Shown here: positions 1 to 64,000 of the stretch, piece after piece
Layout: each line of letters starts with the position of its first letter
Numbering within the stretch: position 1 is the first letter of the stretch
From: a virus
IMG/VR virus record: IMGVR_UViG_3300022752_000022
Location: 64,001 to 128,000 of that record
Length of the DNA: 64,000 nt
Reading direction: 5' to 3' (one strand)
The notes under the pieces: model-generated
Seen by the model: the letters and a program-made list of their open reading frames with translations, nothing else
The model's database searches: none
Told to the model about the DNA's origin: nothing
Position numbers and translations under genes: made by a program

Positions 1-2328
1 CAAAGAAGGCAGCGTTCCGCTAGATTTAAGCGTATGCAGCAAAAATTGCTTCGTACCAGAATGCTTCAAGCGAAACGTGCTGCTGATCCAGAAAGATTAA
101 AACGTAGGGCTGGCAAACTCGCATATCAGTTTTTTAGAAATAGGGCCGCAGGTGGAAAAGATTATGCTTCGTTAAGTGCCGGCGAAAAAATTATGATTGA
201 TACAAGACTGCAAAAAATGGTGCCAGCGATTCGAAAATTTGCTTCAAGACTTGTGCCGCTAGCAAGAAAGAAAGATATTCAGCGTAGACAATCTATGATG
301 ATGCATCGGGCTGAAGAATTAAATCAAATTTTCGCTGAGTGTTTCATTGTAGAAGCAACTAAAGTGCCTCAAGATCCACACATTAAAGGCAAAGAAGGCA
401 CACAACCTAAAGTTTATTACAAAGGCTTAGACAAAGATACAAAAGAAAAACGATTGGCCCATTTCCGTAAATATGGACCAATGTCAGACCGTGATCCAAA
501 TGCGTATGTGGACGCACCAGGAGATAAAGAAGCAAGAGAAAAAGGTATGCCGCAATCTAAGCATACTCAAAAGTATAAGCAGATGTACGGTGAAGCAGTA
601 GCACCACAAGAAAGACAAAAGAACTCAAGATTAGAACAGTTGGTTCGATTAGGTTTAGCAGATGCAAAAATGCTCTCTACAATTAAAAGAGCTGTCGCTA
701 AATTAAACTCAGGTGACACAATGTCACCGCAAGAGCGTGATGCTACAAATAACCTTTTATCAACACTTCTAGATATGGTAACAAGTGCAGATGCTTTGTT
801 TAGAATGACAAAGACGCAACTTCAGAAAGAATCTTATGTAGTAGAAAAAGGCGAATACGACGATTACGAAGAAATTGATGGCCTAGAAATGGCTCAAATT
901 GAAATAGAAAACATCATTCAAGATTCTGAAGATTTGCTTGAAATGATGGATGAAATGGATGAAGAGCCTGAAGCATGGGTGCTATCTAAGATCACTAAAG
1001 CAGCAGATTATATTTCAAGTGTCAGAGACTATCTTCAGTTTGAAGATGATTATGATTATGAGAACGGTGAAGAAGAAGAGGATGACGGTGAGTATGGTAT
1101 GGAAGATGAAATGGAAGTTGAAGACTATCTTGCTTCTATGACACAAGAAGAATTTGAGGATGATGAAGATTTAAGAGCGATTTTTGAAGAAGTTGAAGGC
1201 TTAAAGAAGAAAGCGGAGAAGTCTGGTATTTCTTATAGCATTCTCAAACAAGTGTATAATCGTGGTATGGCTGCATGGCAAACAGGTCATAGACCAGGTA
1301 CAACAGCGCAACAGTGGGCTTTTGCAAGAGTCAATTCGTTTATCACAAAAGGTAAAGGCACATGGGGTGGTGCTGATAGCGATCTAGCAGCAAAAGTTAA
1401 AAAGACAAAAGACACTAACGAAGCATTCTCAAAATTCGCTGAAGCATTAGAATGGGGCACCGATGAATTAAGAAAAGCATATGCTACTGCTACGCCAGGT
1501 CAGTCGCAAGATATACTTATGGCTAAGTATTCAGCAAACTCTGCATTAGATGTGATGAATAATGCTAACACACAAAGACTTTATAAACTTTATAGCGAAG
1601 AACAAGAGTTGCTAGATATCTTTGCTGAAGTCTCGGATGTATCTGAAGCATTCAAATGGCACCAAGAAGAAAGCAAACCACTCCACGAAACAGTGTATCG
1701 TGTTGGTTCAGAAAAATATTTTGAATTCTGGCGTGTAGCAAGACAAATGTATAATGAAGGATTGATGGAGAACATTGATCCAATAGATAAAGCGATTCTT
1801 GAAGAAACGGATTTAGGTGAAATTGTAGAACATGAGGGTGGCTATGTGCCACTTGATTGCCCAATGCTTGAAGAAGGCCTTAACATTTGGAAATATAATC
1901 CTGTGACTGGTTTATGGAGAATTGAACGTGACGTAACTCCAGAAACAAAAGATAAATGGCTTGAAATTTATAGAAAAGATGATCCTAAAGGCAAGTATGT
2001 TGTTTCAGCAAAAAAGCCTTCAAGCAAAGCACACCTAAGAGAAGAAGACGAAAAGAATCCACCACTCAATGAACCAAAACGTGGTGGACCAAAGAAGTTC
2101 TATGTGTACGTTAAAGATCCTAGTACAGGTAATATAAAAAAGGTTACATGGGGCGATACGACAGGATTGTCGGTCAAATTGAATGATCCTGAAGCAAGAA
2201 AGTCATTTGCAGCAAGACATCAATGCTCTATGCAAAAAGATAGAACAAGCGCAGCATATTGGGCTTGCAATACTCCACGATATGCTAAACAACTAGGATT
2301 GTCAGGAGGTGGGGATTTCTACTGGTGA
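1..2328 (+). CDS. Large Glu/Lys-rich probable internal head (virion) polyprotein; 5'-partial
   Basis: The frame is open from base 1 (QRRQRSARFKR-MQQK), so the true start lies upstream of the window. It is a mosaic of small domains separated by acidic ..(L/I)xE.. linkers, as in T4-like prohead-protease substrates. Confidence 0.6.
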   Translation, partial: QRRQRSARFKRMQQKLLRTRMLQAKRAADPERLKRRAGKLAYQFFRNRAAGGKDYASLSAGEKIMIDTRLQKMVPAIRKFASRLVPLARKKDIQRRQSMMMHRAEELNQIFAECFIVEATKVPQDPHIKGKEGTQPKVYYKGLDKDTKEKRLAHFRKYGPMSDRDPNAYVDAPGDKEAREKGMPQSKHTQKYKQMYGEAVAPQERQKNSRLEQLVRLGLADAKMLSTIKRAVAKLNSGDTMSPQERDATNNLLSTLLDMVTSADALFRMTKTQLQKESYVVEKGEYDDYEEIDGLEMAQIEIENIIQDSEDLLEMMDEMDEEPEAWVLSKITKAADYISSVRDYLQFEDDYDYENGEEEEDDGEYGMEDEMEVEDYLASMTQEEFEDDEDLRAIFEEVEGLKKKAEKSGISYSILKQVYNRGMAAWQTGHRPGTTAQQWAFARVNSFITKGKGTWGGADSDLAAKVKKTKDTNEAFSKFAEALEWGTDELRKAYATATPGQSQDILMAKYSANSALDVMNNANTQRLYKLYSEEQELLDIFAEVSDVSEAFKWHQEESKPLHETVYRVGSEKYFEFWRVARQMYNEGLMENIDPIDKAILEETDLGEIVEHEGGYVPLDCPMLEEGLNIWKYNPVTGLWRIERDVTPETKDKWLEIYRKDDPKGKYVVSAKKPSSKAHLREEDEKNPPLNEPKRGGPKKFYVYVKDPSTGNIKKVTWGDTTGLSVKLNDPEARKSFAARHQCSMQKDRTSAAYWACNTPRYAKQLGLSGGGDFYW

Positions 2329-2591
2329 AACCATATAACGATATTTTTCCTTTAGAGAATACATTTATTCGCACATTTTCAGAAAATGTGAACGAAGAGG
2401 AATTGATTTGGCATCGTGATAAAAAGAATAGAGAAATAAAAGTTATGGACGGAATTGGTTGGTTTTTACAATACGACAATCAACTTCCAATTCAAATGAT
2501 CATTGGAAAAACGTATTACATCAAAGCAGAAGAGTATCATAGAATTTTGAGAGGTAAAAACAATTTAATTTTAGAAATAAAGGAGAAATAG
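2325..2591 (+). CDS. Small cupin-like hypothetical protein
   Basis: GTG start overlapping the upstream stop; EELxWHRD...W..Q.DN.LP...YHR pattern. Confidence 0.6.
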   Translation: MKPYNDIFPLENTFIRTFSENVNEEELIWHRDKKNREIKVMDGIGWFLQYDNQLPIQMIIGKTYYIKAEEYHRILRGKNNLILEIKEK

Positions 2592-2593
2592 AA

Positions 2594-5056
2594 ATGAGAG
2601 ACAATGCGAATTTATTTGGTTTGTCTCAGTCGCTTATTGATGCCGTAAAGAAAGTTCAACAAGAAGAGACTGAATATCAAGCTAAAGTAAGAGCACACAT
2701 GGCAAAGAAAGGCATCAAGTCCTTAGGTGACTTGTCGCCTGAAGAAAAGAAAAAATTCTTTAACGATCTAGATGCTGCACACAAAGCAAAGAATGAAGAA
2801 TTTGAATTAAATGAAGTCAAAGTTGGTGATAAGGTCAGTTTTGACCATGAAATGACATCTGCTCCAGGAAAAAAAATTAAGAAGTCTGGAACCGTTCATG
2901 AGATTGACGGTGAAATTGCACATATAAAAGTAAAAGACAAATATGGTGCAATGGTTCATAAGAAAAAAGTTAGTGAACTTCAAAAAGAAGAATTCAGTTT
3001 ATCTGAAGGTATGCTTTCTAAGTTTAAAAAGGCAGACGCTCAAACAAAAACTGATTTCAATAAGTATAACATGAAACCTTATGACGCAGTTTATACTGTG
3101 ACAATGGGCGCTAAAGGTGAACCGAAATATGATTTGACAATTCTCAAGCATGAGAATGGTAAATTCTTAGCAGCACATGGATCAGTTGTTGTGAAGCAAG
3201 AATTTGCTAAAGCGGAAGATGCTGCTAAGTGGCTGATGAATTGGTATGAAGAAAATAAGCGACCCGCAGCAAAGAATGAAGGCGTAGAAGAGTCCACTGG
3301 TGTAACAGATTACAATCCAAAAAGTCAAGGCGGCACACGAAAAGAATTAATCGCAAAGTATCACAAGACTAAGAATCCTAAAGATGCTGAGGCTGCTAGA
3401 AAAGCTGGTGCGACACAAAAAGAACTTCAGAGTGAAGAAGTTGAAATTGAAGAAGGCAAGTCTAGCACAGGTTATGAACTCTATCACAAAGACTTTTCTT
3501 CAGCAATGGCACACGCTTATGACTTTGCAAAGAAAAAATATAACATTGAGATTGATCCTTTTGAGATTGATCGCAAAGTTGCAATGGGTCCTAAGAAGCC
3601 GTCTTCAGGCAAATCAAACGCATATCGCTTGTTAGATAAAACTGGCAAGAAAGCGATTCAAGTACAAGTTGCAAATCTTGACAATCAACGGTATGAATTG
3701 AATATGTACAAAGAGGATTTGGATGAGCAAAAAAATGATCCGCCATTTGATCCAGATCCACCAAAGAAAAAATCGGATGTCGTTCCTGGTAAGCATGGTT
3801 CAGGTCCATCTATGGCTAAACACTTAGCAAAAATGGCACTGAAAAAACAGATGGATAAGAAGAAAGATGTAAAAGAAGATGCTGAACAAGTGGTCGAAAA
3901 AGTTGTCAAAGGCAAGGGATATGATAATCCTGAGAACGAACGCAAGAGTCCTGAAGGCAAAGTGCCCATGACAAGTCTCATGCCTGGCCATAGTGATAAA
4001 GCAGCACGATTCGCAGCAGTTCAAGCAAAAGGTAAACTAGTCAAAGGTAAAGCACAGAGCGCACCACAAAAAGAAGAATTTGATCCATCAGTTTTAGATG
4101 AAGCATTTTCTCCTGCAATGGTCGCAAAACTCAAAGCAGAGTATAGCAAGATTGATCGCATTGATCCATCAAGCAATAGTTATAAGAAATTGATCGCTAT
4201 GCTTGATAAAATGGACATGAAAGACTTAGAAAGTCTTGCTGATGCAGGAATCAAGTTTGTTTCTGGGCTTGCAAAGAATCGTGTAAGTCGTAATGCTATG
4301 AAGCGTGGCGAAGGCAGTAAAGGCAAAAACTATCTCATGTCAAAAAATGAAGAAGTTGAGATTGAAGAATCTGGTGACATGGGTCCAGTAAACAAAGGCA
4401 AAGAAAAACCTGTAATGATGCGTCATAAGACTTCGGGCAAAGAAATTTCTGTTGTTCCATCTGGTGTCAAAGAAAAACAAAAACTTGGCTATGAAGTCGT
4501 TAAAGAAGAAGTAGAACAAATTGATGAAGTCAAAGTCGGTGACACCGTTCACGTTGGCATGGCCAAAAAAGGTGGTGCAGGATTCAAAGGCACCGTCCAT
4601 AAGATTGATGGTGAAAAAGTTCATGTGAAAGTTGGCACAACAAAGTATGGTGACAGAATTGTTGCTGGTCAAATGAAGAACGTTACAAAAGAAGAACTGG
4701 AGATTGACGAAGCAAAAAAAGCTAAGCCTGCCTTCAAGGATGTGAAGAAGGCAGGCGAGGATATGAATGAAGCAGAAGGTAGTGGTACAGCTATACCTTC
4801 AGAAAAACAATCTATAGATCAAAAGAAACGAGCACAAATCGCTATGAAATCAGCCGATTTAAAAATAAAACATGATCGTGAACGTGAAAAATTGAAAAAA
4901 GAGCGTGCTGCTCTAAGAAATGAAATGTTTTCTGAAGCAATGAAAAAAGATAAAAAGAAAGAAGCGTCATCTAAAGATAAACTAAAAAAAGGTGAAGCAT
5001 TAAGTGGTAAAGCGGAGCCAATTGAAGTTTCTCCGGAGATGAATCCAACAAAATGA
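2594..5056 (+). CDS. 820-aa Glu/Lys-rich probable internal head polyprotein
   Basis: AAGGAG RBS; repeated EEFELNE/EEVEIEE/EEVEQIDE/EELEIDE linkers; two related EVKVGD...GTVHxIDGE modules. Confidence 0.6.
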   Translation: MRDNANLFGLSQSLIDAVKKVQQEETEYQAKVRAHMAKKGIKSLGDLSPEEKKKFFNDLDAAHKAKNEEFELNEVKVGDKVSFDHEMTSAPGKKIKKSGTVHEIDGEIAHIKVKDKYGAMVHKKKVSELQKEEFSLSEGMLSKFKKADAQTKTDFNKYNMKPYDAVYTVTMGAKGEPKYDLTILKHENGKFLAAHGSVVVKQEFAKAEDAAKWLMNWYEENKRPAAKNEGVEESTGVTDYNPKSQGGTRKELIAKYHKTKNPKDAEAARKAGATQKELQSEEVEIEEGKSSTGYELYHKDFSSAMAHAYDFAKKKYNIEIDPFEIDRKVAMGPKKPSSGKSNAYRLLDKTGKKAIQVQVANLDNQRYELNMYKEDLDEQKNDPPFDPDPPKKKSDVVPGKHGSGPSMAKHLAKMALKKQMDKKKDVKEDAEQVVEKVVKGKGYDNPENERKSPEGKVPMTSLMPGHSDKAARFAAVQAKGKLVKGKAQSAPQKEEFDPSVLDEAFSPAMVAKLKAEYSKIDRIDPSSNSYKKLIAMLDKMDMKDLESLADAGIKFVSGLAKNRVSRNAMKRGEGSKGKNYLMSKNEEVEIEESGDMGPVNKGKEKPVMMRHKTSGKEISVVPSGVKEKQKLGYEVVKEEVEQIDEVKVGDTVHVGMAKKGGAGFKGTVHKIDGEKVHVKVGTTKYGDRIVAGQMKNVTKEELEIDEAKKAKPAFKDVKKAGEDMNEAEGSGTAIPSEKQSIDQKKRAQIAMKSADLKIKHDREREKLKKERAALRNEMFSEAMKKDKKKEASSKDKLKKGEALSGKAEPIEVSPEMNPTK

Positions 5057-5559
5057 ATCAGTTACCTCAAATCTATTGTGACTTAGATCAAGTTCTAGTC
5101 AATTTTCTAGGTGGTGCAAAAAAGGCTTTGCGTGACGCTGGTATTGAAGCTGAGTTTCACGCAAAGGATCAGCACCTAGAAAAAGATCAGAAATGGGAAA
5201 TACTTAAACAAGTTCCTAAGTTTTGGGCTAATCTAGAACCTATGCCAGATGGAATGACATTATGGAAATTCATTAAAAGATATGATCCTTATATTCTCTC
5301 TACACCTTCAAGAAGAATGCCCACAAGCATACCAGAAAAAAGAGAATGGATAAGAAAGCATTTAGGAAGTGTGAGTAAAATTTATCTTGTTTCTAGAGAA
5401 AAAAAACAAGACTATGCTAAAAATGAAAACGGAGAACCCAATCTACTGATAGATGATTATGCTAAAAATATTGAAGAGTGGGAAGCAAAAGGTGGAATTG
5501 GTATACGACATATAAATAGTCTGAATACGATTTCACAATTAAGAAAATTAGGATTTTAA
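5053..5559 (+). CDS. HAD-superfamily 5'(3')-deoxyribonucleotidase (NT5C-like)
   Basis: IYCDLDQVLVNF motif I, ILSTP, LLIDDYAKNIEEW. Confidence 0.8.
   Translation: MNQLPQIYCDLDQVLVNFLGGAKKALRDAGIEAEFHAKDQHLEKDQKWEILKQVPKFWANLEPMPDGMTLWKFIKRYDPYILSTPSRRMPTSIPEKREWIRKHLGSVSKIYLVSREKKQDYAKNENGEPNLLIDDYAKNIEEWEAKGGIGIRHINSLNTISQLRKLGF
5511..5518 (+). promoter_or_regulatory. T4-type late promoter TATAAATA
   Basis: Exact consensus upstream of the structural gene at 5576. Confidence 0.7.
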
Positions 5560-5575
5560 CAAAAGGGAGAAAATC

Positions 5576-6055
5576 ATGCCTTTATGGGGAACAAGAGATT
5601 CATTCTCAATCACAGGTACGGTAGCAGTAACAAATACAATAAATGATACTTGGGTTGTAGGAACTGGTACAGCATTTACAACAGAAGTTAATATCGGTGA
5701 TACACTTGTAATCGCTGGAATTAGAAGAAAAGTCGTATCAGTTTCAAACAATACATATTTGAATATTGATCCGGTATGGACTGCTGCTAATCAATCTGGC
5801 GCAACAATTACTGGTCAAGACACACCAAAATATTTGTACGCTACAGATGTGAGCGGCAATCTAATTTTTGGTGTTTCGAATGCTGAATCATTCATTGCAA
5901 ATAACAATGCAAACGGCATTTCAACACCAGGTTGGATTCGACACAAAAGATATACCGATATGCATGGTAATGCTAGAAAGAAAACAGAAATTATTGTGGC
6001 AATGACAAATCTTACTAGCGACGCACCGGATGATGATACGGTTCAAGATACTTAA
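5576..6055 (+). CDS. Probable virion structural protein
   Basis: MPLWG start, Thr/Gly-rich beta-strand composition, late promoter and GGGAG RBS. Confidence 0.6.
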   Translation: MPLWGTRDSFSITGTVAVTNTINDTWVVGTGTAFTTEVNIGDTLVIAGIRRKVVSVSNNTYLNIDPVWTAANQSGATITGQDTPKYLYATDVSGNLIFGVSNAESFIANNNANGISTPGWIRHKRYTDMHGNARKKTEIIVAMTNLTSDAPDDDTVQDT

Positions 6056-6128
6056 TTTAATTATTGGCCTGAGTCCCAGGAGTAGCATTCCTCTTCAATG
6101 AGGTTTATAAAATTTAGGAGAAGAAAAA

Positions 6129-6656
6129 ATGGCAGATAAAAAAGTCACACAGTTGACGGCACTTACAGCACCAGCAAATAACGACATATTACTTATTGTT
6201 GATGATCCATCCGGTGCTCCTGTAAGTAAAAAAATTACAATTGAAAATTTGCTAGGAAACACAACAAGACTTACCATAGCATCTGCTAATGTTGCATCAA
6301 ATTCAACATTTACTCTTGCTGCTGAAGATTTTGTATTTGATGCGAATGTAAGCACAACGTTCACACGTGGCTTAGTCATCAATGAAGATGGCGCTGATTC
6401 TGATACAAGAATCGAATCAGACAATTCAGCAAACGCACTTTTTGTTGATGCATCAACTGATAGAGTTGGAGTTTTATGCAATGATCCTAACACCGCTATA
6501 GATATAAATTCCAATTCAATTAGAATTAGAACATCATCTACACCTGCATCCTCATCAGATGCGTGGAAAGCTGGCACAATTAGATGGGATACAAATTACA
6601 TTTATGTTGCAGTTGCAGATGGTACAATCAAAAGGGCGTCTTTGTTGACATTCTAA
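6129..6656 (+). CDS. Short tail-fibre/appendage-like structural protein
   Basis: MADKKVTQLTAL N-terminus and TPASSS..GTIRWDTNYIYV C-terminal motif typical of fibre proteins. Confidence 0.6.
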   Translation: MADKKVTQLTALTAPANNDILLIVDDPSGAPVSKKITIENLLGNTTRLTIASANVASNSTFTLAAEDFVFDANVSTTFTRGLVINEDGADSDTRIESDNSANALFVDASTDRVGVLCNDPNTAIDINSNSIRIRTSSTPASSSDAWKAGTIRWDTNYIYVAVADGTIKRASLLTF

Positions 6657-6661
6657 AATAA

Positions 6662-7021
6662 ATGATCATTGAATTGAATGAAGATACTTTTGATGAATAC
6701 GCAGTAAAAAATTATAGAAATCCTAATTGTACTTCGGTGTTAGAATTTTTAGATGATTTGAAAACTATAAAGTATGTCAAAAGATTAATAAACAAATATG
6801 TCGCACAAAAAGATTTGAAAGAAAGATTGATACTAAATCATATCATATCGTTATCAAATGTTTTTGGTGTAGAAGCTACCGTTAACATGCTTCATTATAA
6901 GATAGAAAAAAGAAATCATCATGTGCTTAATGCGTTTTTTCTTTTTCTTAATTATATTGAAACTGAGGATTTAGAGTTTTTAGATTTAAATTTATATAAC
7001 AGTCTAAAGAAGAAAATTTAA
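6662..7021 (+). CDS. Conserved T4-like hypothetical protein
   Basis: ELNED.F..YA..NY.NP.C...EF.DDL...LKERLILNHII pattern. Confidence 0.65.
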   Translation: MIIELNEDTFDEYAVKNYRNPNCTSVLEFLDDLKTIKYVKRLINKYVAQKDLKERLILNHIISLSNVFGVEATVNMLHYKIEKRNHHVLNAFFLFLNYIETEDLEFLDLNLYNSLKKKI

Positions 7022-7698
7022 TGGCGAATTTAGTAGATTTATATATCGTTTACAGAATATTAAGAAAACTTACCACTCCGTTTGAAGAGTGGGAAGCATA
7101 TAAGCGCAAAATTATTGACATTGAGGGAAACATCATTAAGAAATCTGACGATAGACTTTCTGCTGAAGATAAATATGCATTGACAACTTTAGATGTATTG
7201 ATTTTAAATTTGAAAAAAATTCTTAGTAAATTGCCCTTCGGTAAAACTAAACTTGCGTCATACGGTGCAGCATTGTTTCTAATCAAAGAAGAGAAGAATT
7301 TAACTGAAGACAATTTAGAACAAAGATTTATCACATATCTAAACAGCCAACAACTAAAAGAAGAAATTTCAAATGTTACAGGATCTGGTATTGCTGGTAC
7401 AACAGGAGATCCACCTGTACCATCTAAAGTTATGATGAGAAGATTTGCTAATAATGATGTTTTTGTTGTTGACACGGAACGATATTTAAAAGCGAGATTA
7501 GGTAAAAGAAAATATCTCAAGTATGAAACTTATGTTGGAAATGACGATGTTGGTAATGCGATTCGTGAATTTGGTCGTAAGTATCCGAAGAAACCAATTA
7601 TTCTACAAGACGGTAAAACAGGATCAATGATTTTTCTCAGATATGGTAAGAAGGGTATGTTTAGAGAACAATTTGATCTTGATTTAAGAGGACTATAA
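7021..7698 (+). CDS. Conserved T4-like virion-associated protein
   Basis: DL..VYR.L..LTTPFEEW.AY..IID..G and LASYGAALFLIKE motifs. Confidence 0.65.
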   Translation: MANLVDLYIVYRILRKLTTPFEEWEAYKRKIIDIEGNIIKKSDDRLSAEDKYALTTLDVLILNLKKILSKLPFGKTKLASYGAALFLIKEEKNLTEDNLEQRFITYLNSQQLKEEISNVTGSGIAGTTGDPPVPSKVMMRRFANNDVFVVDTERYLKARLGKRKYLKYETYVGNDDVGNAIREFGRKYPKKPIILQDGKTGSMIFLRYGKKGMFREQFDLDLRGL

Positions 7699-7701
7699 AA
7701 T

Positions 7702-8178
7702 ATGGAACAACTACTCTGGATGCTTAGTTTCGTTCCTGCATGGATCTATCATTTGTTATTAATTTGTGCTATAATGAGCCTTGCAGGTATAAGTTTTCTT
7801 GGAAAACTACCATTTTTCAATCAATATAAATTACCATTTCAAGTTTTGATGGGATTGATTTTAATTTTTAGTATATGGATGGAAGGAGTAATTGCTAATG
7901 AAGAAAAGTGGCAAGCAAAAATAAAAGAGCTTGAGGATAAAGTTATTGTCGCTGAAGCAAAAGGACAAGAAAAAACTGTAGAGATTCAAGAAAAGATTGT
8001 AGAGAAAACGCGAGTTATTAAAGAGAAAGGTCAGGAAGTTATAAAATTTGTAGATCGTGTGATAACAAATAAGGAAGAAGTTGTGAAGTATGTAGAACAC
8101 TGTTCCATACCTAAAGATATCATTGAATTACATAATCAAGCAGTTATGATAAACTCTAAAGAAGGAGAGAAAAAATGA
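7702..8178 (+). CDS. Inner-membrane spanin (Rz-like)
   Basis: N-terminal TM helices, coiled coil, C-terminal C.IP...I..HN.A; overlaps the downstream lipoprotein. Confidence 0.7.
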   Translation: MEQLLWMLSFVPAWIYHLLLICAIMSLAGISFLGKLPFFNQYKLPFQVLMGLILIFSIWMEGVIANEEKWQAKIKELEDKVIVAEAKGQEKTVEIQEKIVEKTRVIKEKGQEVIKFVDRVITNKEEVVKYVEHCSIPKDIIELHNQAVMINSKEGEKK

Positions 8179-8495
8179 AATTTATAATTTTCTCCTTTAT
8201 TGTCATGCTTTCTGGATGTTCTATGTTTAATAAACAACCTGTACCAATTGCGCCAAAATGGCCAGATGCTCCAGCAGAATTAAGAAAAAAATGCGAAACA
8301 TTAAAAACAATTGTTGGTGACAAAGTTACTATAACAGACATGATGAAAGTTATTGTAGAGAACTATACACTTCATTATGAATGTTCAACTAAAGTTGACG
8401 GATGGAATGAGTGGTATGATTCTCAGAAAAAAGTTTACGAAACCATAATACCAGACAAAAAAACTAAGCCTTGGTATAATTTTTGGAGCAAATGA
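8175..8495 (+). CDS. Outer-membrane spanin lipoprotein (Rz1-like)
   Basis: Lipobox MLSGC, Pro-rich PVPIAPKWPDAP, ENY..HYEC...W..WY. Confidence 0.75.
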   Translation: MKFIIFSFIVMLSGCSMFNKQPVPIAPKWPDAPAELRKKCETLKTIVGDKVTITDMMKVIVENYTLHYECSTKVDGWNEWYDSQKKVYETIIPDKKTKPWYNFWSK

Positions 8496-9559
8496 TGAAA
8501 TATAAAACACTTGGATTTATTCTCTCATTCAGTTTATTACTCACGAGCTGTGCAAGCACAGGACCCAGCAATTATCAGCTTTATGCAGAAACGCAAAAAG
8601 CTATAGCACAAGCAAATGCTGTCACTGAAACTGCAAGATATAACGCTCTTTTAGAAATAGCAAAAAATGGAGATAGTGCATCTAAAGTAGCAGCGGTATT
8701 GAGTATTCAAATGGGTAATGGTGGTCAAGGTAGACAGCAACAGCAAGTCGCTGCTCCACCAAGTGCAGGCGATACTGCTCTAAAATGGGCAAGTGTTTTA
8801 CTACCGACATTCACCCAATTGTATGGCATTCATTCAAATAGGGAAATCGCCGTCACACAAAGCAACAATCAAGCGGCCATTGCTCAAAGCACAAATCAAA
8901 CTTTTGCTACAATGAGTTCAAATATGGGTACCAGCAACGCTAATATAGCACAGAATGGCTTCAATGCTATGAATTCTGTTGGCAGTTCACTTGCCACTGT
9001 AGCAACGACAGGATTTAATGCAATGAAAGACACTGCTGCTGTCGGTGCAACAGCTACACAAAATGTAGCTACAGCAGGCTTAACAGCAGCAACAAATTTA
9101 GGTACAGCTGGTATTACTGGTCTAGTTACTTCTGGAGCAAATGGACTTACAGCAGCAACAAATTTAGGTACAGCTGGTATTACTGGTGTAGTTACTTCTG
9201 GAGCAAATGGACTTACAGCAGCAACAAATTTAGGTACAGCTGGTATTACTGGTGTTAATAATACTGCTACAGCGGGCTTGACAGCAGCAACAAATTTAGG
9301 TACAGCTGGTATTACTGGTGTTACTAATACTGCTAATAATGGTTTAACAGCTATATCTGGTATTAATGCTAGCAATAATAATACTTTACAAATTCTAGGC
9401 ACTCAATCCAGCAATAATATTACAACATTAACAACAGCAAATAGGGCAATAATAGAAAATCTCGCAAATAAACTCACAGGAACGAATACGACAACTACCA
9501 CAACCACAACGACAAATACTACTAATACTACTACCACAACAGGTGGAAGCGGTAATTAA
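8495..9559 (+). CDS. Lipoprotein with 22-aa Gly/Ala/Thr tandem repeats
   Basis: Lipobox LLTSC; four GLTAATNLGTAGITG-containing units; poly-Thr tail. Start chosen at MKYK. Confidence 0.65.
   Translation: MKYKTLGFILSFSLLLTSCASTGPSNYQLYAETQKAIAQANAVTETARYNALLEIAKNGDSASKVAAVLSIQMGNGGQGRQQQQVAAPPSAGDTALKWASVLLPTFTQLYGIHSNREIAVTQSNNQAAIAQSTNQTFATMSSNMGTSNANIAQNGFNAMNSVGSSLATVATTGFNAMKDTAAVGATATQNVATAGLTAATNLGTAGITGLVTSGANGLTAATNLGTAGITGVVTSGANGLTAATNLGTAGITGVNNTATAGLTAATNLGTAGITGVTNTANNGLTAISGINASNNNTLQILGTQSSNNITTLTTANRAIIENLANKLTGTNTTTTTTTTTNTTNTTTTTGGSGN
9077..9340 (+). repeat. Four 66-nt tandem repeats (in frame)
   Basis: Units start at 9077, 9143, 9209 and 9275; identical core ACAGCAGCAACAAATTTAGGTACAGCTGGTATTACTGGT. 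Confidence 0.9.
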
Positions 9560-9584
9560 AAAGTAAAATTGCGAGGAGCATGTA

Positions 9585-10019
9585 ATGCCTATGGCAGAAG
9601 ATACAACGCAACTTAAAGTTGACGTAGAGGTTCTCAAAACTCAAATAATCACAATCACACAGCTTTGTGAGAAAATGGATAAGGTGATTGATAGACTTAT
9701 AGAAAATCACGATAAAGTTGTCAATCAAATCTATAACGATATGCGAGACAGAGAAGAAGAAAAAGATAAAGATGTAAAGGAATTGCATCTAAAAATTAAT
9801 GGTGTAACTAAGGATCTTTCAGAAAAAGTTGAACTAACTGAAAGACGGATTATGGATAAAATTGAAGAACTAAAACGTGACATTGCTGACCATAATAAAA
9901 AAGAAGACAATGAACTCAAAAAGATTTTGGAATTCAAATGGATGACAGCAGGTGGTATCATAGCAGTTGCATGGTTACTTTCACATGTGAAATTGGAGGC
10001 TTTATCAAAATTATTTTAA
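9585..10019 (+). CDS. Coiled-coil protein with C-terminal TM helix (holin/XhlA-like)
   Basis: Heptad-rich body, then KWMTAGGIIAVAWLL; lies in the lysis neighbourhood. Confidence 0.5.
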   Translation: MPMAEDTTQLKVDVEVLKTQIITITQLCEKMDKVIDRLIENHDKVVNQIYNDMRDREEEKDKDVKELHLKINGVTKDLSEKVELTERRIMDKIEELKRDIADHNKKEDNELKKILEFKWMTAGGIIAVAWLLSHVKLEALSKLF

Positions 10020-10020
10020 C

Positions 10021-10058
10021 TTGACTTATTTGACTGCTTATACTACAATAAGCAGTCA
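10021..10058 (+). promoter_or_regulatory. Sigma70 promoter of the primase operon, overlapped by an 11-bp hairpin
   Basis: TTGACT-17 nt-TACAAT; inverted repeat TGACTGCTTAT-ACTACA-ATAAGCAGTCA at 10031-10058. Confidence 0.7.
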
Positions 10059-10093
10059 TATTTGATTGTTTTTTATAATGGAATACATTTACT

Positions 10094-11107
10094 ATGAGTA
10101 TGTGGTTAGATCAAAAGTACATTGGTACACTCTCTATTCGCTTAGACAAATTTGCAAGAAAAAGCGAATATCTCTACAACTTCCGATGCCCAATTTGCGG
10201 CGACAGTCAAACAAATCGTAACAAAGCTAGAGGATATCTTTTTGCTAAGAAAGGTGGTATGTTTTATAAGTGTCATAATTGCAGCGCAAGCATGTCTCTT
10301 GGTTCATTAATAAAGCAAATTGACCCATCACTATACAAAGAGTATTCTTTAGAACGATATAAAGATGGGCAGAATGGTGTTAAGGGAGCACATAAAACAA
10401 CTTTTGTGTTTAAACCGGTAACATTTACAACGAGAAATCTTTATCCGAACATTCTTACGCCACTGAGTAAATTAACTCAATCTCATGAAGCATGGATTTA
10501 TGTACTAACCAGGAAATTACCAGAAGAAAAAATCAATAGCCTATTTTATGTCAATGACGTCTCTCGATTGGCTGAAATTAATCCAAACTATAAAGATCGG
10601 ATTACAACTCACGAGCCAAGAATTGTTATTCCTTTTTATAATTCTGAAAAAGAATTGATCGGTGTGTCGGCCAGATCAATTTCAGAAAATCGTGTTCGCT
10701 ATATAACAATGCGAATCGTAGAAGATAACAATCAAATGTTATATAACATTGAGAATGTGAATATGCAAGAAAGATGTTATGTAACAGAAGGTCCGTTTGA
10801 TAGCATGTTTTTACCAAATTCAATTGCAGTCGGTAGTTCAAATCTAACGGTTGCACTTCATCATGTGAAAAATCATGTTTTGATTTACGATAATCAGCCT
10901 AGAAATAGAGAGATAGTTCATGAAATTAAAGCAGCAATTGCACATGATGCTAACGTATGTATTTGGCCTAACGACATTAAAGAAAAAGATATTAACGAAA
11001 TGATTCTTGCAGGAAAAACGCAAGATGAAATTTTCACTATAATAAATAAAAACACTTTTCATGGCCTTGAAGCGATGATCAACTTTAACAAATGGAAGAA
11101 AGTATGA
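10094..11107 (+). CDS. gp61: DNA primase (T4 gp61-like)
   Basis: NFRCPICGDS...YKCHNC zinc ribbon; VTEGPFDSMF and YDNQPRN TOPRIM motifs. Confidence 0.92.
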   Translation: MSMWLDQKYIGTLSIRLDKFARKSEYLYNFRCPICGDSQTNRNKARGYLFAKKGGMFYKCHNCSASMSLGSLIKQIDPSLYKEYSLERYKDGQNGVKGAHKTTFVFKPVTFTTRNLYPNILTPLSKLTQSHEAWIYVLTRKLPEEKINSLFYVNDVSRLAEINPNYKDRITTHEPRIVIPFYNSEKELIGVSARSISENRVRYITMRIVEDNNQMLYNIENVNMQERCYVTEGPFDSMFLPNSIAVGSSNLTVALHHVKNHVLIYDNQPRNREIVHEIKAAIAHDANVCIWPNDIKEKDINEMILAGKTQDEIFTIINKNTFHGLEAMINFNKWKKV

Positions 11108-11790
11108 AAGTAAAATTAATTTCCTATTCACAAACTAACATAGGTGCATTCAGCGATGATGAATTTACCGACTACCCAAGAAGCGCACAAGACCTCGTGG
11201 CCTTCTGTGCGAGAGTATCAAATCCCTCCAATCAATTCAATCTCCAAACTTCAGAAAAATTACTCGCATACCTTATCAAACACAAACACTGGTCGCCATT
11301 TGAAATGGTCTCAGCATGTCTTGAAATCACAACCACAAGAGATATTGCAAGACAAATGCTCCGACATCGAAGTTTCTCATTTCAAGAATTCAGCCAGCGA
11401 TATGCTGATCCAGTTAAAGAACTCGATTTTGTTCTTAGAGAAGCGAGGTATCAAGACACCAATAACCGACAAAATTCTATAGAGTTGCCGCCAACGTTAG
11501 AGGGCGCAAATCTTCAGGAGAAATGGGATTGGGCGCAAAGGCGTGTTATACATGAAGCAAAAGCAGCATATGGATGGGCTATCAAAAATGGTATCGCAAA
11601 AGAAGTCGCACGATCAGTGCTGCCTGAAGGTAATACAATCAGTAAGATGTACATGAACGGCACAATCAGATCCTGGATACACTACATACAACTACGGTCA
11701 GCAAACGGAACACAAAAAGAGCACATGGAAATAGCAAAAGCGTGTGCAGAAATTATATCAAAAATTTTTCCAGTCGTTAAATCACTATAA
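11104..11790 (+). CDS. thyX: FAD-dependent thymidylate synthase
   Basis: HWSPFE, RQMLRHRSFSFQEFSQRY, EVARSVLP, TQKEH motifs. Confidence 0.95.
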   Translation: MKVKLISYSQTNIGAFSDDEFTDYPRSAQDLVAFCARVSNPSNQFNLQTSEKLLAYLIKHKHWSPFEMVSACLEITTTRDIARQMLRHRSFSFQEFSQRYADPVKELDFVLREARYQDTNNRQNSIELPPTLEGANLQEKWDWAQRRVIHEAKAAYGWAIKNGIAKEVARSVLPEGNTISKMYMNGTIRSWIHYIQLRSANGTQKEHMEIAKACAEIISKIFPVVKSL

Positions 11791-11804
11791 TAAAAAGAGG
11801 TCGT

Positions 11805-13601
11805 ATGGCAGATATTGTTCACGGGATTAGGGTAGATTTCTCTAGAGATTCCTTATTTGATGAGTTGGGCATCAAACGTTTAAAAGAAAGTTACATGAAA
11901 GATGATGAAAAAAGTCCACAAGAAAGATTTGCGTATGTATCGAATGTTTTTGGTAGCAATGAGGCGCATTCGCAAAGATTATATGAATATAGTTCTAAGC
12001 ATTGGCTCAGTTATAGCACTCCTATTCTTTCTTTTGGTAGATCCAGAAGAGGTCTTCCTATCTCTTGTTTTCTACCTTATCTTGATGATTCTGCTGAAGG
12101 GCTTGTTAATACGTTATCGGAAGTAAATTGGTTATCAATGTTAGGAGGTGGAATTGGAATCGGTGTTGGTATTAGGTCTGCTGATGATAAGTCTACTGGC
12201 ATTATGCCTCACCTTAGGACTTATGATGCTTCGTCGCTTGCTTATAGACAGGGGCGTACTCGACGGGGTTCTTACGCTGCTTATTTGGATATCAGCCATC
12301 CCGACATTCTTATGTTTCTTGATATGCGGAAGCCTACTGGCGATCCTAATATGAGAGCATTAAATCTTCACCATGGTGTAAATATCACAGATGATTTCAT
12401 GCATATCATTGAAAGATGTATGGTAGATCCAGAAGCAAATGATGATTGGCCTCTCATTGATCCACACGATGGCGCAGTACGCGAAGTTGTATCTGCTAAA
12501 GAATTGTGGCAAAGAGTTTTAGAACTTAGAATGCAAACAGGAGAGCCATACATCCATTTCATTGATACAAGTAATAAAGCAATGCCTGAATTTCAAAAGA
12601 AACTTGGCCTTTCAATTAAACAATCTAATTTATGTAGCGAAATTATTCTGCCTACTGATAAAGAAAGAACAGCGGTGTGTTGTCTGTCTTCAGTGAATTT
12701 GGAGTACTATGATGAATGGAAAAATGATAAACATTTTCTTCGGGACGTTGCGGAGATGCTTGATAATGTTCTGTCTTACTTTATTGATCATGCACCTGAC
12801 ACCGTATCTAGGGCTAAATTTTCTGCTTCAAGGGAGCGTAGCATTGGTATTGGCGCTCTCGGCTTTCATGCTTACTTACAAAAGTGCGGATTACCTTTTG
12901 AATCTGCACTTGCAGTCAGCAAGAACAAACAAATCTTCAAGCACATTCGGCAAGGATTAGATCATGCAAATCTTGAAATCGGAAAAGAAAGGGGTGAAGC
13001 ACCTGATGCAAAAGACACGGGCCGTAGGTTCAGCCATCTTATGGCTATCGCTCCTAACGCCAGTTCTTCAATTATTATGGGCAATACATCTCCCTCAATT
13101 GAACCATACAGGGCAAATGCATATAGGCAAGACACCCTCAGTGGCGCGTGGTTAAACAAAAACAAATGGCTTGATAAAATTGTTAAAGATAAATGTGCTG
13201 CTGATTCTAAATTAGATTATAGTGAAATTTGGTCAAGTATTATTGCGAACGACGGAAGTGTTCAACATCTTGAATTTCTTGATGACTGGACAAAAGATGT
13301 ATTCAAAACTTCAATGGAAATTGACCAAAGATGGATTGTACAACATGCTGCTGATCGTCAACCATTTATTGATCAAGCGCAAAGTCTTAATCTCTTTTTT
13401 AGACCAGATTCAAACATCAAATATATTCATGCAGTACACTTCCTGGCATGGAAGCAAGGACTCAAAACGCTTTACTACTGCCGCAGCGAGAAGATTTCGA
13501 AGGCTGATAAAGTCTCTAAAAAAGTAGAACGTCAAGTCATTGAAGAATTAGATATGAAAGCATTAGTAACTGAAGAGGTATGTTTAGCATGTGAGGGATA
13601 G
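11805..13601 (+). CDS. nrdA: Class I ribonucleotide reductase alpha subunit (no ATP cone)
   Basis: PISCF, QSNLCSEI, AIAPNASSS, TLYYCRS, C-terminal CLACEG. Confidence 0.95.
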   Translation: MADIVHGIRVDFSRDSLFDELGIKRLKESYMKDDEKSPQERFAYVSNVFGSNEAHSQRLYEYSSKHWLSYSTPILSFGRSRRGLPISCFLPYLDDSAEGLVNTLSEVNWLSMLGGGIGIGVGIRSADDKSTGIMPHLRTYDASSLAYRQGRTRRGSYAAYLDISHPDILMFLDMRKPTGDPNMRALNLHHGVNITDDFMHIIERCMVDPEANDDWPLIDPHDGAVREVVSAKELWQRVLELRMQTGEPYIHFIDTSNKAMPEFQKKLGLSIKQSNLCSEIILPTDKERTAVCCLSSVNLEYYDEWKNDKHFLRDVAEMLDNVLSYFIDHAPDTVSRAKFSASRERSIGIGALGFHAYLQKCGLPFESALAVSKNKQIFKHIRQGLDHANLEIGKERGEAPDAKDTGRRFSHLMAIAPNASSSIIMGNTSPSIEPYRANAYRQDTLSGAWLNKNKWLDKIVKDKCAADSKLDYSEIWSSIIANDGSVQHLEFLDDWTKDVFKTSMEIDQRWIVQHAADRQPFIDQAQSLNLFFRPDSNIKYIHAVHFLAWKQGLKTLYYCRSEKISKADKVSKKVERQVIEELDMKALVTEEVCLACEG

Positions 13602-13603
13602 AT

Positions 13604-13801
13604 ATGAGTAAAATTGTTCTATTAAAAGATTTTTATGAAACGAAAGAACAAAAGGAAAAAGAACTTTTGTTTTATAAAGAAAAATTAGAAGAACTTCAAG
13701 AAAAGATATATTGGTTAGAACGTGATCTAACACTAACAAAAAATATCATAAAGATGATAGAAGATGAAAAACTACAAAGCATACCGAAAAAGGAATCTTA
13801 A
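13604..13801 (+). CDS. Small coiled-coil hypothetical protein
   Basis: In operon between nrdA and nrdB. Confidence 0.6.
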   Translation: MSKIVLLKDFYETKEQKEKELLFYKEKLEELQEKIYWLERDLTLTKNIIKMIEDEKLQSIPKKES

Positions 13802-14439
13802 TGTCATTTTTAGTCGCAAACATACCACCAGTACATTGCTATGTAAGAAGAGAATTTCTTTATGATTTTACAAAAGGCGAAGGCGAATTTGAACCTTGCA
13901 TTTGGGTATCATTGAAATCAATTCGTGGCCAAGCATTCCGTATTGAAGCATACTTACCAAATTATGGAGCATTGTATGATAAGCTGCCACTCAATGCTTT
14001 TGTTTCCAGAACTGAGAATATAGAATGTATACCATTAGATCACTTGCAAATATGGGATTGTTTCAGTTATAATGTAGCAGTGATTCAGAAATCTTTTCTG
14101 AAAAATCTATCATGTAAATTTTTAGCTAAAGATAAACAGTGGTATCATGGCGACTATATGTTTACTGTTGACAATGCAGCACCAGATCCTAATGTTATAG
14201 ATACAACATTTAGTGAAGATCCTGAAGATCATAAGTCTTTCAACTTCATTCAATTGAATAATGGTCAATATGCAGCGCAACCAAATAATCGATGCATATT
14301 CTTTGATGCAGCGTCAAATCCAAAGGATTTAATTTTTCCAGATTTTAAAGTGTGCACCAAATTATATCGTGTAGAAACAAACCCTAAATGGGCCTTAGGA
14401 GATTCAACCGAAGTCATGTACGGAGATAAACAAGAATGA
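13801..14439 (+). CDS. Conserved phage hypothetical protein
   Basis: YGALYDKLP, LQIWDCFSY, EDHKSFN, GQYAAQPNNR motifs recurrent in aquatic phages. Confidence 0.7.
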   Translation: MSFLVANIPPVHCYVRREFLYDFTKGEGEFEPCIWVSLKSIRGQAFRIEAYLPNYGALYDKLPLNAFVSRTENIECIPLDHLQIWDCFSYNVAVIQKSFLKNLSCKFLAKDKQWYHGDYMFTVDNAAPDPNVIDTTFSEDPEDHKSFNFIQLNNGQYAAQPNNRCIFFDAASNPKDLIFPDFKVCTKLYRVETNPKWALGDSTEVMYGDKQE

Positions 14440-15431
14440 TAAAAAAAGTAAAAAAGAGCAATCTATTAGATACCAGAAATAATTTTAAGCCATTTAATTA
14501 CCCTTGGGCGTATGAGTATTGGTTGAAGCATGAACAAGCACATTGGCTACATACCGAAGTGCCGATGATTGAAGATGTGAAAGATTGGAAGAATAGGCTG
14601 TCTGAAGATGAAAAGAAATTTCTCACACATATTTTTCGATTCTTTACACAGGGTGACATTGATGTTGCTGGTGGTTATGTAAATAATTATTTACCTTATT
14701 TTCCACAACCAGAAGTTAGAATGATGTTAGCTGGCTTTGCTGGTCGTGAAGCGTTACACATTGCAGCGTATTCGCATTTGATTGAATCATTAGGTATGCC
14801 TGAAGCGACTTACTCTGAGTTTTTGGAATATGCAGAGATGAGAGAAAAGCATGATTACATTTTAAATTTAAGTTCGCAGAATTCAACAAAACAATCTACT
14901 GCTGAACACATTGCAGCATTCTCAGCATTCACTGAAGGTATGCAACTATTTTCTTCGTTCATCATGCTTCTTAATTTCCCACGCCACGGTATGATGAAAG
15001 GCATGGGTCAAATTGTGACATGGTCAATTGTAGATGAAACAATGCATGCCGAAGCAATGATCAAGTTATTTCGAACATACATAGAAGAAAACAGAGAGAT
15101 ATGGAATGACGATCTTAAATCTAAAATTTATACCATTGCAACTAAGATGGTTGATTTGGAAGATAAGTTTATTGACTTGGCATTTGGCATGGTACGCGTG
15201 GCTGACTTGGACGCTACTGACGTTAAACGGTATATCCGCTATATTGCTGATCGGCGCCTTATCAGTTTGGGTCTTAAAGGAATCATGAAAGTAAAAAAGA
15301 ATCCTTTGCCTTGGGTTGAAGAAATGATTAATGCGCCAACACACACTAACTTTTTTGAAAATCGTGCTACAGACTATGCTAAAGGCGCCTTGTCCGGTGA
15401 CTGGCAAGATGTGTGGGCTAAAGCAGCGTAG
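14436..15431 (+). CDS. nrdB: Ribonucleotide reductase beta subunit
   Basis: FFTQGD, REALHIAAY, FTEGMQLFSSF, VDETMH di-iron motifs; NFFENR tail. Confidence 0.95.
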   Translation: MIKKVKKSNLLDTRNNFKPFNYPWAYEYWLKHEQAHWLHTEVPMIEDVKDWKNRLSEDEKKFLTHIFRFFTQGDIDVAGGYVNNYLPYFPQPEVRMMLAGFAGREALHIAAYSHLIESLGMPEATYSEFLEYAEMREKHDYILNLSSQNSTKQSTAEHIAAFSAFTEGMQLFSSFIMLLNFPRHGMMKGMGQIVTWSIVDETMHAEAMIKLFRTYIEENREIWNDDLKSKIYTIATKMVDLEDKFIDLAFGMVRVADLDATDVKRYIRYIADRRLISLGLKGIMKVKKNPLPWVEEMINAPTHTNFFENRATDYAKGALSGDWQDVWAKAA

Positions 15432-15442
15432 AGGAGAAGATC

Positions 15443-15643
15443 ATGCCAATGTATAAATTTTATTGCAGTGTAGGATGTGAAGCCGATGGTGAAATATATA
15501 CCGATGATGAACCAGCATTTTGTCCATCTTGTGGTATTAGATTTGATACAGACGATGTAAGCGAAGGTGAAGATGATGATTGGGATGATGATTCTGAAAA
15601 TTGGAATGAAGATGATGAGGGTGAACCTTGGATTAAACGATGA
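15443..15643 (+). CDS. Small zinc-ribbon protein with acidic tail
   Basis: CxxxC...CPSCG followed by a D/E-rich tail. Confidence 0.55.
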   Translation: MPMYKFYCSVGCEADGEIYTDDEPAFCPSCGIRFDTDDVSEGEDDDWDDDSENWNEDDEGEPWIKR

Positions 15644-16191
15644 TTGCGGGCGTAGACTATTCAATGACAAGCCCCGCAATATGCTTGTCACCATTGAGTG
15701 AATTTAAATATGAAACTTGCATATTCTCTTATTTAACCACACTTAAAAAATATGATATAGCGGCAGAGAATATTTTCGGTAAATATTTCGAATATGATAA
15801 TGAAATAAAACGGTACGATACCATTTCATCCCATTTTTTAAATATGCTTCTTGACTATAATGTAAGAACATGTTATATTGAAGGATATTCAATGGGATCT
15901 AAAGGTAGAACTTTTAATATTTCTGAAAACACAGGAATATTTAAGCACAGAATGTGGAATTTTGGAATCAATTTTATTGCGATACCACCAGCAACAATCA
16001 AAAAATTTGCTACAGGTAAAGGCAATGCAAATAAAGAAAAAATGCAACGAGCGTTTATTGAGGAGACAAGTAAAGACATTAAACAGATATTAAACATGAC
16101 TGAAAATCAATGGAATCCATCATCAGACATTATTGATTCATACTATGTTTGTAAATATGGATTTCATCAAGAGACTTTGAAAAATGAATGA
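15640..16191 (+). CDS. RuvC-like Holliday junction resolvase
   Basis: IAGVDYS, IEGYS, IKKFATGKGNANKEKM, DIIDSY. Confidence 0.75.
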   Translation: MIAGVDYSMTSPAICLSPLSEFKYETCIFSYLTTLKKYDIAAENIFGKYFEYDNEIKRYDTISSHFLNMLLDYNVRTCYIEGYSMGSKGRTFNISENTGIFKHRMWNFGINFIAIPPATIKKFATGKGNANKEKMQRAFIEETSKDIKQILNMTENQWNPSSDIIDSYYVCKYGFHQETLKNE

Positions 16192-16798
16192 CAATAAAAT
16201 TTTAGAACTTTTTAATTTTGATAGAAGCAATAATCAATTTCAGAGTAAATCATTAGCACATTTACACACATATTATTTGTCGGGTGAAATTAAATCTCCT
16301 GAAGATTATGTTGAAATATTTGATCTGATGAGAAATGCTTCAGAGCATGACATCATTAAAATTCACATCAATTCTTCAGGCGGTCAATTGTTTACCGCAA
16401 TTCAATTTATGAGAGTTATGGCTGAATGCCAAGCACAAATTATATGTTCAGTTGAAGGCGCTTGTATGTCGGCAGCCACAATGATTTTTTTATCGGCAAA
16501 TGCTTTTGAAATATCTGAACACTCCGTCTTCATGTTCCATAACTATTCTAGTATTGTGATGGGTAAAGGTGGCGAATTATACGACAACATCATGCATGAA
16601 AGAAAATGGTCAGAAAAAATTTTAAAAAGTATTTACAAAGATTTTTTAAGCGCCGAAGAAATTAATTCAATATTAGCAAACAAAGATATATGGATGGACG
16701 GAGAAGAAGTTCTTAAAAGATTAAAAAATAAACAAGATAGTATCAATAAAAAGGTGAAAAATTCAAATGGTAGAAAGTCTAGAAAACCTAAAGAGTGA
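16184..16798 (+). CDS. ClpP-like serine protease subunit
   Basis: IHINSSGG, CMSAAT (Ser), FMFH (His), KDIWM. Confidence 0.8.
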   Translation: MNDNKILELFNFDRSNNQFQSKSLAHLHTYYLSGEIKSPEDYVEIFDLMRNASEHDIIKIHINSSGGQLFTAIQFMRVMAECQAQIICSVEGACMSAATMIFLSANAFEISEHSVFMFHNYSSIVMGKGGELYDNIMHERKWSEKILKSIYKDFLSAEEINSILANKDIWMDGEEVLKRLKNKQDSINKKVKNSNGRKSRKPKE

Positions 16799-17501
16799 TG
16801 TGTTATTTTTATTATCATCTGCTATTCATGTGAAGCATGGCATATATAACACAGAACAAAGATTAGTTCAAACAACTAGAACGTGTAGATCAATTAGATC
16901 CTATGTCCCTGATGCTAAAATTTATGTCTTAGACGGTGGTTATAAAAATATAACAGATGAAGAGGGGTTTATTTTAGATCAATTTATTGATAAGTTTTAT
17001 AACTTTTCTGAAAATCAAAATGTTATTAATGTTCAGGCAATAGATAATCACGATGTTGTTAAAAATTTTATTGAACTTTATATGTTCTCAATATTCTTAA
17101 ATGATTACGCCGAAATTTTTTCTAGAAATCATAAAAGAATTTTTAAGATTAGTGGCAGATACAGATTGAATAATGCTTTTAATCTTGATGATCATATGAA
17201 AGAGGCTGATAAAATTGTCATTCGAGGACCATTTAAAAGCCAATTTAGTTCAAAAATTACAGGAGATGTTACTCAACAATATATGAGCAGACTTTGGAGT
17301 TTCGATGCGAGTTTGACATCATACATCAAAGAATGCTACCATAACATGCTAAAAAATATGATGGATAAAGTCAATGAGGGTGGTTATATAGATATTGAAC
17401 ATCTTCTTTTTAAACATTTAGATTCTAAACTAGTCTATAACATACCACAAATTGGTATTGAGGGTAACATAGCACCAAATGGAATGATGGTACAAGAATG
17501 A
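16767..17501 (+). CDS. Hypothetical protein, glycosyltransferase-like
   Basis: IFKISGRY.LN motif seen in phage glyco-cluster proteins. Confidence 0.45.
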   Translation: MVESLENLKSDVLFLLSSAIHVKHGIYNTEQRLVQTTRTCRSIRSYVPDAKIYVLDGGYKNITDEEGFILDQFIDKFYNFSENQNVINVQAIDNHDVVKNFIELYMFSIFLNDYAEIFSRNHKRIFKISGRYRLNNAFNLDDHMKEADKIVIRGPFKSQFSSKITGDVTQQYMSRLWSFDASLTSYIKECYHNMLKNMMDKVNEGGYIDIEHLLFKHLDSKLVYNIPQIGIEGNIAPNGMMVQE

Positions 17502-18322
17502 ATCCAACACTATATCAAATATGCTTTGAAAAACATCAACTTGATCAAGTTAAATCACCAATGGTGCCATTTGACAATATTGAAAATTTAAGGCCTGAAC
17601 TCAGAGAATATCATTCTTTTAAAAGAATCATAGATGAGAATAATGCATCGAAACTTTACGGTGTGTTTGGTCCAAGATTTCAAGAAAAATTAAGATACGA
17701 CGGACAAGATATCTATGATTTTATTGTTGCCAATCCTGATCAAAAAGGAGTGTACATATTTAATCATGCACGAATTCAAAGTGTTATATTTTTAAATGTT
17801 TGGGAACAAGGCGAATATTTTCATCCAGGCATTAAAAAAATTATGCTGTATGCATTAGACAAAAATGGATACGATCATACTGTTATTGATAGTATCATGA
17901 CTGAAAAGCACATGTGTTTTTGTAGTTACTTTGTTACATCTGATATTGTATGGCGTGATTACATGCATTTTGTTGAAACAATCAAAATAACTCTTGATCG
18001 TTTACCTGACGAACTAAATGTTATATATCATGGCAGTGCTAATTATTCCAGAGATAAATCGCTTGGCATGTTTCCATTTATTGTTGAAAGATTGTTTTCA
18101 ACATATATGAAATTGTTTACTTTTGATAATTTTGGATTAAACGTTTATGTTAGGCCGTACGATTATTCACTATATACGACTGATAGTGATTTCATAAATT
18201 ATTTTCAAACACTACATAGATTAAAAGAGGCTAGCATCGACGATTCAGATTCTTTTGATTCTTGGCAATATTTAAGGAACGACACTTTGCTCAAATATCC
18301 ACATTTGCTTCATTTGGACTGA
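17498..18322 (+). CDS. Hypothetical protein, possibly glycosyltransferase-associated
   Basis: PELREY, NVWEQGEYFHPG, PFIVERLF motifs. Confidence 0.45.
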   Translation: MNPTLYQICFEKHQLDQVKSPMVPFDNIENLRPELREYHSFKRIIDENNASKLYGVFGPRFQEKLRYDGQDIYDFIVANPDQKGVYIFNHARIQSVIFLNVWEQGEYFHPGIKKIMLYALDKNGYDHTVIDSIMTEKHMCFCSYFVTSDIVWRDYMHFVETIKITLDRLPDELNVIYHGSANYSRDKSLGMFPFIVERLFSTYMKLFTFDNFGLNVYVRPYDYSLYTTDSDFINYFQTLHRLKEASIDDSDSFDSWQYLRNDTLLKYPHLLHLD

Positions 18323-18614
18323 AATGAAAAACTTTTTGCCTGGTATGTTTTTTATTCTTTTGCTACTTGCTAGTATCATTTCAACAACACAAGTCTTGAC
18401 ACTGGAGACGCATCATGTTAAAGTACAGAGTGTAGCAAATGCATCAGCCATTCCACGATGAAGAATTTAGAAGGAGCATTGATGAAATGTCTTCGAATGA
18501 ACTTAGAGTATTATGGTTAAATTTGACGATGCAATTGTTAAATGACATTGATGATTTAGTAGAGATCGAAGGAGTAAAAGATGCAGCAGATTATTTAAAT
18601 CGTTTTTTTGAATA

Positions 18615-18693
<79 letters not shown>

Positions 18694-18715
18694 CCACTTA
18701 CTTTATGGAGATATT

Positions 18716-19012
18716 ATGGAAACCGAATTTGTTTTAGTTGAAACTATTTCAATGTTTAGAATCAGATATGTGATTGAAGTGCCCAAAGGAGAAAAAAACA
18801 TTGCTTTAGACATTGTAGCAATGGATAAACCAAAAGAGTTTAGTCAAAAACATCTAGATGAAATCATTGTTTCAGATAGGGTCTTAACCAGAGAAGAAGT
18901 TTTGAAACAATGTGATGAAGATAATGATTATCTTGAAACTTGGTCTGAAGACAAGAAATTTGAAAATTTAGTTGTAACACTTGACGGAGTTGAGAATGCA
19001 AAAGTTGACTGA
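18716..19012 (+). CDS. Conserved T4-like hypothetical protein
   Basis: GGAG RBS before ATG 18716; VETISMFRIRY, EFSQKHLDE. The longer ORF call overlaps the tRNA. Confidence 0.65.
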   Translation: METEFVLVETISMFRIRYVIEVPKGEKNIALDIVAMDKPKEFSQKHLDEIIVSDRVLTREEVLKQCDEDNDYLETWSEDKKFENLVVTLDGVENAKVD

Positions 19013-19179
19013 GTTTAAATTGGGTGATGTTGAAGATCCGCATTTGTATGCACAATTACATATTCAGACGTTAAAAACTTCAGGTGAAATACCAAATTGT
19101 GATACATACAATATTTACTACAAACTTAATGCAGCGCAAGACTATTGGCGTGTAGACGTTTACAAAGAGGAGACAGAAA

Positions 19180-19383
19180 ATGCATGTAACGCTTAATGAA
19201 CTTAAAAGAGCAATTGCTCTCATGGAATCTTTGAATGAACAAGATGGTCACTTCGTACTTCACAATGAATGGCCTCATGATGATGGTCTAGTGCTTGTTC
19301 TAAATGTTGAACATTCAGGTGTGCGTGGTGATTTGCATATAAAATTATTTGATGAGAGTGATGATGACATTACAGGCGCATGA
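19180..19383 (+). CDS. Hypothetical protein
   Basis: GAGGAG RBS; operon context. Confidence 0.5.
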   Translation: MHVTLNELKRAIALMESLNEQDGHFVLHNEWPHDDGLVLVLNVEHSGVRGDLHIKLFDESDDDITGA

Positions 19384-19390
19384 GTGATAT

Positions 19391-20125
19391 ATGAAAGTAT
19401 ACATTGGTCCTTATAAAAACTGGTTAGGTCCTTATCAACTTGCTGAGAAACTTTGTTTCTGGGCAAAAAAAGAAAAGGACGAATACGGATTTCCTAAGAC
19501 ACCAGATTGGGTTCATAATTTTGGTGAGTGGTTAGCACACGGCGACATAGAACCTGAACCAACAAAAGAAAATCCTAAGAGCCTTTTCAATAAGAAACGA
19601 AAAACAACTTTATTGTACAAGTTTTTGATATGGTTAGAATCAAAAAGAAGTCGTAGCATCTATATCAAAATTGATAAGTATGATACATGGAGTATGGATA
19701 GTACACTCTCTATGATCATACTTCCGATGCTGAAGCAACTCAAAGAAACTAAACACGGTTCACACATGGTAGATGATGAAGACGTTCCAGACGAAATCAA
19801 ATCTACTTCAGCGCCACCAAGAGAAAATGAATGGGACAGTGACGATAATCTACACAAACGTTGGGACTATGTTCTTAATGAAATGATATGGGCTTTTGAA
19901 CAATTAAACGATAACACATGGGAAGATCAGTATCATACAGGAGAATATGATTTACAGAGCGAAGTTTGTGAATGGAATGAAAATGATAAACCAAAGTTAT
20001 ATCGAATGATAGAAGGACCAAATCACACTTCAAAATTTGACTATGAGGGTCATAAAAAGCATAATGATAGAATCAATCGTGGACTTGTTCTTTTCGGTAA
20101 ATATTATCGTGGACTCTGGGACTAA
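19391..20125 (+). CDS. Conserved hypothetical protein
   Basis: MKVYIGPY, DTWSMD.TL, RWDYVL.EMIWAF, LFGKYYRGLWD. Confidence 0.7.
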   Translation: MKVYIGPYKNWLGPYQLAEKLCFWAKKEKDEYGFPKTPDWVHNFGEWLAHGDIEPEPTKENPKSLFNKKRKTTLLYKFLIWLESKRSRSIYIKIDKYDTWSMDSTLSMIILPMLKQLKETKHGSHMVDDEDVPDEIKSTSAPPRENEWDSDDNLHKRWDYVLNEMIWAFEQLNDNTWEDQYHTGEYDLQSEVCEWNENDKPKLYRMIEGPNHTSKFDYEGHKKHNDRINRGLVLFGKYYRGLWD

Positions 20126-20128
20126 AAT

Positions 20129-20136
20129 TATAAATA
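20129..20136 (+). promoter_or_regulatory. T4-type late promoter TATAAATA for the endolysin
   Basis: Exact consensus about 30 nt upstream of ATG 20167. Confidence 0.7.
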
Positions 20137-20166
20137 CTCTCCATACATATTACAGGGAGTTTTTAT

Positions 20167-20790
20167 ATGGAATTCTTTACTGAAGATAGAGTTAGAAGTC
20201 TTATACCAAAAGTTAAAAACTTTGATGACTGGTATGCTAATCTACTTGAAATTCTTCCTCTTTATGAAATAGATTCTCCGCATAGAGTAGCAGCGTTCAT
20301 GGCACAATGTGGTCATGAATCTGGTGGATTTACAATTATGCAAGAGAATCTAAATTACTCCGCTGACGGTTTGAGAAAAATATTTGGTAAGTATTTTCCC
20401 TCAGTAGAGTTAGCAAATCAATACGCAAGAAAACCACAAATGATTGCCAATCGTGTCTATGCGAATCGCATGGGCAACGGGCCAGAATCATCAGGTGATG
20501 GATGGAATTATCGTGGACGTGGTATAATTCAAATTACAGGAAAGAACAATTACGTTAGATGTTCTCAATCAATGTTTGAAGATAATCTTTTAGTTGAACA
20601 GCCTGAATTATTGTTAGATACATACTATGCGATTCATTCTGCATGTTGGTTCTGGACAGCAACTAGATTGAATGAGTTGGCTGATGTCCAAGATTTAAAA
20701 CTTATGACAAAGAGAATTAACGGCGGATTTATTGGTCTTCAAGATCGCATTAATCACTATAATCATGCAGTACACATTCTGAAAGGATAA
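20167..20790 (+). CDS. Glycoside hydrolase family 19 endolysin
   Basis: AAFMAQCGHESGGF, ENLNYS, YRGRGIIQITGKNNY, TKRINGG. Confidence 0.9.
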   Translation: MEFFTEDRVRSLIPKVKNFDDWYANLLEILPLYEIDSPHRVAAFMAQCGHESGGFTIMQENLNYSADGLRKIFGKYFPSVELANQYARKPQMIANRVYANRMGNGPESSGDGWNYRGRGIIQITGKNNYVRCSQSMFEDNLLVEQPELLLDTYYAIHSACWFWTATRLNELADVQDLKLMTKRINGGFIGLQDRINHYNHAVHILKG

Positions 20791-20793
20791 ATT

Positions 20794-21087
20794 ATGTTTA
20801 AATGGCTCAGAAATTTATTTGTAGGCGAGAAAGGTGTAGCATCTACACCAGAAGATGTGACACCTGTTCACCCGACAGTTTCGCAAGAAGAAGTCAATAG
20901 AATTAATAAAGAATTGGAAAAGATTTTAGATGAAACGTCAAATAAAGAACCTATTCCTGTAAAGGAACAAAATAAAGAGTTGACTAAAGCGCAGGAATCA
21001 GACATTAAAAATAAACAGTCTTCTGAAATCCAATCTATTTCTGCTAAAAAATCTAGATCAAAAAAATCTAGAGCGAAAGCTGTTTAA
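20794..21087 (+). CDS. Hypothetical protein
   Basis: Amphipathic N-terminus and basic tail; follows the endolysin. Confidence 0.5.
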   Translation: MFKWLRNLFVGEKGVASTPEDVTPVHPTVSQEEVNRINKELEKILDETSNKEPIPVKEQNKELTKAQESDIKNKQSSEIQSISAKKSRSKKSRAKAV

Positions 21088-21386
21088 TTACAGAATCTTT
21101 CTCTAACTATAACGCCATTTGGTTGCATCACTTCTTTCCATTCGGTGCAATTTACAACTGACCCAATAATTACAGGCTGTTGTTGAACAATCACCGGTGC
21201 AGATTGCTGTGATATTGTATATCCAATAACGCCACCAATGATCACTGGAGCAATCCAACGCCCAGGATATGTATAATTCCAATGATGATGACCATATCCA
21301 TGACTGTGATGCCTATGGTGGTGTGGACCCGCAAATGCTGGAATTGCGGATACTATTAATAGTAAAGCGATTAAATATTTCTTCAT
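21084..21386 (-). CDS. Secreted His/Pro/Val-rich small protein
   Basis: Sec signal ending AFA; His-rich stretch; terminal Cys pair; AAGGA RBS. Confidence 0.7.
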   Translation of the reverse strand: MKKYLIALLLIVSAIPAFAGPHHHRHHSHGYGHHHWNYTYPGRWIAPVIIGGVIGYTISQQSAPVIVQQQPVIIGSVVNCTEWKEVMQPNGVIVRERFCN

Positions 21387-21540
21387 TTTTTGACATTCCT
21401 TGCATAAGAATATATGGAGTATAGCACATCATAATAAAATATGCAACATACAAATCGTATAAATTTTCGTATTTCTTTTCTTCAGTCATAAATTCTCTTG
21501 TTTTCTAAATAAGTCGTTCTATTTATAAATTTGGAAAAAT

Positions 21541-22776
21541 ATGGAAACTAAACTCGCCACAATTATTTGTTCAGATGTAATTGGATATAGTAGTCTCATG
21601 CAAGCCGATGAAATAGGAACGTTGCATAAATTAGACGCATGTAGGGCAATCATTGATCCGTTAATTACTCAATTTAAAGGCCGACTGTTTAATACGGGTG
21701 GTGATAGTGTTTTAATTGAATTTCCTAGTGCAGTTGATGCTGTTAAATTTGGTGTTGAAATGCAAGCACAAATTGGTAAATTAAATAATGGTATGCGCTG
21801 GAGAATTGGTATACATATGGGTGAAGTCTGGATTTATGGCACTAATTTAATGGGAGATGCTGTGAATCTTGCTGCAAGAACTGAAAGTTTAGCAGACTAT
21901 GGTGGTGTGACAATGACTGATACAGTTTATAAAATGATTGTAGGTAAAATGAAAACTTTAGAATTTGTAAGTCGTGGTGTACAAGAATTTAAAAATGTGA
22001 ATTCAATGGAAATCTGGAGTGTAGTAATTCCCGGCGCAACACCAAATCCATATCTAAACAAAGCACCTAAGCAAGAAACTTCAGCAGATACAATTAAAAG
22101 CCATCAAGATTTATTAAAAACTGTAATCAATGATCAAGCTGCAAGAAATAAAACACTTCATGATGCACAAACACTAAAAAGAGATGGCAAATTAGGACCA
22201 GCAACTAGAGTGTTGATGTGGCGCGTGACTAAGCAAGACAAAGCGGCCGTTGATGAATTAATTAGTCTTGGCATCAAAAATTTAATTCCTAATGAACTTA
22301 AAGTTTATGCTTCAGCAGTCATTAGAGAGTTTTGTACTAAGTTAGATAGCAATAGATTACTTACTATAGCAGACTTAATGGAAAATTGGAACTATAATTC
22401 AGCAGCACTAGATTTTGTAAAGATAGCAGCAAAAGTCGACGATAAAGCGCAGCAGAGATATGCACTTATGATATTCAATGATCCAACAAGTAGTGATGCT
22501 GAGATCAATGCCATTCTTGATGATTTAAAAGAATTAGCTATGAAAAAGAATGTTGATGCTATGATTAAACTGGGCGAATATTATACTAAAATTAATGACA
22601 AAAAGAATGCGTTCAGATGGCTCTATGCTGCGAGGGCACAACATAACAATCACGCACAAAAATTAATTGAAGAATTAAATAAAACAATCAGTAGAACTGA
22701 TTTTCAAAACTTTAAAACGGACGCAGATGCGCTCGTAGATCAAATCAAATTTATAGATGATAATTTGATGAGATGA
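21541..22776 (+). CDS. Class III adenylate/guanylate-type nucleotide cyclase with C-terminal SEL1/TPR-like region
   Basis: IICSDVIGYS, FNTGGDSVLIEF, RIGIHMGEV, GDAVNLAART motifs; AMIKLGEYY...AFRWLYAA SEL1-like repeat. Confidence 0.85.
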   Translation: METKLATIICSDVIGYSSLMQADEIGTLHKLDACRAIIDPLITQFKGRLFNTGGDSVLIEFPSAVDAVKFGVEMQAQIGKLNNGMRWRIGIHMGEVWIYGTNLMGDAVNLAARTESLADYGGVTMTDTVYKMIVGKMKTLEFVSRGVQEFKNVNSMEIWSVVIPGATPNPYLNKAPKQETSADTIKSHQDLLKTVINDQAARNKTLHDAQTLKRDGKLGPATRVLMWRVTKQDKAAVDELISLGIKNLIPNELKVYASAVIREFCTKLDSNRLLTIADLMENWNYNSAALDFVKIAAKVDDKAQQRYALMIFNDPTSSDAEINAILDDLKELAMKKNVDAMIKLGEYYTKINDKKNAFRWLYAARAQHNNHAQKLIEELNKTISRTDFQNFKTDADALVDQIKFIDDNLMR

Positions 22777-22777
22777 A

Positions 22778-22951
22778 TCATCTCTCTTTATTCAATTTGT
22801 TTATTTGATCCCAAAGTGCTGTAATTTGTTTATCATAATTTTTTTCCAAATAGTCTAATCGTACTTTGATTGTGACTGCATATGCAGCGATTGCAACAAC
22901 GCCTGCGCCTAAAAACCATAATTTACCTAGTCCATCGGCTAATGTTTCCAC
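22778..22951 (-). CDS. 57-aa single-TM protein (not in ORF track)
   Basis: GTG start with AAGGA RBS; VETLADGLGKLWFLGAGVVAIAAYAVTIKVRLDYLEKNYDKQITALWDQINKLNKER*. Confidence 0.55.
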   Translation of the reverse strand: METLADGLGKLWFLGAGVVAIAAYAVTIKVRLDYLEKNYDKQITALWDQINKLNKER

Positions 22952-22995
22952 TATGAATCCTTTATGGTTGTTGTAGAACTACACTTATTTAGTAA

Positions 22996-23043
22996 TGTTG
23001 CATAAAAACAACATCTTGACAATACCGGATTTCCTCGTATAAT
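22996..23043 (+). promoter_or_regulatory. Early promoter with TGTTG-N8-CAACA box
   Basis: TGTTGCATAAAAACAACA-tc-TTGACA-16 nt-TATAAT. Confidence 0.85.
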
Positions 23044-23084
23044 GGCTGTGTGGTGATTGATAAACTCTTCTATATAGGTGTAGT

Positions 23085-23261
23085 ATGAAAAACACAATTG
23101 AGACTTATCTTGAAAACGGTGTCTTGGTAACAATTCTTCCGACATATGCACCGAGAAAGTCTGAAAAGACTTTCACAGCAAAACGCTATTCTATAGCGAA
23201 TACGGGTAGAAAACAAGTAACTATGAAAAATATTGGTTTGAAAGGGTATGGTGCGATATGA
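23085..23261 (+). CDS. 58-aa basic hypothetical protein (not in ORF track)
   Basis: First ORF after the promoter; its stop overlaps the next ATG. Confidence 0.5.
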   Translation: MKNTIETYLENGVLVTILPTYAPRKSEKTFTAKRYSIANTGRKQVTMKNIGLKGYGAI

Positions 23262-23464
23262 GCGATAAAGTAAAAGGTCTGATGTTAGTCGTTTTTACTA
23301 TATTTTTGATAGCATTGATTGGATCATGGCTAACGATTCTTTCTATCAATATTGTGTTTGATCTAAATATACCGGTAACATTTGAAACAATCATAGCAGT
23401 GACATGGTTGACAATGACGCTTAAAGGGATTTTTTCAGCAAACACTTTAAATACCGGAAAATGA
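23258..23464 (+). CDS. Two-TM membrane protein
   Basis: Two hydrophobic helices. Confidence 0.6.
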   Translation: MSDKVKGLMLVVFTIFLIALIGSWLTILSINIVFDLNIPVTFETIIAVTWLTMTLKGIFSANTLNTGK

Positions 23465-23796
23465 AACATTTAATTGCAAGTTTTATAGCGGCAACTACGC
23501 TAACAGCAAATGCTAGTAATTTTCAAGAGATGGCATATGGCCGTGTTTTATCAGTAGAGCCGTTAATTCAAACTATTTACCATCGTGTGCCTCAACAATC
23601 ATGTAGTGTTACGACGGAAGGAAATCGTCAGATTGAGAGGTGTCAGAATTATACTGATAAAGTCTTCAATCAAAGAATTACTGGATATCGTGTTAAATTT
23701 GAATATCGTGACACAGTACAAACTTTGATTATGGAACGTGATCCTGGAAGTCATGTTACTCTTAAAATTGTAACCACCCTTCATGTATTGGAATAA
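23461..23796 (+). CDS. Secreted YcfJ-like protein
   Basis: Signal peptide; V.SV.P....V P.Q.C...C......ITGYRV.FEY.....M..DPG pattern. Confidence 0.55.
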   Translation: MKHLIASFIAATTLTANASNFQEMAYGRVLSVEPLIQTIYHRVPQQSCSVTTEGNRQIERCQNYTDKVFNQRITGYRVKFEYRDTVQTLIMERDPGSHVTLKIVTTLHVLE

Positions 23797-23800
23797 GCGT

Positions 23801-24079
23801 ATGTTTTTCGTATACGGAGCAGAGGGTGGCAGAGGCACTGAAAAAGCTGAATATTTATTGACAATGACAGGATTTCCGTATAGACTCTTTCTTTTAGATA
23901 AGGACTATACAAGAGATCAATTAGAAAGATTAATTCCAGGAACTAGAGTTGTACCACACATATTTCATAATACAAAATATGTAGGAACAGTCAAAGATTT
24001 ATATGATTATCTTTATAATGAAGTAAAGGAGCGTGAATATGGCGAAAACGACGACAAAAACGACAGTGAACCAAAATGA
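23801..24079 (+). CDS. Glutaredoxin-fold protein lacking CxxC
   Basis: VYG...KA..LL...DYTR...VPHIF...YVG layout; no Cys at the active-site position. Confidence 0.55.
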   Translation: MFFVYGAEGGRGTEKAEYLLTMTGFPYRLFLLDKDYTRDQLERLIPGTRVVPHIFHNTKYVGTVKDLYDYLYNEVKEREYGENDDKNDSEPK

Positions 24080-24380
24080 ATCATCTCAATATTCAACATG
24101 GGGTGAAGAAGACAGGGCAGCATTTCGGAGTTGGCTCAAATCGTTGCTAAAAAGCGACATTGTAAATTTGACATTCCGAAAGAATGATGGTACAATGAGA
24201 GAAATGAGATGTACTCTACGGGATGAATACTTGATTGAGTCCAAGTCCACCACTGAACCAAAGAAGCCTCGCAAAGTGAGCGAAGACTCTATTGCAGTGA
24301 TTGATTTGGATAAAAATGAGTGGCGATCCTTTCGATACGATTCAGTGAAGCGGGTTAATTTTACGATAGCACAGGAGTAA
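24039..24380 (+). CDS. WYL_2/Sm-like SH3-barrel protein
   Basis: TFRKNDGTMREMRCTL...V.DLDKNEWRSFR. Confidence 0.75.
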   Translation: MAKTTTKTTVNQNESSQYSTWGEEDRAAFRSWLKSLLKSDIVNLTFRKNDGTMREMRCTLRDEYLIESKSTTEPKKPRKVSEDSIAVIDLDKNEWRSFRYDSVKRVNFTIAQE

Positions 24381-24383
24381 ATC

Positions 24384-25484
24384 GTGGCCAATCCAGGCAT
24401 TGATGTGAAGTATATTGGTGATGAACCTACCTTTTCAAATTTTGAGATGTTGAATGAGTTGGATCAGCGGATTGCAATTTCAAAAGCGTTCAACTGGTAT
24501 TCTTATTTCTATAGCAATACTGAAGCAAAAGAATTTATTCTTACATACTCAAAAAGCATTGGTCGAACCAAAGATGAGTTAGCGTCCATCAAGTCATTGC
24601 CTGATAACGCATTCAACAAGCAAGCAGGTTGGATTGCAAGGATGATGATTCGTGGTTTGACACCGACACCACGTTTGAAAAGTCATTTTGTGAATCACTA
24701 CAAGCAATTGCTAACTCTGGTGAAACCACAGCCGATCGCTACGGAAATTGCACCGACAACTTCAGTTGTCAATGTTCAGCAACGAATCCAAGACAAAGCA
24801 TCCGAACATGCAGGTGAGATTGAAGGCTTGCTTGACGATTTCATGCTTTGCGGTTGTAAAGAACCGTTTAGTGTGGAAGCGTATTTAAAATCTAATAATG
24901 TTACAGCAATTGTAGCAAGTAAAATTTGTGAAAAGTTTGTCCCTAAAGCAAAAGAAATTTCTAATGCACTGACGGATAAAGAGTTGGCCGAGGGGTACAG
25001 CAACTTTACTAAAGTCCAACTGAAGCGATATCGTGACATGCTGGATGCTATTGTTGAGCAGTGCAATACCTTTTCTCAGCAGAATAAGCCTGTGCGGAAA
25101 CTTCGCAAGAAAAAAGATAAGTCTCCTGACGTTCTGGTTTCTAAGATGAAATTTCTTAAAGAGGATGGTGCATTCAAGAGTATTGCCCCAGAAAAGGTGG
25201 TTGGTGCAAATCAACTGTGGACATATAACGTGAAGACAAAGGTCCTTGCAGTGTATCATTCCGACAATGCAAAAGGATTGACTGTCAAAGGTAGCACACT
25301 CCAGAATTTTGACGAGAAAACATCCATCGGCAAACGATTGCGAAAGCCTGAAGTGGTGTTGCCAAACGTGTTGAATTTTGGTAAAGTGAAGTTGAAGAAG
25401 ATCATAGAAGAGTTGACAACAATGGAATTGAACTTGACAGGAAGGATGAACGATGATACACTGATCCTTCGTGTGGAGAAATAA
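24384..25484 (+). CDS. Conserved T4-like hypothetical protein
   Basis: AFNWY, GANQLWTYN, VKGSTL, KRLRKPE, GRMNDDTLIL. Confidence 0.7.
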   Translation: MANPGIDVKYIGDEPTFSNFEMLNELDQRIAISKAFNWYSYFYSNTEAKEFILTYSKSIGRTKDELASIKSLPDNAFNKQAGWIARMMIRGLTPTPRLKSHFVNHYKQLLTLVKPQPIATEIAPTTSVVNVQQRIQDKASEHAGEIEGLLDDFMLCGCKEPFSVEAYLKSNNVTAIVASKICEKFVPKAKEISNALTDKELAEGYSNFTKVQLKRYRDMLDAIVEQCNTFSQQNKPVRKLRKKKDKSPDVLVSKMKFLKEDGAFKSIAPEKVVGANQLWTYNVKTKVLAVYHSDNAKGLTVKGSTLQNFDEKTSIGKRLRKPEVVLPNVLNFGKVKLKKIIEELTTMELNLTGRMNDDTLILRVEK

Positions 25485-25629
25485 ATGTCTATTTTAAATG
25501 ATGAAGATAAAGATTTCGTAGAACAGTGGATTCGGAATTTAGATTCTGAAATTCGATTTGGCGTGAAAAGTGATTATGAAAAAGCACAAATGCAATATAT
25601 GATTTCCATTTTAAAAAAGATTTTAACAA

Positions 25630-26490
25630 ATGATATTGATTGACTTAAATCAGGTCATGATTTCCAATCTGATGATGCAGATTGGTCAAAATGGCAATCA
25701 AGTGGACGAGAATCTGATCCGACATATGATTCTCAATAGTCTACGAATGTATAACGTCAAATTCCGTGAGGAGTTTGGTGAGATTGTCATATGCGCTGAC
25801 GATAAGCAATATTGGCGCAGAGACTTGTTTCCCTATTATAAAGCTAGTCGCAAAAAAGCGAGGGAAGCATCTCCTTTAGATTGGAATCTAATCTTTGAAA
25901 CGTTGAACAAAGTCCGTGATGAATTGAAAGAAAACTTTCCTTACAAAGTCATTCAGATTCATAAAGCTGAAGCGGATGATGTCATTGGTACATTGTGCTA
26001 TAAGTATGGTGTAGAATTGTCGAGTGAGGGTGTGGAGAAAATTTTGATTTTGTCGAGCGATAAAGATTTTCTCCAGTTGCAAAAGTTTGCAAATGTGTAT
26101 CAGTACAGTACAATGGCCAAGAAATTCCTCAAAGAATCTAGCCCATCAAAATTCTTGCAAGAGCATATTATTCGTGGAGATACTGGTGATGGGATTCCTA
26201 ATTTTCTTAGCGGTGATGATTGCTTTGTTACTGAAACTCGGCAGAAACCGATAACAGAGAAAAAGCTAAATACATTCATCGGCAAGAATCCAGAAGATTT
26301 TTGCGATGAAATCATGCTGAAGCGTTATCGAAGAAACGAATCATTGATTGATTTGTCTAAGGTGCCTGAAGATATTCAATCAAAAGTTTATATCGCTTAT
26401 GATGCGCCAAAGCGTGGTAGGGATAAATTGTTAAACTATTTCATTAAGCATCGGATGAAACTGATGATGGAACACATACAGGAATTCTAA
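25630..26490 (+). CDS. rnh: RNase H / 5'-3' exonuclease (T4 rnh-like)
   Basis: MILIDLNQ, YWRRDLFPYYKASRK, EADDVIG, SSDKDFLQL, GDTGDGIPN. Confidence 0.92.
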   Translation: MILIDLNQVMISNLMMQIGQNGNQVDENLIRHMILNSLRMYNVKFREEFGEIVICADDKQYWRRDLFPYYKASRKKAREASPLDWNLIFETLNKVRDELKENFPYKVIQIHKAEADDVIGTLCYKYGVELSSEGVEKILILSSDKDFLQLQKFANVYQYSTMAKKFLKESSPSKFLQEHIIRGDTGDGIPNFLSGDDCFVTETRQKPITEKKLNTFIGKNPEDFCDEIMLKRYRRNESLIDLSKVPEDIQSKVYIAYDAPKRGRDKLLNYFIKHRMKLMMEHIQEF

Positions 26491-26494
26491 TTTT

Positions 26495-26935
26495 ATGGAC
26501 ATTTCAAAATGGACGGTACATGAAACGCTGAAACATATCTCAGAGTTGCCAGCAAAAGACCGTGTCGATGCGATTCAGCAAATTTCAAAGTTGAAGCCTA
26601 TACTCAGAGAAGTTTTGGGCTACACTTATCACAAAAATTATAACTTTACTCTACCTGAAGGTGATCCTCCATTCAAAACAATGGAAGTGCCACCAAACAT
26701 GGGATTAAACAGATTACCCCATGAAATTCGAAAGTTTAAATACTTTGTAAACAACACCGAACTTCATGCGATTAAACGTGAGAAGATTTTCATTGAAATG
26801 TTAGAAGCATTATCGCCAGAAGAAGCAGTCCTGGTACTCATGATAAAAAACAAAAAACTTATCGGTCCTTACAAAAATATCACACGTAAACTTGTAGAGG
26901 AAGCACTGCCCGATCTTTTCAGAGGAGAAAATTGA
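26495..26935 (+). CDS. Conserved T4-like hypothetical protein
   Basis: LPEGDPPF, KREKIFIEMLEAL.PEEA; typical neighbour of rnh. Confidence 0.7.
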   Translation: MDISKWTVHETLKHISELPAKDRVDAIQQISKLKPILREVLGYTYHKNYNFTLPEGDPPFKTMEVPPNMGLNRLPHEIRKFKYFVNNTELHAIKREKIFIEMLEALSPEEAVLVLMIKNKKLIGPYKNITRKLVEEALPDLFRGEN

Positions 26936-26941
26936 TTTCAA

Positions 26942-27127
26942 ATGTCTAAAACCATTCTTAAATCTAACAATAAGTATAAAAAGTTTAAAGACTTTTATGA
27001 GGAAGATGAGTCTTCAACAAACAAACGTCAAAAACAAAGATTCAATGAATCCAAGAAGCACAAAGACAGGTTGCGGCACGAGTTGCGAAAAGGAAACTTC
27101 CAGATCGCTGAGGAGTACGATTCCTAA
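26942..27127 (+). CDS. Small basic hypothetical protein
   Basis: AGGAG RBS; operon context. Confidence 0.5.
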   Translation: MSKTILKSNNKYKKFKDFYEEDESSTNKRQKQRFNESKKHKDRLRHELRKGNFQIAEEYDS

Positions 27128-27128
27128 C

Positions 27129-27177
27129 TGTTGTTTTTATGCAACACGCTTGACTTTCTCCGTGATCAGAGTACAAT
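27129..27177 (+). promoter_or_regulatory. Early promoter with inverted copy of the box
   Basis: TGTTGTTTTTATGCAACA (reverse complement of the 22996 box)-cgc-TTGACT-16 nt-TACAAT. Confidence 0.85.
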
Positions 27178-27207
27178 AGAACTATGTTGAAAGAGAAAGG
27201 AAACGAA

Positions 27208-27525
27208 ATGATTGACGTATTAGATACGTACCTGAACTTCATCAAAGAAAACTTTGCAGCACATTATGCAAATCGGACTGACGATGTTGCCAAGAGCATG
27301 GTTGAAAATTTCAATAATGGCCTTCGGGTTGAAGAGGGTAGCAAGTATCTTAAGATCGTTACCCATGGCGGTTCAGCACACACTTTCATTTGCAAAAAAG
27401 ACACTGGCAAATTTAAGAAAGGTGACATTCTAATGGCTGCAAGTTGGAATGCACCCGCTCGAAATTTTGCACGAGGTAATGTGATTGCGAAAGAGTTTGG
27501 TTCAATCAATTGTTATGGAGCTTAG
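27208..27525 (+). CDS. Conserved early hypothetical protein
   Basis: G.KYLKI...GGSAH.FI...FKKGDIL.AASW.APA.N.ARGN. Confidence 0.7.
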   Translation: MIDVLDTYLNFIKENFAAHYANRTDDVAKSMVENFNNGLRVEEGSKYLKIVTHGGSAHTFICKKDTGKFKKGDILMAASWNAPARNFARGNVIAKEFGSINCYGA

Positions 27526-27633
27526 TGATAAAATGAATGACGGTGATGTTTTTGTTGGTTTGATTGTAGCTTTTATTGTAGTTGTAGCACTAATCATGGG
27601 CGGTATAATTCAACTTTGACGGAGTAAAAAATT

Positions 27634-28011
27634 ATGGGATTAGATATGTATGCATTTTCTCTTGATGAGAAAGATGCCATTTCTGACGTTGAATATGCTG
27701 AAGAGCCGGATACTAAAACGGAAATTTTTTACTGGCGAAAGCATCACAATCTTCATGGTTGGATGAAACAACTTTATGAGAAAAAAGGTGGAACGGAAGA
27801 ATTCAATTGTGTGCCTGTCCGACTTCGGCAAAGTGATTTGTTTGAACTTCAGTCCGTGATTCTAGCGCATGGTTTGCCTGAGACTACAGGTTTTTTCTTT
27901 GGTATCAGGCCTCCTGATGAGGATTCGGATGAGCAAGATTTGTTGTTCATTGCGAAAGCATTGTCGGAAATCAATCGTGGTCGTGCAGTCTATTACTCTT
28001 CATGGTGGTAA
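27634..28011 (+). CDS. Conserved hypothetical protein (MGLDMY/YWRKH family)
   Basis: MGLDMYA, YWRKHHNLHGWM, LPETTGFFFG, YYSSWW. Confidence 0.7.
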   Translation: MGLDMYAFSLDEKDAISDVEYAEEPDTKTEIFYWRKHHNLHGWMKQLYEKKGGTEEFNCVPVRLRQSDLFELQSVILAHGLPETTGFFFGIRPPDEDSDEQDLLFIAKALSEINRGRAVYYSSWW

Positions 28012-28014
28012 AAT

Positions 28015-28329
28015 ATGGTGAATAAACTGATTCGGGATGGCAGAGTTGCTGTCCTTGTTTCTCACGGCTTCGGTGCTGGTTGGTACTCATGGCATTACGA
28101 TGAACGCCTATTATTTGAACCGACGATTGCTGAAATGTTGGAGAAGAATGTTGATATATATGAAATTGAAAAATACTGTGAAAAAACATACGGTGATGAA
28201 ATCTATTACGGTGGCTTAGATGGCCTATCAATTGTCTGGGTGCCAGTAGGAATGCAGTTTCGGATTGAAGAATATGACGGCTCAGAAAGTTTGAAGATGG
28301 AACAAGAAATGCATTGGATTACTGCGTAG
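28015..28329 (+). CDS. Conserved hypothetical protein
   Basis: VAVLVS.GFGAGWYSW, FRIEEYDGSE. Confidence 0.7.
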   Translation: MVNKLIRDGRVAVLVSHGFGAGWYSWHYDERLLFEPTIAEMLEKNVDIYEIEKYCEKTYGDEIYYGGLDGLSIVWVPVGMQFRIEEYDGSESLKMEQEMHWITA

Positions 28330-28339
28330 AGAAGTTCTT

Positions 28340-28347
28340 TATAAATA
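28340..28347 (+). promoter_or_regulatory. T4-type late promoter heading the tRNA cluster
   Basis: TATAAATA 4 nt before tRNA-Ile. Confidence 0.65.
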
Positions 28348-28351
28348 GTTT

Positions 28352-28426
28352 CCCGGATTAGCTCAGAGGTAGAGCAACGTCTTGATAAGGCGGAGGCGAA
28401 TGGATCGTTACCATTATTCGGGACCA
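28352..28426 (+). tRNA. tRNA-Ile(GAT)
   Basis: CCCGGAT/ATTCGGG acceptor, TT-GAT-AA loop, CCA; atypical T-loop ATCGTTA. Confidence 0.8.
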
Positions 28427-28507
28427 TATTGAAGCACATTTTGATGCCTATAAGCAGTCAGAGTTGATCGCCTGTCTGACGGTGTGAGATGAATGTGCTT
28501 CAATATG
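28425..28507 (+). ncRNA. Stem-bounded structured RNA cassette 1 (unknown family)
   Basis: Perfect 16-bp terminal inverted repeat CATATTGAAGCACATT/AATGTGCTTCAATATG enclosing a GTCAGA/TCTGAC hairpin. Confidence 0.5.
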
Positions 28508-28568
28508 ATAAAGGTCGAGGTGCACCAGATCATTTCTAAAGGTCACTGACACATCGGAAAGACGATGG

Positions 28569-28693
28569 CCATATTGAAGCACATTTAATCGAAAGCATCC
28601 TCAGAACGGAAGTGACTCGCCGGTGAGTATGCAGGTAGAGAGGTGTAAAAAGCCCCCGCTTGTCACGGTTACCTCAAGTGTGTTTCAATATGG
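28569..28693 (+). ncRNA. Stem-bounded structured RNA cassette 2 (unknown family)
   Basis: Same left arm CCATATTGAAGCACATTT pairs with AAGTGTGTTTCAATATGG (G-U substitutions); different GC-rich interior. Confidence 0.5.
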
Positions 28694-28700
28694 GAATTAT

Positions 28701-28776
28701 TCCGGTCGAGCAAGCTAGGTGTAGGCAGTGGACTGTTAATCCATGAAGCCTGGTTCGAATCCAGGGACCGGAGCCA
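28701..28776 (+). tRNA. tRNA-Asn(GTT)
   Basis: TCCGGTC/GACCGGA acceptor, CT-GTT-AA, TTCGAAT, GCCA. Confidence 0.85.
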
Positions 28777-28783
28777 GATGTAT

Positions 28784-28861
28784 CTCGGATTAGTTCAGCC
28801 CGGTTAGAATGCCTGCTTTGGGAGCAGGAGGTCGTGAGTTCAAATCCCACATCCGAGACCA
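28784..28861 (+). tRNA. tRNA-Pro(TGG)
   Basis: CTCGGAT/ATCCGAG, CCTGC-TTTGGGA-GCAGG, ACCA. Confidence 0.9.
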
Positions 28862-28866
28862 GTTTT

Positions 28867-28940
28867 GCCCTCTTAGTTAAATGGCATAACGGTTGATTTG
28901 TAATCATCAATTGGCAGTTCGATTCTGTCAGAGGGCACCA
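28867..28940 (+). tRNA. tRNA-Thr(TGT)
   Basis: GCCCTCT/AGAGGGC, TT-TGT-AA, TTCGATT, ACCA. Confidence 0.88.
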
Positions 28941-28947
28941 GTTTTAT

Positions 28948-29022
28948 CTGATCGTGGTGAAATGGAGATCACAGTAGCCTTCTAAGATTCTATTCCGGGT
29001 TCGAATCCTGGCGGTCAGGCCA
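28948..29022 (+). tRNA. tRNA-Arg(TCT) with defective anticodon stem (possibly degenerate)
   Basis: Acceptor, D and T arms intact; anticodon stem GTAGC/GATTC has two mismatches. Confidence 0.6.
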
Positions 29023-29036
29023 GTAAGGAGATTAAC

Positions 29037-29600
29037 ATGCCAGCGACATGGCTTATTAGCGATACACATTTCGGGCATGACAAAACCTGTACTGTGTTCA
29101 AAAGAGACGATGGTTACCCTCTTAGGCCCTTTAAAGATGCCGAAGAGATGGACGAGGAAATGATTAAGCGTTGGAACGAACGTGTTGATAAGAATGACAA
29201 AGTATATCACTTGGGAGACGTAGTCATTGCTCGTAAAAGTCTTGCTACTCTTAGTAGACTTAACGGAGACAAAGTTCTTATTAAAGGTAACCATGATATC
29301 TTTAAACTTCATGATTACACCGTACACTTTAGAGATATCAGAGGTTATCATGTGATGTCTGGTCTTATTCTTAGTCACGTTCCAGTACATGCTGATTCCA
29401 TCGAAAGATTTGGGTGCAATGTTCATGGACATCTTCACCATAGAAGAGTGATGAAAGATAATAAGATTGATCCGAGATACTTTAATGTGAGTGTAGAGTG
29501 TATCGACTTTGCTCCTATTCTTCTTGAAGATCTGAAGAAAAGAATTATGGAGCAGGGTGGGGGTGTCGAGATGAAAAAGTCTCGACACGAAGTAGATTAG
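29037..29600 (+). CDS. Calcineurin-like metallophosphoesterase
   Basis: SDTHFGH, HLGDV, KGNHD, SHVP, NVHGHLH. Confidence 0.88.
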   Translation: MPATWLISDTHFGHDKTCTVFKRDDGYPLRPFKDAEEMDEEMIKRWNERVDKNDKVYHLGDVVIARKSLATLSRLNGDKVLIKGNHDIFKLHDYTVHFRDIRGYHVMSGLILSHVPVHADSIERFGCNVHGHLHHRRVMKDNKIDPRYFNVSVECIDFAPILLEDLKKRIMEQGGGVEMKKSRHEVD

Positions 29601-29675
29601 CTGATGTAGATCAGTGGTAGATCGCTTTCTTGGTAAGAAAGAAGTCATGAGTTCGATTCTGTCAAGAGGTTACCA
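29600..29675 (+). pseudogene. Chimeric pseudo-tRNA-Thr(GGT)
   Basis: D arm and CTTTC-TTGGTAA-GAAAG anticodon arm are intact, but acceptor (GCTGATG vs AGAGGTT) and T stem do not pair. Confidence 0.65.
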
Positions 29676-29688
29676 AAAAGGAGTTTGT

Positions 29689-30225
29689 ATGAGACTTACT
29701 GATTTAATTAAAATATATGATAATGTTTTGAGTAAAGACTCTTGCAATAATATCATTGGGGAGTTTGAAGCAAGAAAAGAATTGGTAGATCATCATCATA
29801 ATGATGTTTACAAATTTGATCAATTAAACTTAAATCAGACTGATCTAAAACCTTTAGCGACAATTTTCATAAGGCAAATTATTCCGCTCATTAAATATTA
29901 TTCAGCGGAATTCAATGTTGATCGATTCATTAAAATGAATGCTTTTGAAGATGTTAGAATTAAAAAATACTTGAAGAATTCTGACTATCAATTTAAAACA
30001 CATATCGATAGTGCCGATAAAGAGTCTGCGGTACGATATTTGGTTTTCATTTTGTATTTGAATGATAACAACGGCAACACATTTTTTCCAACACTTGATT
30101 ACTCATGTAGACCAAAACAAGGAAGCATGATTTTGTTTCCACCTTTTTGGATGTATCCACATTCTGGTGTGATACCTACAGATAATGATAAGTATATTAT
30201 GATGAGCGCATTACATCATACATAA
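29689..30225 (+). CDS. 2OG-Fe(II) oxygenase (prolyl-hydroxylase-like)
   Basis: HID, LYLND, FPPFWMYPHSG, KYI; AAGGAG RBS before ATG 29689. Confidence 0.85.
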   Translation: MRLTDLIKIYDNVLSKDSCNNIIGEFEARKELVDHHHNDVYKFDQLNLNQTDLKPLATIFIRQIIPLIKYYSAEFNVDRFIKMNAFEDVRIKKYLKNSDYQFKTHIDSADKESAVRYLVFILYLNDNNGNTFFPTLDYSCRPKQGSMILFPPFWMYPHSGVIPTDNDKYIMMSALHHT

Positions 30226-30233
30226 TTCTATAG

Positions 30234-30422
30234 AATCCCCGGTCCTACGCCGGTTAGCGAGTGGGCGGTTAGACTTCCGTGAGTAGTCTAGGTTAGCCAT
30301 GCAACCTCCCTCCGGGCTTTTCATCCGGCAGGGTAAAAGATAATGGCAAAGTTGACCATCCTAAGATGGTACGGACAGGGTAACAACTCAATTCGGGGCT
30401 TATGGGAATAAGTAGCCGATCC
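30234..30422 (+). ncRNA. GC-rich multi-hairpin non-coding RNA candidate
   Basis: No credible ORF; hairpins TAGACT/AGTCTA, CCCTCCGG/CCGGCAGGG, ACCATC/GATGGT, CTTAT/ATAAG; abuts tRNA-Arg. Confidence 0.5.
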
Positions 30423-30429
30423 TAATTTT

Positions 30430-30504
30430 ATCACCGTCGTTCAACGGAAAGGACATAGGTCTTCTAAACCTAGAATAGGGGTTCGACTCCTCTCGGTGGT
30501 GCCA
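30430..30504 (+). tRNA. tRNA-Arg(TCT)
   Basis: ATCACCG/CGGTGGT, TAGGT-CTTCTAA-ACCTA, TTCGACT, GCCA. Confidence 0.88.
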
Positions 30505-30615
30505 ATAACTATCAGCGCAATAAAAAAATTTCATTGAAATGCCTATGACAATTGATATACATCTTAGAGGACTTCGGTGATTGATAAATAAGATGATATT
30601 TACATTGGAGGTATT

Positions 30616-30810
30616 ATGGCGACAAAGAAAAAACTTGACAGAGGTAGTGAAATAAAACCTAAACCTTTAAAAGTGAAGAAGACTGAATCCATCGAAGTTA
30701 AAAATGGTGTCTTTGAAGGCGAATACAGTAAAAGTCTTTATAATAACGGTGAATTAGTCAGTTTTGACATTGACTGGGACAAATTGAAAGAGTACATGAA
30801 GAAAATTTGA
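30616..30810 (+). CDS. Small hypothetical protein
   Basis: GGAGG RBS. Confidence 0.6.
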   Translation: MATKKKLDRGSEIKPKPLKVKKTESIEVKNGVFEGEYSKSLYNNGELVSFDIDWDKLKEYMKKI

Positions 30811-30868
30811 TGATTCGCCTAAGACAAATCGGATGATCTTGCTTGAAAGAAATCTTAGTCAATTGGCG

Positions 30869-30921
30869 TGTTGCATAAAAACAACAGGGCGCTTGACAGC
30901 GCATCTTTTTTATTGTAGAAT
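30869..30921 (+). promoter_or_regulatory. Early promoter with box
   Basis: TGTTGCATAAAAACAACA-6 nt-TTGACA-17 nt-TAGAAT. Confidence 0.8.
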
Positions 30922-30947
30922 TAAATCAAATATGAAGGAGATATCTC

Positions 30948-31475
30948 ATGCCCAACTGGTGTTATAATAATATTACGATTCATGGAAGCAGTGCGGAGAT
31001 CGCAAAGATTGAAAAGTTTCTTGAAGAACGAAAAGGTGAAAATTGGTTTGATTATTTTCTTCCGATGCCTGAAGAAATTAAGAAAACAGATGGCGCATGG
31101 TATGAATGGGCAATTAATAATTGGGGCACTAAGTGGAATTGTAATGCAGTTGATTGGACGGCTTTTGAGGGCGAAATCTCATTTACTTTTGATTCAGCAT
31201 GGGGTCCACCGATTACTTTGTACGAGTATATTTCAAATGAATTTGAAGACTTATCAATTCAAGCAGAATACTTAGAAGAAGGTATGGGTTTTGTTGGTGA
31301 ATTTATTGATGGTGAAGATAATTGTTACGAATACGAAGACTTAGAAGATTTAGATTACATTCCAGAACATCTAGTGGAGAATTGGAATCTCCGAGAAATG
31401 TTAGAGGACAGAGAAAGTGAATACGACGAATATCAAGAAGAGGAATCCGATAGCGAAGGATCTCAAAAGTCCTAA
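30948..31475 (+). CDS. YubB/DUF1281-like ferredoxin-fold protein
   Basis: MPNWC.N, WYEW..NNWGTKW, FDSAWGPP, E.GMGFVG. Confidence 0.75.
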   Translation: MPNWCYNNITIHGSSAEIAKIEKFLEERKGENWFDYFLPMPEEIKKTDGAWYEWAINNWGTKWNCNAVDWTAFEGEISFTFDSAWGPPITLYEYISNEFEDLSIQAEYLEEGMGFVGEFIDGEDNCYEYEDLEDLDYIPEHLVENWNLREMLEDRESEYDEYQEEESDSEGSQKS

Positions 31476-31534
31476 GTATCGGATGCGCGTTGTTGAAAGC
31501 AAATTGAGAAAACCACCTAAGCATAAGGAACGGT

Positions 31535-31840
31535 ATGAGTTTGTATCTTGAAAACATGGGTCCTCGACAAAGCATTGCATCGGAAATTCTAGACACCATT
31601 CGATTCGGAGATTTGGATAGAATCAAAAGCGCAGGCACTTATGTAAAGAAAAAACTAGACGCAACATCGGATGCTTATGTGTTGCATTTCGGCCGATCTA
31701 AAGATTTTTACGGTGCTGTCCTTGTTCACAAGCCAAATAGCATTGAAGTGAAACTTGTAAATGCTGGCCGAAAAAAGTCTATGAAGTTTAAGCGATTGGC
31801 TGAAGTCAAACAATACTTTTGTAAGACTTTAATTCTATAA
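31535..31840 (+). CDS. Hypothetical protein
   Basis: AAGGA RBS; operon context. Confidence 0.55.
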   Translation: MSLYLENMGPRQSIASEILDTIRFGDLDRIKSAGTYVKKKLDATSDAYVLHFGRSKDFYGAVLVHKPNSIEVKLVNAGRKKSMKFKRLAEVKQYFCKTLIL

Positions 31841-32175
31841 TGAATAGCACTGAGAATAATTATTTGGACGAAGATGGCTATCCTACTGAAGAGTTTTTAA
31901 CAAGTATTGAAATCTGGCGAGATAGACCTTTTACTGAATTGATGGATATGATTAAGCCATACTGGAGGTTTTCGGACTTCGGTTATTGGACTCAGCAGGC
32001 TGTGCTGGTAAAAGAAGATTGGATAATGGAATACAGATTGAGTACAGGTGGTTGGTCCGGCAATGAGAGTATCATTAGAGCACTAAAGGACAATCATATT
32101 TTTTGGAGTCTCTGCTGGTACAGTAGCCAACGAGGCGGTCATTATGTGTTTGAGGTGAAACATGAAAAAGCGTAA
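31840..32175 (+). CDS. Conserved hypothetical protein
   Basis: DEDGYPT, STGGWSGNES, RGGHY. Confidence 0.65.
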   Translation: MNSTENNYLDEDGYPTEEFLTSIEIWRDRPFTELMDMIKPYWRFSDFGYWTQQAVLVKEDWIMEYRLSTGGWSGNESIIRALKDNHIFWSLCWYSSQRGGHYVFEVKHEKA

Positions 32176-32485
32176 CCAAAAATCATTGTTAACACAAATC
32201 GGTGAAAAGATTAAACAACGCCGATCACAAATGCTGATTCATTCTTGTCTTTATTATGAAATGAATGAGAGCATTGTTGACGATCATACATGGCAAAAAT
32301 GGGCCAATGAACTCGCAGAATTGCAAAAAAATCATCCTGATGAATGCAATATGGATTTTTATGATGAACACTTTAAAGATTGGGATGGTTCATCGGGTTA
32401 TCATTTGCCTTTGAGAGATCCTTGGGTCTACGGCAAAGCAAAGTACATTCTAGAATTGACGAGGAACGGTTATGGGAATGTTTGA
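32162..32485 (+). CDS. Stand-alone NAD-ligase N-terminal-like helical domain protein
   Basis: HS.LYY....IVDDH.W..W..EL..L pattern resembles LigA domain Ia. Confidence 0.5.
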   Translation: MKKRNQKSLLTQIGEKIKQRRSQMLIHSCLYYEMNESIVDDHTWQKWANELAELQKNHPDECNMDFYDEHFKDWDGSSGYHLPLRDPWVYGKAKYILELTRNGYGNV

Positions 32486-32792
32486 TTACATTACTTATAA
32501 TGGTAATAAATATCAGACAAAGAATACTCCATCACAAAGCATAGATAATTATGAAATTCGTAACAATCAATTGTGGTATGAAGATTATGATGCTGAGTGG
32601 ATTGATGCAGAAAGAGGCAGTTTTTTGGGGCACATAGAAAAGAAAAATCTTCGTTGGACATTTTGCGAAAAGTTTATCGGTGAGATTCGGTTCTATAGAT
32701 TATTAAACAGGAAAACTAGCACCTTGGAAGAGTATTCTTCTTACTTTTATAAAGGGCAGTTGAAAGAACTTCATCTGTTAGAAAATGAGTGA
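32472..32792 (+). CDS. Hypothetical protein (MGMFD family)
   Basis: MGMFD...YQTK...GEIRFY. Confidence 0.6.
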   Translation: MGMFDYITYNGNKYQTKNTPSQSIDNYEIRNNQLWYEDYDAEWIDAERGSFLGHIEKKNLRWTFCEKFIGEIRFYRLLNRKTSTLEEYSSYFYKGQLKELHLLENE

Positions 32793-32994
32793 TATAGCAA
32801 AGCGTCGGGAACAAATGAAAGTATGGATTGATCCGCCGAGTGGATGGAAATATGGTTTCCCTAAAATCTACGATCCTGATTGTGGCTTGAATGTCATGGA
32901 ATGGTTAGTGAAAGAAGGATATCCACAAAAAGAGATAGACTACATAGGGAGATTGTTCTACATCAGAAAGTGGAAAGTCAAGAACGATGAATGA
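32785..32994 (+). CDS. Hypothetical protein
   Basis: IDPPSGWKYGFPK motif. Confidence 0.6.
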   Translation: MSDIAKRREQMKVWIDPPSGWKYGFPKIYDPDCGLNVMEWLVKEGYPQKEIDYIGRLFYIRKWKVKNDE

Positions 32995-33229
32995 TTGGAA
33001 ACACACAAATAGCATGGACTACTTTTATAGAAAAGATGACGGTCGTGTTTTAGGTGCTGTATGGCATAAAGCATTAGATTCTTCAGTATGGACCTCAAAG
33101 ATATACACAGAGGACTTTCCATTTACAAACGAAAGCGAAAAGTTTTTAGGCCATTTCATTGACGAGTATTCAGCAAAGAAATCAGTTGAACTTTTCTGGC
33201 TTAAAGAGTATAATACACTTTTAACTTAA
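32987..33229 (+). CDS. Hypothetical protein
   Basis: Overlapping operon context. Confidence 0.5.
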   Translation: MNDWKHTNSMDYFYRKDDGRVLGAVWHKALDSSVWTSKIYTEDFPFTNESEKFLGHFIDEYSAKKSVELFWLKEYNTLLT

Positions 33230-33246
33230 AATAAAAAAGGAACGCA

Positions 33247-33447
33247 ATGAAGATACTTAAATCTTATTGGTCAACAAATAGCACAGGTACGATTGGAATC
33301 GTGCAAGTTGAAACATTAACTAATGAAATTAAATATTATATTGGAGTTGGTTCAGGAAAAAGTGAATCTGAAGACCGTGAACGTATCGCTTACTACGGCA
33401 GTAAATTTTTAAATGAAGCAGGTGATATAATTTTTAAGGATATGTAA
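33247..33447 (+). CDS. Hypothetical protein
   Basis: IGIV...YIG...G.SE..D...IA.YG.KF. Confidence 0.55.
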   Translation: MKILKSYWSTNSTGTIGIVQVETLTNEIKYYIGVGSGKSESEDRERIAYYGSKFLNEAGDIIFKDM

Positions 33448-33783
33448 ATGTTTTGGGCAATTTTTAACTTTATCGGTGCGTGGTACTTATGGAACGTTTC
33501 GCAGAACGCATTTGAAATGAAAATCGATCATATAGGTTGGTTAGCCCTTTTCTTCAGTGCTGTCAATTTTGCAGCAGGTTTGAATGGTATAATATAAAGG
33601 AGTTTATCTAATGAAAGAAGTGAGGGGTTGGCTAGAGAATCGTGTCACAGCATTGCGTGAAGGTAAAGATTCAATTCCTAAAATTGAAATTGATTATTAT
33701 GATACATTTTTTGAAGTTCATTCAGACATTCTAGAAACGATTTGGGTCCAAGTAATGGAGAATGATTTTGTAAAGGAATAAAA

Positions 33784-33990
33784 GTGGAATTTGATAAGGA
33801 AACCGATATAGTATATGCTGATACGATTGACTACATCAACCGAGCACTGTATCAGCATAATCCTTTAGCACTTGCTGCAAGTCTTGTAACTTTAGGACTA
33901 GCAATGTATAGAACATCATTGTCTGACGAAGATTATGATAAGATGTGCACCGCAATTTATGATACAAGATTTAGAATTAAGAAGATTTAA
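33784..33990 (+). CDS. Hypothetical protein
   Basis: GTG start with AAGGA RBS. Confidence 0.5.
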   Translation: MEFDKETDIVYADTIDYINRALYQHNPLALAASLVTLGLAMYRTSLSDEDYDKMCTAIYDTRFRIKKI

Positions 33991-33991
33991 A

Positions 33992-34031
33992 CTGTCATCA
34001 AATCTTCATGAAAATTTAATGCAAATGTAAT
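33992..34031 (+). promoter_or_regulatory. Putative Pho box (PhoB site), four 11-nt-spaced half-sites
   Basis: CTGTCAT-caaa-TCTTCAT-gaaa-ATTTAAT-gcaa-ATGTAAT versus consensus CTGTCAT-N4-CTGT(C/A)A(C/T). Confidence 0.7.
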
Positions 34032-34055
34032 CAGTTTTATATCATTTTTATGTTA

Positions 34056-34092
34056 AATACATACGAGAGTATAGGGAACTCTCGTATGTATT
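34056..34092. repeat. Perfect 15-bp inverted repeat in the operon leader
   Basis: AATACATACGAGAGT-ATAGGGA-ACTCTCGTATGTATT. Confidence 0.85.
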
Positions 34093-34113
34093 AATCTTTT
34101 TAAGGGGAATGGT

Positions 34114-34359
34114 ATGAAACTAGAGATGCGTGTATGGGATATGGATGTTCGTTTAGAGCTAGAAGATGATGACACTGAAGATCAACTTTCAGTTTTGACA
34201 ACAGTTAGAGACCTTTTGGATATGTTGAGTCGGTTTGAAAAAGTAAATGTTAGCATCACACAAATTGAAGATGCTGATGAAGAAGTTGCAGAAGAAGACG
34301 AAGAAGAAAATCACACTGAAGTTGTACAAGATCATGCAGAGGAAAATCAAGTAATCTGA
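34114..34359 (+). CDS. Small highly acidic protein
   Basis: AAGGGG RBS; D/E-rich; first gene after the Pho box. Confidence 0.6.
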   Translation: MKLEMRVWDMDVRLELEDDDTEDQLSVLTTVRDLLDMLSRFEKVNVSITQIEDADEEVAEEDEEENHTEVVQDHAEENQVI

Positions 34360-34366
34360 TGAGAAA

Positions 34367-35140
34367 ATGGATTACCGTACCATCTTTATATCGGATGTAC
34401 ATTTAGGTAGTAAGGGTTGTAAAGCAGAAATATTAAGTAATTTTCTTAAAAACAGCAATGCACATAAATTATATCTTATAGGCGATATAGTAGACGGTTG
34501 GAAAATTCAGCAAAATAAGTGGGCTTGGAGACAAGCCCACTCCAACGTAGTGAGAAGAATTCTAGGTTACGCCAAACGTGGCACTGAAGTTGTTTACATA
34601 GCAGGGAATCATGATGAGTTTTTAAGACCAATGATACCTTACGGTTTAACCTTCGGTCGCATCCAAGTAGCAAATCAATGTACGCATGTAGGACTAGATG
34701 GCAAAAAATATCTAGTGATACATGGCGATCTTTTTGACGGTATCACTAGATTAGCACCGTGGATTAGTTTTCTCGGTGATAAATCTTATGACATGCTCAT
34801 TTCAATCAATACTAAATTTAACTGGTGGAGGCACAAACTTGGATTCGGGTATTGGAGTTTATCTAAGTATCTTAAACACAGAGTCAAGCGGGCTATTGAT
34901 TTTATGTTTCAGTTTGAGCGTAATCTTGCTGACTATTGTAGTAAGCGTGGTTTTGACGGAGTTATTTGTGGACACATCCACAAAGCAGAAATCAAAACAA
35001 TAAATGGCGTCATCTACATGAACGACGGTGATTGGGTTGAATCGTGTTCAGCATTAGTTGAGCATTTAGATGGCCGTTGGGAAATTGTGTATTGGGACAA
35101 GAGTGAAGACGATGTGGATTCTGTTTCTGATAGTCGTTAA
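34367..35140 (+). CDS. PlcP/LpxH-family metallophosphoesterase (phospholipase C-like)
   Basis: ISDVHLGS, GDIVDGW, AGNHDEF, HGDLFD, CGHIH, YMNDGDWVESCSALVE. Confidence 0.82.
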   Translation: MDYRTIFISDVHLGSKGCKAEILSNFLKNSNAHKLYLIGDIVDGWKIQQNKWAWRQAHSNVVRRILGYAKRGTEVVYIAGNHDEFLRPMIPYGLTFGRIQVANQCTHVGLDGKKYLVIHGDLFDGITRLAPWISFLGDKSYDMLISINTKFNWWRHKLGFGYWSLSKYLKHRVKRAIDFMFQFERNLADYCSKRGFDGVICGHIHKAEIKTINGVIYMNDGDWVESCSALVEHLDGRWEIVYWDKSEDDVDSVSDSR

Positions 35141-35315
35141 CATATACGATCCATCGGATGTGCCGGGCCGTATACAATTACAATTCAAAGATCAAGCTAG
35201 CTGTGAACTAGCGTTACAAAACACAAACTATTGGGTAAAATTCCCGTGGTTCAAAGTGGAGGGGAAGTGTGAAAAAAATACTGATCATAACAGACAATTT
35301 ACCAGACCAAATTAA
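35112..35315 (+). CDS. Small protein with hydrophobic N-terminus
   Basis: MWILFLIVV start; Cys pair; lies between the plcP-like and GT4 genes. Confidence 0.5.
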   Translation: MWILFLIVVNIYDPSDVPGRIQLQFKDQASCELALQNTNYWVKFPWFKVEGKCEKNTDHNRQFTRPN

Positions 35316-36270
35316 CGGTGTTGTTACCACATACAAAAATATTGAGGCGTGTGCGGTTCGTGATGATTATAACTTTGTTTACATTACTCCCGATGAGTTC
35401 CGCCACTTTGATTGCCCTGTATACAACGAAGTCAAGATTGCCTATCCAAGGAATATGGGCGAGAAGATTGCGGAGATACGTCCGGATCATATCCATATCG
35501 CCACAGAGGGTCCTGTTGGTTTGTGGGCTAGAGCATATCTTACAAAACATCATTATCGTTACAATACTGCTTATCATACTAAATTTCCTGAAGGGCTCAA
35601 AACTCTGGTTGGACTTCCTGAGTCTATTACCTGGCGTTACATAAAGTGGTTTCATAAACATACAGGCAAAGTGCTGACAACAACGGAATCAATGAAAGAA
35701 CAATTGAAAGCTAAAGGTTTAGTTGCTGACATTGTGCCGTGGACTAGAGGAGTTGATCGGACCATTTTTCATCCAGAGCATAGAACAAAAACAAACGGGC
35801 AACCAACTTTGCTTTGTGTGAGCCGAGTCAGTAAAGAAAAGAACCTGGAAGATTTTTGTAGTCTAGACTATTTTGGTGCAAAGAAAATTATGGTCGGTGA
35901 TGGTCCATATCGTGAAGAATTGGAAGAAAAGTATCCTGATGTGGAATTTGTCGGCTTCAAAACCGGTGTAGAATTAGCAACATATTTCGCAAATGCAGAT
36001 GTGTTCGTATTTCCTTCAAGATGGGAAACATTCGGCATTGTTATGATTGAAGCAATTGCATGTGGAACTCCTGTTGCAGCATATCCTTGCCAGGGCCCAG
36101 AGGATATCATTGAAAACGGTAAGACTGGCTACCTTAGAGAAAATCTTAAACAAGCAATTACCGAATGCCTGGTCATGGACCGAAACGTAGTCCATCAGCA
36201 TAGTCTGAAGTGGTCATGGGAAGAAGCGTGGGAAATCTTCCGGAACAATCTAGTTCCTCTCAAAAACTGA
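35269..36270 (+). CDS. GT4 glycosyltransferase (Agt-like diacylglycerol glycosyltransferase)
   Basis: ITD..P.QINGVV.T, HIATEGPVG, TAYHTKFPE, W.RGVD, RVSKEKN, FPSRWETFG.V.IEA.ACGTPVAAYP. Confidence 0.82.
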   Translation: MKKILIITDNLPDQINGVVTTYKNIEACAVRDDYNFVYITPDEFRHFDCPVYNEVKIAYPRNMGEKIAEIRPDHIHIATEGPVGLWARAYLTKHHYRYNTAYHTKFPEGLKTLVGLPESITWRYIKWFHKHTGKVLTTTESMKEQLKAKGLVADIVPWTRGVDRTIFHPEHRTKTNGQPTLLCVSRVSKEKNLEDFCSLDYFGAKKIMVGDGPYREELEEKYPDVEFVGFKTGVELATYFANADVFVFPSRWETFGIVMIEAIACGTPVAAYPCQGPEDIIENGKTGYLRENLKQAITECLVMDRNVVHQHSLKWSWEEAWEIFRNNLVPLKN

Positions 36271-36272
36271 TT

Positions 36273-36321
36273 TGTTGTTTTCATACAACACAGTTGACAA
36301 TTATCAGGACCAGCGTATAAT
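36273..36321 (+). promoter_or_regulatory. Early promoter with box
   Basis: TGTTGTTTTCATACAACA-cag-TTGACA-16 nt-TATAAT. Confidence 0.85.
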
Positions 36322-36357
36322 TAATTCTGTAGTGATTAATTAACAAAGGAATCTGAA

Positions 36358-36645
36358 ATGAGAATGAAGCGAATGATTGATGGTCTTGACAACGGTCAGA
36401 AAATCCGTGTTATCGTTGATGGTGTTGGTTTCCACACCACAGTCAAGGGTGCTTTTGATCTGGTTTACTACCACCATCGTGTGGCCGCGGTCCAAGCTCT
36501 CACCAATCTCGCTCTGAAGCGTATTCTAGCCAGGACTGAAAAGCCTACAGGTTTCGCCACCACTTATGATGTCCGTAAACTACCGGATGTGACTGGCGAT
36601 GAAGGCAAGCTGATCCGTGTGGATGTTCAAGTTGACTTGTTGTAA
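36358..36645 (+). CDS. Early hypothetical protein
   Basis: AAGGA RBS after the promoter. Confidence 0.6.
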   Translation: MRMKRMIDGLDNGQKIRVIVDGVGFHTTVKGAFDLVYYHHRVAAVQALTNLALKRILARTEKPTGFATTYDVRKLPDVTGDEGKLIRVDVQVDLL

Positions 36646-36680
36646 TTAAACAACTTTTTTATTCTTCTGGAGTTTTTATC

Positions 36681-36887
36681 ATGCGTACCACGACAATCTA
36701 CCATCTCCTCGGAGTGTCAAAAGCCAAGACTGCTAAAGCAGTCCTATTCCTTGACCCAGAAACCGACCGGCAAGCGTGGATTCCGCTTTCCATTGCTACT
36801 GTCAAGTTTATCGGTGCTAACTTTCGCGTGAAAGTCTCGATTCCTGACTGGTTTTTCAACAAAATCTCCTGGACTCCTGTTGCGTAA
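36681..36887 (+). CDS. Early hypothetical protein
   Basis: GGAG RBS; TAKA.L...WIPLS motif. Confidence 0.6.
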   Translation: MRTTTIYHLLGVSKAKTAKAVLFLDPETDRQAWIPLSIATVKFIGANFRVKVSIPDWFFNKISWTPVA

Positions 36888-36926
36888 ATACAACGGGGTT
36901 GACACCAATCCCGTTTAGTGTATAAT
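36878..36926 (+). promoter_or_regulatory. Early promoter with box
   Basis: TGTTGCGTAAATACAACG-ggg-TTGACA-16 nt-TATAAT. Confidence 0.85.
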
Positions 36927-36956
36927 TAAACCATGATGATTCAAAAGGAAACCGAA

Positions 36957-37133
36957 ATGAAAGTAGTAATGATTACCAAAGCCCAGCCCTTCGGCAACGA
37001 AGTCCTTGCAATCTTCGCAAACCCTGCTGATGCAGCAGCTTTTGCAGCCGATCTTGCTGATCCCGCAGTCAACCTGGTTGAATGCAACCTTGTGGTTGGT
37101 CCGTTCGGCATGAAAATGGTTCCTGTTGTTTAA
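36957..37133 (+). CDS. Early hypothetical protein
   Basis: AAGGA RBS before ATG 36957. Confidence 0.55.
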   Translation: MKVVMITKAQPFGNEVLAIFANPADAAAFAADLADPAVNLVECNLVVGPFGMKMVPVV

Positions 37134-37172
37134 TTACAACAGGGTTGACAAATGGCCAAGGCCTGCTACAAT
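37124..37172 (+). promoter_or_regulatory. Early promoter with box
   Basis: TGTTGTTTAATTACAACA-ggg-TTGACA-16 nt-TACAAT (TGn extended -10). Confidence 0.85.
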
Positions 37173-37211
37173 GAAGTTATGGTGATTGATAAAGAATTGA
37201 AAGGAAAGAAA

Positions 37212-37466
37212 ATGATTGATTTTATCGCTGCTGAGAATGGTTGCATTGAACTCTACGCTAGTGTCGGCAACTTGGTTGTCAAGTCTGCTGATCCTGAGGT
37301 GCTTGCTGATGCAGCCCTTGCAGTCGGCGGTTTTGCTCGGAATTTGATGGCTTCGTCTTCGTGTGATTTTGCTGAAGAATATGGCTTTGAAAGCCAGGCT
37401 GCCTTTGATGCACTTTTGGATGAAATGTTTGATTGTGCTACCGCTGGTACGATGTTGGAAGGATAA
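37212..37466 (+). CDS. Early hypothetical protein
   Basis: AAGGA RBS; IDFI.A.NG.I...SSS.DFAEEYGF. Confidence 0.6.
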   Translation: MIDFIAAENGCIELYASVGNLVVKSADPEVLADAALAVGGFARNLMASSSCDFAEEYGFESQAAFDALLDEMFDCATAGTMLEG

Positions 37467-37633
37467 TATAGAATGAAAGAGGATATCAAAGCCAAGTTGG
37501 AAGAAGTCCGTAGTCTGTTGAAGCAGGCTACAATGAATGGAAACAGTTTAGAGTGTACGGCTGTCCTCGTGGTGATGGAACGCAATTTGAACAAATTGCT
37601 AGAGTACAATGATACATATGTGGATTAGTGTAG

Positions 37634-37849
37634 GTGTGGGCAATGAAACACTGTTGGCCTAAAAAAATGTACTATGTAGCACTAAACAAGCCCCATACCT
37701 TCCCCGACGGTGGCTGGCGTGATTTTATTTCCACGCCAAGTCTAGGTAGGGCGAGGTACTATGCCAAGAAGCTTAAACGAAAGTATAGGCAAATTGATGT
37801 TTATGAAAAAGGTAATGAACCGTATGTGCTGTTTGGGAGTTGGTTATAA
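37634..37849 (+). CDS. Small basic hypothetical protein
   Basis: Operon context. Confidence 0.45.
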   Translation: MWAMKHCWPKKMYYVALNKPHTFPDGGWRDFISTPSLGRARYYAKKLKRKYRQIDVYEKGNEPYVLFGSWL

Positions 37850-38473
37850 ATGATTACGATTGAGTGCCCGAAGTGTAAAAACATCTATGATGGCACTAAA
37901 ACTTATTTTCAAGCCACAAGACTAAATTCCGTTCTTAGAAACAAACGGAAGGTTTGTATATGTCTAAAATGCCTTGAAGACAAACCTTCAAATAAGAAAT
38001 GCCTTGAAGACAAATCTTCAAATAAGTCTAAATCTTTAAAATCTAAGAAATTGAAAACCTCAGATTTTCTTTTATCAGATGGTAATGTTATACAGATGCC
38101 GGATCATAGATTTCATTCAACAAATGTGTATCGACATTTAAATAGTTTTGATAAAGACTATAAAGATAGGGGCTTCATTTATGTCATAGGTCCCGAAGAC
38201 GGACCATTTAAAATAGGTATTACCAAAGATGTCAAAACTAGATTAAGAGAATTGCAGGTTGGATGTTGGTTTAAGATTAAAGTCCATTTTATATTAGAGT
38301 CTATTGACCCCAGACACACCGAAGAAATTGTTCATAGCTTTTTAAGTCAATATAGGCTAAACGGAGAATGGTTTAAATGTCCACTAAATGGAATAATTCA
38401 TACAATTGAAATGATATATGAAAAAATGTTAGTTATTTCTAGAAAAGATTTTTTAAGCTGTGTTTATGATTGA
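37850..38473 (+). CDS. GIY-YIG/T5orf172 (MUG113)-domain protein with N-terminal Cys motifs
   Basis: GFIYVIG...FKIGIT...RLRELQ.G...E..VH..L...RLNGEWF; CPKC and CLKC; 30-nt tandem duplication at 37967-38026. Confidence 0.75.
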   Translation: MITIECPKCKNIYDGTKTYFQATRLNSVLRNKRKVCICLKCLEDKPSNKKCLEDKSSNKSKSLKSKKLKTSDFLLSDGNVIQMPDHRFHSTNVYRHLNSFDKDYKDRGFIYVIGPEDGPFKIGITKDVKTRLRELQVGCWFKIKVHFILESIDPRHTEEIVHSFLSQYRLNGEWFKCPLNGIIHTIEMIYEKMLVISRKDFLSCVYD

Positions 38474-38499
38474 ATTAACCAACAGATACGGATCTCAAA

Positions 38500-38685
38500 A
38501 TGAACGAACGAATTCGAAAACTTGCTGAACAGGCTAAATTATATAATGGTTGGTTTTGTGGGCAAGGTAATATAGAAAAGTTCGCCGAGTTGATTGTTAA
38601 AGAATGTATTGCTAATTGCGATGACTTGAATAGCATGAAGTATATTGCTGATCACTTTGGCATCAAGATAGAGGGTTTGGAATGA
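38500..38685 (+). CDS. MNERI-family mini-protein, copy 1
   Basis: MNERIRKLAEQA...EKFAELIV...HFGI. Confidence 0.7.
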   Translation: MNERIRKLAEQAKLYNGWFCGQGNIEKFAELIVKECIANCDDLNSMKYIADHFGIKIEGLE

Positions 38686-38900
38686 ACGAACGAATTCAAG
38701 AACTTGCTGAACAATGTTGGGATCAGCGATTAGATGGTCGGCATTTCGATCAGGAAATGTTCGCCGAGTTAGTTGTTCAAGAATGCTTACTATCCCTAGA
38801 ACCAGATTTATATAGTAAAGAAATTGATTATGAGTTTGAACAAAGATTCTACAAACGTTGCAGAGACAAAATCATAAAACACTTCGGAGTTGAACAATGA
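38682..38900 (+). CDS. MNERI-family mini-protein, copy 2
   Basis: MNERIQELAEQC...EMFAELVV...HFGVEQ. Confidence 0.7.
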   Translation: MNERIQELAEQCWDQRLDGRHFDQEMFAELVVQECLLSLEPDLYSKEIDYEFEQRFYKRCRDKIIKHFGVEQ

Positions 38901-39160
38901 ATAGCCAAGAAATCAGTGATGCTGTGTATAACTACGCAATGAGTCGTAGCGACTTTACAGCACCTTATGGCGTATTACAAGGTGAGCATATCAATCGAAA
39001 AGGCACCAAGTTTAAGAGTGTGACTTTTGGTCGTGCTCGTACACTTGATGCTACAGTGGAAATCTATAATAGGAATTTTATGATTCTTCGGTGTAGTGGT
39101 GTTGCTAACCGAGTATATGAAAATTATGATGATTTAATGGTCGCATTGCGGGAGCTATAA
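38897..39160 (+). CDS. Unrelated hypothetical protein inserted in the MNERI array
   Basis: ATGA-coupled to copy 2; no family motifs. Confidence 0.6.
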   Translation: MNSQEISDAVYNYAMSRSDFTAPYGVLQGEHINRKGTKFKSVTFGRARTLDATVEIYNRNFMILRCSGVANRVYENYDDLMVALREL

Positions 39161-39162
39161 TG

Positions 39163-39387
39163 ATGAACGAACGAATTCGAAAACTTGCTGAACAGGCTAA
39201 ATTATATAATGGTTGGTTTTGTGGGCAAGGTAATATAGAAAAGTTCGCCGAGTTGATTTTGAAGGATGTATTCGACCGCTTCGGTGATGAAATTTTGAGC
39301 TTACACTATCTTAAACAGGAATGTTGCCAAGATTCGGTGCATTTGCTGAAATCAAAAATACAAGAACATTTCGGAGTTGAAGAATGA
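39163..39387 (+). CDS. MNERI-family mini-protein, copy 3
   Basis: First 96 nt identical to copy 1, then unrelated until HFGVEE. Confidence 0.7.
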   Translation: MNERIRKLAEQAKLYNGWFCGQGNIEKFAELILKDVFDRFGDEILSLHYLKQECCQDSVHLLKSKIQEHFGVEE

Positions 39388-39623
39388 ACGAACGAATTCG
39401 AGAACTTGCTGAACAGGCTTGGGACGAAACTAAAGAAGAGTTTGGCAGTTTTGTCGATGACAGTGGAGAAATAGATTTTACTTTCCTACATGCTTATACG
39501 GAGAAGTTCGCCGAGTTGATTGTGTTAGAGGTTTTGGCAGTACAGGAGAATCTCATCAGTAATGGTCATAATGCCTGGCATTTGCACAAACCTACGAAAA
39601 AACATTTCGGAATTAGATTATGA
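39384..39623 (+). CDS. MNERI-family mini-protein, copy 4
   Basis: MNERIRELAEQA...EKFAELIV...HFGI. Confidence 0.7.
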   Translation: MNERIRELAEQAWDETKEEFGSFVDDSGEIDFTFLHAYTEKFAELIVLEVLAVQENLISNGHNAWHLHKPTKKHFGIRL

Positions 39624-39829
39624 ACCAACGTATCCAAAAATTATTCCTTGAGGCACAGAAGTCTGTGCAGTTTCTCGCCAACTCCGAGGAATCCAAACAG
39701 CGTATTGTAATGGAACGATTCGCCGAGTTGATTGTTGATGAATGTGCCAATTGGATCAACGAAAATGTTGGAATGATAGATGAGGATGCTAGGGCTGATT
39801 TACATAAACATTTTGGAGTTGAAAAATGA
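39620..39829 (+). CDS. MNERI-family mini-protein, copy 5 (diverged)
   Basis: MNQRIQKL...ERFAELIV.EC...HFGVEK. Confidence 0.65.
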   Translation: MNQRIQKLFLEAQKSVQFLANSEESKQRIVMERFAELIVDECANWINENVGMIDEDARADLHKHFGVEK

Positions 39830-40035
39830 TGTGGAAAGCGAAACCAAATTTACTAAATGAGAATGATTCTCGGACCTTTGAGACTGAACAGGAAGCCATT
39901 TCATACTTAGAAAAACTGACTGGCCAGATGCTGGAGCGGGACTACCGGCGAGTCCGGAAGGCTGGGAAGATGGTTACCATCAAGGGAAAATCTGATTGGG
40001 AGCTGATTGGAAAACTCCAGCAGGTTGTTGCATAA
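39826..40035 (+). CDS. Hypothetical protein
   Basis: ATGA-coupled; its stop lies inside the next promoter box. Confidence 0.55.
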   Translation: MMWKAKPNLLNENDSRTFETEQEAISYLEKLTGQMLERDYRRVRKAGKMVTIKGKSDWELIGKLQQVVA

Positions 40036-40074
40036 AAACAACATGGTTGACACCGAGTTTGGTCCTGCTATACT
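40026..40074 (+). promoter_or_regulatory. Early promoter with box
   Basis: TGTTGCATAAAAACAACA-tgg-TTGACA-16 nt-TATACT. Confidence 0.85.
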
Positions 40075-40101
40075 AGAGCCATGGTGAACGAAAGGGGAAA
40101 A

Positions 40102-40269
40102 ATGATGAAAGTAGCAGAGCTGATAGCAGTGCTTCAAAAGATGGACCAGGATCTGGACGTGGAAATGGCAATGAACATGGAGTATCAGTGTCCGGTAAAG
40201 GCTGACATGGTGCAGGTTGTAGAGCACGATGGTTACCGTTATGTCTGCATAGACACGGATCATGAATAA
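40102..40269 (+). CDS. Early hypothetical protein
   Basis: AGGGG RBS; MKVAELIA.LQ..DQD..V motif. Confidence 0.55.
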   Translation: MMKVAELIAVLQKMDQDLDVEMAMNMEYQCPVKADMVQVVEHDGYRYVCIDTDHE

Positions 40270-40543
40270 GGACCAGAATATGGATAAGGCAATCTATGTG
40301 ATTGATGGTTTCGGTGAGTATGGGCTTGATGTTAATCATAGCCCAGGAGTTGGTGGCTACTATGTTAAATTGTACGATGGCTCTTATGATGCATCAGGCT
40401 TTTACAATGAAAAGGACGCACGAGAGGAGCTGGAATTCCTTGTTTCCATATCAAGCCACAGCGTCTGGCATCATGTAGATCGTAGCATTAAGGGTGATCC
40501 GCACTTCAATGCCGGCTTTGATAATTATCGAGATGTTGCATAA
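40262..40543 (+). CDS. Early hypothetical protein
   Basis: Overlapping operon context. Confidence 0.5.
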   Translation: MNKDQNMDKAIYVIDGFGEYGLDVNHSPGVGGYYVKLYDGSYDASGFYNEKDAREELEFLVSISSHSVWHHVDRSIKGDPHFNAGFDNYRDVA

Positions 40544-40582
40544 AAACAACACGCTTGACATTGGTCCGAGTCCTGTTATTAT
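40534..40582 (+). promoter_or_regulatory. Early promoter with box
   Basis: TGTTGCATAAAAACAACA-cgc-TTGACA-16 nt-TATTAT. Confidence 0.8.
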
Positions 40583-40612
40583 ATACCTGTGATGAACGAA
40601 AAAAAGGAGCGA

Positions 40613-40837
40613 ATGATGTGGAATCTTGAAGGAATGCATGTTACCGGTACTTATCTTGGTGGTGACTATACCGTTTCCGGCTATGTTGAGTCTAGCCGTG
40701 TTAAGTACGGTGGTGGTGTCCAGCACACCGTAATTCTGGATGAGCCAATCAAGTTTCGCTGGCGAGCTGAGCCTACCAGTCGGTTGTTGATTGACCATGA
40801 AAACGTGGTTTCCGTTCGGGACCATGCTGTTGCATAA
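40613..40837 (+). CDS. Early hypothetical protein
   Basis: AAGGAG RBS; WNLEG..V.G.YL...V.G.V..SRVKYGG.VQHTV.L. Confidence 0.6.
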   Translation: MMWNLEGMHVTGTYLGGDYTVSGYVESSRVKYGGGVQHTVILDEPIKFRWRAEPTSRLLIDHENVVSVRDHAVA

Positions 40838-40877
40838 AAACAACACGCTTGACTCTGGTCCAGGTCCCTGCTATACT
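40828..40877 (+). promoter_or_regulatory. Early promoter with box
   Basis: TGTTGCATAAAAACAACA-cgc-TTGACT-17 nt-TATACT. Confidence 0.85.
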
Positions 40878-40895
40878 GAATTCATGGTGAACGAA

Positions 40896-41078
40896 ATGGA
40901 TGATTTTGATATGTTGACACCCGAAGATTTGGCTGACTATGATCGCTGGAATGCTGAAGTTGAACTTGCGTACCGGCACTGGTTGACAGAATCCGATGAT
41001 GGTATTGCTTTGATTAATGAATGGGCCGCTGCTGCTGCACTGGCCGATGCCGCTGACATTGAAATGGAGAATGTATAA
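40896..41078 (+). CDS. Small acidic early protein
   Basis: First ORF after the promoter; coupled to the next gene. Confidence 0.45.
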   Translation: MDDFDMLTPEDLADYDRWNAEVELAYRHWLTESDDGIALINEWAAAAALADAADIEMENV

Positions 41079-41479
41079 TGGCTTATATGAACCAAGAGAA
41101 AAAAGCGAAGATTGCCGCACTGCTGAAGCCAGTCTTAGCTAAGTATGGTCTGAAAGGCAGCCTTGCAGTCCACAATCATTCCACGATCCGCCTCACGGTA
41201 AAGTCTGGTAAAATTGACTTCATTGAGAATTATCTCGAGGATGGCAAGTGTACGGACGAAGCCTTTGTTCGGAAGTACGGAACCCTTGATGTGAATCCCT
41301 ACTGGTTCCAGGATCACTTCACCGGCGATGCTAAAGCATTCCTGACTGAAGCATTCGCAGCACTAAAGGGTGCCGATTACTACGATGAATCCGACATCCA
41401 AACGGACTATTTTAACACCGCTTATTTCTTTGGTTTGCAAGTCGGCAAATGGTCCAAACCGTATGTGTTGACAGCTTGA
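41078..41479 (+). CDS. Conserved early hypothetical protein
   Basis: MAYMNQEKKAKIA, VNPYW..DHF, D.SDIQTDYF, G.W.KPY. Confidence 0.7.
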   Translation: MAYMNQEKKAKIAALLKPVLAKYGLKGSLAVHNHSTIRLTVKSGKIDFIENYLEDGKCTDEAFVRKYGTLDVNPYWFQDHFTGDAKAFLTEAFAALKGADYYDESDIQTDYFNTAYFFGLQVGKWSKPYVLTA

Positions 41480-41518
41480 TTTGGTTATGTTAAATTTTAA
41501 TTTGATTAGGAGATAATT

Positions 41519-42055
41519 ATGGCACGTACCGCTACCACTCGCATGTTTCACCGTCTTGTTCGGTTTCTTGCTGATAATCCGGGTATGAAGACTCTACCGG
41601 AGATTTCCGCTGGGTTGAACTATACTTATACTTATGTAATCGCACCAGACCTCTGGAGAGCAAAGCAATTCGGCGCTGATATCGTACCACACAAAAGTGG
41701 CCGGGAAGTGCTTGGATACGAACTCCTGAACGGTCCGGCTATGCTGACAGCACTGGTTGCATTTGATACCAGCACCGTCAAAACACCGAAGGTCAAGAAA
41801 AACGCTAAGGCTGCACTGGTTCCTTTGGCTACTCCAGCGACACCGGCGGCCGCAGTACCGGTCCCGGCACCGGCTAAGCCAAAAGCAGCGAAAGCTAAAC
41901 CTGCTAAGACTAAGCTGCCGAAGCCGGTAGAGATGGAATCCGACGAGATTTCGACGGTTTCAACGAAGCCAGTGGACATCCTGGACGAGATTGACATCGA
42001 CTTAGTGACATTTGAAGATCGGTCGTTTGCTGAAGATTATGTAAAGGCTTTGTGA
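41519..42055 (+). CDS. Putative DNA-binding protein with K/A/P-rich linker and acidic tail
   Basis: Possible N-terminal winged-helix layout; PAKPKAAKAKPAK linker; AGGAG RBS. Confidence 0.5.
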   Translation: MARTATTRMFHRLVRFLADNPGMKTLPEISAGLNYTYTYVIAPDLWRAKQFGADIVPHKSGREVLGYELLNGPAMLTALVAFDTSTVKTPKVKKNAKAALVPLATPATPAAAVPVPAPAKPKAAKAKPAKTKLPKPVEMESDEISTVSTKPVDILDEIDIDLVTFEDRSFAEDYVKAL

Positions 42056-42223
42056 CATCATGAACATCTCTGGCCTGATTCCTCTCATTTTAGAAGCATG
42101 GGGTTTAGGTTTGACGGGCGACAACGTTGTGAATTATGTTTGCGCCCGGTCTGGCTTTTGTAGTAAACTATCAAGAAATGAAATTGAAACCACAGTCCGC
42201 AATTTGATAAAGGAAATGTCTGA

Positions 42224-42625
42224 ATGAAACACTACGAGAGATTGAACTTACTTGAAACTGAAGTGATGCATATGCGAGAAAACTTAGCGATTTTTAAATC
42301 CGTTATGGAAGCGCACATGAACGATTTCGCAAAATCACAAACCGATGAAGGCTTAGCACTCTGGCGAATTCTCCAATTGATGAAAACAAACACTGAACAA
42401 ACTTATGATCTATTCTATGAATTGTTTGATGATATCAAAAAAGACTCACAAGAGCAAGAAGCTAAACAAACCAATCTTTATCCTGGATGGACTGTAAAAT
42501 TTCCTGAAGAACCATTGAAGCCATTGCCACCAGAGCAAATGGATCTATTTCAAGAAAATAACACAATGGCAGGAGATCATGTATGGAATCATATCGTTAC
42601 TGATATCAGGAATTCTTCGCAATGA
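42224..42625 (+). CDS. Hypothetical protein
   Basis: AAGGA RBS. Confidence 0.55.
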   Translation: MKHYERLNLLETEVMHMRENLAIFKSVMEAHMNDFAKSQTDEGLALWRILQLMKTNTEQTYDLFYELFDDIKKDSQEQEAKQTNLYPGWTVKFPEEPLKPLPPEQMDLFQENNTMAGDHVWNHIVTDIRNSSQ

Positions 42626-43272
42626 ACATCTTTTATCTTTCCGACAATCCCGAATCTGCTGCTAGGCAGCACTGTGATAAACATATTGTAAAAATGGTGA
42701 TTGAATATGCACAGTTGTTGTCTACGGCGCATCGGATGCTCGACGGAAAAGAATATATAGATGTTACTGCTAACAATCGTAAAATCAAACGATGGAGGAT
42801 GGGAGATGACAGAGAAGCGATTCTGTATAAAGCATCTCATATCAATCATCCTTCAGCAGTTTGGGTTCGGCAATCTGTATGGAATTATCGTTGGCTACAT
42901 GATTTGCTTACTTGTTGTCTTGATGAGTATACATTTCGTTATGAAAAGATCCACGTGATCCGAAGGTCAGGATTAGAAGAAGCATTATTTTTTAATCCTA
43001 TGAATGTTCCTAAAAGTGTATCATTCTTTGAACCGCCACCTGCAATGCCCGATGAATATAAAGTAAAAGGTAATGCTATCCAGTCGTATCGGGAGTACTA
43101 TATACATAGCAAGAGCCGATTTGCAAAATGGACTAAACGAATGGTCCCTCAATGGTATACTGAAGGAATTAATTTAAAGGTTAAACATGCCAACATATAC
43201 GTTTCAACACAAGACAACTGGAGAGATCATAGAACGGTTGATGAAAATCTCCGAGCAGAAGGATTGGCTTGA
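42622..43272 (+). CDS. Pyrimidine-dimer glycosylase (DenV-like) family protein
   Basis: MNIFYL...A..HCDKH.VKM..EYAQLLSTAH, NHPS..W, PP.AMP...YR.YY...W. Confidence 0.72.
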   Translation: MNIFYLSDNPESAARQHCDKHIVKMVIEYAQLLSTAHRMLDGKEYIDVTANNRKIKRWRMGDDREAILYKASHINHPSAVWVRQSVWNYRWLHDLLTCCLDEYTFRYEKIHVIRRSGLEEALFFNPMNVPKSVSFFEPPPAMPDEYKVKGNAIQSYREYYIHSKSRFAKWTKRMVPQWYTEGINLKVKHANIYVSTQDNWRDHRTVDENLRAEGLA

Positions 43273-43420
43273 TGCGAATCCTGATTTTGAAATAGCACAC
43301 TTGGGAATGACTTTAGGCGATCCTATTCGCTTAGGGTTGAGGAAGCCTGACGCTGGTTTCCGTGAAGTCTTACAGAAAGCAAAGGCTGCACATCCAAGAG
43401 GCAACATCAACACCTTCTAA
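43187..43420 (+). CDS. Small conserved protein (FmdB-like MPTY family)
   Basis: MPTY.F...TGE...KPD.GF.EVL. Confidence 0.6.
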   Translation: MPTYTFQHKTTGEIIERLMKISEQKDWLDANPDFEIAHLGMTLGDPIRLGLRKPDAGFREVLQKAKAAHPRGNINTF

Positions 43421-44100
43421 TGCGTAGCATCTATTTTGATCATGTAGGCGTTGACATTGATTACGAACTACAAACAAGACAAGTAGACGGGCGAAGATTT
43501 TATCTTACGCCTGAGGGCTATGCTTATCCGTCTGTTACAACAATTACATCGTTACATGGAAAAGAAGGGATTCTTGAATGGCGAAAACGTGTAGGTGAAG
43601 AAGAAGCAAATCGGATATCTACTCAAGCAGCAAGAAGAGGAACTCGCATTCATACCATATGTGAGAATTATCTGAAAAATGAAGAAGATTATATCAAAGG
43701 CCATATGCCATCATCTGTTGCATTGTTTAAGACTGTGCAACCAATTCTTGATGAACGGATCAATAATATTCATGCGATTGAAGTCCCACTATATTCTCAC
43801 CATCTAGAAGTTGCGGGCCGTGTAGACTGCATCGGTGAATTTGATGGTAAGTTATCTGTGATAGATTTCAAAACTTCAAGCAAACCAAAACAAGAAGATT
43901 GGATTGTCAACTATTTCATGCAATGCGCTGCATATGCTGTGATGTATGAAGAGCGTACCAAAATACCAGTTTCAAGACTTGCGGTTGTGATAGCAGTTGA
44001 AAATGATGAACCGCAAGTCTTTGTCAAAAAGCGGAATGATTACATCGAATTGTTTAGAGAATACAGGAAAAAATTTGAAGAGGCGACTCATACTTTTTAG
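43420..44100 (+). CDS. PD-(D/E)XK (Cas4/RecB-like) exonuclease
   Basis: YPSVTT, RGT.IH, AGRVDC, IDFKTS, Y..Q..AY. Confidence 0.85.
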   Translation: MRSIYFDHVGVDIDYELQTRQVDGRRFYLTPEGYAYPSVTTITSLHGKEGILEWRKRVGEEEANRISTQAARRGTRIHTICENYLKNEEDYIKGHMPSSVALFKTVQPILDERINNIHAIEVPLYSHHLEVAGRVDCIGEFDGKLSVIDFKTSSKPKQEDWIVNYFMQCAAYAVMYEERTKIPVSRLAVVIAVENDEPQVFVKKRNDYIELFREYRKKFEEATHTF

Positions 44101-44743
44101 TGGCGGTGTTGAAAGCACAGCACTTCTCACGATAGCAGATAAAAAAGATTTGTTATTGATATGTGGTGTACCTAGAAAAAATTACACATACGGGCTAGAT
44201 TATGCTAAGTGTAAAAAAATAGCATCTGTATACGGAAATGAAATTATGGAATTTGATTTTCCCAATCAAATTGATGGATCTAAATGGACGAATCAATTGA
44301 TGTGGTTTGTATTTACATCATATCTAATTGTAGCATCAAGAGATGATATCAATGAAGTTTGGTGGGGAATGCATTATAACGAATCCCATAGAAATTTTAA
44401 TCATCCGATAGAAAGAAAAAAAAATTTTGAAAGAATCATGACAGCATGGTATACACTTCATCCAACAATTAAGTTTTGGGCGCCATTAGAATTTGAAACA
44501 AAGACGCAACAATGGCAAAGAATACCAGACGATGTGAAAAAGTATGTGAGCTGGTGCAATACAAATAACGATTGTGGTGTATGTAGAAAGTGCTTAGAAT
44601 TTAAGAAATATTGTGGCGATATACCAAAGAACCGACCTATCTTTGTACCGCCAAAAAAAGAATTGAAAGAAGTCCAACAATATAGTGATAGTAACGGAAA
44701 GAAATTTCTTTCAAATTTTTTAAACATAAAGGGGAATGCATGA
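44075..44743 (+). CDS. QueC-like PP-loop ATPase
   Basis: ILFSGGVEST PP-loop and C-terminal C.....CGVCRKC Zn site; probable TTG start. Confidence 0.6.
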   Translation: MKRRLILFSGGVESTALLTIADKKDLLLICGVPRKNYTYGLDYAKCKKIASVYGNEIMEFDFPNQIDGSKWTNQLMWFVFTSYLIVASRDDINEVWWGMHYNESHRNFNHPIERKKNFERIMTAWYTLHPTIKFWAPLEFETKTQQWQRIPDDVKKYVSWCNTNNDCGVCRKCLEFKKYCGDIPKNRPIFVPPKKELKEVQQYSDSNGKKFLSNFLNIKGNA

Positions 44744-45093
44744 GTCAACAAATGGTTCACGATGTAGTAAGGTTTATTCAAGCGTGTGAGCAACTTCGCA
44801 CACCTAAAAATATAGAATTGTATGATAAACTAATTCATGAGGAATTTGAAGAATACATAGATGCAAAGAATGACGCAGAGAAATTGGATGCATGTATGGA
44901 CATGATTTGGGTGATTATTGGTTATTGTCATATGAAAGGTTGGAATGTAGAACGTGCATGGGAAGAAGTTGCAAGAAGTAATTTAGATAAGATTGATCCT
45001 GATACAGGATATGTTCTAAAAAATTCTGATGGTAAAGTGATGAAACCTAAGCATTGGAAAGCACCTGCACTTGAACAATTTGTTGAAGCATGA
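44740..45093 (+). CDS. MazG/PRA-PH-like NTP pyrophosphohydrolase
   Basis: LI.EEF.E...LDA..D...EV.RSN..K...DGKV.KP. Confidence 0.78.
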   Translation: MSQQMVHDVVRFIQACEQLRTPKNIELYDKLIHEEFEEYIDAKNDAEKLDACMDMIWVIIGYCHMKGWNVERAWEEVARSNLDKIDPDTGYVLKNSDGKVMKPKHWKAPALEQFVEA

Positions 45094-45112
45094 TATAATC
45101 ACTAAATAAAAT

Positions 45113-45462
45113 ATTGTTGTATGAAGTTGAAGGAAACATGTTGCGGACGGCGGTTCAAATCCGCCCAGGTCCACCAAAAGCATGGCAGCGAAAGACGCCT
45201 AACCAGCGACCCTACCTACAAGGGAGAATACGGTGAATGATCAATTGTTGTGGTGACGATTGTATGTGTTCACGCCGCAGTAGGATGCTTTTGATGGGCC
45301 TGTACTGGTTTCGACGGAGCAAAGAGTACGGAAATGGACAACACGACAGGCGAAGGACGTAATCCTAGCAAAACGTTAAACGCAAACGACGAAAGATTTG
45401 CATTAGCCGCCTAAACACGGCTTAGGGTTTCGGTGAGTTTCCTCGTAACAGAATAACTCACC
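45113..45462 (+). ncRNA. ssrA: Circularly permuted (two-piece) tmRNA with intervening segment
   Basis: The 3' acceptor piece (GGCGG-TTCAAAT-CCGCC-CAGGTCC-ACCA, ending 45176) precedes the 5' piece (GGGCCTG...GGTTTCGAC, from 45296). G3:U70 pair present. Tag ANDERFALAA* at 45382-45414. Outer ends approximate. Confidence 0.9.
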
Positions 45463-45493
45463 ACACACTCACACACATTTAAAGGAGACTATT

Positions 45494-45730
45494 ATGAGTG
45501 ATACGGCGTTTGGTATACGATTAGAAATTCTCAAAATGGCAAAAGATATAGTTGATCATGACTATTTTACAATGAGAGATTTTGAACAACAAATTTGGAA
45601 TACTAAAGCAGATGATGCTAGAGCAAAAGGCAAAGAAATACCACCATTTACTTTTACACCATATCCATCTGTTGATACTATCATAGCAAAAGCAAAAGAA
45701 CTTAATCGTTTTATTAGTGAAAGACAGTGA
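45494..45730 (+). CDS. Small conserved protein
   Basis: [10 protein letters not shown]...P.YP....II.KA..L..F; AAGGAG RBS. Confidence 0.65.
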
Positions 45731-46734
45731 ATTTGATGAAAGCATTTATTACTGGTATCACGGGGCAAGATGGCTCTTACTTAGCGGAACTTCTTTTGTC
45801 TAAAGGTTACGATGTGCATGGGCTTGTTAGACGCACTAGTACATATAATCTTCAAAACATTGAACATATTAAATCACAATTAAATCTTCATTACGGAGAT
45901 TTATCAGACGCATCAAATGTACACAATATCATTATGGACATTAAACCAAATGAAGTGTATAATCTCGGTGCACAATCACATGTTTCGGTTAGTTTTAAAT
46001 CACCTGCATATACTGCTGACGCAAATGGTGTTGGTGTTCTTCATATGCTTGAAGCTGTTAGAAAACTATCTGAACATCAAATCTGCAAATTCTATCAAGC
46101 ATCAACAAGTGAACTCTTTGGCAAAGTTCAACAAGTTCCACAAACAGAAAGCACACCGTTTTATCCACGAAGCCCTTATGCTGTAGCGAAACTATACGGC
46201 TACTGGATCACAGTCAACTATCGTGAAAGTTATAATTTATTTGCTTGTAACGGTATTCTATTCAATCACGAAAGTCCACGAAGAGGTGTAGATTTTGTTA
46301 CGAGAAAAATCACACATGGTTTAGTGAGAGCAATTCGTGGTGAAGGCCCAGTTCAATTAGGCAATCTAGATGCGAGACGAGATTGGGGCCATGCAAAAGA
46401 TTTTGTAAAAGCAATGTGGCTTATGCTTCAACAAACAAGAGCGGATGATTATGTGATTGCAACCGGTGTTCAACAAAGTGTCCGTGATTTCTGTGAAGTT
46501 GCCGCTAAGATTTTAGGAAAAGAAATTATTTGGACTGGCGTTGGATCATCCGAAAAAGGCATAGATAGATTAACTGGCAATGTTCTTATTGAAGTATCAG
46601 AAAAATTCTATAGACCAGCTGAAGTGAATACTTTATTAGGCAATTCAATGAAAGCAAGATCAGTTTTACAATGGAAACCTGAATATACATTTTATGATTT
46701 AGTGAAAGAAATGGTCATGGAGGACATGAAATGA
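45727..46734 (+). CDS. gmd: GDP-mannose 4,6-dehydratase
   Basis: [51 protein letters not shown]. Confidence 0.95.
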
Positions 46735-47210
46735 ATTATGTATATGAAAGTCCGGATAAAGGCAAAACAATTTATCAAAGAGAATTTGGTTCAAATGAAA
46801 AAATTTTAATATCAAAGGAAAAATCTTCAATGATTTATGTGCCGATTAGCTTAGGGGAATTGATTGACAAACTCACCATTCTTCAGATAAAATTACAGCA
46901 GATTGATGATTCTGAAAAATTGAAGAATGTAAAGAATGAATGGGATCTTTTATCTAAACTTCCTGAGTACAGAGATGTTGCATATGAAATTGCACCATAT
47001 TTTACTGAGCTTTATAACATTAATATGGAACTTTGGGAGATTGAAGATGAAATTCGTGAGCATGAACTAAATCATGTTTTTGATTTCAAATTTATTCGTT
47101 TGGCTAGAAAAGTATATACGACAAATGATAAACGTGCAGCAATTAAAAAAGAAATCAATCTAAAATATGGATCAAAAATTATAGAAGAAAAATCTTATAA
47201 GGAATATTGA
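46731..47210 (+). CDS. Conserved hypothetical protein
   Basis: [15 protein letters not shown]...LW.IED.IR...AR.VY..ND.R...K..IN....S...EEK.Y. Confidence 0.65.
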
Positions 47211-47211
47211 T

Positions 47212-48435
47212 ATGGCAAAATTAGTAAGTATGGGCGAACACTACGTAAGTGATTTCGTAAAGAGCGAAGAAGATACAAAAAATCGTTCCAGATACAGTTT
47301 AGATTTATGGTTAGATGGTACGCTAGGCGCCGTACGACTGCATGATTTAGCGCCGCACGATTCTATGTGGGGTCAGTATTGGTATAGAAGTGGTATCAAT
47401 TCTAGTATGAAAGCTGAACTGAATAGAATCGTCGGTGAAATTCTTCAGCGAATGAATCTTGAAAAAGATGATATTTGGTTAGATATTGCATGTAATGACG
47501 GCACACTTTTGAGTTATGTGCCACCTTATGTGAAACGAGTCGGCATTGATCCTTGCAATGATGAATATCTAAAAGAATCGAAACTACATGGTGAAATTGT
47601 TCAAGATTACTTTTCAAAAAATGCGTGGAATAAAACGACTGTCGCACATAAGAAAGCAAAAGTCATTACGTGTATTGCAATGTTTTATGATTTAGATGAT
47701 CCGAAACCATTCGTACAAGATATGTACGATATTTTGGATGATGATGGTGTTATCGTTCTTCAGATGAGTTACACACCATTGATGCTCAAACAAATGGCTT
47801 TTGATAATATTTGCCACGAGCATGTATATTATTATGATCTTACATCATTGCTTGGTTTGTTTGGCAGAGTTGGATTTAGATGTGTTGATTGTTCTTTGAA
47901 CGACACTAACGGCGGTAGTTTTAGAATTTATTTCAGAAAAGAGAAAGCAAATCCAGCGAAGTTTGGTTCAGCACCTTTGCGTGACGTATGTGAAACACGA
48001 GTCGCAAGTATTTTAGCATATGAGGGTAACGTTCTGAATATTCGCAAAGCAAGTGTATGGGATAACTTTGAAAAGCGCCTTAAGATTATGAAGCGTGATT
48101 TAACTAAACTCATTAAAGACATCAAAGCAGAAGGCAAAACAATCTACGGCTACGGCGCAAGTACAAAGGGTAATACATTACTTCAATACTTTGGATTGAC
48201 TGCAAACGAAATTACGGCCATTGCTGAACGAAGCCCATATAAGTTTGGATTGAAAACGATTGGCACACATATTCCTATTGTGAGTGAAGAAGAAATGCGG
48301 GCAGCAAAGCCTGATTATCTTTTGGTGCTACCCTGGCATTTCATTGACGAATTTTTAAATCGTGAACAAGAATATCTCAATGCTGGAGGAAAAATGATTG
48401 TTCCGTGTCCGGAAGTTAAAATATATGGAAATTAA
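47212..48435 (+). CDS. NDP-hexose C-methyltransferase-like SAM-dependent methyltransferase
   Basis: YWYRSG, LDIACNDGTLL, FDNICHEH, GGSFR, GYGASTKGNTLL, PDYLLVLPW. Confidence 0.85.
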   Translation: MAKLVSMGEHYVSDFVKSEEDTKNRSRYSLDLWLDGTLGAVRLHDLAPHDSMWGQYWYRSGINSSMKAELNRIVGEILQRMNLEKDDIWLDIACNDGTLLSYVPPYVKRVGIDPCNDEYLKESKLHGEIVQDYFSKNAWNKTTVAHKKAKVITCIAMFYDLDDPKPFVQDMYDILDDDGVIVLQMSYTPLMLKQMAFDNICHEHVYYYDLTSLLGLFGRVGFRCVDCSLNDTNGGSFRIYFRKEKANPAKFGSAPLRDVCETRVASILAYEGNVLNIRKASVWDNFEKRLKIMKRDLTKLIKDIKAEGKTIYGYGASTKGNTLLQYFGLTANEITAIAERSPYKFGLKTIGTHIPIVSEEEMRAAKPDYLLVLPWHFIDEFLNREQEYLNAGGKMIVPCPEVKIYGN

Positions 48436-49357
48436 TAAATTAATTTTCTTCAATCACTGGAGAAACGGTGATGTTTTTATCAATCGTGAGTATGTAAAAT
48501 ATTTTATCAATAAAATTGATGCGCCAGCTTACTACGCCCACAACAACCATTTTTCTACAACTCAAGATTTACCGTGTGAATTAATTAAAATGGAGCAACT
48601 TCCTTATGCATGTATGAATACATTCATGAAAAAAGGATATGATGCTGAGAAAAAAACTTTGTATATCAATACTTGGGTTGGTGCATGGATTGGTCAGTAT
48701 TTAAATCATGGTGAACACGCAAATTTCATGACACTGCGTAGAATTTGGAATGATCTTCATCAGTCTGTTTTTAAAACTGATATCGTAGGAAATCATTTTG
48801 ATTTTCTTCCTACGATAACATATAAATCTACCGATGCAAATTATATCATCGCAAATGCTTGGTGTGATAAACATAAAAATCATAAAATTGTAATGTTTTG
48901 TAATGGTAAGCAACACAGTGAACAAAGTGATATGGGTGATATGAAAAGAATTATAGATATCATCACATCAGACTATAGTGAAATTCTTTTTGTTGTTTGT
49001 GATAAATTAAATCTTAAAAAGAACAACATTGTTTATACTGATGACATTTTTGGCTCTTCAGTTGGTAATTTACCACACATATCTTATATCAGTACATTTG
49101 CTGATAAGATCATTGGTAAAAATAGTGGACCATTTAGTTATGCTCACACCAGAGCAAACAATCAAGATGCACAGAAAACCTTTTTTTGCTTTAGTAAAGA
49201 AATGAAATCTTGTTTGACTGGTGAAGGAAAATACTACGCAAAACACTGTTTTAGTGATACAATAGATGATGATGTTGCGATCCAATTATTAATCAATGAA
49301 TTGGAAACTTACGAGTATAATCCAAATCTAAAACCTATAAGGCATGTACATTTATGA
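48425..49357 (+). CDS. Hypothetical protein, possibly GT-B glycosyltransferase-like
   Basis: N..GD.F N-terminus and IIGKNSGP motif; glyco-cluster context. Confidence 0.45.
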   Translation: MEINKLIFFNHWRNGDVFINREYVKYFINKIDAPAYYAHNNHFSTTQDLPCELIKMEQLPYACMNTFMKKGYDAEKKTLYINTWVGAWIGQYLNHGEHANFMTLRRIWNDLHQSVFKTDIVGNHFDFLPTITYKSTDANYIIANAWCDKHKNHKIVMFCNGKQHSEQSDMGDMKRIIDIITSDYSEILFVVCDKLNLKKNNIVYTDDIFGSSVGNLPHISYISTFADKIIGKNSGPFSYAHTRANNQDAQKTFFCFSKEMKSCLTGEGKYYAKHCFSDTIDDDVAIQLLINELETYEYNPNLKPIRHVHL

Positions 49358-50286
49358 AAGTTCTTATCATCAATGGACCAAAAGAAAAGTGTGGAATTTA
49401 TCAATACTCACAATCATTATATGATGCATTATCATCTGTAAAATCAAAATATCAGTATGAATTTTTTCCAACAGGAAGTAGAGATGAAGCTAAAAATAGA
49501 ATTGCTGCGGAAGATATTCATGCTGTAATATACAACCATCATCCAATGGCACTCGAATGGTTAGACTCAGGATTTACGAGACCGATTAAAAACGATTTCG
49601 GTATAAAACAAATTATGATCACAGGCCATGAACACGAAACACGATACATTGGCGTTGATCAATACGTTTACACTGATCCAAATCATCCAACAAAAGATAA
49701 TGTACATTCTGGAATGCCACCATTACTTTATTATGATGACATTCAATACACTGCGCCGCAATCTGATGTTATTAAGATTGGAACAAGTGGTATCGGCAAT
49801 TCAACTAAAAATTTACATGAACTTGTTGAAAAAGTAAATAAAGATTTCGCTAATGAAAATGTGTTATTAAATGTCCATATTACAGATGGAGCTTATGTAG
49901 ATTCTACAGGCAAATTTTCAAATATGTTAGGTAACATATGTAAAGAAATCGCCGCTGAAAATGTCGAAGTGAATATTGTGCGTGAATTCTTTACAAAAAG
50001 AAATCTTGTTCAATGGCTTAATATCAACGATATCAACATTTATTACCATACTGTAGGTCCTCCGCTCGGTGTGAGTAGTTCTATAGACAGGGCAATTGAA
50101 TCAAAAAAACCTTTTGGTATAAACGAATCAAACTTTTTTAAACATGTAATTAGAGATTACAATAATTTAAACAAAACAAGCATCAAAGAAATTCTTGCGA
50201 TTGGCATTGATCCGTACAAAGAATTTTATGACGCATGGAATCCAGTAAAATTGGTAGAATTATACGAGAAAATTATTGGCGAATAA
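49354..50286 (+). CDS. Glycosyltransferase-like protein
   Basis: CGIYQY, G.SS.ID.AI..KKP GT-B-like motifs. Confidence 0.5.
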   Translation: MKVLIINGPKEKCGIYQYSQSLYDALSSVKSKYQYEFFPTGSRDEAKNRIAAEDIHAVIYNHHPMALEWLDSGFTRPIKNDFGIKQIMITGHEHETRYIGVDQYVYTDPNHPTKDNVHSGMPPLLYYDDIQYTAPQSDVIKIGTSGIGNSTKNLHELVEKVNKDFANENVLLNVHITDGAYVDSTGKFSNMLGNICKEIAAENVEVNIVREFFTKRNLVQWLNINDINIYYHTVGPPLGVSSSIDRAIESKKPFGINESNFFKHVIRDYNNLNKTSIKEILAIGIDPYKEFYDAWNPVKLVELYEKIIGE

Positions 50287-50965
50287 AATGTTACCTAGTG
50301 ATAGATTCTATACTAAAATTCAAAATAAAACTTTTAGATATCCTTTTTCAAGATGTGATGTTATCAATCGAAGCTATTCTCAAGCAATGCAAGATATAAT
50401 GATTCTTTCTTTAACAAAAGGTAAAACTAATGGCACATATCTTGAAATAGGATGTAACGTGCCTGACCATACAAATAACACTTATGTTATTGCTGAACTT
50501 TATGGATGGAAAGGTATAAGTTTAGACTATTTGCAAGAAATGAAATTTCCATGGAAGGTTTTACGCCCAGAGAGCTACTTTGTGTGCGAAAATGCATTAA
50601 CTGTAAATTACAATAAACTTTTAGGTGATTACTTTAAAGAAAATAAAACAATAGATTATCTTCAATTAGATGTTGATCCAAGTATCAATACATTAAAAAC
50701 TTTAGAAAGACTTCCAATGAAAGATTACAGATTTGGTTTTATTTCTTATGAAACAGACGTATACTTAGGAAATCAAAAAATTCGTGAGAAAAGCAGAAAA
50801 ATCTTTAGTGATTTAGGCTATACTCTACTTGTCGGTGATGTGATTGTTGAAGGTGATAAACCGTATGAAGATTGGTGGGTTGATATAAATTTGGTTGATT
50901 CTGAAATCGCAAATGATATTATTCATAGAAAAACTTCGCTGCCAGAAGAAATTTTGTTCGTCTAA
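50276..50965 (+). CDS. FkbM-like methyltransferase
   Basis: YSQA.QD, GTYLEIG, NNTY...GW.G, IDYLQLD, YEDWW. Confidence 0.65.
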   Translation: MANKMLPSDRFYTKIQNKTFRYPFSRCDVINRSYSQAMQDIMILSLTKGKTNGTYLEIGCNVPDHTNNTYVIAELYGWKGISLDYLQEMKFPWKVLRPESYFVCENALTVNYNKLLGDYFKENKTIDYLQLDVDPSINTLKTLERLPMKDYRFGFISYETDVYLGNQKIREKSRKIFSDLGYTLLVGDVIVEGDKPYEDWWVDINLVDSEIANDIIHRKTSLPEEILFV

Positions 50966-50997
50966 ATAAAAAATGTTTCACGTTACGGAGAGCAAAT

Positions 50998-51522
50998 ATG
51001 AAAACCTTACAGAAGGTTGTAGTTTTACTCTTTTCTCTAACTTTTTGTAAAGCGGTGTATGCGATTGATCCACAAACACTCTTGAAGAGCAAAGACGCAA
51101 GCAAAACAGACTTATACTGGATGGCACTCAATATATATCACGAAGCAGGAAATCAGCCATCAGTTGGTAAGATTGCTGTTGGTATGGTAGTTCTTAATCG
51201 TTTAAGTGACAAGGAAAACAGATTTCCTAAAACAATCAAAGGAATTGTAACACAAAATTGTCAGTTCTCTTGGTATTGCATTGTAAAAGATCATAAACCT
51301 AAGAACGATGACATGTGGAAACAATCATACAAAGTTGCAGAATTTCTCTTGACAAAATACAAAAAAGATGTTATGATAGACGTTGTAGAAGGTGCAACAC
51401 ACTTTCATGCGATATATGTGAAACCGCCGTGGATTAATACTGCGACAAAAGTTGTACAAATTGGTGATCACATTTTCTATCGTTGGGAAAAAGATGTCCA
51501 AAAAATCAAAATGCGAATCTAA
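50998..51522 (+). CDS. SleB-like cell-wall hydrolase (Hydrolase_2)
   Basis: Signal peptide; ALNIYHEA, AVG.VVLNR, QFSW, GATHFHA, IGDHIFY. Confidence 0.88.
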   Translation: MKTLQKVVVLLFSLTFCKAVYAIDPQTLLKSKDASKTDLYWMALNIYHEAGNQPSVGKIAVGMVVLNRLSDKENRFPKTIKGIVTQNCQFSWYCIVKDHKPKNDDMWKQSYKVAEFLLTKYKKDVMIDVVEGATHFHAIYVKPPWINTATKVVQIGDHIFYRWEKDVQKIKMRI

Positions 51523-51526
51523 AGAA

Positions 51527-51772
51527 ATGAATTTAAATATATTAACTGCTAAAGAATTTGAACGAAGCATTATTACCATTATGCGTGATAAAAAACCAAT
51601 CAGCATGATTGATGCCATTGTTTTATATTGTGAAGAGAGAAAAATTGAAGTTGAAACCGCAGCAGCACTAGTTTCTCCTCGTATGAAAAGCCGAATTGAA
51701 ACTGAAGCGATTGATCTAAACATGATTGCAAGAAAAGCGAGATTACCAATTGACGAAGATGGAAGCTATTGA
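51527..51772 (+). CDS. gp33: Late transcription coactivator (gp33)
   Basis: IDAIV.YCE...IEVETAA.L....K..I..EA..LN....LP; synteny with gp59 and gp32. Start approximate. Confidence 0.8.
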   Translation: MNLNILTAKEFERSIITIMRDKKPISMIDAIVLYCEERKIEVETAAALVSPRMKSRIETEAIDLNMIARKARLPIDEDGSY

Positions 51773-52349
51773 AGCATACAGAATTTATTTAGCACTTAAA
51801 CATCACTTTACACTTGACAATTACGATTATTTCAAGTACAATAAGAAGACTAAAGTTACACTGGATAGTTTTCTAAAACGAAAAGACAGAATATTTTTTG
51901 CTAAACTTGGTAATCGCAAAGACAAATATCTTGAAGACTTTCTTGTTGCAAACTTTCTATATCAGACAAATATCTGGGTTGGTGAACTTTTGTCTGATGA
52001 ATGTGAAGAGCGGTATAAAGAATGGAAAAGAAAACAAGAATCACTTTCTTACCATTTCAAATCAGAAATGGAGTTTATTTCTGAGTTAGATATTGATGAA
52101 TTCAATAAATTATTTCAAACTATTAACGGAAATCATCCACGAATCATTCAAAAATATTTACACAAAGAAATCAGTATTGAATCGTTATGTATTTTAGATT
52201 CAATACTAAAGTTTACACACAAATCTGACAAACTTTTATTTGATCCAATTTATACCGATATTAGTAAATTATGCAAAAAATACCAGCCATTCTTAAAAGT
52301 AGACATAGTGAAGCAAAAGCAGACGTTAAAGCAGTTAGTACAGAAATAA
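51759..52349 (+). CDS. gp59: Helicase loader (gp59)
   Basis: Y..YLALK.HF...YDYFKY..K....SF.KRKD..FF.KL. Confidence 0.85.
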   Translation: MEAIEAYRIYLALKHHFTLDNYDYFKYNKKTKVTLDSFLKRKDRIFFAKLGNRKDKYLEDFLVANFLYQTNIWVGELLSDECEERYKEWKRKQESLSYHFKSEMEFISELDIDEFNKLFQTINGNHPRIIQKYLHKEISIESLCILDSILKFTHKSDKLLFDPIYTDISKLCKKYQPFLKVDIVKQKQTLKQLVQK

Positions 52350-52501
52350 AAAAAGTTGTAAAAAGAAAAATTTGTGCTTTACTTATGCCAAAAAAGCATG
52401 TAGAATTGCTATATACACATGTAGATAATGAAATATGTGGATAACAGTAATACACAAAGTAATATATTTTTTAATACATTTTAAATACGAGGTAATACAA
52501 C

Positions 52502-53386
52502 ATGGCAAATTCATTCGCTGATCTTAAAAAATCACGCACCCAAGCACTGGAAAAACTTTCAGGCGAACTCTCAAAGTTGACTGACAAAGAGAGTAGCAAA
52601 AAATCATATGAAGATGATCGATTCTGGAAACCAACTGTTGACAAAGCAGGCAACGGCATGGCGACGATTCGATTTCTGCCTTCACCTGAGGGTGAAGATA
52701 TGCCCTGGATTCAAATCTTTTCTCATTCCATTCAGGGACCCACGGGTCAATGGTTGATCGATAATTGTTTGACAACAATTAACAAAAAGTGTCCTGTGTG
52801 CGAACACAACACCGTTCTCTGGAATTCAGGTATTGAAGCAAATAAAGAGATTGTTCGCAAACAAAAGCGGAAACTTCAGTATATCTCTAACATCTATGTT
52901 GTTAAAGATCCGAGCAATCCTGACAATGATGGTAAAGTTTTTCTCTTCAAATTCGGAAAGAAAATTTTTGATAAATTGAATGACTTGATGAATCCTGAAT
53001 TTGAAGATGAAACACCCGTCAATCCTTTTGACTTGTGGGAAGGCGCAAACTTCAAATTGAAGATTCGTAAAGTTGAAGGTTATCAAAATTATGATAAATC
53101 AGAATTTGATAGCCCAAGCCCGCTTTCAAAAGATGATGATGATCTTGAACGCATTTGGAAATCCGAATACAAACTCGGTGAGTTTCTAGATCATACAAAC
53201 TTCAAATCGTATGATCAAATCAAAGAACGTTTAAATGTTGTCTTGGGAATTGCTGGTGCAACTGTTGCTGTTGCTGCTACATCAATTGAAAGGCCTGTTA
53301 CAAAATCTGCACCAATCGCAAAGATTGCCGAAGACGATGATGATGAAGACTTGAGCTATTTTGAAAAATTAGCTGAAGATGATTGA
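52502..53386 (+). CDS. gp32: Single-stranded DNA-binding protein (gp32)
   Basis: DDRFWKP.VDKAGNG.A.IRFLP, CLTT...CPVC, KRKL.Y..NI.VV.DP, NYDKSEF, acidic tail. Confidence 0.95.
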   Translation: MANSFADLKKSRTQALEKLSGELSKLTDKESSKKSYEDDRFWKPTVDKAGNGMATIRFLPSPEGEDMPWIQIFSHSIQGPTGQWLIDNCLTTINKKCPVCEHNTVLWNSGIEANKEIVRKQKRKLQYISNIYVVKDPSNPDNDGKVFLFKFGKKIFDKLNDLMNPEFEDETPVNPFDLWEGANFKLKIRKVEGYQNYDKSEFDSPSPLSKDDDDLERIWKSEYKLGEFLDHTNFKSYDQIKERLNVVLGIAGATVAVAATSIERPVTKSAPIAKIAEDDDDEDLSYFEKLAEDD

Positions 53387-53419
53387 TTAATTTCTCCTTG
53401 GTTCCCATAGTGGTACTTT

Positions 53420-53445
53420 AGGTGACAGAAATGTCACCTTTTTTT
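53420..53445 (+). terminator. Rho-independent terminator after gp32
   Basis: AGGTGACA-GAAA-TGTCACCT followed by a T-run; sits at the strand-convergence point. Confidence 0.85.
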
Positions 53446-53493
53446 ATCTATTTGTCGTTGCACACGGCTTGTTATCTGATTTGCGTTATTCCG

Positions 53494-56400
53494 TCACGGA
53501 ATCATTTCATAAGCTGTTCTACCATATCTTTGAGATTCGTCTACTGAATTATTATTAATTATTGTCGTGTTGTTATTAACATTTCCGCTATTTACGACAG
53601 CAGAATTATTATTTATTGCCGCACCTTGTGCTAAAACTGAACTAACAGTTTCTAATGCATACCCCTTTGCTGCTGAAATTTCCTCGGCTGAAACGCTAAA
53701 TGTTGGAGCATTTTTCGCCACATCTACACCATATTCGTTTTGATATCTTTTAACATCATCTATTGTAAAACCACTACCCCTTTGTAAATTTAAAGTTGGT
53801 AATATTTTAGGTGTTGGTAAACCGGCACCCTCCATCAACTGTTTATATTTGACTGGATCTCCCGATGCTCTTAAAACATTTTCTGCATCCTGTTGCGTTA
53901 TCTTATAGCCATTTTTTGATAAAAGAATTATGTCTGAAAGAGGAAATTTATCCAGTAACATGCTTGGTGTAATACTATTATCATTAAACCACTGAGCTTT
54001 TTCACGCAGAGTCATTTTTTTCCAGTCAAGTCCTCCAGGAACATAATTTCCCGTAGAATCACGAGTAACGCCATTCGGAACTGATATTATTCTACCATCA
54101 CCCGGCATAATATAAAATCCCCAAGATTTATTAATATCCAATACTTCTTGCTCACTCCAGTTGTTTTTGGTTAGAGGATTAAAAAACTTGACGGGCCCAC
54201 TTACTTCCATCAGTGCGCTATCTAACTGATCAACATCATATTGACTAAAACCAAGAGATTGTCTAAGATCGTCTCCGGTAAATCCATTACTTGAATACCA
54301 TAGAGCCCGCTGCGACAAATCCATAGTATTCCAATTTATAGGAAGTTCAAAAGTTTTTTTGAGTCTCTTATTTTCTATCGTTCCGCGTTTTAATGTGCTG
54401 CTATTCTGTGCAACTGACGTTGTTGGTGCAACTGACGTTGTTGGTACAACTGACGTTGTTGGTGCTGCTGATTTCGATAATCCACCGTCTGTTACACCAA
54501 CACCGTCAGTTGCACCGAAGAAATACATTTTTATCTCCGGCGGAGTACCGGGCAGCGGTTTATAGGTAGCCGATAACGCTCTTTTTCTTGTGGATGGATC
54601 TTGCAGTTCAACAAACTCTTCTGTATTCTCTTGAATTTTGGAAAGAGGCTGCGTATTGTCTGCTATTTTTTGAATATTTTCTGTTATACTTTTACCGAAA
54701 CTAACAGGTATTGTTTTTCCATCAGGCAGCGGAACGACAGCTTCAGTGCCATGAAGAATCGCTGGATAACCGGAATCTGGGCCAGAAAGAATTCCTCCAG
54801 TTTTTCCTTGTGGCACTTTTGGTCCACTAATGCTTGAAACTTTACCTTCTTTATCTATACTAATTTGAAAAATATCATTACTAAGCCTTGTGAGTACAGT
54901 TCCTTGTGTTGACTGATATTCAGGATTATACATAAAGTCGCCAATTTTTAGCGATGAACCATAATTGGTCCACCATTCATTGGCAATCTGTGCGGTGTCC
55001 TTGCCGGTAGTATTGCCGGTAGAATTGCGATTAATTTGATAATTCATTAAAGCACTATAAGCGCCGCTCGGCTGATTCGCCCGCGCATAATCCCTCGCAT
55101 TTCTATCCTCTTCCTCAGACCAATTATAAGTTCCATATAAATTTTGCTGCTGGCTTGTTTTAGCATTATTTCCTGTTGGCGTCACCGGAGATGATGATGT
55201 TACTTGCACTTGTAACTGCTTATTAAGAAAACCTTTTGTATATTTTTCAATGTTCGCTAGACTATCAACTATTTTAACTATTGGATCTTCAGGATCAGCG
55301 TCAGAAGATGTCGTAGATGACGCCCGTGCGGGACCAGAAGAAACGCTTCCTGGTTCACCCTTCATAATTTTTAATATATCAGATAGTGAAGAGAGGAATT
55401 TTGAATTTTTTTCAATAGATTTTAATAACTTAGCTGATTTTTCAATATTTTCAGAATCATCTTTAGTTGTATCATCAATAATTGATTTGCCACTGAATTT
55501 AACGGGTATTGTTTTTCCATCAGGAAGTGGAACGACAGCTTCAGTGCCATGGAGAACCGCTGGATAACCTTTTTCTGATCCCGAAAATACACCACCACTC
55601 TTAGCTTTAATAACTGCGTTACCTTCTCTATCATAACCAACAATTTTTAAATTCTCTTCTTCTTGATATTTTCCTGTTTTTACATTGAAAACTTTTCGTG
55701 CGTAGTAATTTGTGCCACCGGCGTCTTCGCCACTTCCTATGTAATCTTCTTTATACGCTTCTTTAACTGCTGTTGATCCAGTAAATCCAGCAGCAGTAGC
55801 ATACTTACTAAAATCTACTACATTACCTTGTAGATCAACTGCTTGGCCCTCTTTATTATATCCAAAGATTAATGGACTTTCTTCATCAACCATTGAATCC
55901 AGCGCAGCATTGTAAACTTGTCTAGGAACATACATACCAGGCATAGAACCGCCTTCAGGATCGTAACCGCCACCATCATAACCGGCTTCTCTAAACTTTG
56001 CTTGGAACTTATTTGCAAACGTTTGGCCAGTAACTGTTTTAACTTCTTCACCTGTGCCAATAACATTGCCAGTTTCAAGTTCAGGTTTCGTTAATTTACT
56101 TACAGACGCTTTTGCTGTTTTTGCTTTGTCTGCTGCTGTCTGTTCAGTCATTGCAGTCAATAGAGCATCTGCCATTGAATTAAATACTTCTTTTTTACTT
56201 ATATCTTCAATTGGCGCTTTCCATATTTCTTTATCACCGTGTTTTCTAACAGTACCGTTACCAACAAACAGATATGCTGTTTTAGCTTTCCCATGCAATT
56301 CAAGAACAAAATAATCGTATGCTAAAGGACCACCACCAAGAGTAAGTTGAACTCTTTTGACCATTGCAAAAAGCATAATACCTATTTTTTGAGCGCCAGT

Positions 56401-59400
56401 ATACATCTCATCTGGTGTTTTATTGCCAGAATCAATAGCACCGCCCGCAGTGGGATCACTATTACCGTTTACATAAATTGCCCAAGTAACTCTTGGATCT
56501 GCTTTACTACCACCTATGAAGCTTCCTAAGAAACTTCCTACAATTGGTCCAAGTGGTCCTAGCCACGGAGTTAAGAATGTTCCTAGATATCCACCGAGTG
56601 CTGAACCCGCAGCACCTAAAATGTCGCCTTGGAAAAGTTTAATGATTGCGCCAGCATAAGGAAGAATCCCACCTGCGCTAGCTGCTAAATCTCCAAAAAC
56701 GCTTGATCCTGCTGATGCTATAGCATCACCGCCAATATCATATGCAACGCCAGCAACGGTACTAGCATCTATAGCTGCTGCACTTAAAATCGCAGATTCT
56801 GCCGCTGTGCCAATATACGAATCTAGTGCTTCTACTGCATTGAAAGTTGCATCATCGGCTATATCATATACTGCACTAGAGGCCGCCGCGCCCGTATTTC
56901 CAAATATTGACGTTGTTCCAGGTTCTATATAACCCGTTAAATCAGTCGTCGCTGTTGTGGTTCCAAAATCATTGTACGGAGTTAAAATGCCAGTTGAAGT
57001 CGGCATCGTTATATTCGTCCCTGGACCAGCTAATCCGACTTCGCCTGGACCATAGCCGGATGGACCACCAGTCTTAAATGGATTAAGATTACTAAAATCT
57101 CCAGTTTTGAGTGCTGTAGTAAGCCCTGTATCTTTTCCTAAAAATTTACTTGCAACATCACCGTAACCTAATGCGCCCGCACCAAATTGTAAACCACTCT
57201 TTATGAGGTAATTTGCGCCCTGTTGTGCTGCAAGTTTAACATAAGGATTCTTTATATTTTTTGTAAGTGCATATGCTGCATAATTTGTAGCTAAATTTCC
57301 ACCAACTTTCATTCCTGTGTTCAGAATAGCGTCACCCCACGACATTTCTCCTGACCATGCTTTTCCTAAATCTTCAAAGAAACCGCCACCACCAAACATA
57401 CCTCCACCAGTTCCACCACCCATACCGCTGAATAAACTTGCAAGTAAATTAAATCCCCATTGCAGTATTCCACCTAAGCCACCGCCGCCCATCAAACTAC
57501 CCATCACATTCGCTAATCCACCACCAACTGAGTTGAAAACATTACTTAAACCGGTTCCTAGTTGGTTAAAAAATCCTTCTTGTTGATTTGTTGCTGTTTC
57601 AGAAAAGTTTTCATGAGCTTTTAAAACGTTTGCATCACGGCGCGTCATCGGAAGACCGTCGTAAGTCGTAACTTTGTTTAAATTGTTTGCGCCAACGGGA
57701 GCATATCCATAAATATTTGTATCTTGAGATGATTTAGAGCCAAAAAGAAAATCTAATATACCGCCGCGGCCCTGTGCTTGCGAAGCGGAGCCTGGAATCA
57801 TGCCCATTGCACCGCCTAAAATTCCACTAAAATATTTTCCTGGATCAATTCGCCCAGTTATGAAATTTGTCAACTCTGCAATTTGATTAGTTGGTGAAGC
57901 ACCAGGACCCAATGTACCAAATAAACTTGGAAATTCTTTTTGTAGGAATGCTAATCCTGAGGTTGCGCCTGTAGGAATTCCAAGCATTGAATAGATTGCT
58001 TGTTCACGACCAAGTTTTCTTTGCGCTTTTGCTTCTTTACCCCTACCTTTTGTAAGGATGTTTCCTAAAACTTGCTGAAAGCTATAAGGCTTACTATCAT
58101 CAAAACCTAACATTGAACCAAGTGCATTTGCACCTTTATCCAAAATTAAACTGCCAGCTTGAGAAAATATGTTTGCGTATTGACCACCAAACTGCTTACC
58201 GAAAATTTTATTCGCCGTTGGTGTTATTTTTTTCTGAAGATCAATGTATTGAGAGATTCTATTTCCTAAGAATCCTGGGCGCCTATCTCTTTCTGTTTCC
58301 CTTGCTATACCACTTGGTATACCTCTTGGAAATATCGCTTTAGTGATGGTTGTTTTAATTAAGTCGTTAGTTGTTTTTTCAAACTGCTCTGTTAAACTTT
58401 TTTGTCTTTTCTGATAGTATTCTGAAAATTGATCTTGTTTTGGTGGAATTTCTTTTCCAAGCACTGCCAATTTAAAACTACGGGAGTTAGTTTCTAAATT
58501 TTTGTTTTGATTTTCAATACCTTTAGCAGTTATTTTAGTATTTACTGCAATTTCTTTTGAAAATTTTACAATATCTAACAGCGGATCTTCTAAAAGAAGT
58601 GTTCCTCTTCCGATCGGAGCCACTGGATATCTTGCTGAAAGTCTAGATGTCTCATCTCCAGTATCTATTGATGCGCCTGGATATCTTGCTGAAAGTCTAG
58701 ATGTCTCATCTCCAGTATCTATTGATGCGCCTGGATATCTTGCTGAAAGTCTAGATGTCTCATCTCCAGTATCTAAAACTCTTGATGTTGGCCCATCTGA
58801 TCCACCACCGCCAGGTGGTGGAGGTGGTCCTGAACCATATCGCTGTGCTGAGCCTCTATTATCACCGTAAAAATATTGAACCGCTTTTTTACCGCCTTCC
58901 ATTTCTGTGATTGCTCTTGCAATCGCAGGTATATCTTTTGGCGTTAATTTTTTATCAGGAGGAATACCAGTTTTTTCTGAAACAAAATTAATATAACTTT
59001 TAACGTCATTTTTATCACTTTTAGGTGCATATACAGGTATTATTTTTTCAATGGTATCAAGTTTTTTATATCCAGCTGCCTGTGATTTTCCTGTTAAATA
59101 AAGATACAACTGCCTCTCTAATGCGCTTACACCCTCTTGTGGTGTTTTATATGTTTGAAATCCTGTGTTTGCGCCGGGAGATCTCATAGCACCAGGATTA
59201 TTTTGACGTACATTCAGAGGAACTTTTTCTCCTGACTTAAACATCGATTTTGTGTCATGTTCACCAGAACCTGAACCATATCGCTGTGCTGAGCCTTTAT
59301 CTGAAGAAGGCGGCTCATCCCAACCACCCCACTTGGGACTTTTCCACCAATCTTTAATATCTTTTATAAATTCAGGAACTTCTAATATCGCACCTATTGC

Positions 59401-60213
59401 TAGTCCTGCCCAACCCAAAACTCTTGCTATACTTCCTAAACCTTTTAAAATTCCACCGCCTCCACTAGGTAAATCGGGTGGCGATGGAATTTTCTGATTT
59501 GGAAATTGTATTACTTTACCAGGCGGCTTTGGTGGTTGTTGTGGTTTTGGTTGAGTTGATGGCGCAGGCTGAGGTATTGGTGATGTTGTTGGAGCAGGCG
59601 CTCTAGGCTGCGATGGAGGTGTTGGAGGTGTTCTTCCTGATGGACCACCTGGTAAAGGAATTCTGTTTAATACGGATCTACCGAGACCGTAAGCTGCGGC
59701 AGCTTCCGCTACTCTTTTAAGAACATCAGGTGTTATAACATTTGATAATAATTTTCCAAAAAATCCGGAGTCTTTATCACCATCAACACCAAATTGCCCA
59801 CCCATTGATCTGCCCTGCAACTTTTTAATTGCATCAATCAGTTCTTTATCACGAAGTGCTTTTTCTCTTTCGTTCTCTTCAGTAAATGCTGCTGCTGCAT
59901 TTGCTCTTTGTTCCGCTTTTGCAGCAAATCTTATTTGATTTGATAAATTTGCATTCACAGCACGAAGCTGTTTTACCATTTCAAGACTTATAACATTATT
60001 AGTTCTCTGTTCTCTGACGGATTCAACTTCCGCTATTGCTTCTTTATCTTTTGATCCAGCATATTTTTTAAGGGTTGAAGCAAATCCAACAGCACCAGTT
60101 AATGCTGGCATTTCTGAAAGGACTGCCTGTTTAGCACCTCTAGCAAATCCTGAAACAGTTTCTGAACTTTTTTCGGCAGCGAGTTTACCTAATGCTGCTG
60201 CGTAATTAGCCAT
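53494..60213 (-). CDS. 2239-aa tail tape-measure/baseplate-hub-like protein with lysozyme-like domain
   Basis: Gly/Ala-rich hydrophobic tracts; RQNNPG...YAP..D.N...YI..V lysozyme-like domain; two LHGTEAVVPLPDG motifs; downstream of gp26/gp51. Confidence 0.65.
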   Translation of the reverse strand: MANYAAALGKLAAEKSSETVSGFARGAKQAVLSEMPALTGAVGFASTLKKYAGSKDKEAIAEVESVREQRTNNVISLEMVKQLRAVNANLSNQIRFAAKAEQRANAAAAFTEENEREKALRDKELIDAIKKLQGRSMGGQFGVDGDKDSGFFGKLLSNVITPDVLKRVAEAAAAYGLGRSVLNRIPLPGGPSGRTPPTPPSQPRAPAPTTSPIPQPAPSTQPKPQQPPKPPGKVIQFPNQKIPSPPDLPSGGGGILKGLGSIARVLGWAGLAIGAILEVPEFIKDIKDWWKSPKWGGWDEPPSSDKGSAQRYGSGSGEHDTKSMFKSGEKVPLNVRQNNPGAMRSPGANTGFQTYKTPQEGVSALERQLYLYLTGKSQAAGYKKLDTIEKIIPVYAPKSDKNDVKSYINFVSEKTGIPPDKKLTPKDIPAIARAITEMEGGKKAVQYFYGDNRGSAQRYGSGPPPPPGGGGSDGPTSRVLDTGDETSRLSARYPGASIDTGDETSRLSARYPGASIDTGDETSRLSARYPVAPIGRGTLLLEDPLLDIVKFSKEIAVNTKITAKGIENQNKNLETNSRSFKLAVLGKEIPPKQDQFSEYYQKRQKSLTEQFEKTTNDLIKTTITKAIFPRGIPSGIARETERDRRPGFLGNRISQYIDLQKKITPTANKIFGKQFGGQYANIFSQAGSLILDKGANALGSMLGFDDSKPYSFQQVLGNILTKGRGKEAKAQRKLGREQAIYSMLGIPTGATSGLAFLQKEFPSLFGTLGPGASPTNQIAELTNFITGRIDPGKYFSGILGGAMGMIPGSASQAQGRGGILDFLFGSKSSQDTNIYGYAPVGANNLNKVTTYDGLPMTRRDANVLKAHENFSETATNQQEGFFNQLGTGLSNVFNSVGGGLANVMGSLMGGGGLGGILQWGFNLLASLFSGMGGGTGGGMFGGGGFFEDLGKAWSGEMSWGDAILNTGMKVGGNLATNYAAYALTKNIKNPYVKLAAQQGANYLIKSGLQFGAGALGYGDVASKFLGKDTGLTTALKTGDFSNLNPFKTGGPSGYGPGEVGLAGPGTNITMPTSTGILTPYNDFGTTTATTDLTGYIEPGTTSIFGNTGAAASSAVYDIADDATFNAVEALDSYIGTAAESAILSAAAIDASTVAGVAYDIGGDAIASAGSSVFGDLAASAGGILPYAGAIIKLFQGDILGAAGSALGGYLGTFLTPWLGPLGPIVGSFLGSFIGGSKADPRVTWAIYVNGNSDPTAGGAIDSGNKTPDEMYTGAQKIGIMLFAMVKRVQLTLGGGPLAYDYFVLELHGKAKTAYLFVGNGTVRKHGDKEIWKAPIEDISKKEVFNSMADALLTAMTEQTAADKAKTAKASVSKLTKPELETGNVIGTGEEVKTVTGQTFANKFQAKFREAGYDGGGYDPEGGSMPGMYVPRQVYNAALDSMVDEESPLIFGYNKEGQAVDLQGNVVDFSKYATAAGFTGSTAVKEAYKEDYIGSGEDAGGTNYYARKVFNVKTGKYQEEENLKIVGYDREGNAVIKAKSGGVFSGSEKGYPAVLHGTEAVVPLPDGKTIPVKFSGKSIIDDTTKDDSENIEKSAKLLKSIEKNSKFLSSLSDILKIMKGEPGSVSSGPARASSTTSSDADPEDPIVKIVDSLANIEKYTKGFLNKQLQVQVTSSSPVTPTGNNAKTSQQQNLYGTYNWSEEEDRNARDYARANQPSGAYSALMNYQINRNSTGNTTGKDTAQIANEWWTNYGSSLKIGDFMYNPEYQSTQGTVLTRLSNDIFQISIDKEGKVSSISGPKVPQGKTGGILSGPDSGYPAILHGTEAVVPLPDGKTIPVSFGKSITENIQKIADNTQPLSKIQENTEEFVELQDPSTRKRALSATYKPLPGTPPEIKMYFFGATDGVGVTDGGLSKSAAPTTSVVPTTSVAPTTSVAQNSSTLKRGTIENKRLKKTFELPINWNTMDLSQRALWYSSNGFTGDDLRQSLGFSQYDVDQLDSALMEVSGPVKFFNPLTKNNWSEQEVLDINKSWGFYIMPGDGRIISVPNGVTRDSTGNYVPGGLDWKKMTLREKAQWFNDNSITPSMLLDKFPLSDIILLSKNGYKITQQDAENVLRASGDPVKYKQLMEGAGLPTPKILPTLNLQRGSGFTIDDVKRYQNEYGVDVAKNAPTFSVSAEEISAAKGYALETVSSVLAQGAAINNNSAVVNSGNVNNNTTIINNNSVDESQRYGRTAYEMIP
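58624..58774. repeat. About three 54-nt tandem repeats (DTGDETSRLSARYPGASI)
   Basis: Units start at 58624, 58678 and 58732. Confidence 0.9.
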
Positions 60214-60218
60214 GAGTA

Positions 60219-60764
60219 TTATCCGCGGTCAAGTACGTTATCTGGATCCGCTTGTCTCATTCTTTCTAAATTTGGTACACCAGTTGCTGACACGGAAGAT
60301 TGTCTCGGTGATGACGGTGCATATGAAGACTGCGAAGACACAATTGGTGTAACGGTATCGTATGTTCTAGTCATTGATACGTTAGACGATGTTGAATTTG
60401 ACATCATTCCACTTATAGCACTACCGCCAATTCCACCGCCAACATTAACCCCCACGCTACTTGAAGATGAATTTACACCAGCCATTTTTTCTTGGCCTCG
60501 TGACCACGCTGTAATACCAAGAACAGCGCCCATCGCTAAATGATATAATCCGCCGTTACTGAGTGTGAGTGGAACCCATTGTCTGAAAGCATCATTTGCG
60601 GCTTGTGTTTCCCAAAACTGAACAATTGTAAACATGATAGGAAACACAACAAAGTCAAAAACACAAACAAACATATATTGCCAACCCATCATAGGACGCC
60701 ATTTCTTTTGCATCCAATCTTCAGCTGGTTTTTCTCCTTCTGCAAGTTTTTTTTCTTCAGCCAT
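60219..60764 (-). CDS. 3TM-holin-like membrane protein
   Basis: W...WRP.MGW.Y...C.FDF...W.PLTL...GL.H.AMGAVLG..AW.R..EK. Confidence 0.65.
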   Translation of the reverse strand: MAEEKKLAEGEKPAEDWMQKKWRPMMGWQYMFVCVFDFVVFPIMFTIVQFWETQAANDAFRQWVPLTLSNGGLYHLAMGAVLGITAWSRGQEKMAGVNSSSSSVGVNVGGGIGGSAISGMMSNSTSSNVSMTRTYDTVTPIVSSQSSYAPSSPRQSSVSATGVPNLERMRQADPDNVLDRG

Positions 60765-60967
60765 TAACTTCCCCCTCTCATTTTCATTTTTTGATTTTGA
60801 TCTTGTATTTTTTTATTTTCTTCTTCTATGAATTGAGAAAGTAACATAATATAAATATCACGTTCAAACGGAATCATTTCTTCCAATTCTCGTATACTAT
60901 ATTTATGATGTTGCATGAGAGAGAAATTTATCTTGTAGTGATTCAGAAGTGTCTCATGCCCCATCAA
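60764..60967 (-). CDS. gp51: Baseplate hub assembly protein (gp51-like)
   Basis: L.N.Y..NF.LMQHHKYS..E.E.MIPFERDIY..LL. Confidence 0.8.
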   Translation of the reverse strand: MMGHETLLNHYKINFSLMQHHKYSIRELEEMIPFERDIYIMLLSQFIEEENKKIQDQNQKMKMRGGS

Positions 60968-61710
60968 AAGGCGAAAAAATTTGACATACCTTCAACTTCA
61001 ACGGTGTCTTTTTCACCACATTTTTTACATGTCCAACTTACACTATGTTTTAATTTTGGCATTGTTTCAAAAAATTCAGCTAATTTTTCAAATTGTTTTT
61101 GTGAAAGATTATCAATAAAGTCCATAATTTCTTCTTCGGTTTGATCTTCTTTTTTATAGATTTCTTCTTTATCAAAAATATAGTCAATCGAATTCATAAT
61201 TGAAATTGTTGCTAAATCCAAATCAGTTTTAGCATCTGTCTTATTCAATGGATTCATGGTAAGATATTTCATTTTTACACCGATGCCAGTTTCTTCATCA
61301 AGAATAATTTTATCTGTATGATTATCTTTTTTCGAAACCTCAATTTCCATCAGATTTACACTTATTTTCGTTTCACCATTACATTCTTTTCCACTTTTGT
61401 TTTTGAGGTTTTTATGTCTCATGATTAAATCAACAGTTTCTCCGATTGATTTAGCCCTTAATCTTGTAAAAAAGTATTCAACATCAAATGTAGGAAGTTT
61501 ATCAACGTCTATATCATCAACTGAACAATTATTAATGATTTGTTTTATTGCATTATTAATGTCATTTTCTTCACCACTTTCTAAAGCGATCATCAGAATT
61601 TTTTGTTCTTTGACAAGAAATGGTCGATATTTAATTGATTTACTTGTTGATGGTAAAATCAATTCAAAAATTGGTGCACTAATTTTAGGTAAAGGCATAA
61701 TATTCTCCAA
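60964..61710 (-). CDS. gp26: Baseplate hub subunit (gp26-like)
   Basis: LPK...P..EL.LPS....YRPFLVKEQKIL, FD.EY.F..LRAKS.GE, FF.TMPKL. Confidence 0.88.
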   Translation of the reverse strand: MENIMPLPKISAPIFELILPSTSKSIKYRPFLVKEQKILMIALESGEENDINNAIKQIINNCSVDDIDVDKLPTFDVEYFFTRLRAKSIGETVDLIMRHKNLKNKSGKECNGETKISVNLMEIEVSKKDNHTDKIILDEETGIGVKMKYLTMNPLNKTDAKTDLDLATISIMNSIDYIFDKEEIYKKEDQTEEEIMDFIDNLSQKQFEKLAEFFETMPKLKHSVSWTCKKCGEKDTVEVEGMSNFFAF

Positions 61711-61727
61711 AAATAATTAAAAATTTA

Positions 61728-62288
61728 CTACTTTTTTGCTATATTTGATCCTGATAAATCAACATCATAATATCTGTAATTAAGTGTTACACTAAATCGC
61801 TGATAAGTATTTATCTCTTCCCAAGAAAGATTCATCGAACTAATAGATACAGGATATATATCATTGAGTTTATAAGTTATGAGAGACTCTCCTGAATCAT
61901 TAATTTGTTCTAATGTAAGTACATTACCTTTAGCATAATCATTATAATATCGTAAAAGACCGGAATTACTGTCATCGGTTTTTGTTTTTACGATGCTTTC
62001 AATCCAATTTTCAAAATATATTCTTTCAGCAAAATCATTTCCGCAAATAATTGTGATTTCAATGTCATTGTAATTTACATCATAGGGTATTTTTAATGGC
62101 GGACCTGATCCTATGTCATCAACGGTCGCAATTGTTCTTCCTGGTAACTCGGCTTTTTCACATCTAAAAGTAAAATTTGACGGTACTGGTGTATTCAAAC
62201 TGCTGGTTGTAAGAGTTGCTTTCCATAAATTTGGCCTTGCTACACCACTCGGAAATGCTGCTCTAAATTCTGATATTTTAAAAGCCAT
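61728..62288 (-). CDS. Tail tube initiator / gp19-gp54 family protein
   Basis: G.ARPN, CE.AELPGR, ER.YFE.W, Y.DY, L...YP. Confidence 0.75.
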   Translation of the reverse strand: MAFKISEFRAAFPSGVARPNLWKATLTTSSLNTPVPSNFTFRCEKAELPGRTIATVDDIGSGPPLKIPYDVNYNDIEITIICGNDFAERIYFENWIESIVKTKTDDSNSGLLRYYNDYAKGNVLTLEQINDSGESLITYKLNDIYPVSISSMNLSWEEINTYQRFSVTLNYRYYDVDLSGSNIAKK

Positions 62289-62291
62289 TGA

Positions 62292-62882
62292 TTATCCTAT
62301 CATATTTCTTGAGTCGTTCCATACACGATCTTTGGTTGCTTTTTTGAAATTTTCTGTTGGTAAAAACAACGCTATGTCCCATTCTTTAGATGATATCTGT
62401 AAAAAGTTTGATTTTATATGACTTCTCAAGTATCTTTTTAAAGTTGGTTTAAACATTTTGAATTTTGTTATACTTTTAAGTACATCGTAAGAAATTCTAA
62501 CTTTTGTCGTATCATCATATTTTCTATTTGAAATCGTTGTGTATAAAGCATCCATTAATTTTGCTCTAAGTACAAGTGGCAAATAGTGAAAATTAATTCC
62601 TAAAAATCCATCGTTCAACATTTCTACTGGAAAAATTAATGGAAACTGATCATAATACGGAAGTTCATTTTTAAATTTTGGGTCATAAACAAACCCATAC
62701 ATGTATCCAAAAACAATATTATTTACCAGGCGTGTTTCATCTTTAAGCAAATTTTCTGAAGAAACTCTTCTTTTATATAAACTTTCTGCTGCTGAACGAT
62801 ACCACTCCCTAGCAAATTTAGTTCTTGCAGGAGTAATGCCTTGTTTTATACCTTGTTTTAGAACGTTATCGAATATGGCCAT
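62292..62882 (-). CDS. gp2: DNA end protector (gp2-like)
   Basis: YDPK.K..LPYYD.FPL.F...GF.G.N.HYLP...R, EW..A.FLP. Confidence 0.9.
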   Translation of the reverse strand: MAIFDNVLKQGIKQGITPARTKFAREWYRSAAESLYKRRVSSENLLKDETRLVNNIVFGYMYGFVYDPKFKNELPYYDQFPLIFPVEMLNDGFLGINFHYLPLVLRAKLMDALYTTISNRKYDDTTKVRISYDVLKSITKFKMFKPTLKRYLRSHIKSNFLQISSKEWDIALFLPTENFKKATKDRVWNDSRNMIG

Positions 62883-62889
62883 TATCTAT

Positions 62890-63336
62890 TTATCTCAATT
62901 CTTTCTCTGTTATGATTTTAAATTCCCAATTTCGATCTAAACAATATTCTTGTGCTGCTTTCCACTTCGCTTGATTGACTTCCCACGTGATTGCTTCACG
63001 TAAAAATATTCTTGTTGGCTTACCTTCAGAAGATACTTTAGCTTTTGGCGGTGAAGTCTGAATTTTTGGTTTGATTTCAATCAGATTTTCACGAATTTTC
63101 CCATTTTTATCACAAAATTTGATATAAAAATCAGGAAAATATCTGTGCCATCTTTTGTCCACCGGAGAAATATAAGGCACAATGATTTCTTCCGAACTCC
63201 ATTGAAGTACAGAACTTGTATCATCACAGTATTTCATAAATTTTCTTTCCAATAAACTTCTAAAAATGATCTTCGTTGGATCACCTTTATATTTTTGATA
63301 ATTTTTTGGTTTAAAATAACCCTTAAATGATGGCAT
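62890..63336 (-). CDS. gp4: Head completion nuclease (gp4-like, TnsA fold)
   Basis: G.FKPKN..KY.GD...I..RS..ER, WSSEE..VPY.SP.D...HRYFPDF, EIKP, N.AKW.AA. Confidence 0.9.
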   Translation of the reverse strand: MPSFKGYFKPKNYQKYKGDPTKIIFRSLLERKFMKYCDDTSSVLQWSSEEIIVPYISPVDKRWHRYFPDFYIKFCDKNGKIRENLIEIKPKIQTSPPKAKVSSEGKPTRIFLREAITWEVNQAKWKAAQEYCLDRNWEFKIITEKELR

Positions 63337-63343
63337 ATAAATA
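63336..63343 (+). promoter_or_regulatory. T4-type late promoter for gp48
   Basis: TATAAATA in the divergent gap. Confidence 0.7.
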
Positions 63344-63371
63344 CTTTAAAATATAAAAATAAGGAATTACA

Positions 63372-64000
63372 ATGGCAGTTTTCAGACCAAATATAGGAAA
63401 TAGTGATACAATTTCTTCTCTGATTGGAGAAAATAATAGATTAGAATTTGGAACAAAAGAAGCACACGCCGATTTTACTATGCCTGTTGCTGCATTCACA
63501 TTTTATAACGCATTCGGTGAAGAATCTTCTGGATCAAAAGTATATATTCGCATGACAAGTTCTTTTGAAACATCGGCTAGAAATCAATATGCTGAAGCTG
63601 ATGGCATATTTGGTCAACCATCGTCGTCTGGTACATCAACAATAACAGATGCTCTCGGCGTTCTTGCAGGAAGTGGTCTTGAAGCACTGCAAAGACAGGT
63701 TATCGGAGCACTCGCCGGAGGTGCTGGTTTTTTCGCATCTGGAGGACTTTCAGGCAAAAGTCAAATTGAATTTTTAACAAGAGAGGCAATAAATAATTTT
63801 ACACAATTAGTTTACAGAGGACCGCAATTCAGGCCACATCAACTGTCATTTTTAATGAGGCCGACATCTAAAGATGAAGCAGAACAGATGATAAAAATTA
63901 TTGGTACATTTAAAGCTGCTTCTGGTGTTAGAAAGGGTCAACAAAATGATTATGCAGATATTTTAAGTTCTGCGTTAAGTGGTAGAGATGAAATAGATGC
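63372..64000 (+). CDS. gp48: Baseplate tail-tube cap (gp48-like), 3'-partial; not in ORF track
   Basis: AAGGA RBS; ..INNFTQLVYRGPQFRPHQLSFLMRPTSKDEAEQMIKIIGTFK.. matches the gp48 core motif; divergent from gp4. Confidence 0.7.
   Translation, partial: MAVFRPNIGNSDTISSLIGENNRLEFGTKEAHADFTMPVAAFTFYNAFGEESSGSKVYIRMTSSFETSARNQYAEADGIFGQPSSSGTSTITDALGVLAGSGLEALQRQVIGALAGGAGFFASGGLSGKSQIEFLTREAINNFTQLVYRGPQFRPHQLSFLMRPTSKDEAEQMIKIIGTFKAASGVRKGQQNDYADILSSALSGRDEID

Follow-up and report, generated by a model that had tools for sequence, protein, structure and literature searches.

Two small-RNA cassettes in a phage tRNA array belong to a family with a common closing stem and unrelated interiors

Two cassettes at the start of a tRNA array

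The window, i.e., the whole 64,000-nucleotide stretch of DNA analysed here, comes from a phage record of 149.6 kb that is complete and bears terminal repeats. DNA of this phage was found in lake and other freshwater metagenomes. The tRNA array in the window begins with a tRNA-Ile gene, which is followed on the same strand by a first cassette, a spacer, a second cassette and a tRNA-Asn gene (Table 1). Each cassette is composed of a 5' arm, an interior, hereafter called the cargo, and a 3' arm complementary to the 5' arm. The ORFs at 27634-28329 have no match in Pfam or PHROG.

Table 1. Features of the cassette locus and of the tmRNA region in the window.
Feature	Position	Strand	Remarks
tRNA-Ile(GAU)	28352-28426	+	First tRNA of the array; ARAGORN, Rfam tRNA 47.9 bits
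5' arm, cassette 1	28424-28441	+	CCAUAUUGAAGCACAUUU; exact match to the family consensus
Cargo 1, small hairpin RNA	28442-28490	+	Invariant loop GAGUUGAUCGCCU, invariant junction strands; from homologues, alignment A3 and RNAalifold
3' arm, cassette 1	28491-28508	+	AAUGUGCUUCAAUAUGA; 16-nt core at 28492-28507 100% complementary
Spacer RNA	28509-28568	+	Terminal hairpin 28552-28567, then G28568
5' arm, cassette 2	28569-28586	+	100% identity with arm of cassette 1
Cargo 2, three-way-junction RNA	28587-28675	+	P2 at about 28595-28632, P3 at about 28633-28674; from homologues, alignment A1 and RNAalifold
3' arm, cassette 2	28676-28693	+	AAGUGUGUUUCAAUAUGG; consensus wobbles G-U (position 11) and U-G (position 16)
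tRNA-Asn(GUU)	28701-28776	+	ARAGORN; 7 nt past the stem of cassette 2
Permuted two-piece tmRNA	45069-45505		Intervening segment 45178-45294

An earlier note, made from the sequence of the window, had described most of these elements, and its description held when re-examined. The 18-mer CCATATTGAAGCACATTT is present twice with 100% identity, at the coordinates the note gave. The ARAGORN span of tRNA-Ile ends at 28426, and the CCA of this tRNA (28424-28426) therefore constitutes the opening three bases of the first arm, as claimed. Of the two downstream complements, said to be perfect in one case and to feature G-U pairs in the other, that of cassette 1 is perfect (16/16), and that of cassette 2 extends over 18 nt with 89% Watson-Crick pairs, the two exceptions being G-U and U-G on the + strand. 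The stem of cassette 1 is Watson-Crick throughout from C28425, and the first C of the CCA lies opposite an A. Within the 64-kb window, 15-mer matches with up to 2 mismatches occur at the four arm sites only; the other 13 matches carry 2-3 mismatches, and shuffled sequences gave a mean of 6.15 matches at up to 3 mismatches. Near-copies of the arm at position 13938 of the window and at position 49806 of the genome have no partner arm and probably reflect chance.

The interiors, which the note had put at about 50 and 90 nt and called unrelated, GC-rich and self-structured, measure 52 and 91 nt. They are mutually unrelated, and their G+C content (48% and 51%) exceeds that of the window (36.8%). 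The complete cassettes fold at -33.5 kcal/mol (cassette 1, z -4.96 vs shuffles) and -45.0 kcal/mol (cassette 2, z -4.52). Because the arms repeat, an alternative fold of the whole 277-nt region, in which the outer arms (1 and 4) pair with each other and the inner arms (2 and 3) do likewise, is also possible. The reported spacer hairpin, CATCG (28552-56)-GAAAGA-CGATG (28563-67), is followed by G28568 and by the CCA of the second arm (28569-71), an arrangement that resembles a tRNA acceptor end (helix-N-CCA). Folded alone, the spacer is weakly structured (z -1.75), and it has no homologue among the collected loci. In agreement with the note, neither ARAGORN nor Rfam RF00005 detects a tRNA at the cassettes, and the ORFs across them span only 31-44 aa. 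No intrinsic terminator, searched for as a G+C-rich hairpin followed by a U run, was found at 28424-28700; the 3' arms are followed by AUAAAGG in cassette 1 and by GAAUUAU in cassette 2.

Distribution of the family and pairing of the stem

A strand-neutral scan combining a regular expression with a pairing requirement, run over 318 loci (2.75 Mb), identified 390 occurrences of the stem CCAUAUUGAAGCACAUU / AGUGUGUUUCAAUAUGG, distributed over 167 phage loci of IMG/VR that each contain between 1 and 10 of them. Almost all sites (380/390) are located within 1.5 kb of a tRNA. Both 5' arms of the window fit CCAUAUUGAAGCACAUU at 17/17 positions. In a scan of IMG/VR, a 14-mer of the arm was found in at least 118 contigs and the paired-arm pattern in at least 120 viral contigs. 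Cassettes are also present in relatives that were collected via the neighbouring phosphoesterase.

In contrast, the full-arm paired pattern has no match in 185,579 prokaryote genomes; three matches obtained there with trimmed arms are unrelated perfect palindromes. No true cassette was found in 50,697 GenBank phage records, and blastn searches with the region returned tRNAs only. The single one-arm match among GenBank phages (MT835532) lacks both the partner arm and a tRNA, and is attributed to chance. The earlier note had proposed an Rfam search, along with a search of phage genomes for the stem pair and a catalogue of the interiors. Rfam left the cassettes unmatched at E-values up to 10 in the 28300-28800 interval, and again, in both gathering and E-value modes, in the window and 17 relative loci, in which the matches obtained were tRNAs, tmRNA, one GOLLD RNA and one group I intron. 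The stem pair is present in many related genomes. Thus, of the outcomes named in the note as counting against its reading, neither a match to a known family nor a lack of the stem pair in relatives was observed. A full-text search of the literature retrieved no description of the element. The cassettes are a real, widespread and phage-only RNA family, absent from Rfam and from GenBank phages and undescribed in the literature searched.

The stem was analysed in cassettes oriented solely by the nearest tRNA. On the tRNA strand, arm pairs contain 553 G-U pairs vs 59 A-C mismatches; G-U pairs outnumber A-C mismatches in 305 cassettes, and the reverse holds in 15. The earlier note had read selection at the RNA level from the wobbles of cassette 2 alone, and the family-wide counts bear this out. 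Arms pair best with their own partners (16.72/17 positions, compared with 15.72 for random partners, sd 0.025, maximum 15.81), and sliding the partner arm abolishes pairing; therefore, pairing spans the interior and not the neighbouring tRNA. Judged from such sequence variation, the data show that the stem has been selected as a single-strand fold on the tRNA-sense strand.

Over 289 distinct arm pairs, the helix extends from the base preceding the CCA (A-U in 170 pairs) to position 18. The length of the closing stem ranges from 17 to 19 bp, and its sequence is nearly fixed. Compensatory pairs are found at position 7 (UA 260, AU 26), position 12 (CG 248, UA 28) and position 14 (CG 243, UA 24). 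Position 11 alternates among G-U (119), A-U (94) and G-C (71), and position 16 is a U-G wobble in 229 of the 289 pairs (79%). Cassette 2 carries both consensus wobbles, and the Watson-Crick pairs that cassette 1 features at positions 11 and 16 are minority states (G-C 71/289 and U-A 17/289, respectively). In one relative (L124), the stem has diverged and is still complementary (CCATATTAGAGCAC/GTGCTCTAATATGG). The near-invariance of the stem goes beyond what a simple clamp would call for, suggesting either sequence-specific recognition or very recent horizontal spread. The asymmetry of G-T wobbles is, as an observation, also compatible with the folding of single-stranded DNA.

Cargo families, turnover and tRNA ends

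The earlier note had viewed the arms as a standard stem carrying interchangeable, unrelated small RNAs within a tRNA unit. The catalogue of interiors agrees with this view, as the 289 unique interiors enclosed by one stem group into 172 clusters that share no detectable similarity. Interiors range from 25 to 135 nt in length (median 51), and none is shorter than 20 nt. Taken without the arms, they fold modestly better than shuffled sequences (mean z -0.44, t-test P ~1e-7).

Homologues of cargo 1 (75-84% identity) are found in L243, L322, L231 and L251/L259. The cassette is located behind tRNA-Gln in L243 and behind tRNA-Glu in L322, and is part of tandem cassette arrays in L251/L259. Alignment A3, analysed with RNAalifold, revealed five pairs with double changes around the invariant loop of this cargo. 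Cargo 2 was identified in 13 further IMG/VR loci, where it follows at least four other tRNAs. In alignment A1, six pairs of its P2 hairpin are preserved through changes on both sides, and the 40-nt P3 domain is almost invariant. G-U pairs within both cargos fall on the sense strand. As evidenced by these alignments, both window cargos are members of conserved families, with predicted hairpins that covary and loops that do not change. In one cargo family, GAUGA/CGAA motifs noticed by eye were considered as a hammerhead or a k-turn; the helices and the strand order do not fit either, and Rfam is silent.

A minority of the cargos resemble part of a tRNA. The most frequent 6-mer of the interiors is GTTCGA, found in 19 clusters. 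A T-arm-like hairpin is present in 13 of the 172 clusters, whereas the reversed-sequence control yielded 2. In 9 of the 13 clusters, no more than 4 nt separate this hairpin from the 3' arm, a placement seen in tRNAs and in the tRNA-like domains of YrlA. These features invite comparison with Y RNAs, in which a constant stem would act as a handle bound by one host or phage protein and a variable module would recruit or inhibit partners, as in the Rsr/YrlA ribonucleoprotein. The constancy of the stem, far beyond the need for pairing and inclusive of the position 16 wobble, is in line with such a handle. However, Rfam Y_RNA and YrlA models are unmatched at E-values up to 10 in the window and up to 1 in six relative loci, and neither window cargo features the T-arm-like hairpin or its T-loop. 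The TROVE/Rsr domain (PF05731) is absent from this phage (G000) and from three further complete genomes (G002-G004), although a copy may be present in the host, and no obvious RNA-binding candidate is found among the annotated members of the 32 shared proteins. We consider a Y RNA-like handle unlikely.

Cassettes vary among close relatives. Behind the same first tRNA, Ile-GAU, the closest relatives carry different sets, the lengths of which are 67/94/71 nt in L120, 67/118/71 nt in L121, 118 nt in L122 and 102 nt in L123; L124 has one cassette, that with the diverged stem. For instance, L209 is near-identical to the window from tRNA-Ile to tRNA-Asn and lacks exactly 145 nt, corresponding to cassette 1 and the spacer, such that cargo 2 directly follows tRNA-Ile. 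This indel is bordered by the arm repeat of 18 nt. L209 and the window differ at six further places, five of which are compensatory changes in the tip of the P2 hairpin. Contigs from river metatranscriptomes of four studies contain cargo 2 at about 91% identity (11 differences in 129 nt); these are assembled Logan contigs, which attest to presence in RNA libraries, may include carried-over DNA and do not allow ends, strand or abundance to be read, and parts of the stretch that they leave uncovered carry no meaning. The flanks of the river contigs fit L210 rather than the window, and homology stops at the cassette borders. In one river contig, the same arms enclose the cargo of the 71-nt cassette of L120/L121. 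Sequence comparison shows that cassettes are gained or lost in a modular fashion.

Turnover of this type may also be expected of a selfish or neutral DNA element, i.e., a small inverted repeat or recombination hot spot targeting the CCA ends of tRNAs, with an interior that is a passenger devoid of RNA function. Inverted repeats at the termini, an identical cassette within different flanks, an exact indel bordered by the arm repeat and the variable cassette content of close relatives are all features of such an element. In contrast to dispersed MITE-like sequences, however, cassettes number only 1-4 per complete genome, and every one of them is inside a tRNA array. The strong strand asymmetry that tracks the tRNA strand, the covarying stems and invariant loops of the cargos, and the lack of empty stems among the interiors all speak against passenger DNA. 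Searches for a transposase, a reverse transcriptase or a homing endonuclease next to the cassettes were negative, with the nearest HNH gene at a distance of about 37 kb and a sub-threshold GIY-YIG match at about 10 kb. We give the DNA-element reading little credence.

The cassettes are closely fitted to tRNA ends. Of 303 non-redundant cassettes, 148 begin on the encoded CCA of a tRNA identified by ARAGORN, and in 86 a tRNA starts between -3 and +12 nt past the 3' arm. Cassettes without a preceding tRNA are more often preceded by a helix-N-CCA (29% vs 13% at random places), and the free base before the CCA at these tRNA-less upstream ends is A in 100/155. Both situations are represented in the window, where cassette 1 is anchored on the CCA of tRNA-Ile and cassette 2 on the spacer hairpin, G and CCA. 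This tight fit is what would be expected if the stem were purely a processing or insulator hairpin that separates neighbouring tRNAs, or helps them to fold, around an unconstrained loop; the extreme diversity of the interiors and their weak fold scores point the same way. Yet most tRNAs of the same arrays are spaced 5-8 nt apart with no hairpin between them, and some cassettes stand in tandem, away from any tRNA. A mere loop would also not be expected to form families that persist across phages and flanks with compensatory changes and invariant loops, or to stay above 20 nt in every case. An insulator role is thus improbable.

It is very improbable that an RNA-guided effector uses the stem as its scaffold and the interior as target specifier, since, for all that a constant part joined to a variable one in a phage setting (where RNA-guided systems are known) recalls such RNAs, the interiors are compact, structurally conserved folds of 25 to 135 nt, matches of the cargos and the spacer to potential antisense targets in the phage genome do not exceed 12 nt, which is chance level, and no linked candidate effector gene was found.

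Proposed maturation and relation to known RNAs

We propose, with a probability of roughly 0.6, that the two window cassettes belong to a large family, restricted to phages, of modular small RNAs residing in tRNA operons, and that they are processed into structured effectors. The cassettes would be co-transcribed with the tRNAs as one precursor, and their excision would fall to the maturation enzymes acting on the adjacent tRNAs. The 5' border would be set when the upstream CCA end is matured, and the 3' border by RNase P acting at the next tRNA (here tRNA-Asn). As a 19-bp hairpin would stop exonucleolytic trimming of the upstream tRNA, endonucleolytic cleavage within the stem or at its edge seems to be required; RNase III, or another host nuclease specific for double strands, is a candidate for this step. 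A classical RNase III substrate consists of about two turns of uninterrupted duplex; the cassette stem, at about 18-19 bp, is slightly short of this length, which stacking on the cargo helices could extend. The stem is rich in A/U at its base (8 of the first 10 pairs), which would allow the tRNA ends to breathe, and the stem as a whole would stabilise the cargo in the manner of a clamp or handle common to all cassettes. Once released, the hairpins would be stable and structured, and would act as effectors by shape, while bound to a host or phage factor, rather than by pairing with a target. Recombination within the shared arms would allow cassettes to be gained, lost and swapped between phages.

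Genes for RNase III, Rsr, RtcB and reverse transcriptase are not found in this phage, nor are RNase III and Rsr genes in three other complete cassette-bearing phages (214-400 kb); any RNase III, Rsr or RtcB involved would therefore be derived from the host. The four complete genomes have 32 ORFs in common. Those that are annotated encode ThyX, ribonucleotide reductase, gp32, RNase H-like and other nucleases, lysis enzymes and a phosphoesterase; they serve replication, nucleotide metabolism and lysis, and are of a distant T4-like type. None of the annotated shared ORFs is an evident RNA-binding specificity factor. Since a phage partner gene was not found, a sequence-specific partner is most likely a host factor, or else the stem is kept constant by recent spread or by recombination between arms.

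The earlier note had suggested that a standard processing or protein-binding stem releases interchangeable small RNAs, possibly decoys, guides or antitoxins, from a supposedly late tRNA transcript; taken as a whole, this interpretation is partly supported. More tentatively, the cassettes could form a horizontally exchanged library of aptamer-like or decoy RNA effectors, mounted on a common nuclease-resistant handle and produced at tRNA levels, with which freshwater T4-like phages neutralise host factors, e.g., defence proteins or tRNA-targeting nucleases. We regard such a library as possible rather than probable. It would explain the diversity of the cargos, their turnover in near-identical phages and the localisation of compensatory changes in exposed hairpins. 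If the cargos do bind proteins or counter defence, they would represent a new and widespread RNA layer of phage-host conflict, and the stem would be a natural scaffold for the expression of structured RNAs in bacteria. Covarying cargo families can be synthesised and tested, and anchoring on the CCA provides a structural rule from which the release of RNAs can be predicted.

Excision of an RNA enclosed by a stem has several precedents. In RNase III stalks, such as those of pre-16S and pre-23S rRNA and of the early sites of phage T7, a flanking duplex joins the ends and the enclosed RNA is excised; polycistronic precursors processed by RNase III also hold tRNAs. Intervening sequences of 23S rRNA, which are likewise excised by RNase III, combine a conserved stem with variable interiors. 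The predicted logic of cassette excision is the same. Unlike RNase III stalks, however, the cassette stem has a fixed sequence over 18-19 bp and is anchored on a tRNA CCA end. Cassettes share with the bacterial Y RNAs (YrlA) a long closing stem and a variable module that, in some cassettes, resembles part of a tRNA; they differ in that most cargos are not tRNA-like and in that neither an Rfam match nor a TROVE gene accompanies them.

A related arrangement is found elsewhere in the window. The intervening segment of the permuted two-piece tmRNA follows immediately on a CCA, forms a self-closing stem and extends up to the start of the next functional RNA, which has to be freed of it; this layout recalls that of the cassettes. 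Its stem is different and shorter (9 bp, CAAAAGCAU/AUGCUUUUG), and its fold is no better than that of shuffled sequences (z -0.63). There is one such segment per gene, and it does not form cargo families. The tmRNA of this phage is of betaproteobacterial type, a hint as to the host.

RNAs released along with tRNAs are also known from other systems. The tRNA-miRNA encoded RNAs of murine gammaherpesvirus 68 lie immediately downstream of a tRNA, or of an element resembling one, from which tRNA processing releases them. In bacteria, the tRNA-processing machinery releases 3'ETS-leuZ from a tRNA spacer. In contrast to the cassettes, the gammaherpesvirus RNAs depend on the eukaryotic Pol III, tRNase Z and Dicer pathway, 3'ETS-leuZ is a single unstructured sponge RNA, and in neither case does a common stem carry many cargos.

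The closest counterparts are the small stable RNAs of phage tRNA clusters, which have been known since T4 and T5 and the function of which, to our knowledge, was never explained. The tRNA region of T5 (GenBank AY543070) includes rnaIII, rnaI, rna1, rnaIV and rna2, annotated as 'stable RNA with unknown functions', and T4 encodes the species 1 and 2 RNAs, rnaC and rnaD (NC_000866). Like cassettes, these small non-tRNA RNAs are encoded among the clustered tRNA genes of a phage, in the same orientation as the tRNAs, and abut tRNAs or each other. RNAIII, RNAIV and RNA2 of T5 are closed by stems of 8-12 bp, shorter than the cassette stem, and both T5 RNA2 and T4 rnaC feature a T-arm near the closing stem. 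Unlike cassettes, the T5 and T4 RNAs have no stem sequence in common and no sequence match to the window; judging from folds and annotation, they are not seen to start on an upstream CCA, and an exchange of cargos on a fixed stem is not evident among them. The cassette family thereby offers a comparative handle on the question posed by the stable RNAs of T4 and T5, in the form of hundreds of natural "experiments" in which a fixed stem is combined with different conserved folds.

Cargo-2 hairpin

Of the six differences that set L209, a near-identical relative, apart from the window, five map to the hairpin of cargo 2, in its apical stem (window 28608-28622), within the interior of the second cassette. 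These five differences are compensatory (GG/CC to AA/UU), which suggests that one exposed hairpin of cargo 2 changes fast while its structure is preserved.

RNAs and genes of the tRNA arrays

The tRNA arrays of relatives are dense in non-coding RNAs: a GOLLD RNA, which has a tRNA embedded in it, was identified in one and a group I intron in another. An unannotated, conserved spacer RNA separates tandem cassettes in four related loci; its 3' end consists of a hairpin and AA, followed by the next CCA.

The calcineurin-like phosphoesterase encoded in the window's array is 58-68% identical to its counterparts in three other complete phages, and the remaining proteins shared by the same phages and this phage are mostly 25-35% identical. 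Judged by these identities, it is an unusually conserved gene linked to the tRNA array, for which RNA-end healing is a possible candidate role. A weak tRNA match, for which ARAGORN made no tRNA call, runs into the start of the 2OG-Fe(II) oxygenase ORF. Because it has the 15-mer AGTTCGATTCTGTCA in common with tRNA-Thr, this match may be a decayed tRNA copy.

Two near-copies of the cassette 5' arm have no partner arm, sit outside the tRNA arrays and are probably chance matches.

Features identified in the window, the whole phage record (genome) and related loci (L-numbers)
Feature	Location	Support
Conserved 122-nt spacer RNA	L120 1600-1721	
Conserved 122-nt spacer RNA	L121 1619-1740	
Conserved 122-nt spacer RNA	L125 3191-3312	
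Conserved 122-nt spacer RNA	L046 8562-8683	
GOLLD RNA	L159 7002-7465	205.7 bits
Group I intron	L060 13185-13378	53.4 bits
5'-arm near-copy	window 13938-13954	3 mismatches
5'-arm near-copy	genome 49806-49822	3 mismatches
ORF (411 aa), adenylate/guanylate cyclase catalytic domain	window 21541-22776	PF00211, E 3.4e-9
Phosphoesterase gene	window 29037-29600	PHROG 547
Weak tRNA match	window 29600-29670	Rfam, 32.8 bits
2OG-Fe(II) oxygenase ORF	window 29614-30225	
Permuted two-piece tmRNA, betaproteobacterial type	window 45069-45505	
tmRNA intervening segment	window 45178-45294	

Permuted tmRNA

The tag of the window's permuted tmRNA is EGRNPSKTLNANDERFALAA. The intervening segment, the fold of which is not significant (z -0.63), starts directly 3' of the CCA of the acceptor piece, has a 9-bp closing stem and runs up to the 5' GGG that opens the coding piece. 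It has the same layout as the cassettes but differs from them in sequence.

Follow-up and report, generated by a model that had tools for sequence, protein, structure and literature searches.

The closest described counterpart of the locus reported here is the bacterial PlcP-Agt operon, exemplified by PA3219-PA3218 of P. aeruginosa (PMC8528852) and by plcP together with agt/GTcp of SAR11 HTCC7211 (PMC4796936, PMC8231724); further bacterial examples of PlcP come from S. meliloti and Phaeobacter MED193. The characterised PlcPs are mutually 46-47% identical; in P. putida and P. aeruginosa, PlcP depends on PhoBR, the published Pho box being CTGTCAT-N4-CTGTCAT. Membership of the Agt/GTcp clade of GT4 glycosyltransferases is defined by more than ~35% identity to its members and less than 25% to other GT4s, and the signature of the clade consists of the motifs GRVAxEKN and FPSxTDTFG with a catalytic Asp256 (PMC8231724). 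Replacement of the latter by Glu (D256E) alone abolishes more than 90% of GTcp activity, for which His104, Thr162, Arg163 and Trp320, located in the modelled diacylglycerol pocket, are also crucial (PMC8231724).

In phages, the known responses to phosphorus limitation, pstS and phoA, act on external phosphate. Three genes of cyanophage P-SSM2 (pstS, phoA and g247) reportedly lie under PhoB control, according to work by Zeng and Chisholm in 2012. No description of a virus-borne PlcP-Agt module was found in the literature searched, in which viral surveys name the phosphoesterase gene "lpxH".

The window, a stretch of 64,000 nucleotides (positions 64,001 to 128,000 of IMG/VR record IMGVR_UViG_3300022752_000022), belongs to a 149,598-bp (149.6-kb) genome with terminal repeats. 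This genome encodes a gp23-type capsid protein and contains canonical T4-type late promoters (TATAAATA; 18 on the + strand, 14 of which are just upstream of ORFs), and the carrier of the module is a complete, lytic, T4-like freshwater phage, whose tmRNA suggests a betaproteobacterial host. On the + strand, a Pho-box-like array is followed in order by an acidic ORF, a metallophosphoesterase, a small ORF and a GT4; all of these elements had been named in a first-pass annotation and were found where it had placed them:

33992..34031, + strand: four Pho-box-like half-sites with an 11-nt period (from reading of the sequence, genome-wide scoring and relatives)
33992-33998, + strand: half-site 1, CTGTCAT
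34003-34009, + strand: half-site 2, TCTTCAT, degenerate
34014-34020, + strand: half-site 3, ATTTAAT, degenerate
34025-34031, + strand: half-site 4, ATGTAAT
34054..34059, + strand: TAAATA, 22 nt past the last half-site; a -10 element or start region, its role being inferred
34056..34092, + strand: 15-bp stem-loop followed by AATCTTTTT, terminator-like, in the leader of the first gene
34114..34359, + strand: acidic (Asp- and Glu-rich) ORF of 81 aa, which opens the unit
34367..35140, + strand: PlcP-like metallophosphoesterase of 257 aa (Pfam Metallophos, E 2.9e-14)
35112..35315, + strand: small ORF of 67 aa with a conserved start, overlapping the phosphoesterase gene at its 3' end and the GT4 gene at its 5' end
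35269..36270, + strand: Agt/GTcp-like GT4 of 333 aa, with a GTG start behind GGAGGGG (Pfam Glycos_transf_1, E 6e-24)
36294..36321, + strand: sigma-70-type promoter, a perfect TTGACA-16-TATAAT, which begins the following transcription unit and delimits the module on its 3' side

The module shares with the bacterial PlcP-Agt operon the succession of a Pho box, a metallophosphoesterase and then a GT4; among 80 bacterial loci, 57 carry a full-length GT4 homologue directly downstream of the phosphoesterase homologue. Identity to the bacterial operon members amounts to 50-59% for the phosphoesterase and, over the full length of ~330 aa, to 36-44% for the GT4, and the residues of the metal site and of the diacylglycerol pocket are kept, along with the EX7E-type donor site. 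Gene content, family placement and homology to the bacterial operon are direct observations, as is the phased repeat with its occurrence before pstS and phoX in relatives. The phage version differs in its carrier, a lytic T4-like phage, in the acidic ORF in front and the 56-67-aa ORF between the two enzymes, in its AT-rich Pho half-sites of the TGTAAT type, and in a GT4 that has FPSxWETFG for FPSxTDTFG and SRVSKEKN for GRVAxEKN. More than 600 viral contigs encode the phosphoesterase, and the GT4 shares its locus in 40 of the best 80 of them; a blastn search of the module region against 50,697 phage records gave no match. Comparison with related contigs indicates purifying selection on all four ORFs, with dN/dS of 0.06-0.15 for the phosphoesterase and the GT4.

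We consider it probable that these genes form a four-gene operon for PhoB-gated conversion of phospholipid to glycolipid, the most likely function of the module; the activities of the enzymes, the donor of the sugar, the timing and the advantage to the phage are inferred. Upon phosphate starvation, the PhoB of the host would most likely turn the operon on; the PlcP-type phosphoesterase, probably Mn-dependent, would remove the phospho-head group of host glycerophospholipids to leave diacylglycerol, to which the Agt/GTcp-type GT4 would add a sugar from a UDP-sugar. The bilayer would be rebuilt from phosphorus-free glycolipid and the freed phosphoesters would enter the phosphate pool for phage DNA, with the acidic protein and a second, beta-beta-alpha-beta protein acting as phage-specific accessories of unknown role. 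As a control site for phosphate starvation precedes the enzymes, the host membrane is probably where the virus obtains phosphorus for its DNA.

Judged from its sequence, the phosphoesterase, which starts 8 nt past the stop codon of the acidic ORF, is a PlcP-like paralogue distinct from LpxH. Its AF2 model (pLDDT 88.9) has a calcineurin-like fold in which the inserted helices 125-193 form an LpxH-type helical lid, and the metal-binding motifs, also those of LpxH, contribute D10, H12, D40, N81, H82, H119, H203 and H205, invariant across 52 diverse homologues. The best structural matches of the model are LpxH structures, as are the best NCBIfam matches and the database names, and automatic annotation and viral surveys assume an LpxH-type lipid A enzyme which, with an LPS glycosyltransferase, modifies lipopolysaccharide: gene surveys place viral lpxH under LPS biosynthesis, a pelagimyophage study takes phage glycosyltransferases as O-chain modifiers, and 9 kb downstream of the module there is a GDP-mannose dehydratase gene. 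We nevertheless regard this assignment as very improbable, since the protein falls far under both LpxH equivalog cut-offs (NF003743, score 47.2 versus 134; TIGR01854, about 40 (40.2; 38.8) versus 190.35), is only 19-20% identical to the structural matches and has a sequence match to solved LpxH structures of only E 7e-4. Moreover, four true LpxH sequences split off in the tree with a branch length of 5 and 100% support, placing the phosphoesterase in a separate clade, and the Pseudomonas, Burkholderia, Limnohabitans and Chromobacterium genomes that bear the paralogue also contain a separate true LpxH. The partner GT4, which belongs to a diacylglycerol-glycosylating clade, and the Pho-regulon context of the module argue in the same direction.

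Within the tree, 40 related IMG/VR phage copies make up one clade (99% support) beside the bacterial paralogues, and exactly one homologue, 51-59% identical, is found in 52 of the 121 genomes sampled from the family of the paralogue-bearing Pseudomonas genome. Characterised PlcPs (SMc00171, MED193_17359, PA3219, HTCC7211) were not among the sequences of this tree; the link to PlcP, which we regard as supported, runs through published identities, motifs and operon context rather than a shared tree, and cleavage of phospholipids is inferred.

The GT4, which starts 128 nt past the phosphoesterase stop codon, can be placed, from alignment and phylogeny, in the same clade as the bacterial Agt-type operon partners; this placement is supported, whereas glycosylation activity and sugar donor are inferred. 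In the GT4 tree, from which the characterised Agt/GTcp sequences (HTCC7211, PA3218) are absent, the phage copies are monophyletic (99% support) with a bacterial Agt-like clade as nearest neighbour, and E. coli WaaG and WaaB are far off, on branches of about 4.8. The diacylglycerol-pocket residues are retained, when aligned to the bacterial clade, in AYHTKF (His103), WTRGVD (Thr159-Arg160) and WSW (Trp317). Bacterial operon-partner GT4s have both GRVAxEKN and FPSxTDTFG, a signature that the GT4 of the window does not meet, having SRVSKEKN and FPSRWETFG instead. This exchange of the catalytic Asp for Glu and of Thr for Trp, which goes beyond what the first-pass annotation had noted, is widespread among the phage copies: 30 of the 36 in the GT4 tree have Trp-Glu, and the six that keep the Asp comprise two each with Thr-Asp, Ala-Asp and Trp-Asp. 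Thr-Asp is found in all but two of ~55 bacterial partners aligned, and Trp-Glu is a derived state within the phage clade that restores the general GT4 EX7E pattern. Given the loss of activity in the D256E variant of GTcp, the donor, the acceptor or the rate of the phage enzyme may differ.

The first-pass annotation had read these two enzymes as PlcP-like and Agt-like. Both readings held up: the phosphoesterase does not group with LpxH, grouping with bacterial paralogues that adjoin Agt-type GT4s and Pho boxes, and the GT4 falls with bacterial partners that have the GTcp/Agt motifs and keeps the residues for diacylglycerol binding. Each of the refutation tests named at that stage and open to computation favoured the PlcP/Agt reading.

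The two remaining ORFs set the phage module apart, as neither occurs in the 80 bacterial loci examined. Homologues of the acidic ORF (43-76% identity) are present in 11 of 80 related contigs, with pN/pS of 0.22-0.47 against these contigs, and the protein has no match in Pfam, PHROG or PADLOC. The small ORF, 56-67 aa long in relatives, also belongs to no Pfam, PHROG or PADLOC family and is, judged by these loci, phage-only; over 40 related contigs contribute to its alignment, in which M1, W2, D16, P18, G19, C31, F47 and C53 are invariant, and pN/pS outside the overlaps is 0.12-0.28. Its AF2 model (pLDDT 78) is a small beta-beta-alpha-beta fold for which Foldseek gave no match at E 0.001 or better, and the best VIA hits (Z 5.5) were generic ferredoxin-like folds, which are uninformative.

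The Pho-box-like array begins two bases past the stop codon of the upstream gene and keeps its 11-nt period exactly. Scoring 25/28 by the degenerate half-site, it is the top four-site array on both strands of the genome, where only three arrays, itself included, score at least 23; a score of at least 25 was reached in ~1% of 200 simulated genomes (first-order Markov). Two-half-site boxes scoring 13/14 number 9 genome-wide against 12 expected, so that a single two-site box is not above chance and the significance of the array rests on its four-site phasing and on conservation in relatives. In these, the same repeat is observed at the same place: a strict form occurs 38 times in the 1.2 Mb of 80 related contigs (with both strands counted), invariably in the orientation of the genes, and precedes the plcP/GT4 module, pstS-like genes and phoX-like genes, the last encoding proteins of about 737 aa with a twin-arginine signal. 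In three related contigs, the gene behind it is a 215-aa ORF without assigned function.

With its 11-nt period, the half-site consensus reads (C/T)TGT(A/C)A(T/C), an AT-rich version, of the TGTAAT type, of the published box. Among the bacterial homologues, 20 of 80 have a CTGTCA-type box at most 250 nt upstream, GC-richer than that of the phages, and such upstream boxes account for 22 of the 33 matches in the 869 kb scanned. The suggestion, also made in the first pass, that the site is PhoB-like is much strengthened by the occurrence of the same repeat before pstS and phoX in relatives; PhoB binding and phosphate-dependent expression themselves are inferred.

In the upstream regions of plcP, pstS and phoX, related contigs have TAAATA (rarely TAAGTA or TAACTA) 11 or 21-22 nt past the box, the shorter gap being that of the relatives' pstS-type promoters and the longer one that of the subgroup to which the window belongs. 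Some relatives have a TATAAT-like hexamer 13 nt past the box, where the window has only TTTTTA. TAAATA was also considered as a T4 late promoter and set aside: the late promoters of this genome are canonical, and the module has GTTAAATA.

Another element of the leader, not remarked upon in the first-pass annotation, is the hairpin between the Pho site and the first gene, which has a folding energy of -21.2 kcal/mol (z = -6.2). Equally strong stems of different sequence, without a U run, occupy the same place in three relatives (L009, L012 and L019); the hairpin is a strong, structurally conserved element, and these stems led us to reject a plain intrinsic terminator as its general explanation. 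In the window itself, the hairpin does have a U run, and its position ahead of the first gene counts against the PhoB-gated reading.

In E. coli Pho promoters, about 10 nt separate the box from the -10 element. The 21-22-nt gap of the window's subgroup is unlike this spacing, and a nearly invariant TAAATA at a fixed distance, with a frequent hairpin, is more stereotyped than typical host Pho promoters; the repeats could then be the operator or promoter of a phage-encoded regulator, or a phage promoter class, with expression independent of host phosphate. We think this quite unlikely, for in the 80 contigs the genes behind the strict repeat are, apart from the 215-aa ORF, plcP, pstS and phoX, members of the classic Pho regulon, and its consensus copies, in AT-rich form, the CTGTCAT-N4-CTGTCAT box of which bacterial homologues have the GC-richer form.

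With control by host PhoB as the preferred reading, the module resembles the Pho genes of P-SSM2, in that phage genes behind a Pho box are predicted to respond to phosphate stress of the host; relatives of the phage also have pstS and phoX behind the repeat described above. The present genome lacks pstS and phoX, by similarity search with copies from related phages, and phoH and PstS-type families, by Pfam search, leaving the Pho site of the window without a comparator in the same genome. A further difference is that the cyanophage genes import or release external phosphate, whereas the phage module would draw on an internal store, the host membrane.

What the conversion is for, phosphorus mining or another effect on the membrane, is inferred. 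True PlcP and Agt homologues might instead benefit the phage by blocking superinfection, tuning lysis or maintaining the membrane once phospholipid synthesis stops, and the absence from the genome of all phosphate genes searched for (phoH, PstS-type, pstS, phoX) fits such a role, as do published work showing that host lipid remodelling alters membrane proteins and phage receptors, and the phage-specific small protein and altered GT4 motif, which suggest a function beyond the host pathway. We hold an envelope benefit of this kind to be unlikely as the main purpose: the control site, which in relatives is shared with pstS and phoX, links the module with the economy of phosphorus and not with defence of the envelope. 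Supply of phosphorus and effects on the envelope are not mutually exclusive.

Phage DNA synthesis is often phosphorus-limited in lakes and oceans. By a rough estimate, a 150-kb genome contains ~3x10^5 P atoms, compared with ~10^6-10^7 phospholipid molecules per bacterial cell, so that the phosphorus of the membrane would suffice for between a few and some tens of genome copies; if our reading is true, the PlcP-Agt module opens this internal store while the bilayer is kept intact. More broadly, and only tentatively, with slightly less than even confidence, we propose that the "lpxH" of viral surveys is PlcP and that hundreds of large aquatic phages carry a self-contained, PhoB-gated phospholipid-to-glycolipid device that pays for their DNA, with a GT4 whose active site has been retuned (Trp-Glu for Thr-Asp) and with a small partner protein of its own.

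In summary, the PlcP reading corrects a widespread annotation, that of viral "lpxH" under LPS biosynthesis, and the phage-specific active-site change and small partner protein provide handles for enzymology. Since these two features may alter the sugar donor or couple the enzymes, the lipid profile of infected cells could go beyond that of the host itself. If the proposed function is true, infection would shift the lipid composition of P-starved bacterioplankton, which bears on the use of lipids as markers of phosphorus stress.

All the elements that the first-pass annotation had assigned to a Pho-box-controlled lipid-remodelling module were found when the locus was read. Four heptamers with an exact 11-nt period, the first beginning two bases past the stop codon of the upstream gene, precede four closely packed or overlapping ORFs:

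33992-34031, + strand: heptamers CTGTCAT, TCTTCAT, ATTTAAT and ATGTAAT
34054-34059, + strand: TAAATA, after the heptamer array
34056-34092, + strand: 15-bp stem-loop, followed by a ribosome-binding site
First ORF, + strand: acidic ORF, 81 aa
Second ORF, + strand: metallophosphoesterase, 257 aa
Third ORF, + strand, start 35112: small ORF, 67 aa
Fourth ORF, + strand: GT4 glycosyltransferase, 333 aa
36294-36321: perfect sigma-70-type promoter, opening the next transcription unit

Comparison with related contigs indicates purifying selection on all four ORFs (dN/dS 0.06-0.15 for the phosphoesterase and GT4; pN/pS 0.22-0.47 for the acidic ORF and, outside its overlaps, 0.12-0.28 for the small ORF). 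Within 900 nt 3' of the module lie three perfect or near-perfect sigma-70 promoters (TTGACA-16-TATAAT; 36294-36321, 36899-36926 and 37145-37172), which look like T4-type early promoters and are each followed by a small ORF.

The AlphaFold model of the phosphoesterase (pLDDT 88.9) shows a calcineurin core into which a helical lid is inserted, and none of the metal-binding residues varies in a 52-sequence alignment. The structures that the model matches best are those of the lipid A enzyme LpxH, at 19-20% identity; as an identity for the protein, LpxH was rejected, since the two LpxH equivalog models score 47 and 40 bits where 134 and 190 are required, and the sequence match to solved LpxH chains reaches merely E 7e-4. 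A genome scan recovered homologues at 48-57% identity in Alpha-, Beta- and Gammaproteobacteria, including Pseudomonas, Burkholderia, Paraburkholderia, Cupriavidus, Chromobacterium, Limnohabitans, Azospirillum and Caulobacterales. Four homologue-bearing genomes carry a separate true LpxH at another locus, with 40-48% identity to LpxH of E. coli; an Azospirillum genome has none. A branch of length 5 (100% support) sets the LpxH group apart in a maximum-likelihood tree, and the 40 related IMG/VR phage copies in this tree all fall into one clade (99% support) beside bacterial paralogues. Exactly one homologue, at 51-59% identity, occurs in 52 of 121 genomes sampled within the family of the Pseudomonas genome; published work places PA3219 at 46-47% identity to the Phaeobacter and Sinorhizobium PlcPs, and PlcP of P. 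putida BIRD-1 is PhoBR-dependent. The phage enzyme is thus PlcP-like rather than LpxH, although the tree included no named characterised PlcP proteins. Viral gene surveys place "lpxH" under LPS biosynthesis. Viruses go unmentioned in the founding PlcP survey, as does the phosphoesterase gene in the papers on pelagimyophages and on Mosig, and full-text searching for PlcP together with phage, bacteriophage or lipid remodelling returned only papers on remodelling of host lipids.

In 57 of 80 bacterial loci, the gene directly 3' of the phosphoesterase gene encodes a protein homologous to the phage GT4 over its full length (36-44% identity), an order that is the published plcP-agt arrangement. These bacterial partners bear GRVAxEKN and FPSxTDTFG, the signature of GTcp (HTCC7211), Agt (Agrobacterium) and relatives (PMC8231724). 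The phage GT4s form a single clade with 99% support, nearest to bacterial Agt-like proteins and distant from E. coli WaaG and WaaB, and they retain the residues aligned to His104, Thr162-Arg163 and Trp320, described as crucial in GTcp and assigned to its diacylglycerol pocket (PMC8231724). On these grounds the Agt-like reading holds, with a phage-specific twist: unlike the bacterial clade, the phage motifs read (S/G)R(V/I)SKEKN and FPSxWETFG, Trp-Glu replacing Thr-Asp in 30 of the 36 phage sequences used for the tree (Asp is kept in the other six) and restoring the general GT4 EX7E pattern. Because D256E alone removes >90% of GTcp activity (PMC8231724), the paired change may alter donor choice or rate.

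The other two genes are additions seen in phages only. The small ORF is conserved across >40 related contigs, which share M-W, a run of hydrophobic residues, D-x-P-G-R and two cysteines that never vary. It was not found in the bacterial operons, where phosphoesterase and GT4 are separated by merely 20-150 nt. It is modelled as a small beta-beta-alpha-beta domain (pLDDT 78), with the hydrophobic N-terminus a strand rather than a membrane helix, and structure searches with this model gave generic matches only. The acidic ORF, present in 11 of 80 relatives, had no match in family searches.

In the genome at large, a single two-half-site box is not above chance (9 sites at 13/14 matches against ~12 expected), but the phased four-site array is: no other array on either strand of the genome equals its score of 25/28, and only ~1% of simulated genomes reach ≥25. 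The stronger argument is comparative. The phosphoesterase is encoded in >600 IMG/VR contigs at roughly 70-80% identity, and in the best 80 of these (1.2 Mb counting both strands) the strict pattern [ACT]TGT[AC]A[TC]-N4-[ACT]TGT[AC]A[TC] occurs 38 times, always on the gene strand. About half of the occurrences stand 42-140 nt before the phosphoesterase gene or, as in the window, just upstream of the acidic ORF; the remainder precede PhoX-like (~737 aa, twin-arginine signal) or PstS-like (~335 aa) genes, and in three contigs a 215-aa ORF of unknown function. Among bacterial homologues a GC-richer CTGTCA(C/T) box lies ≤250 nt upstream at 20 of 80 loci, and such boxes account for 22 of the 33 hits in 869 kb of bacterial sequence. 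Since the site is common to plcP, pstS and phoX, the repeat looks like a Pho box, in the absence of PhoB binding data.

In close relatives (contigs L006, 100-2400; L009, 272-2570; L011, L013, L014, L016, L019 and L024) a near-perfect TTGTAAT-N4-CTGTAAT box precedes the PhoX-like gene, which is 3.3-3.9 kb upstream of the module, and other relatives (L036, L040, L074 and L076) carry pstS behind the same box. Pelagibacter phage Mosig, the closest isolate for the phosphoesterase gene, pairs its PlcP-like gene divergently with pstS across a 150-nt spacer (L001:4842-4991) whose TTAACA repeats, including TTTAACA-AAAA-CTTAACA at 11-nt period, may be a SAR11-type Pho box.

TAAATA, nearly invariant among relatives, stands 11 nt past the box in the pstS type and 21-22 nt past it in the window's subgroup. 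In part of that subgroup a TATAAT-like hexamer is present 13 nt from the box, where the window reads only TTTTTA. The stem-loop (-21.2 kcal/mol, z = -6.2) begins at or within TAAATA, and equally strong stems of unrelated sequence occur in relatives L009, L012 and L019, whereas a U run follows the stem in the window only. Speculatively, TAAATA is a -10 element from which Pho-driven transcripts start inside the 5' arm of the hairpin, which would block read-through from upstream early genes and spare those transcripts; alternatively, the hairpin may be a 5' stabiliser.

The source record (149,598 bp, of which the window is bases 64001-128000) has direct terminal repeats and is rated complete. The phage is a T4-like myophage, because it encodes a gp23-type major capsid protein (E 2e-147), ribonucleotide reductase and a tRNA cluster, and carries the T4 late-promoter word TATAAATA with strong strand and position bias (18 copies on the + strand versus 3 on the - strand; 14 copies ≤80 nt upstream of ORFs). 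The IMG/VR samples of related contigs are taken to be mostly freshwater. A permuted two-piece tmRNA (window 45069-45471; betaproteobacterial family RF01850, 132 bits; tag end ANDERFALAA) hints at a betaproteobacterial host or donor. GDP-mannose 4,6-dehydratase (45727-46734, E 7e-139) opens a + strand run of otherwise unannotated ORFs reaching ~53.4 kb, which may be a sugar-nucleotide or surface-polysaccharide cluster. A stand-alone 107-aa ORF (32162-32485) matches Pfam Nlig-Ia (E 1e-30), the N-terminal NAD+-binding Ia domain of DNA ligase, without the ligase body. Directly after the tRNA cluster, in the 29037-30225 region, a second, weakly metallophosphoesterase-like ORF (Metallophos_2, E 6e-4, under cut-off) precedes a 2OG-Fe(II) oxygenase; in Mosig, 2OG oxygenase genes likewise adjoin the PlcP-like gene.

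Because pstS, phoX and phoH were not found in the phage genome, the module is its sole phosphate-related gene set among those searched for. By analogy with the bacterial pathway, from which every step from PhoB binding onward is inferred, phosphate starvation would lead host PhoB to activate the module promoter, PlcP would strip phospho-head groups off PE, PG or PC, the GT4 would glycosylate the diacylglycerol produced, and host phosphatases would then free phosphate for nucleotide synthesis.
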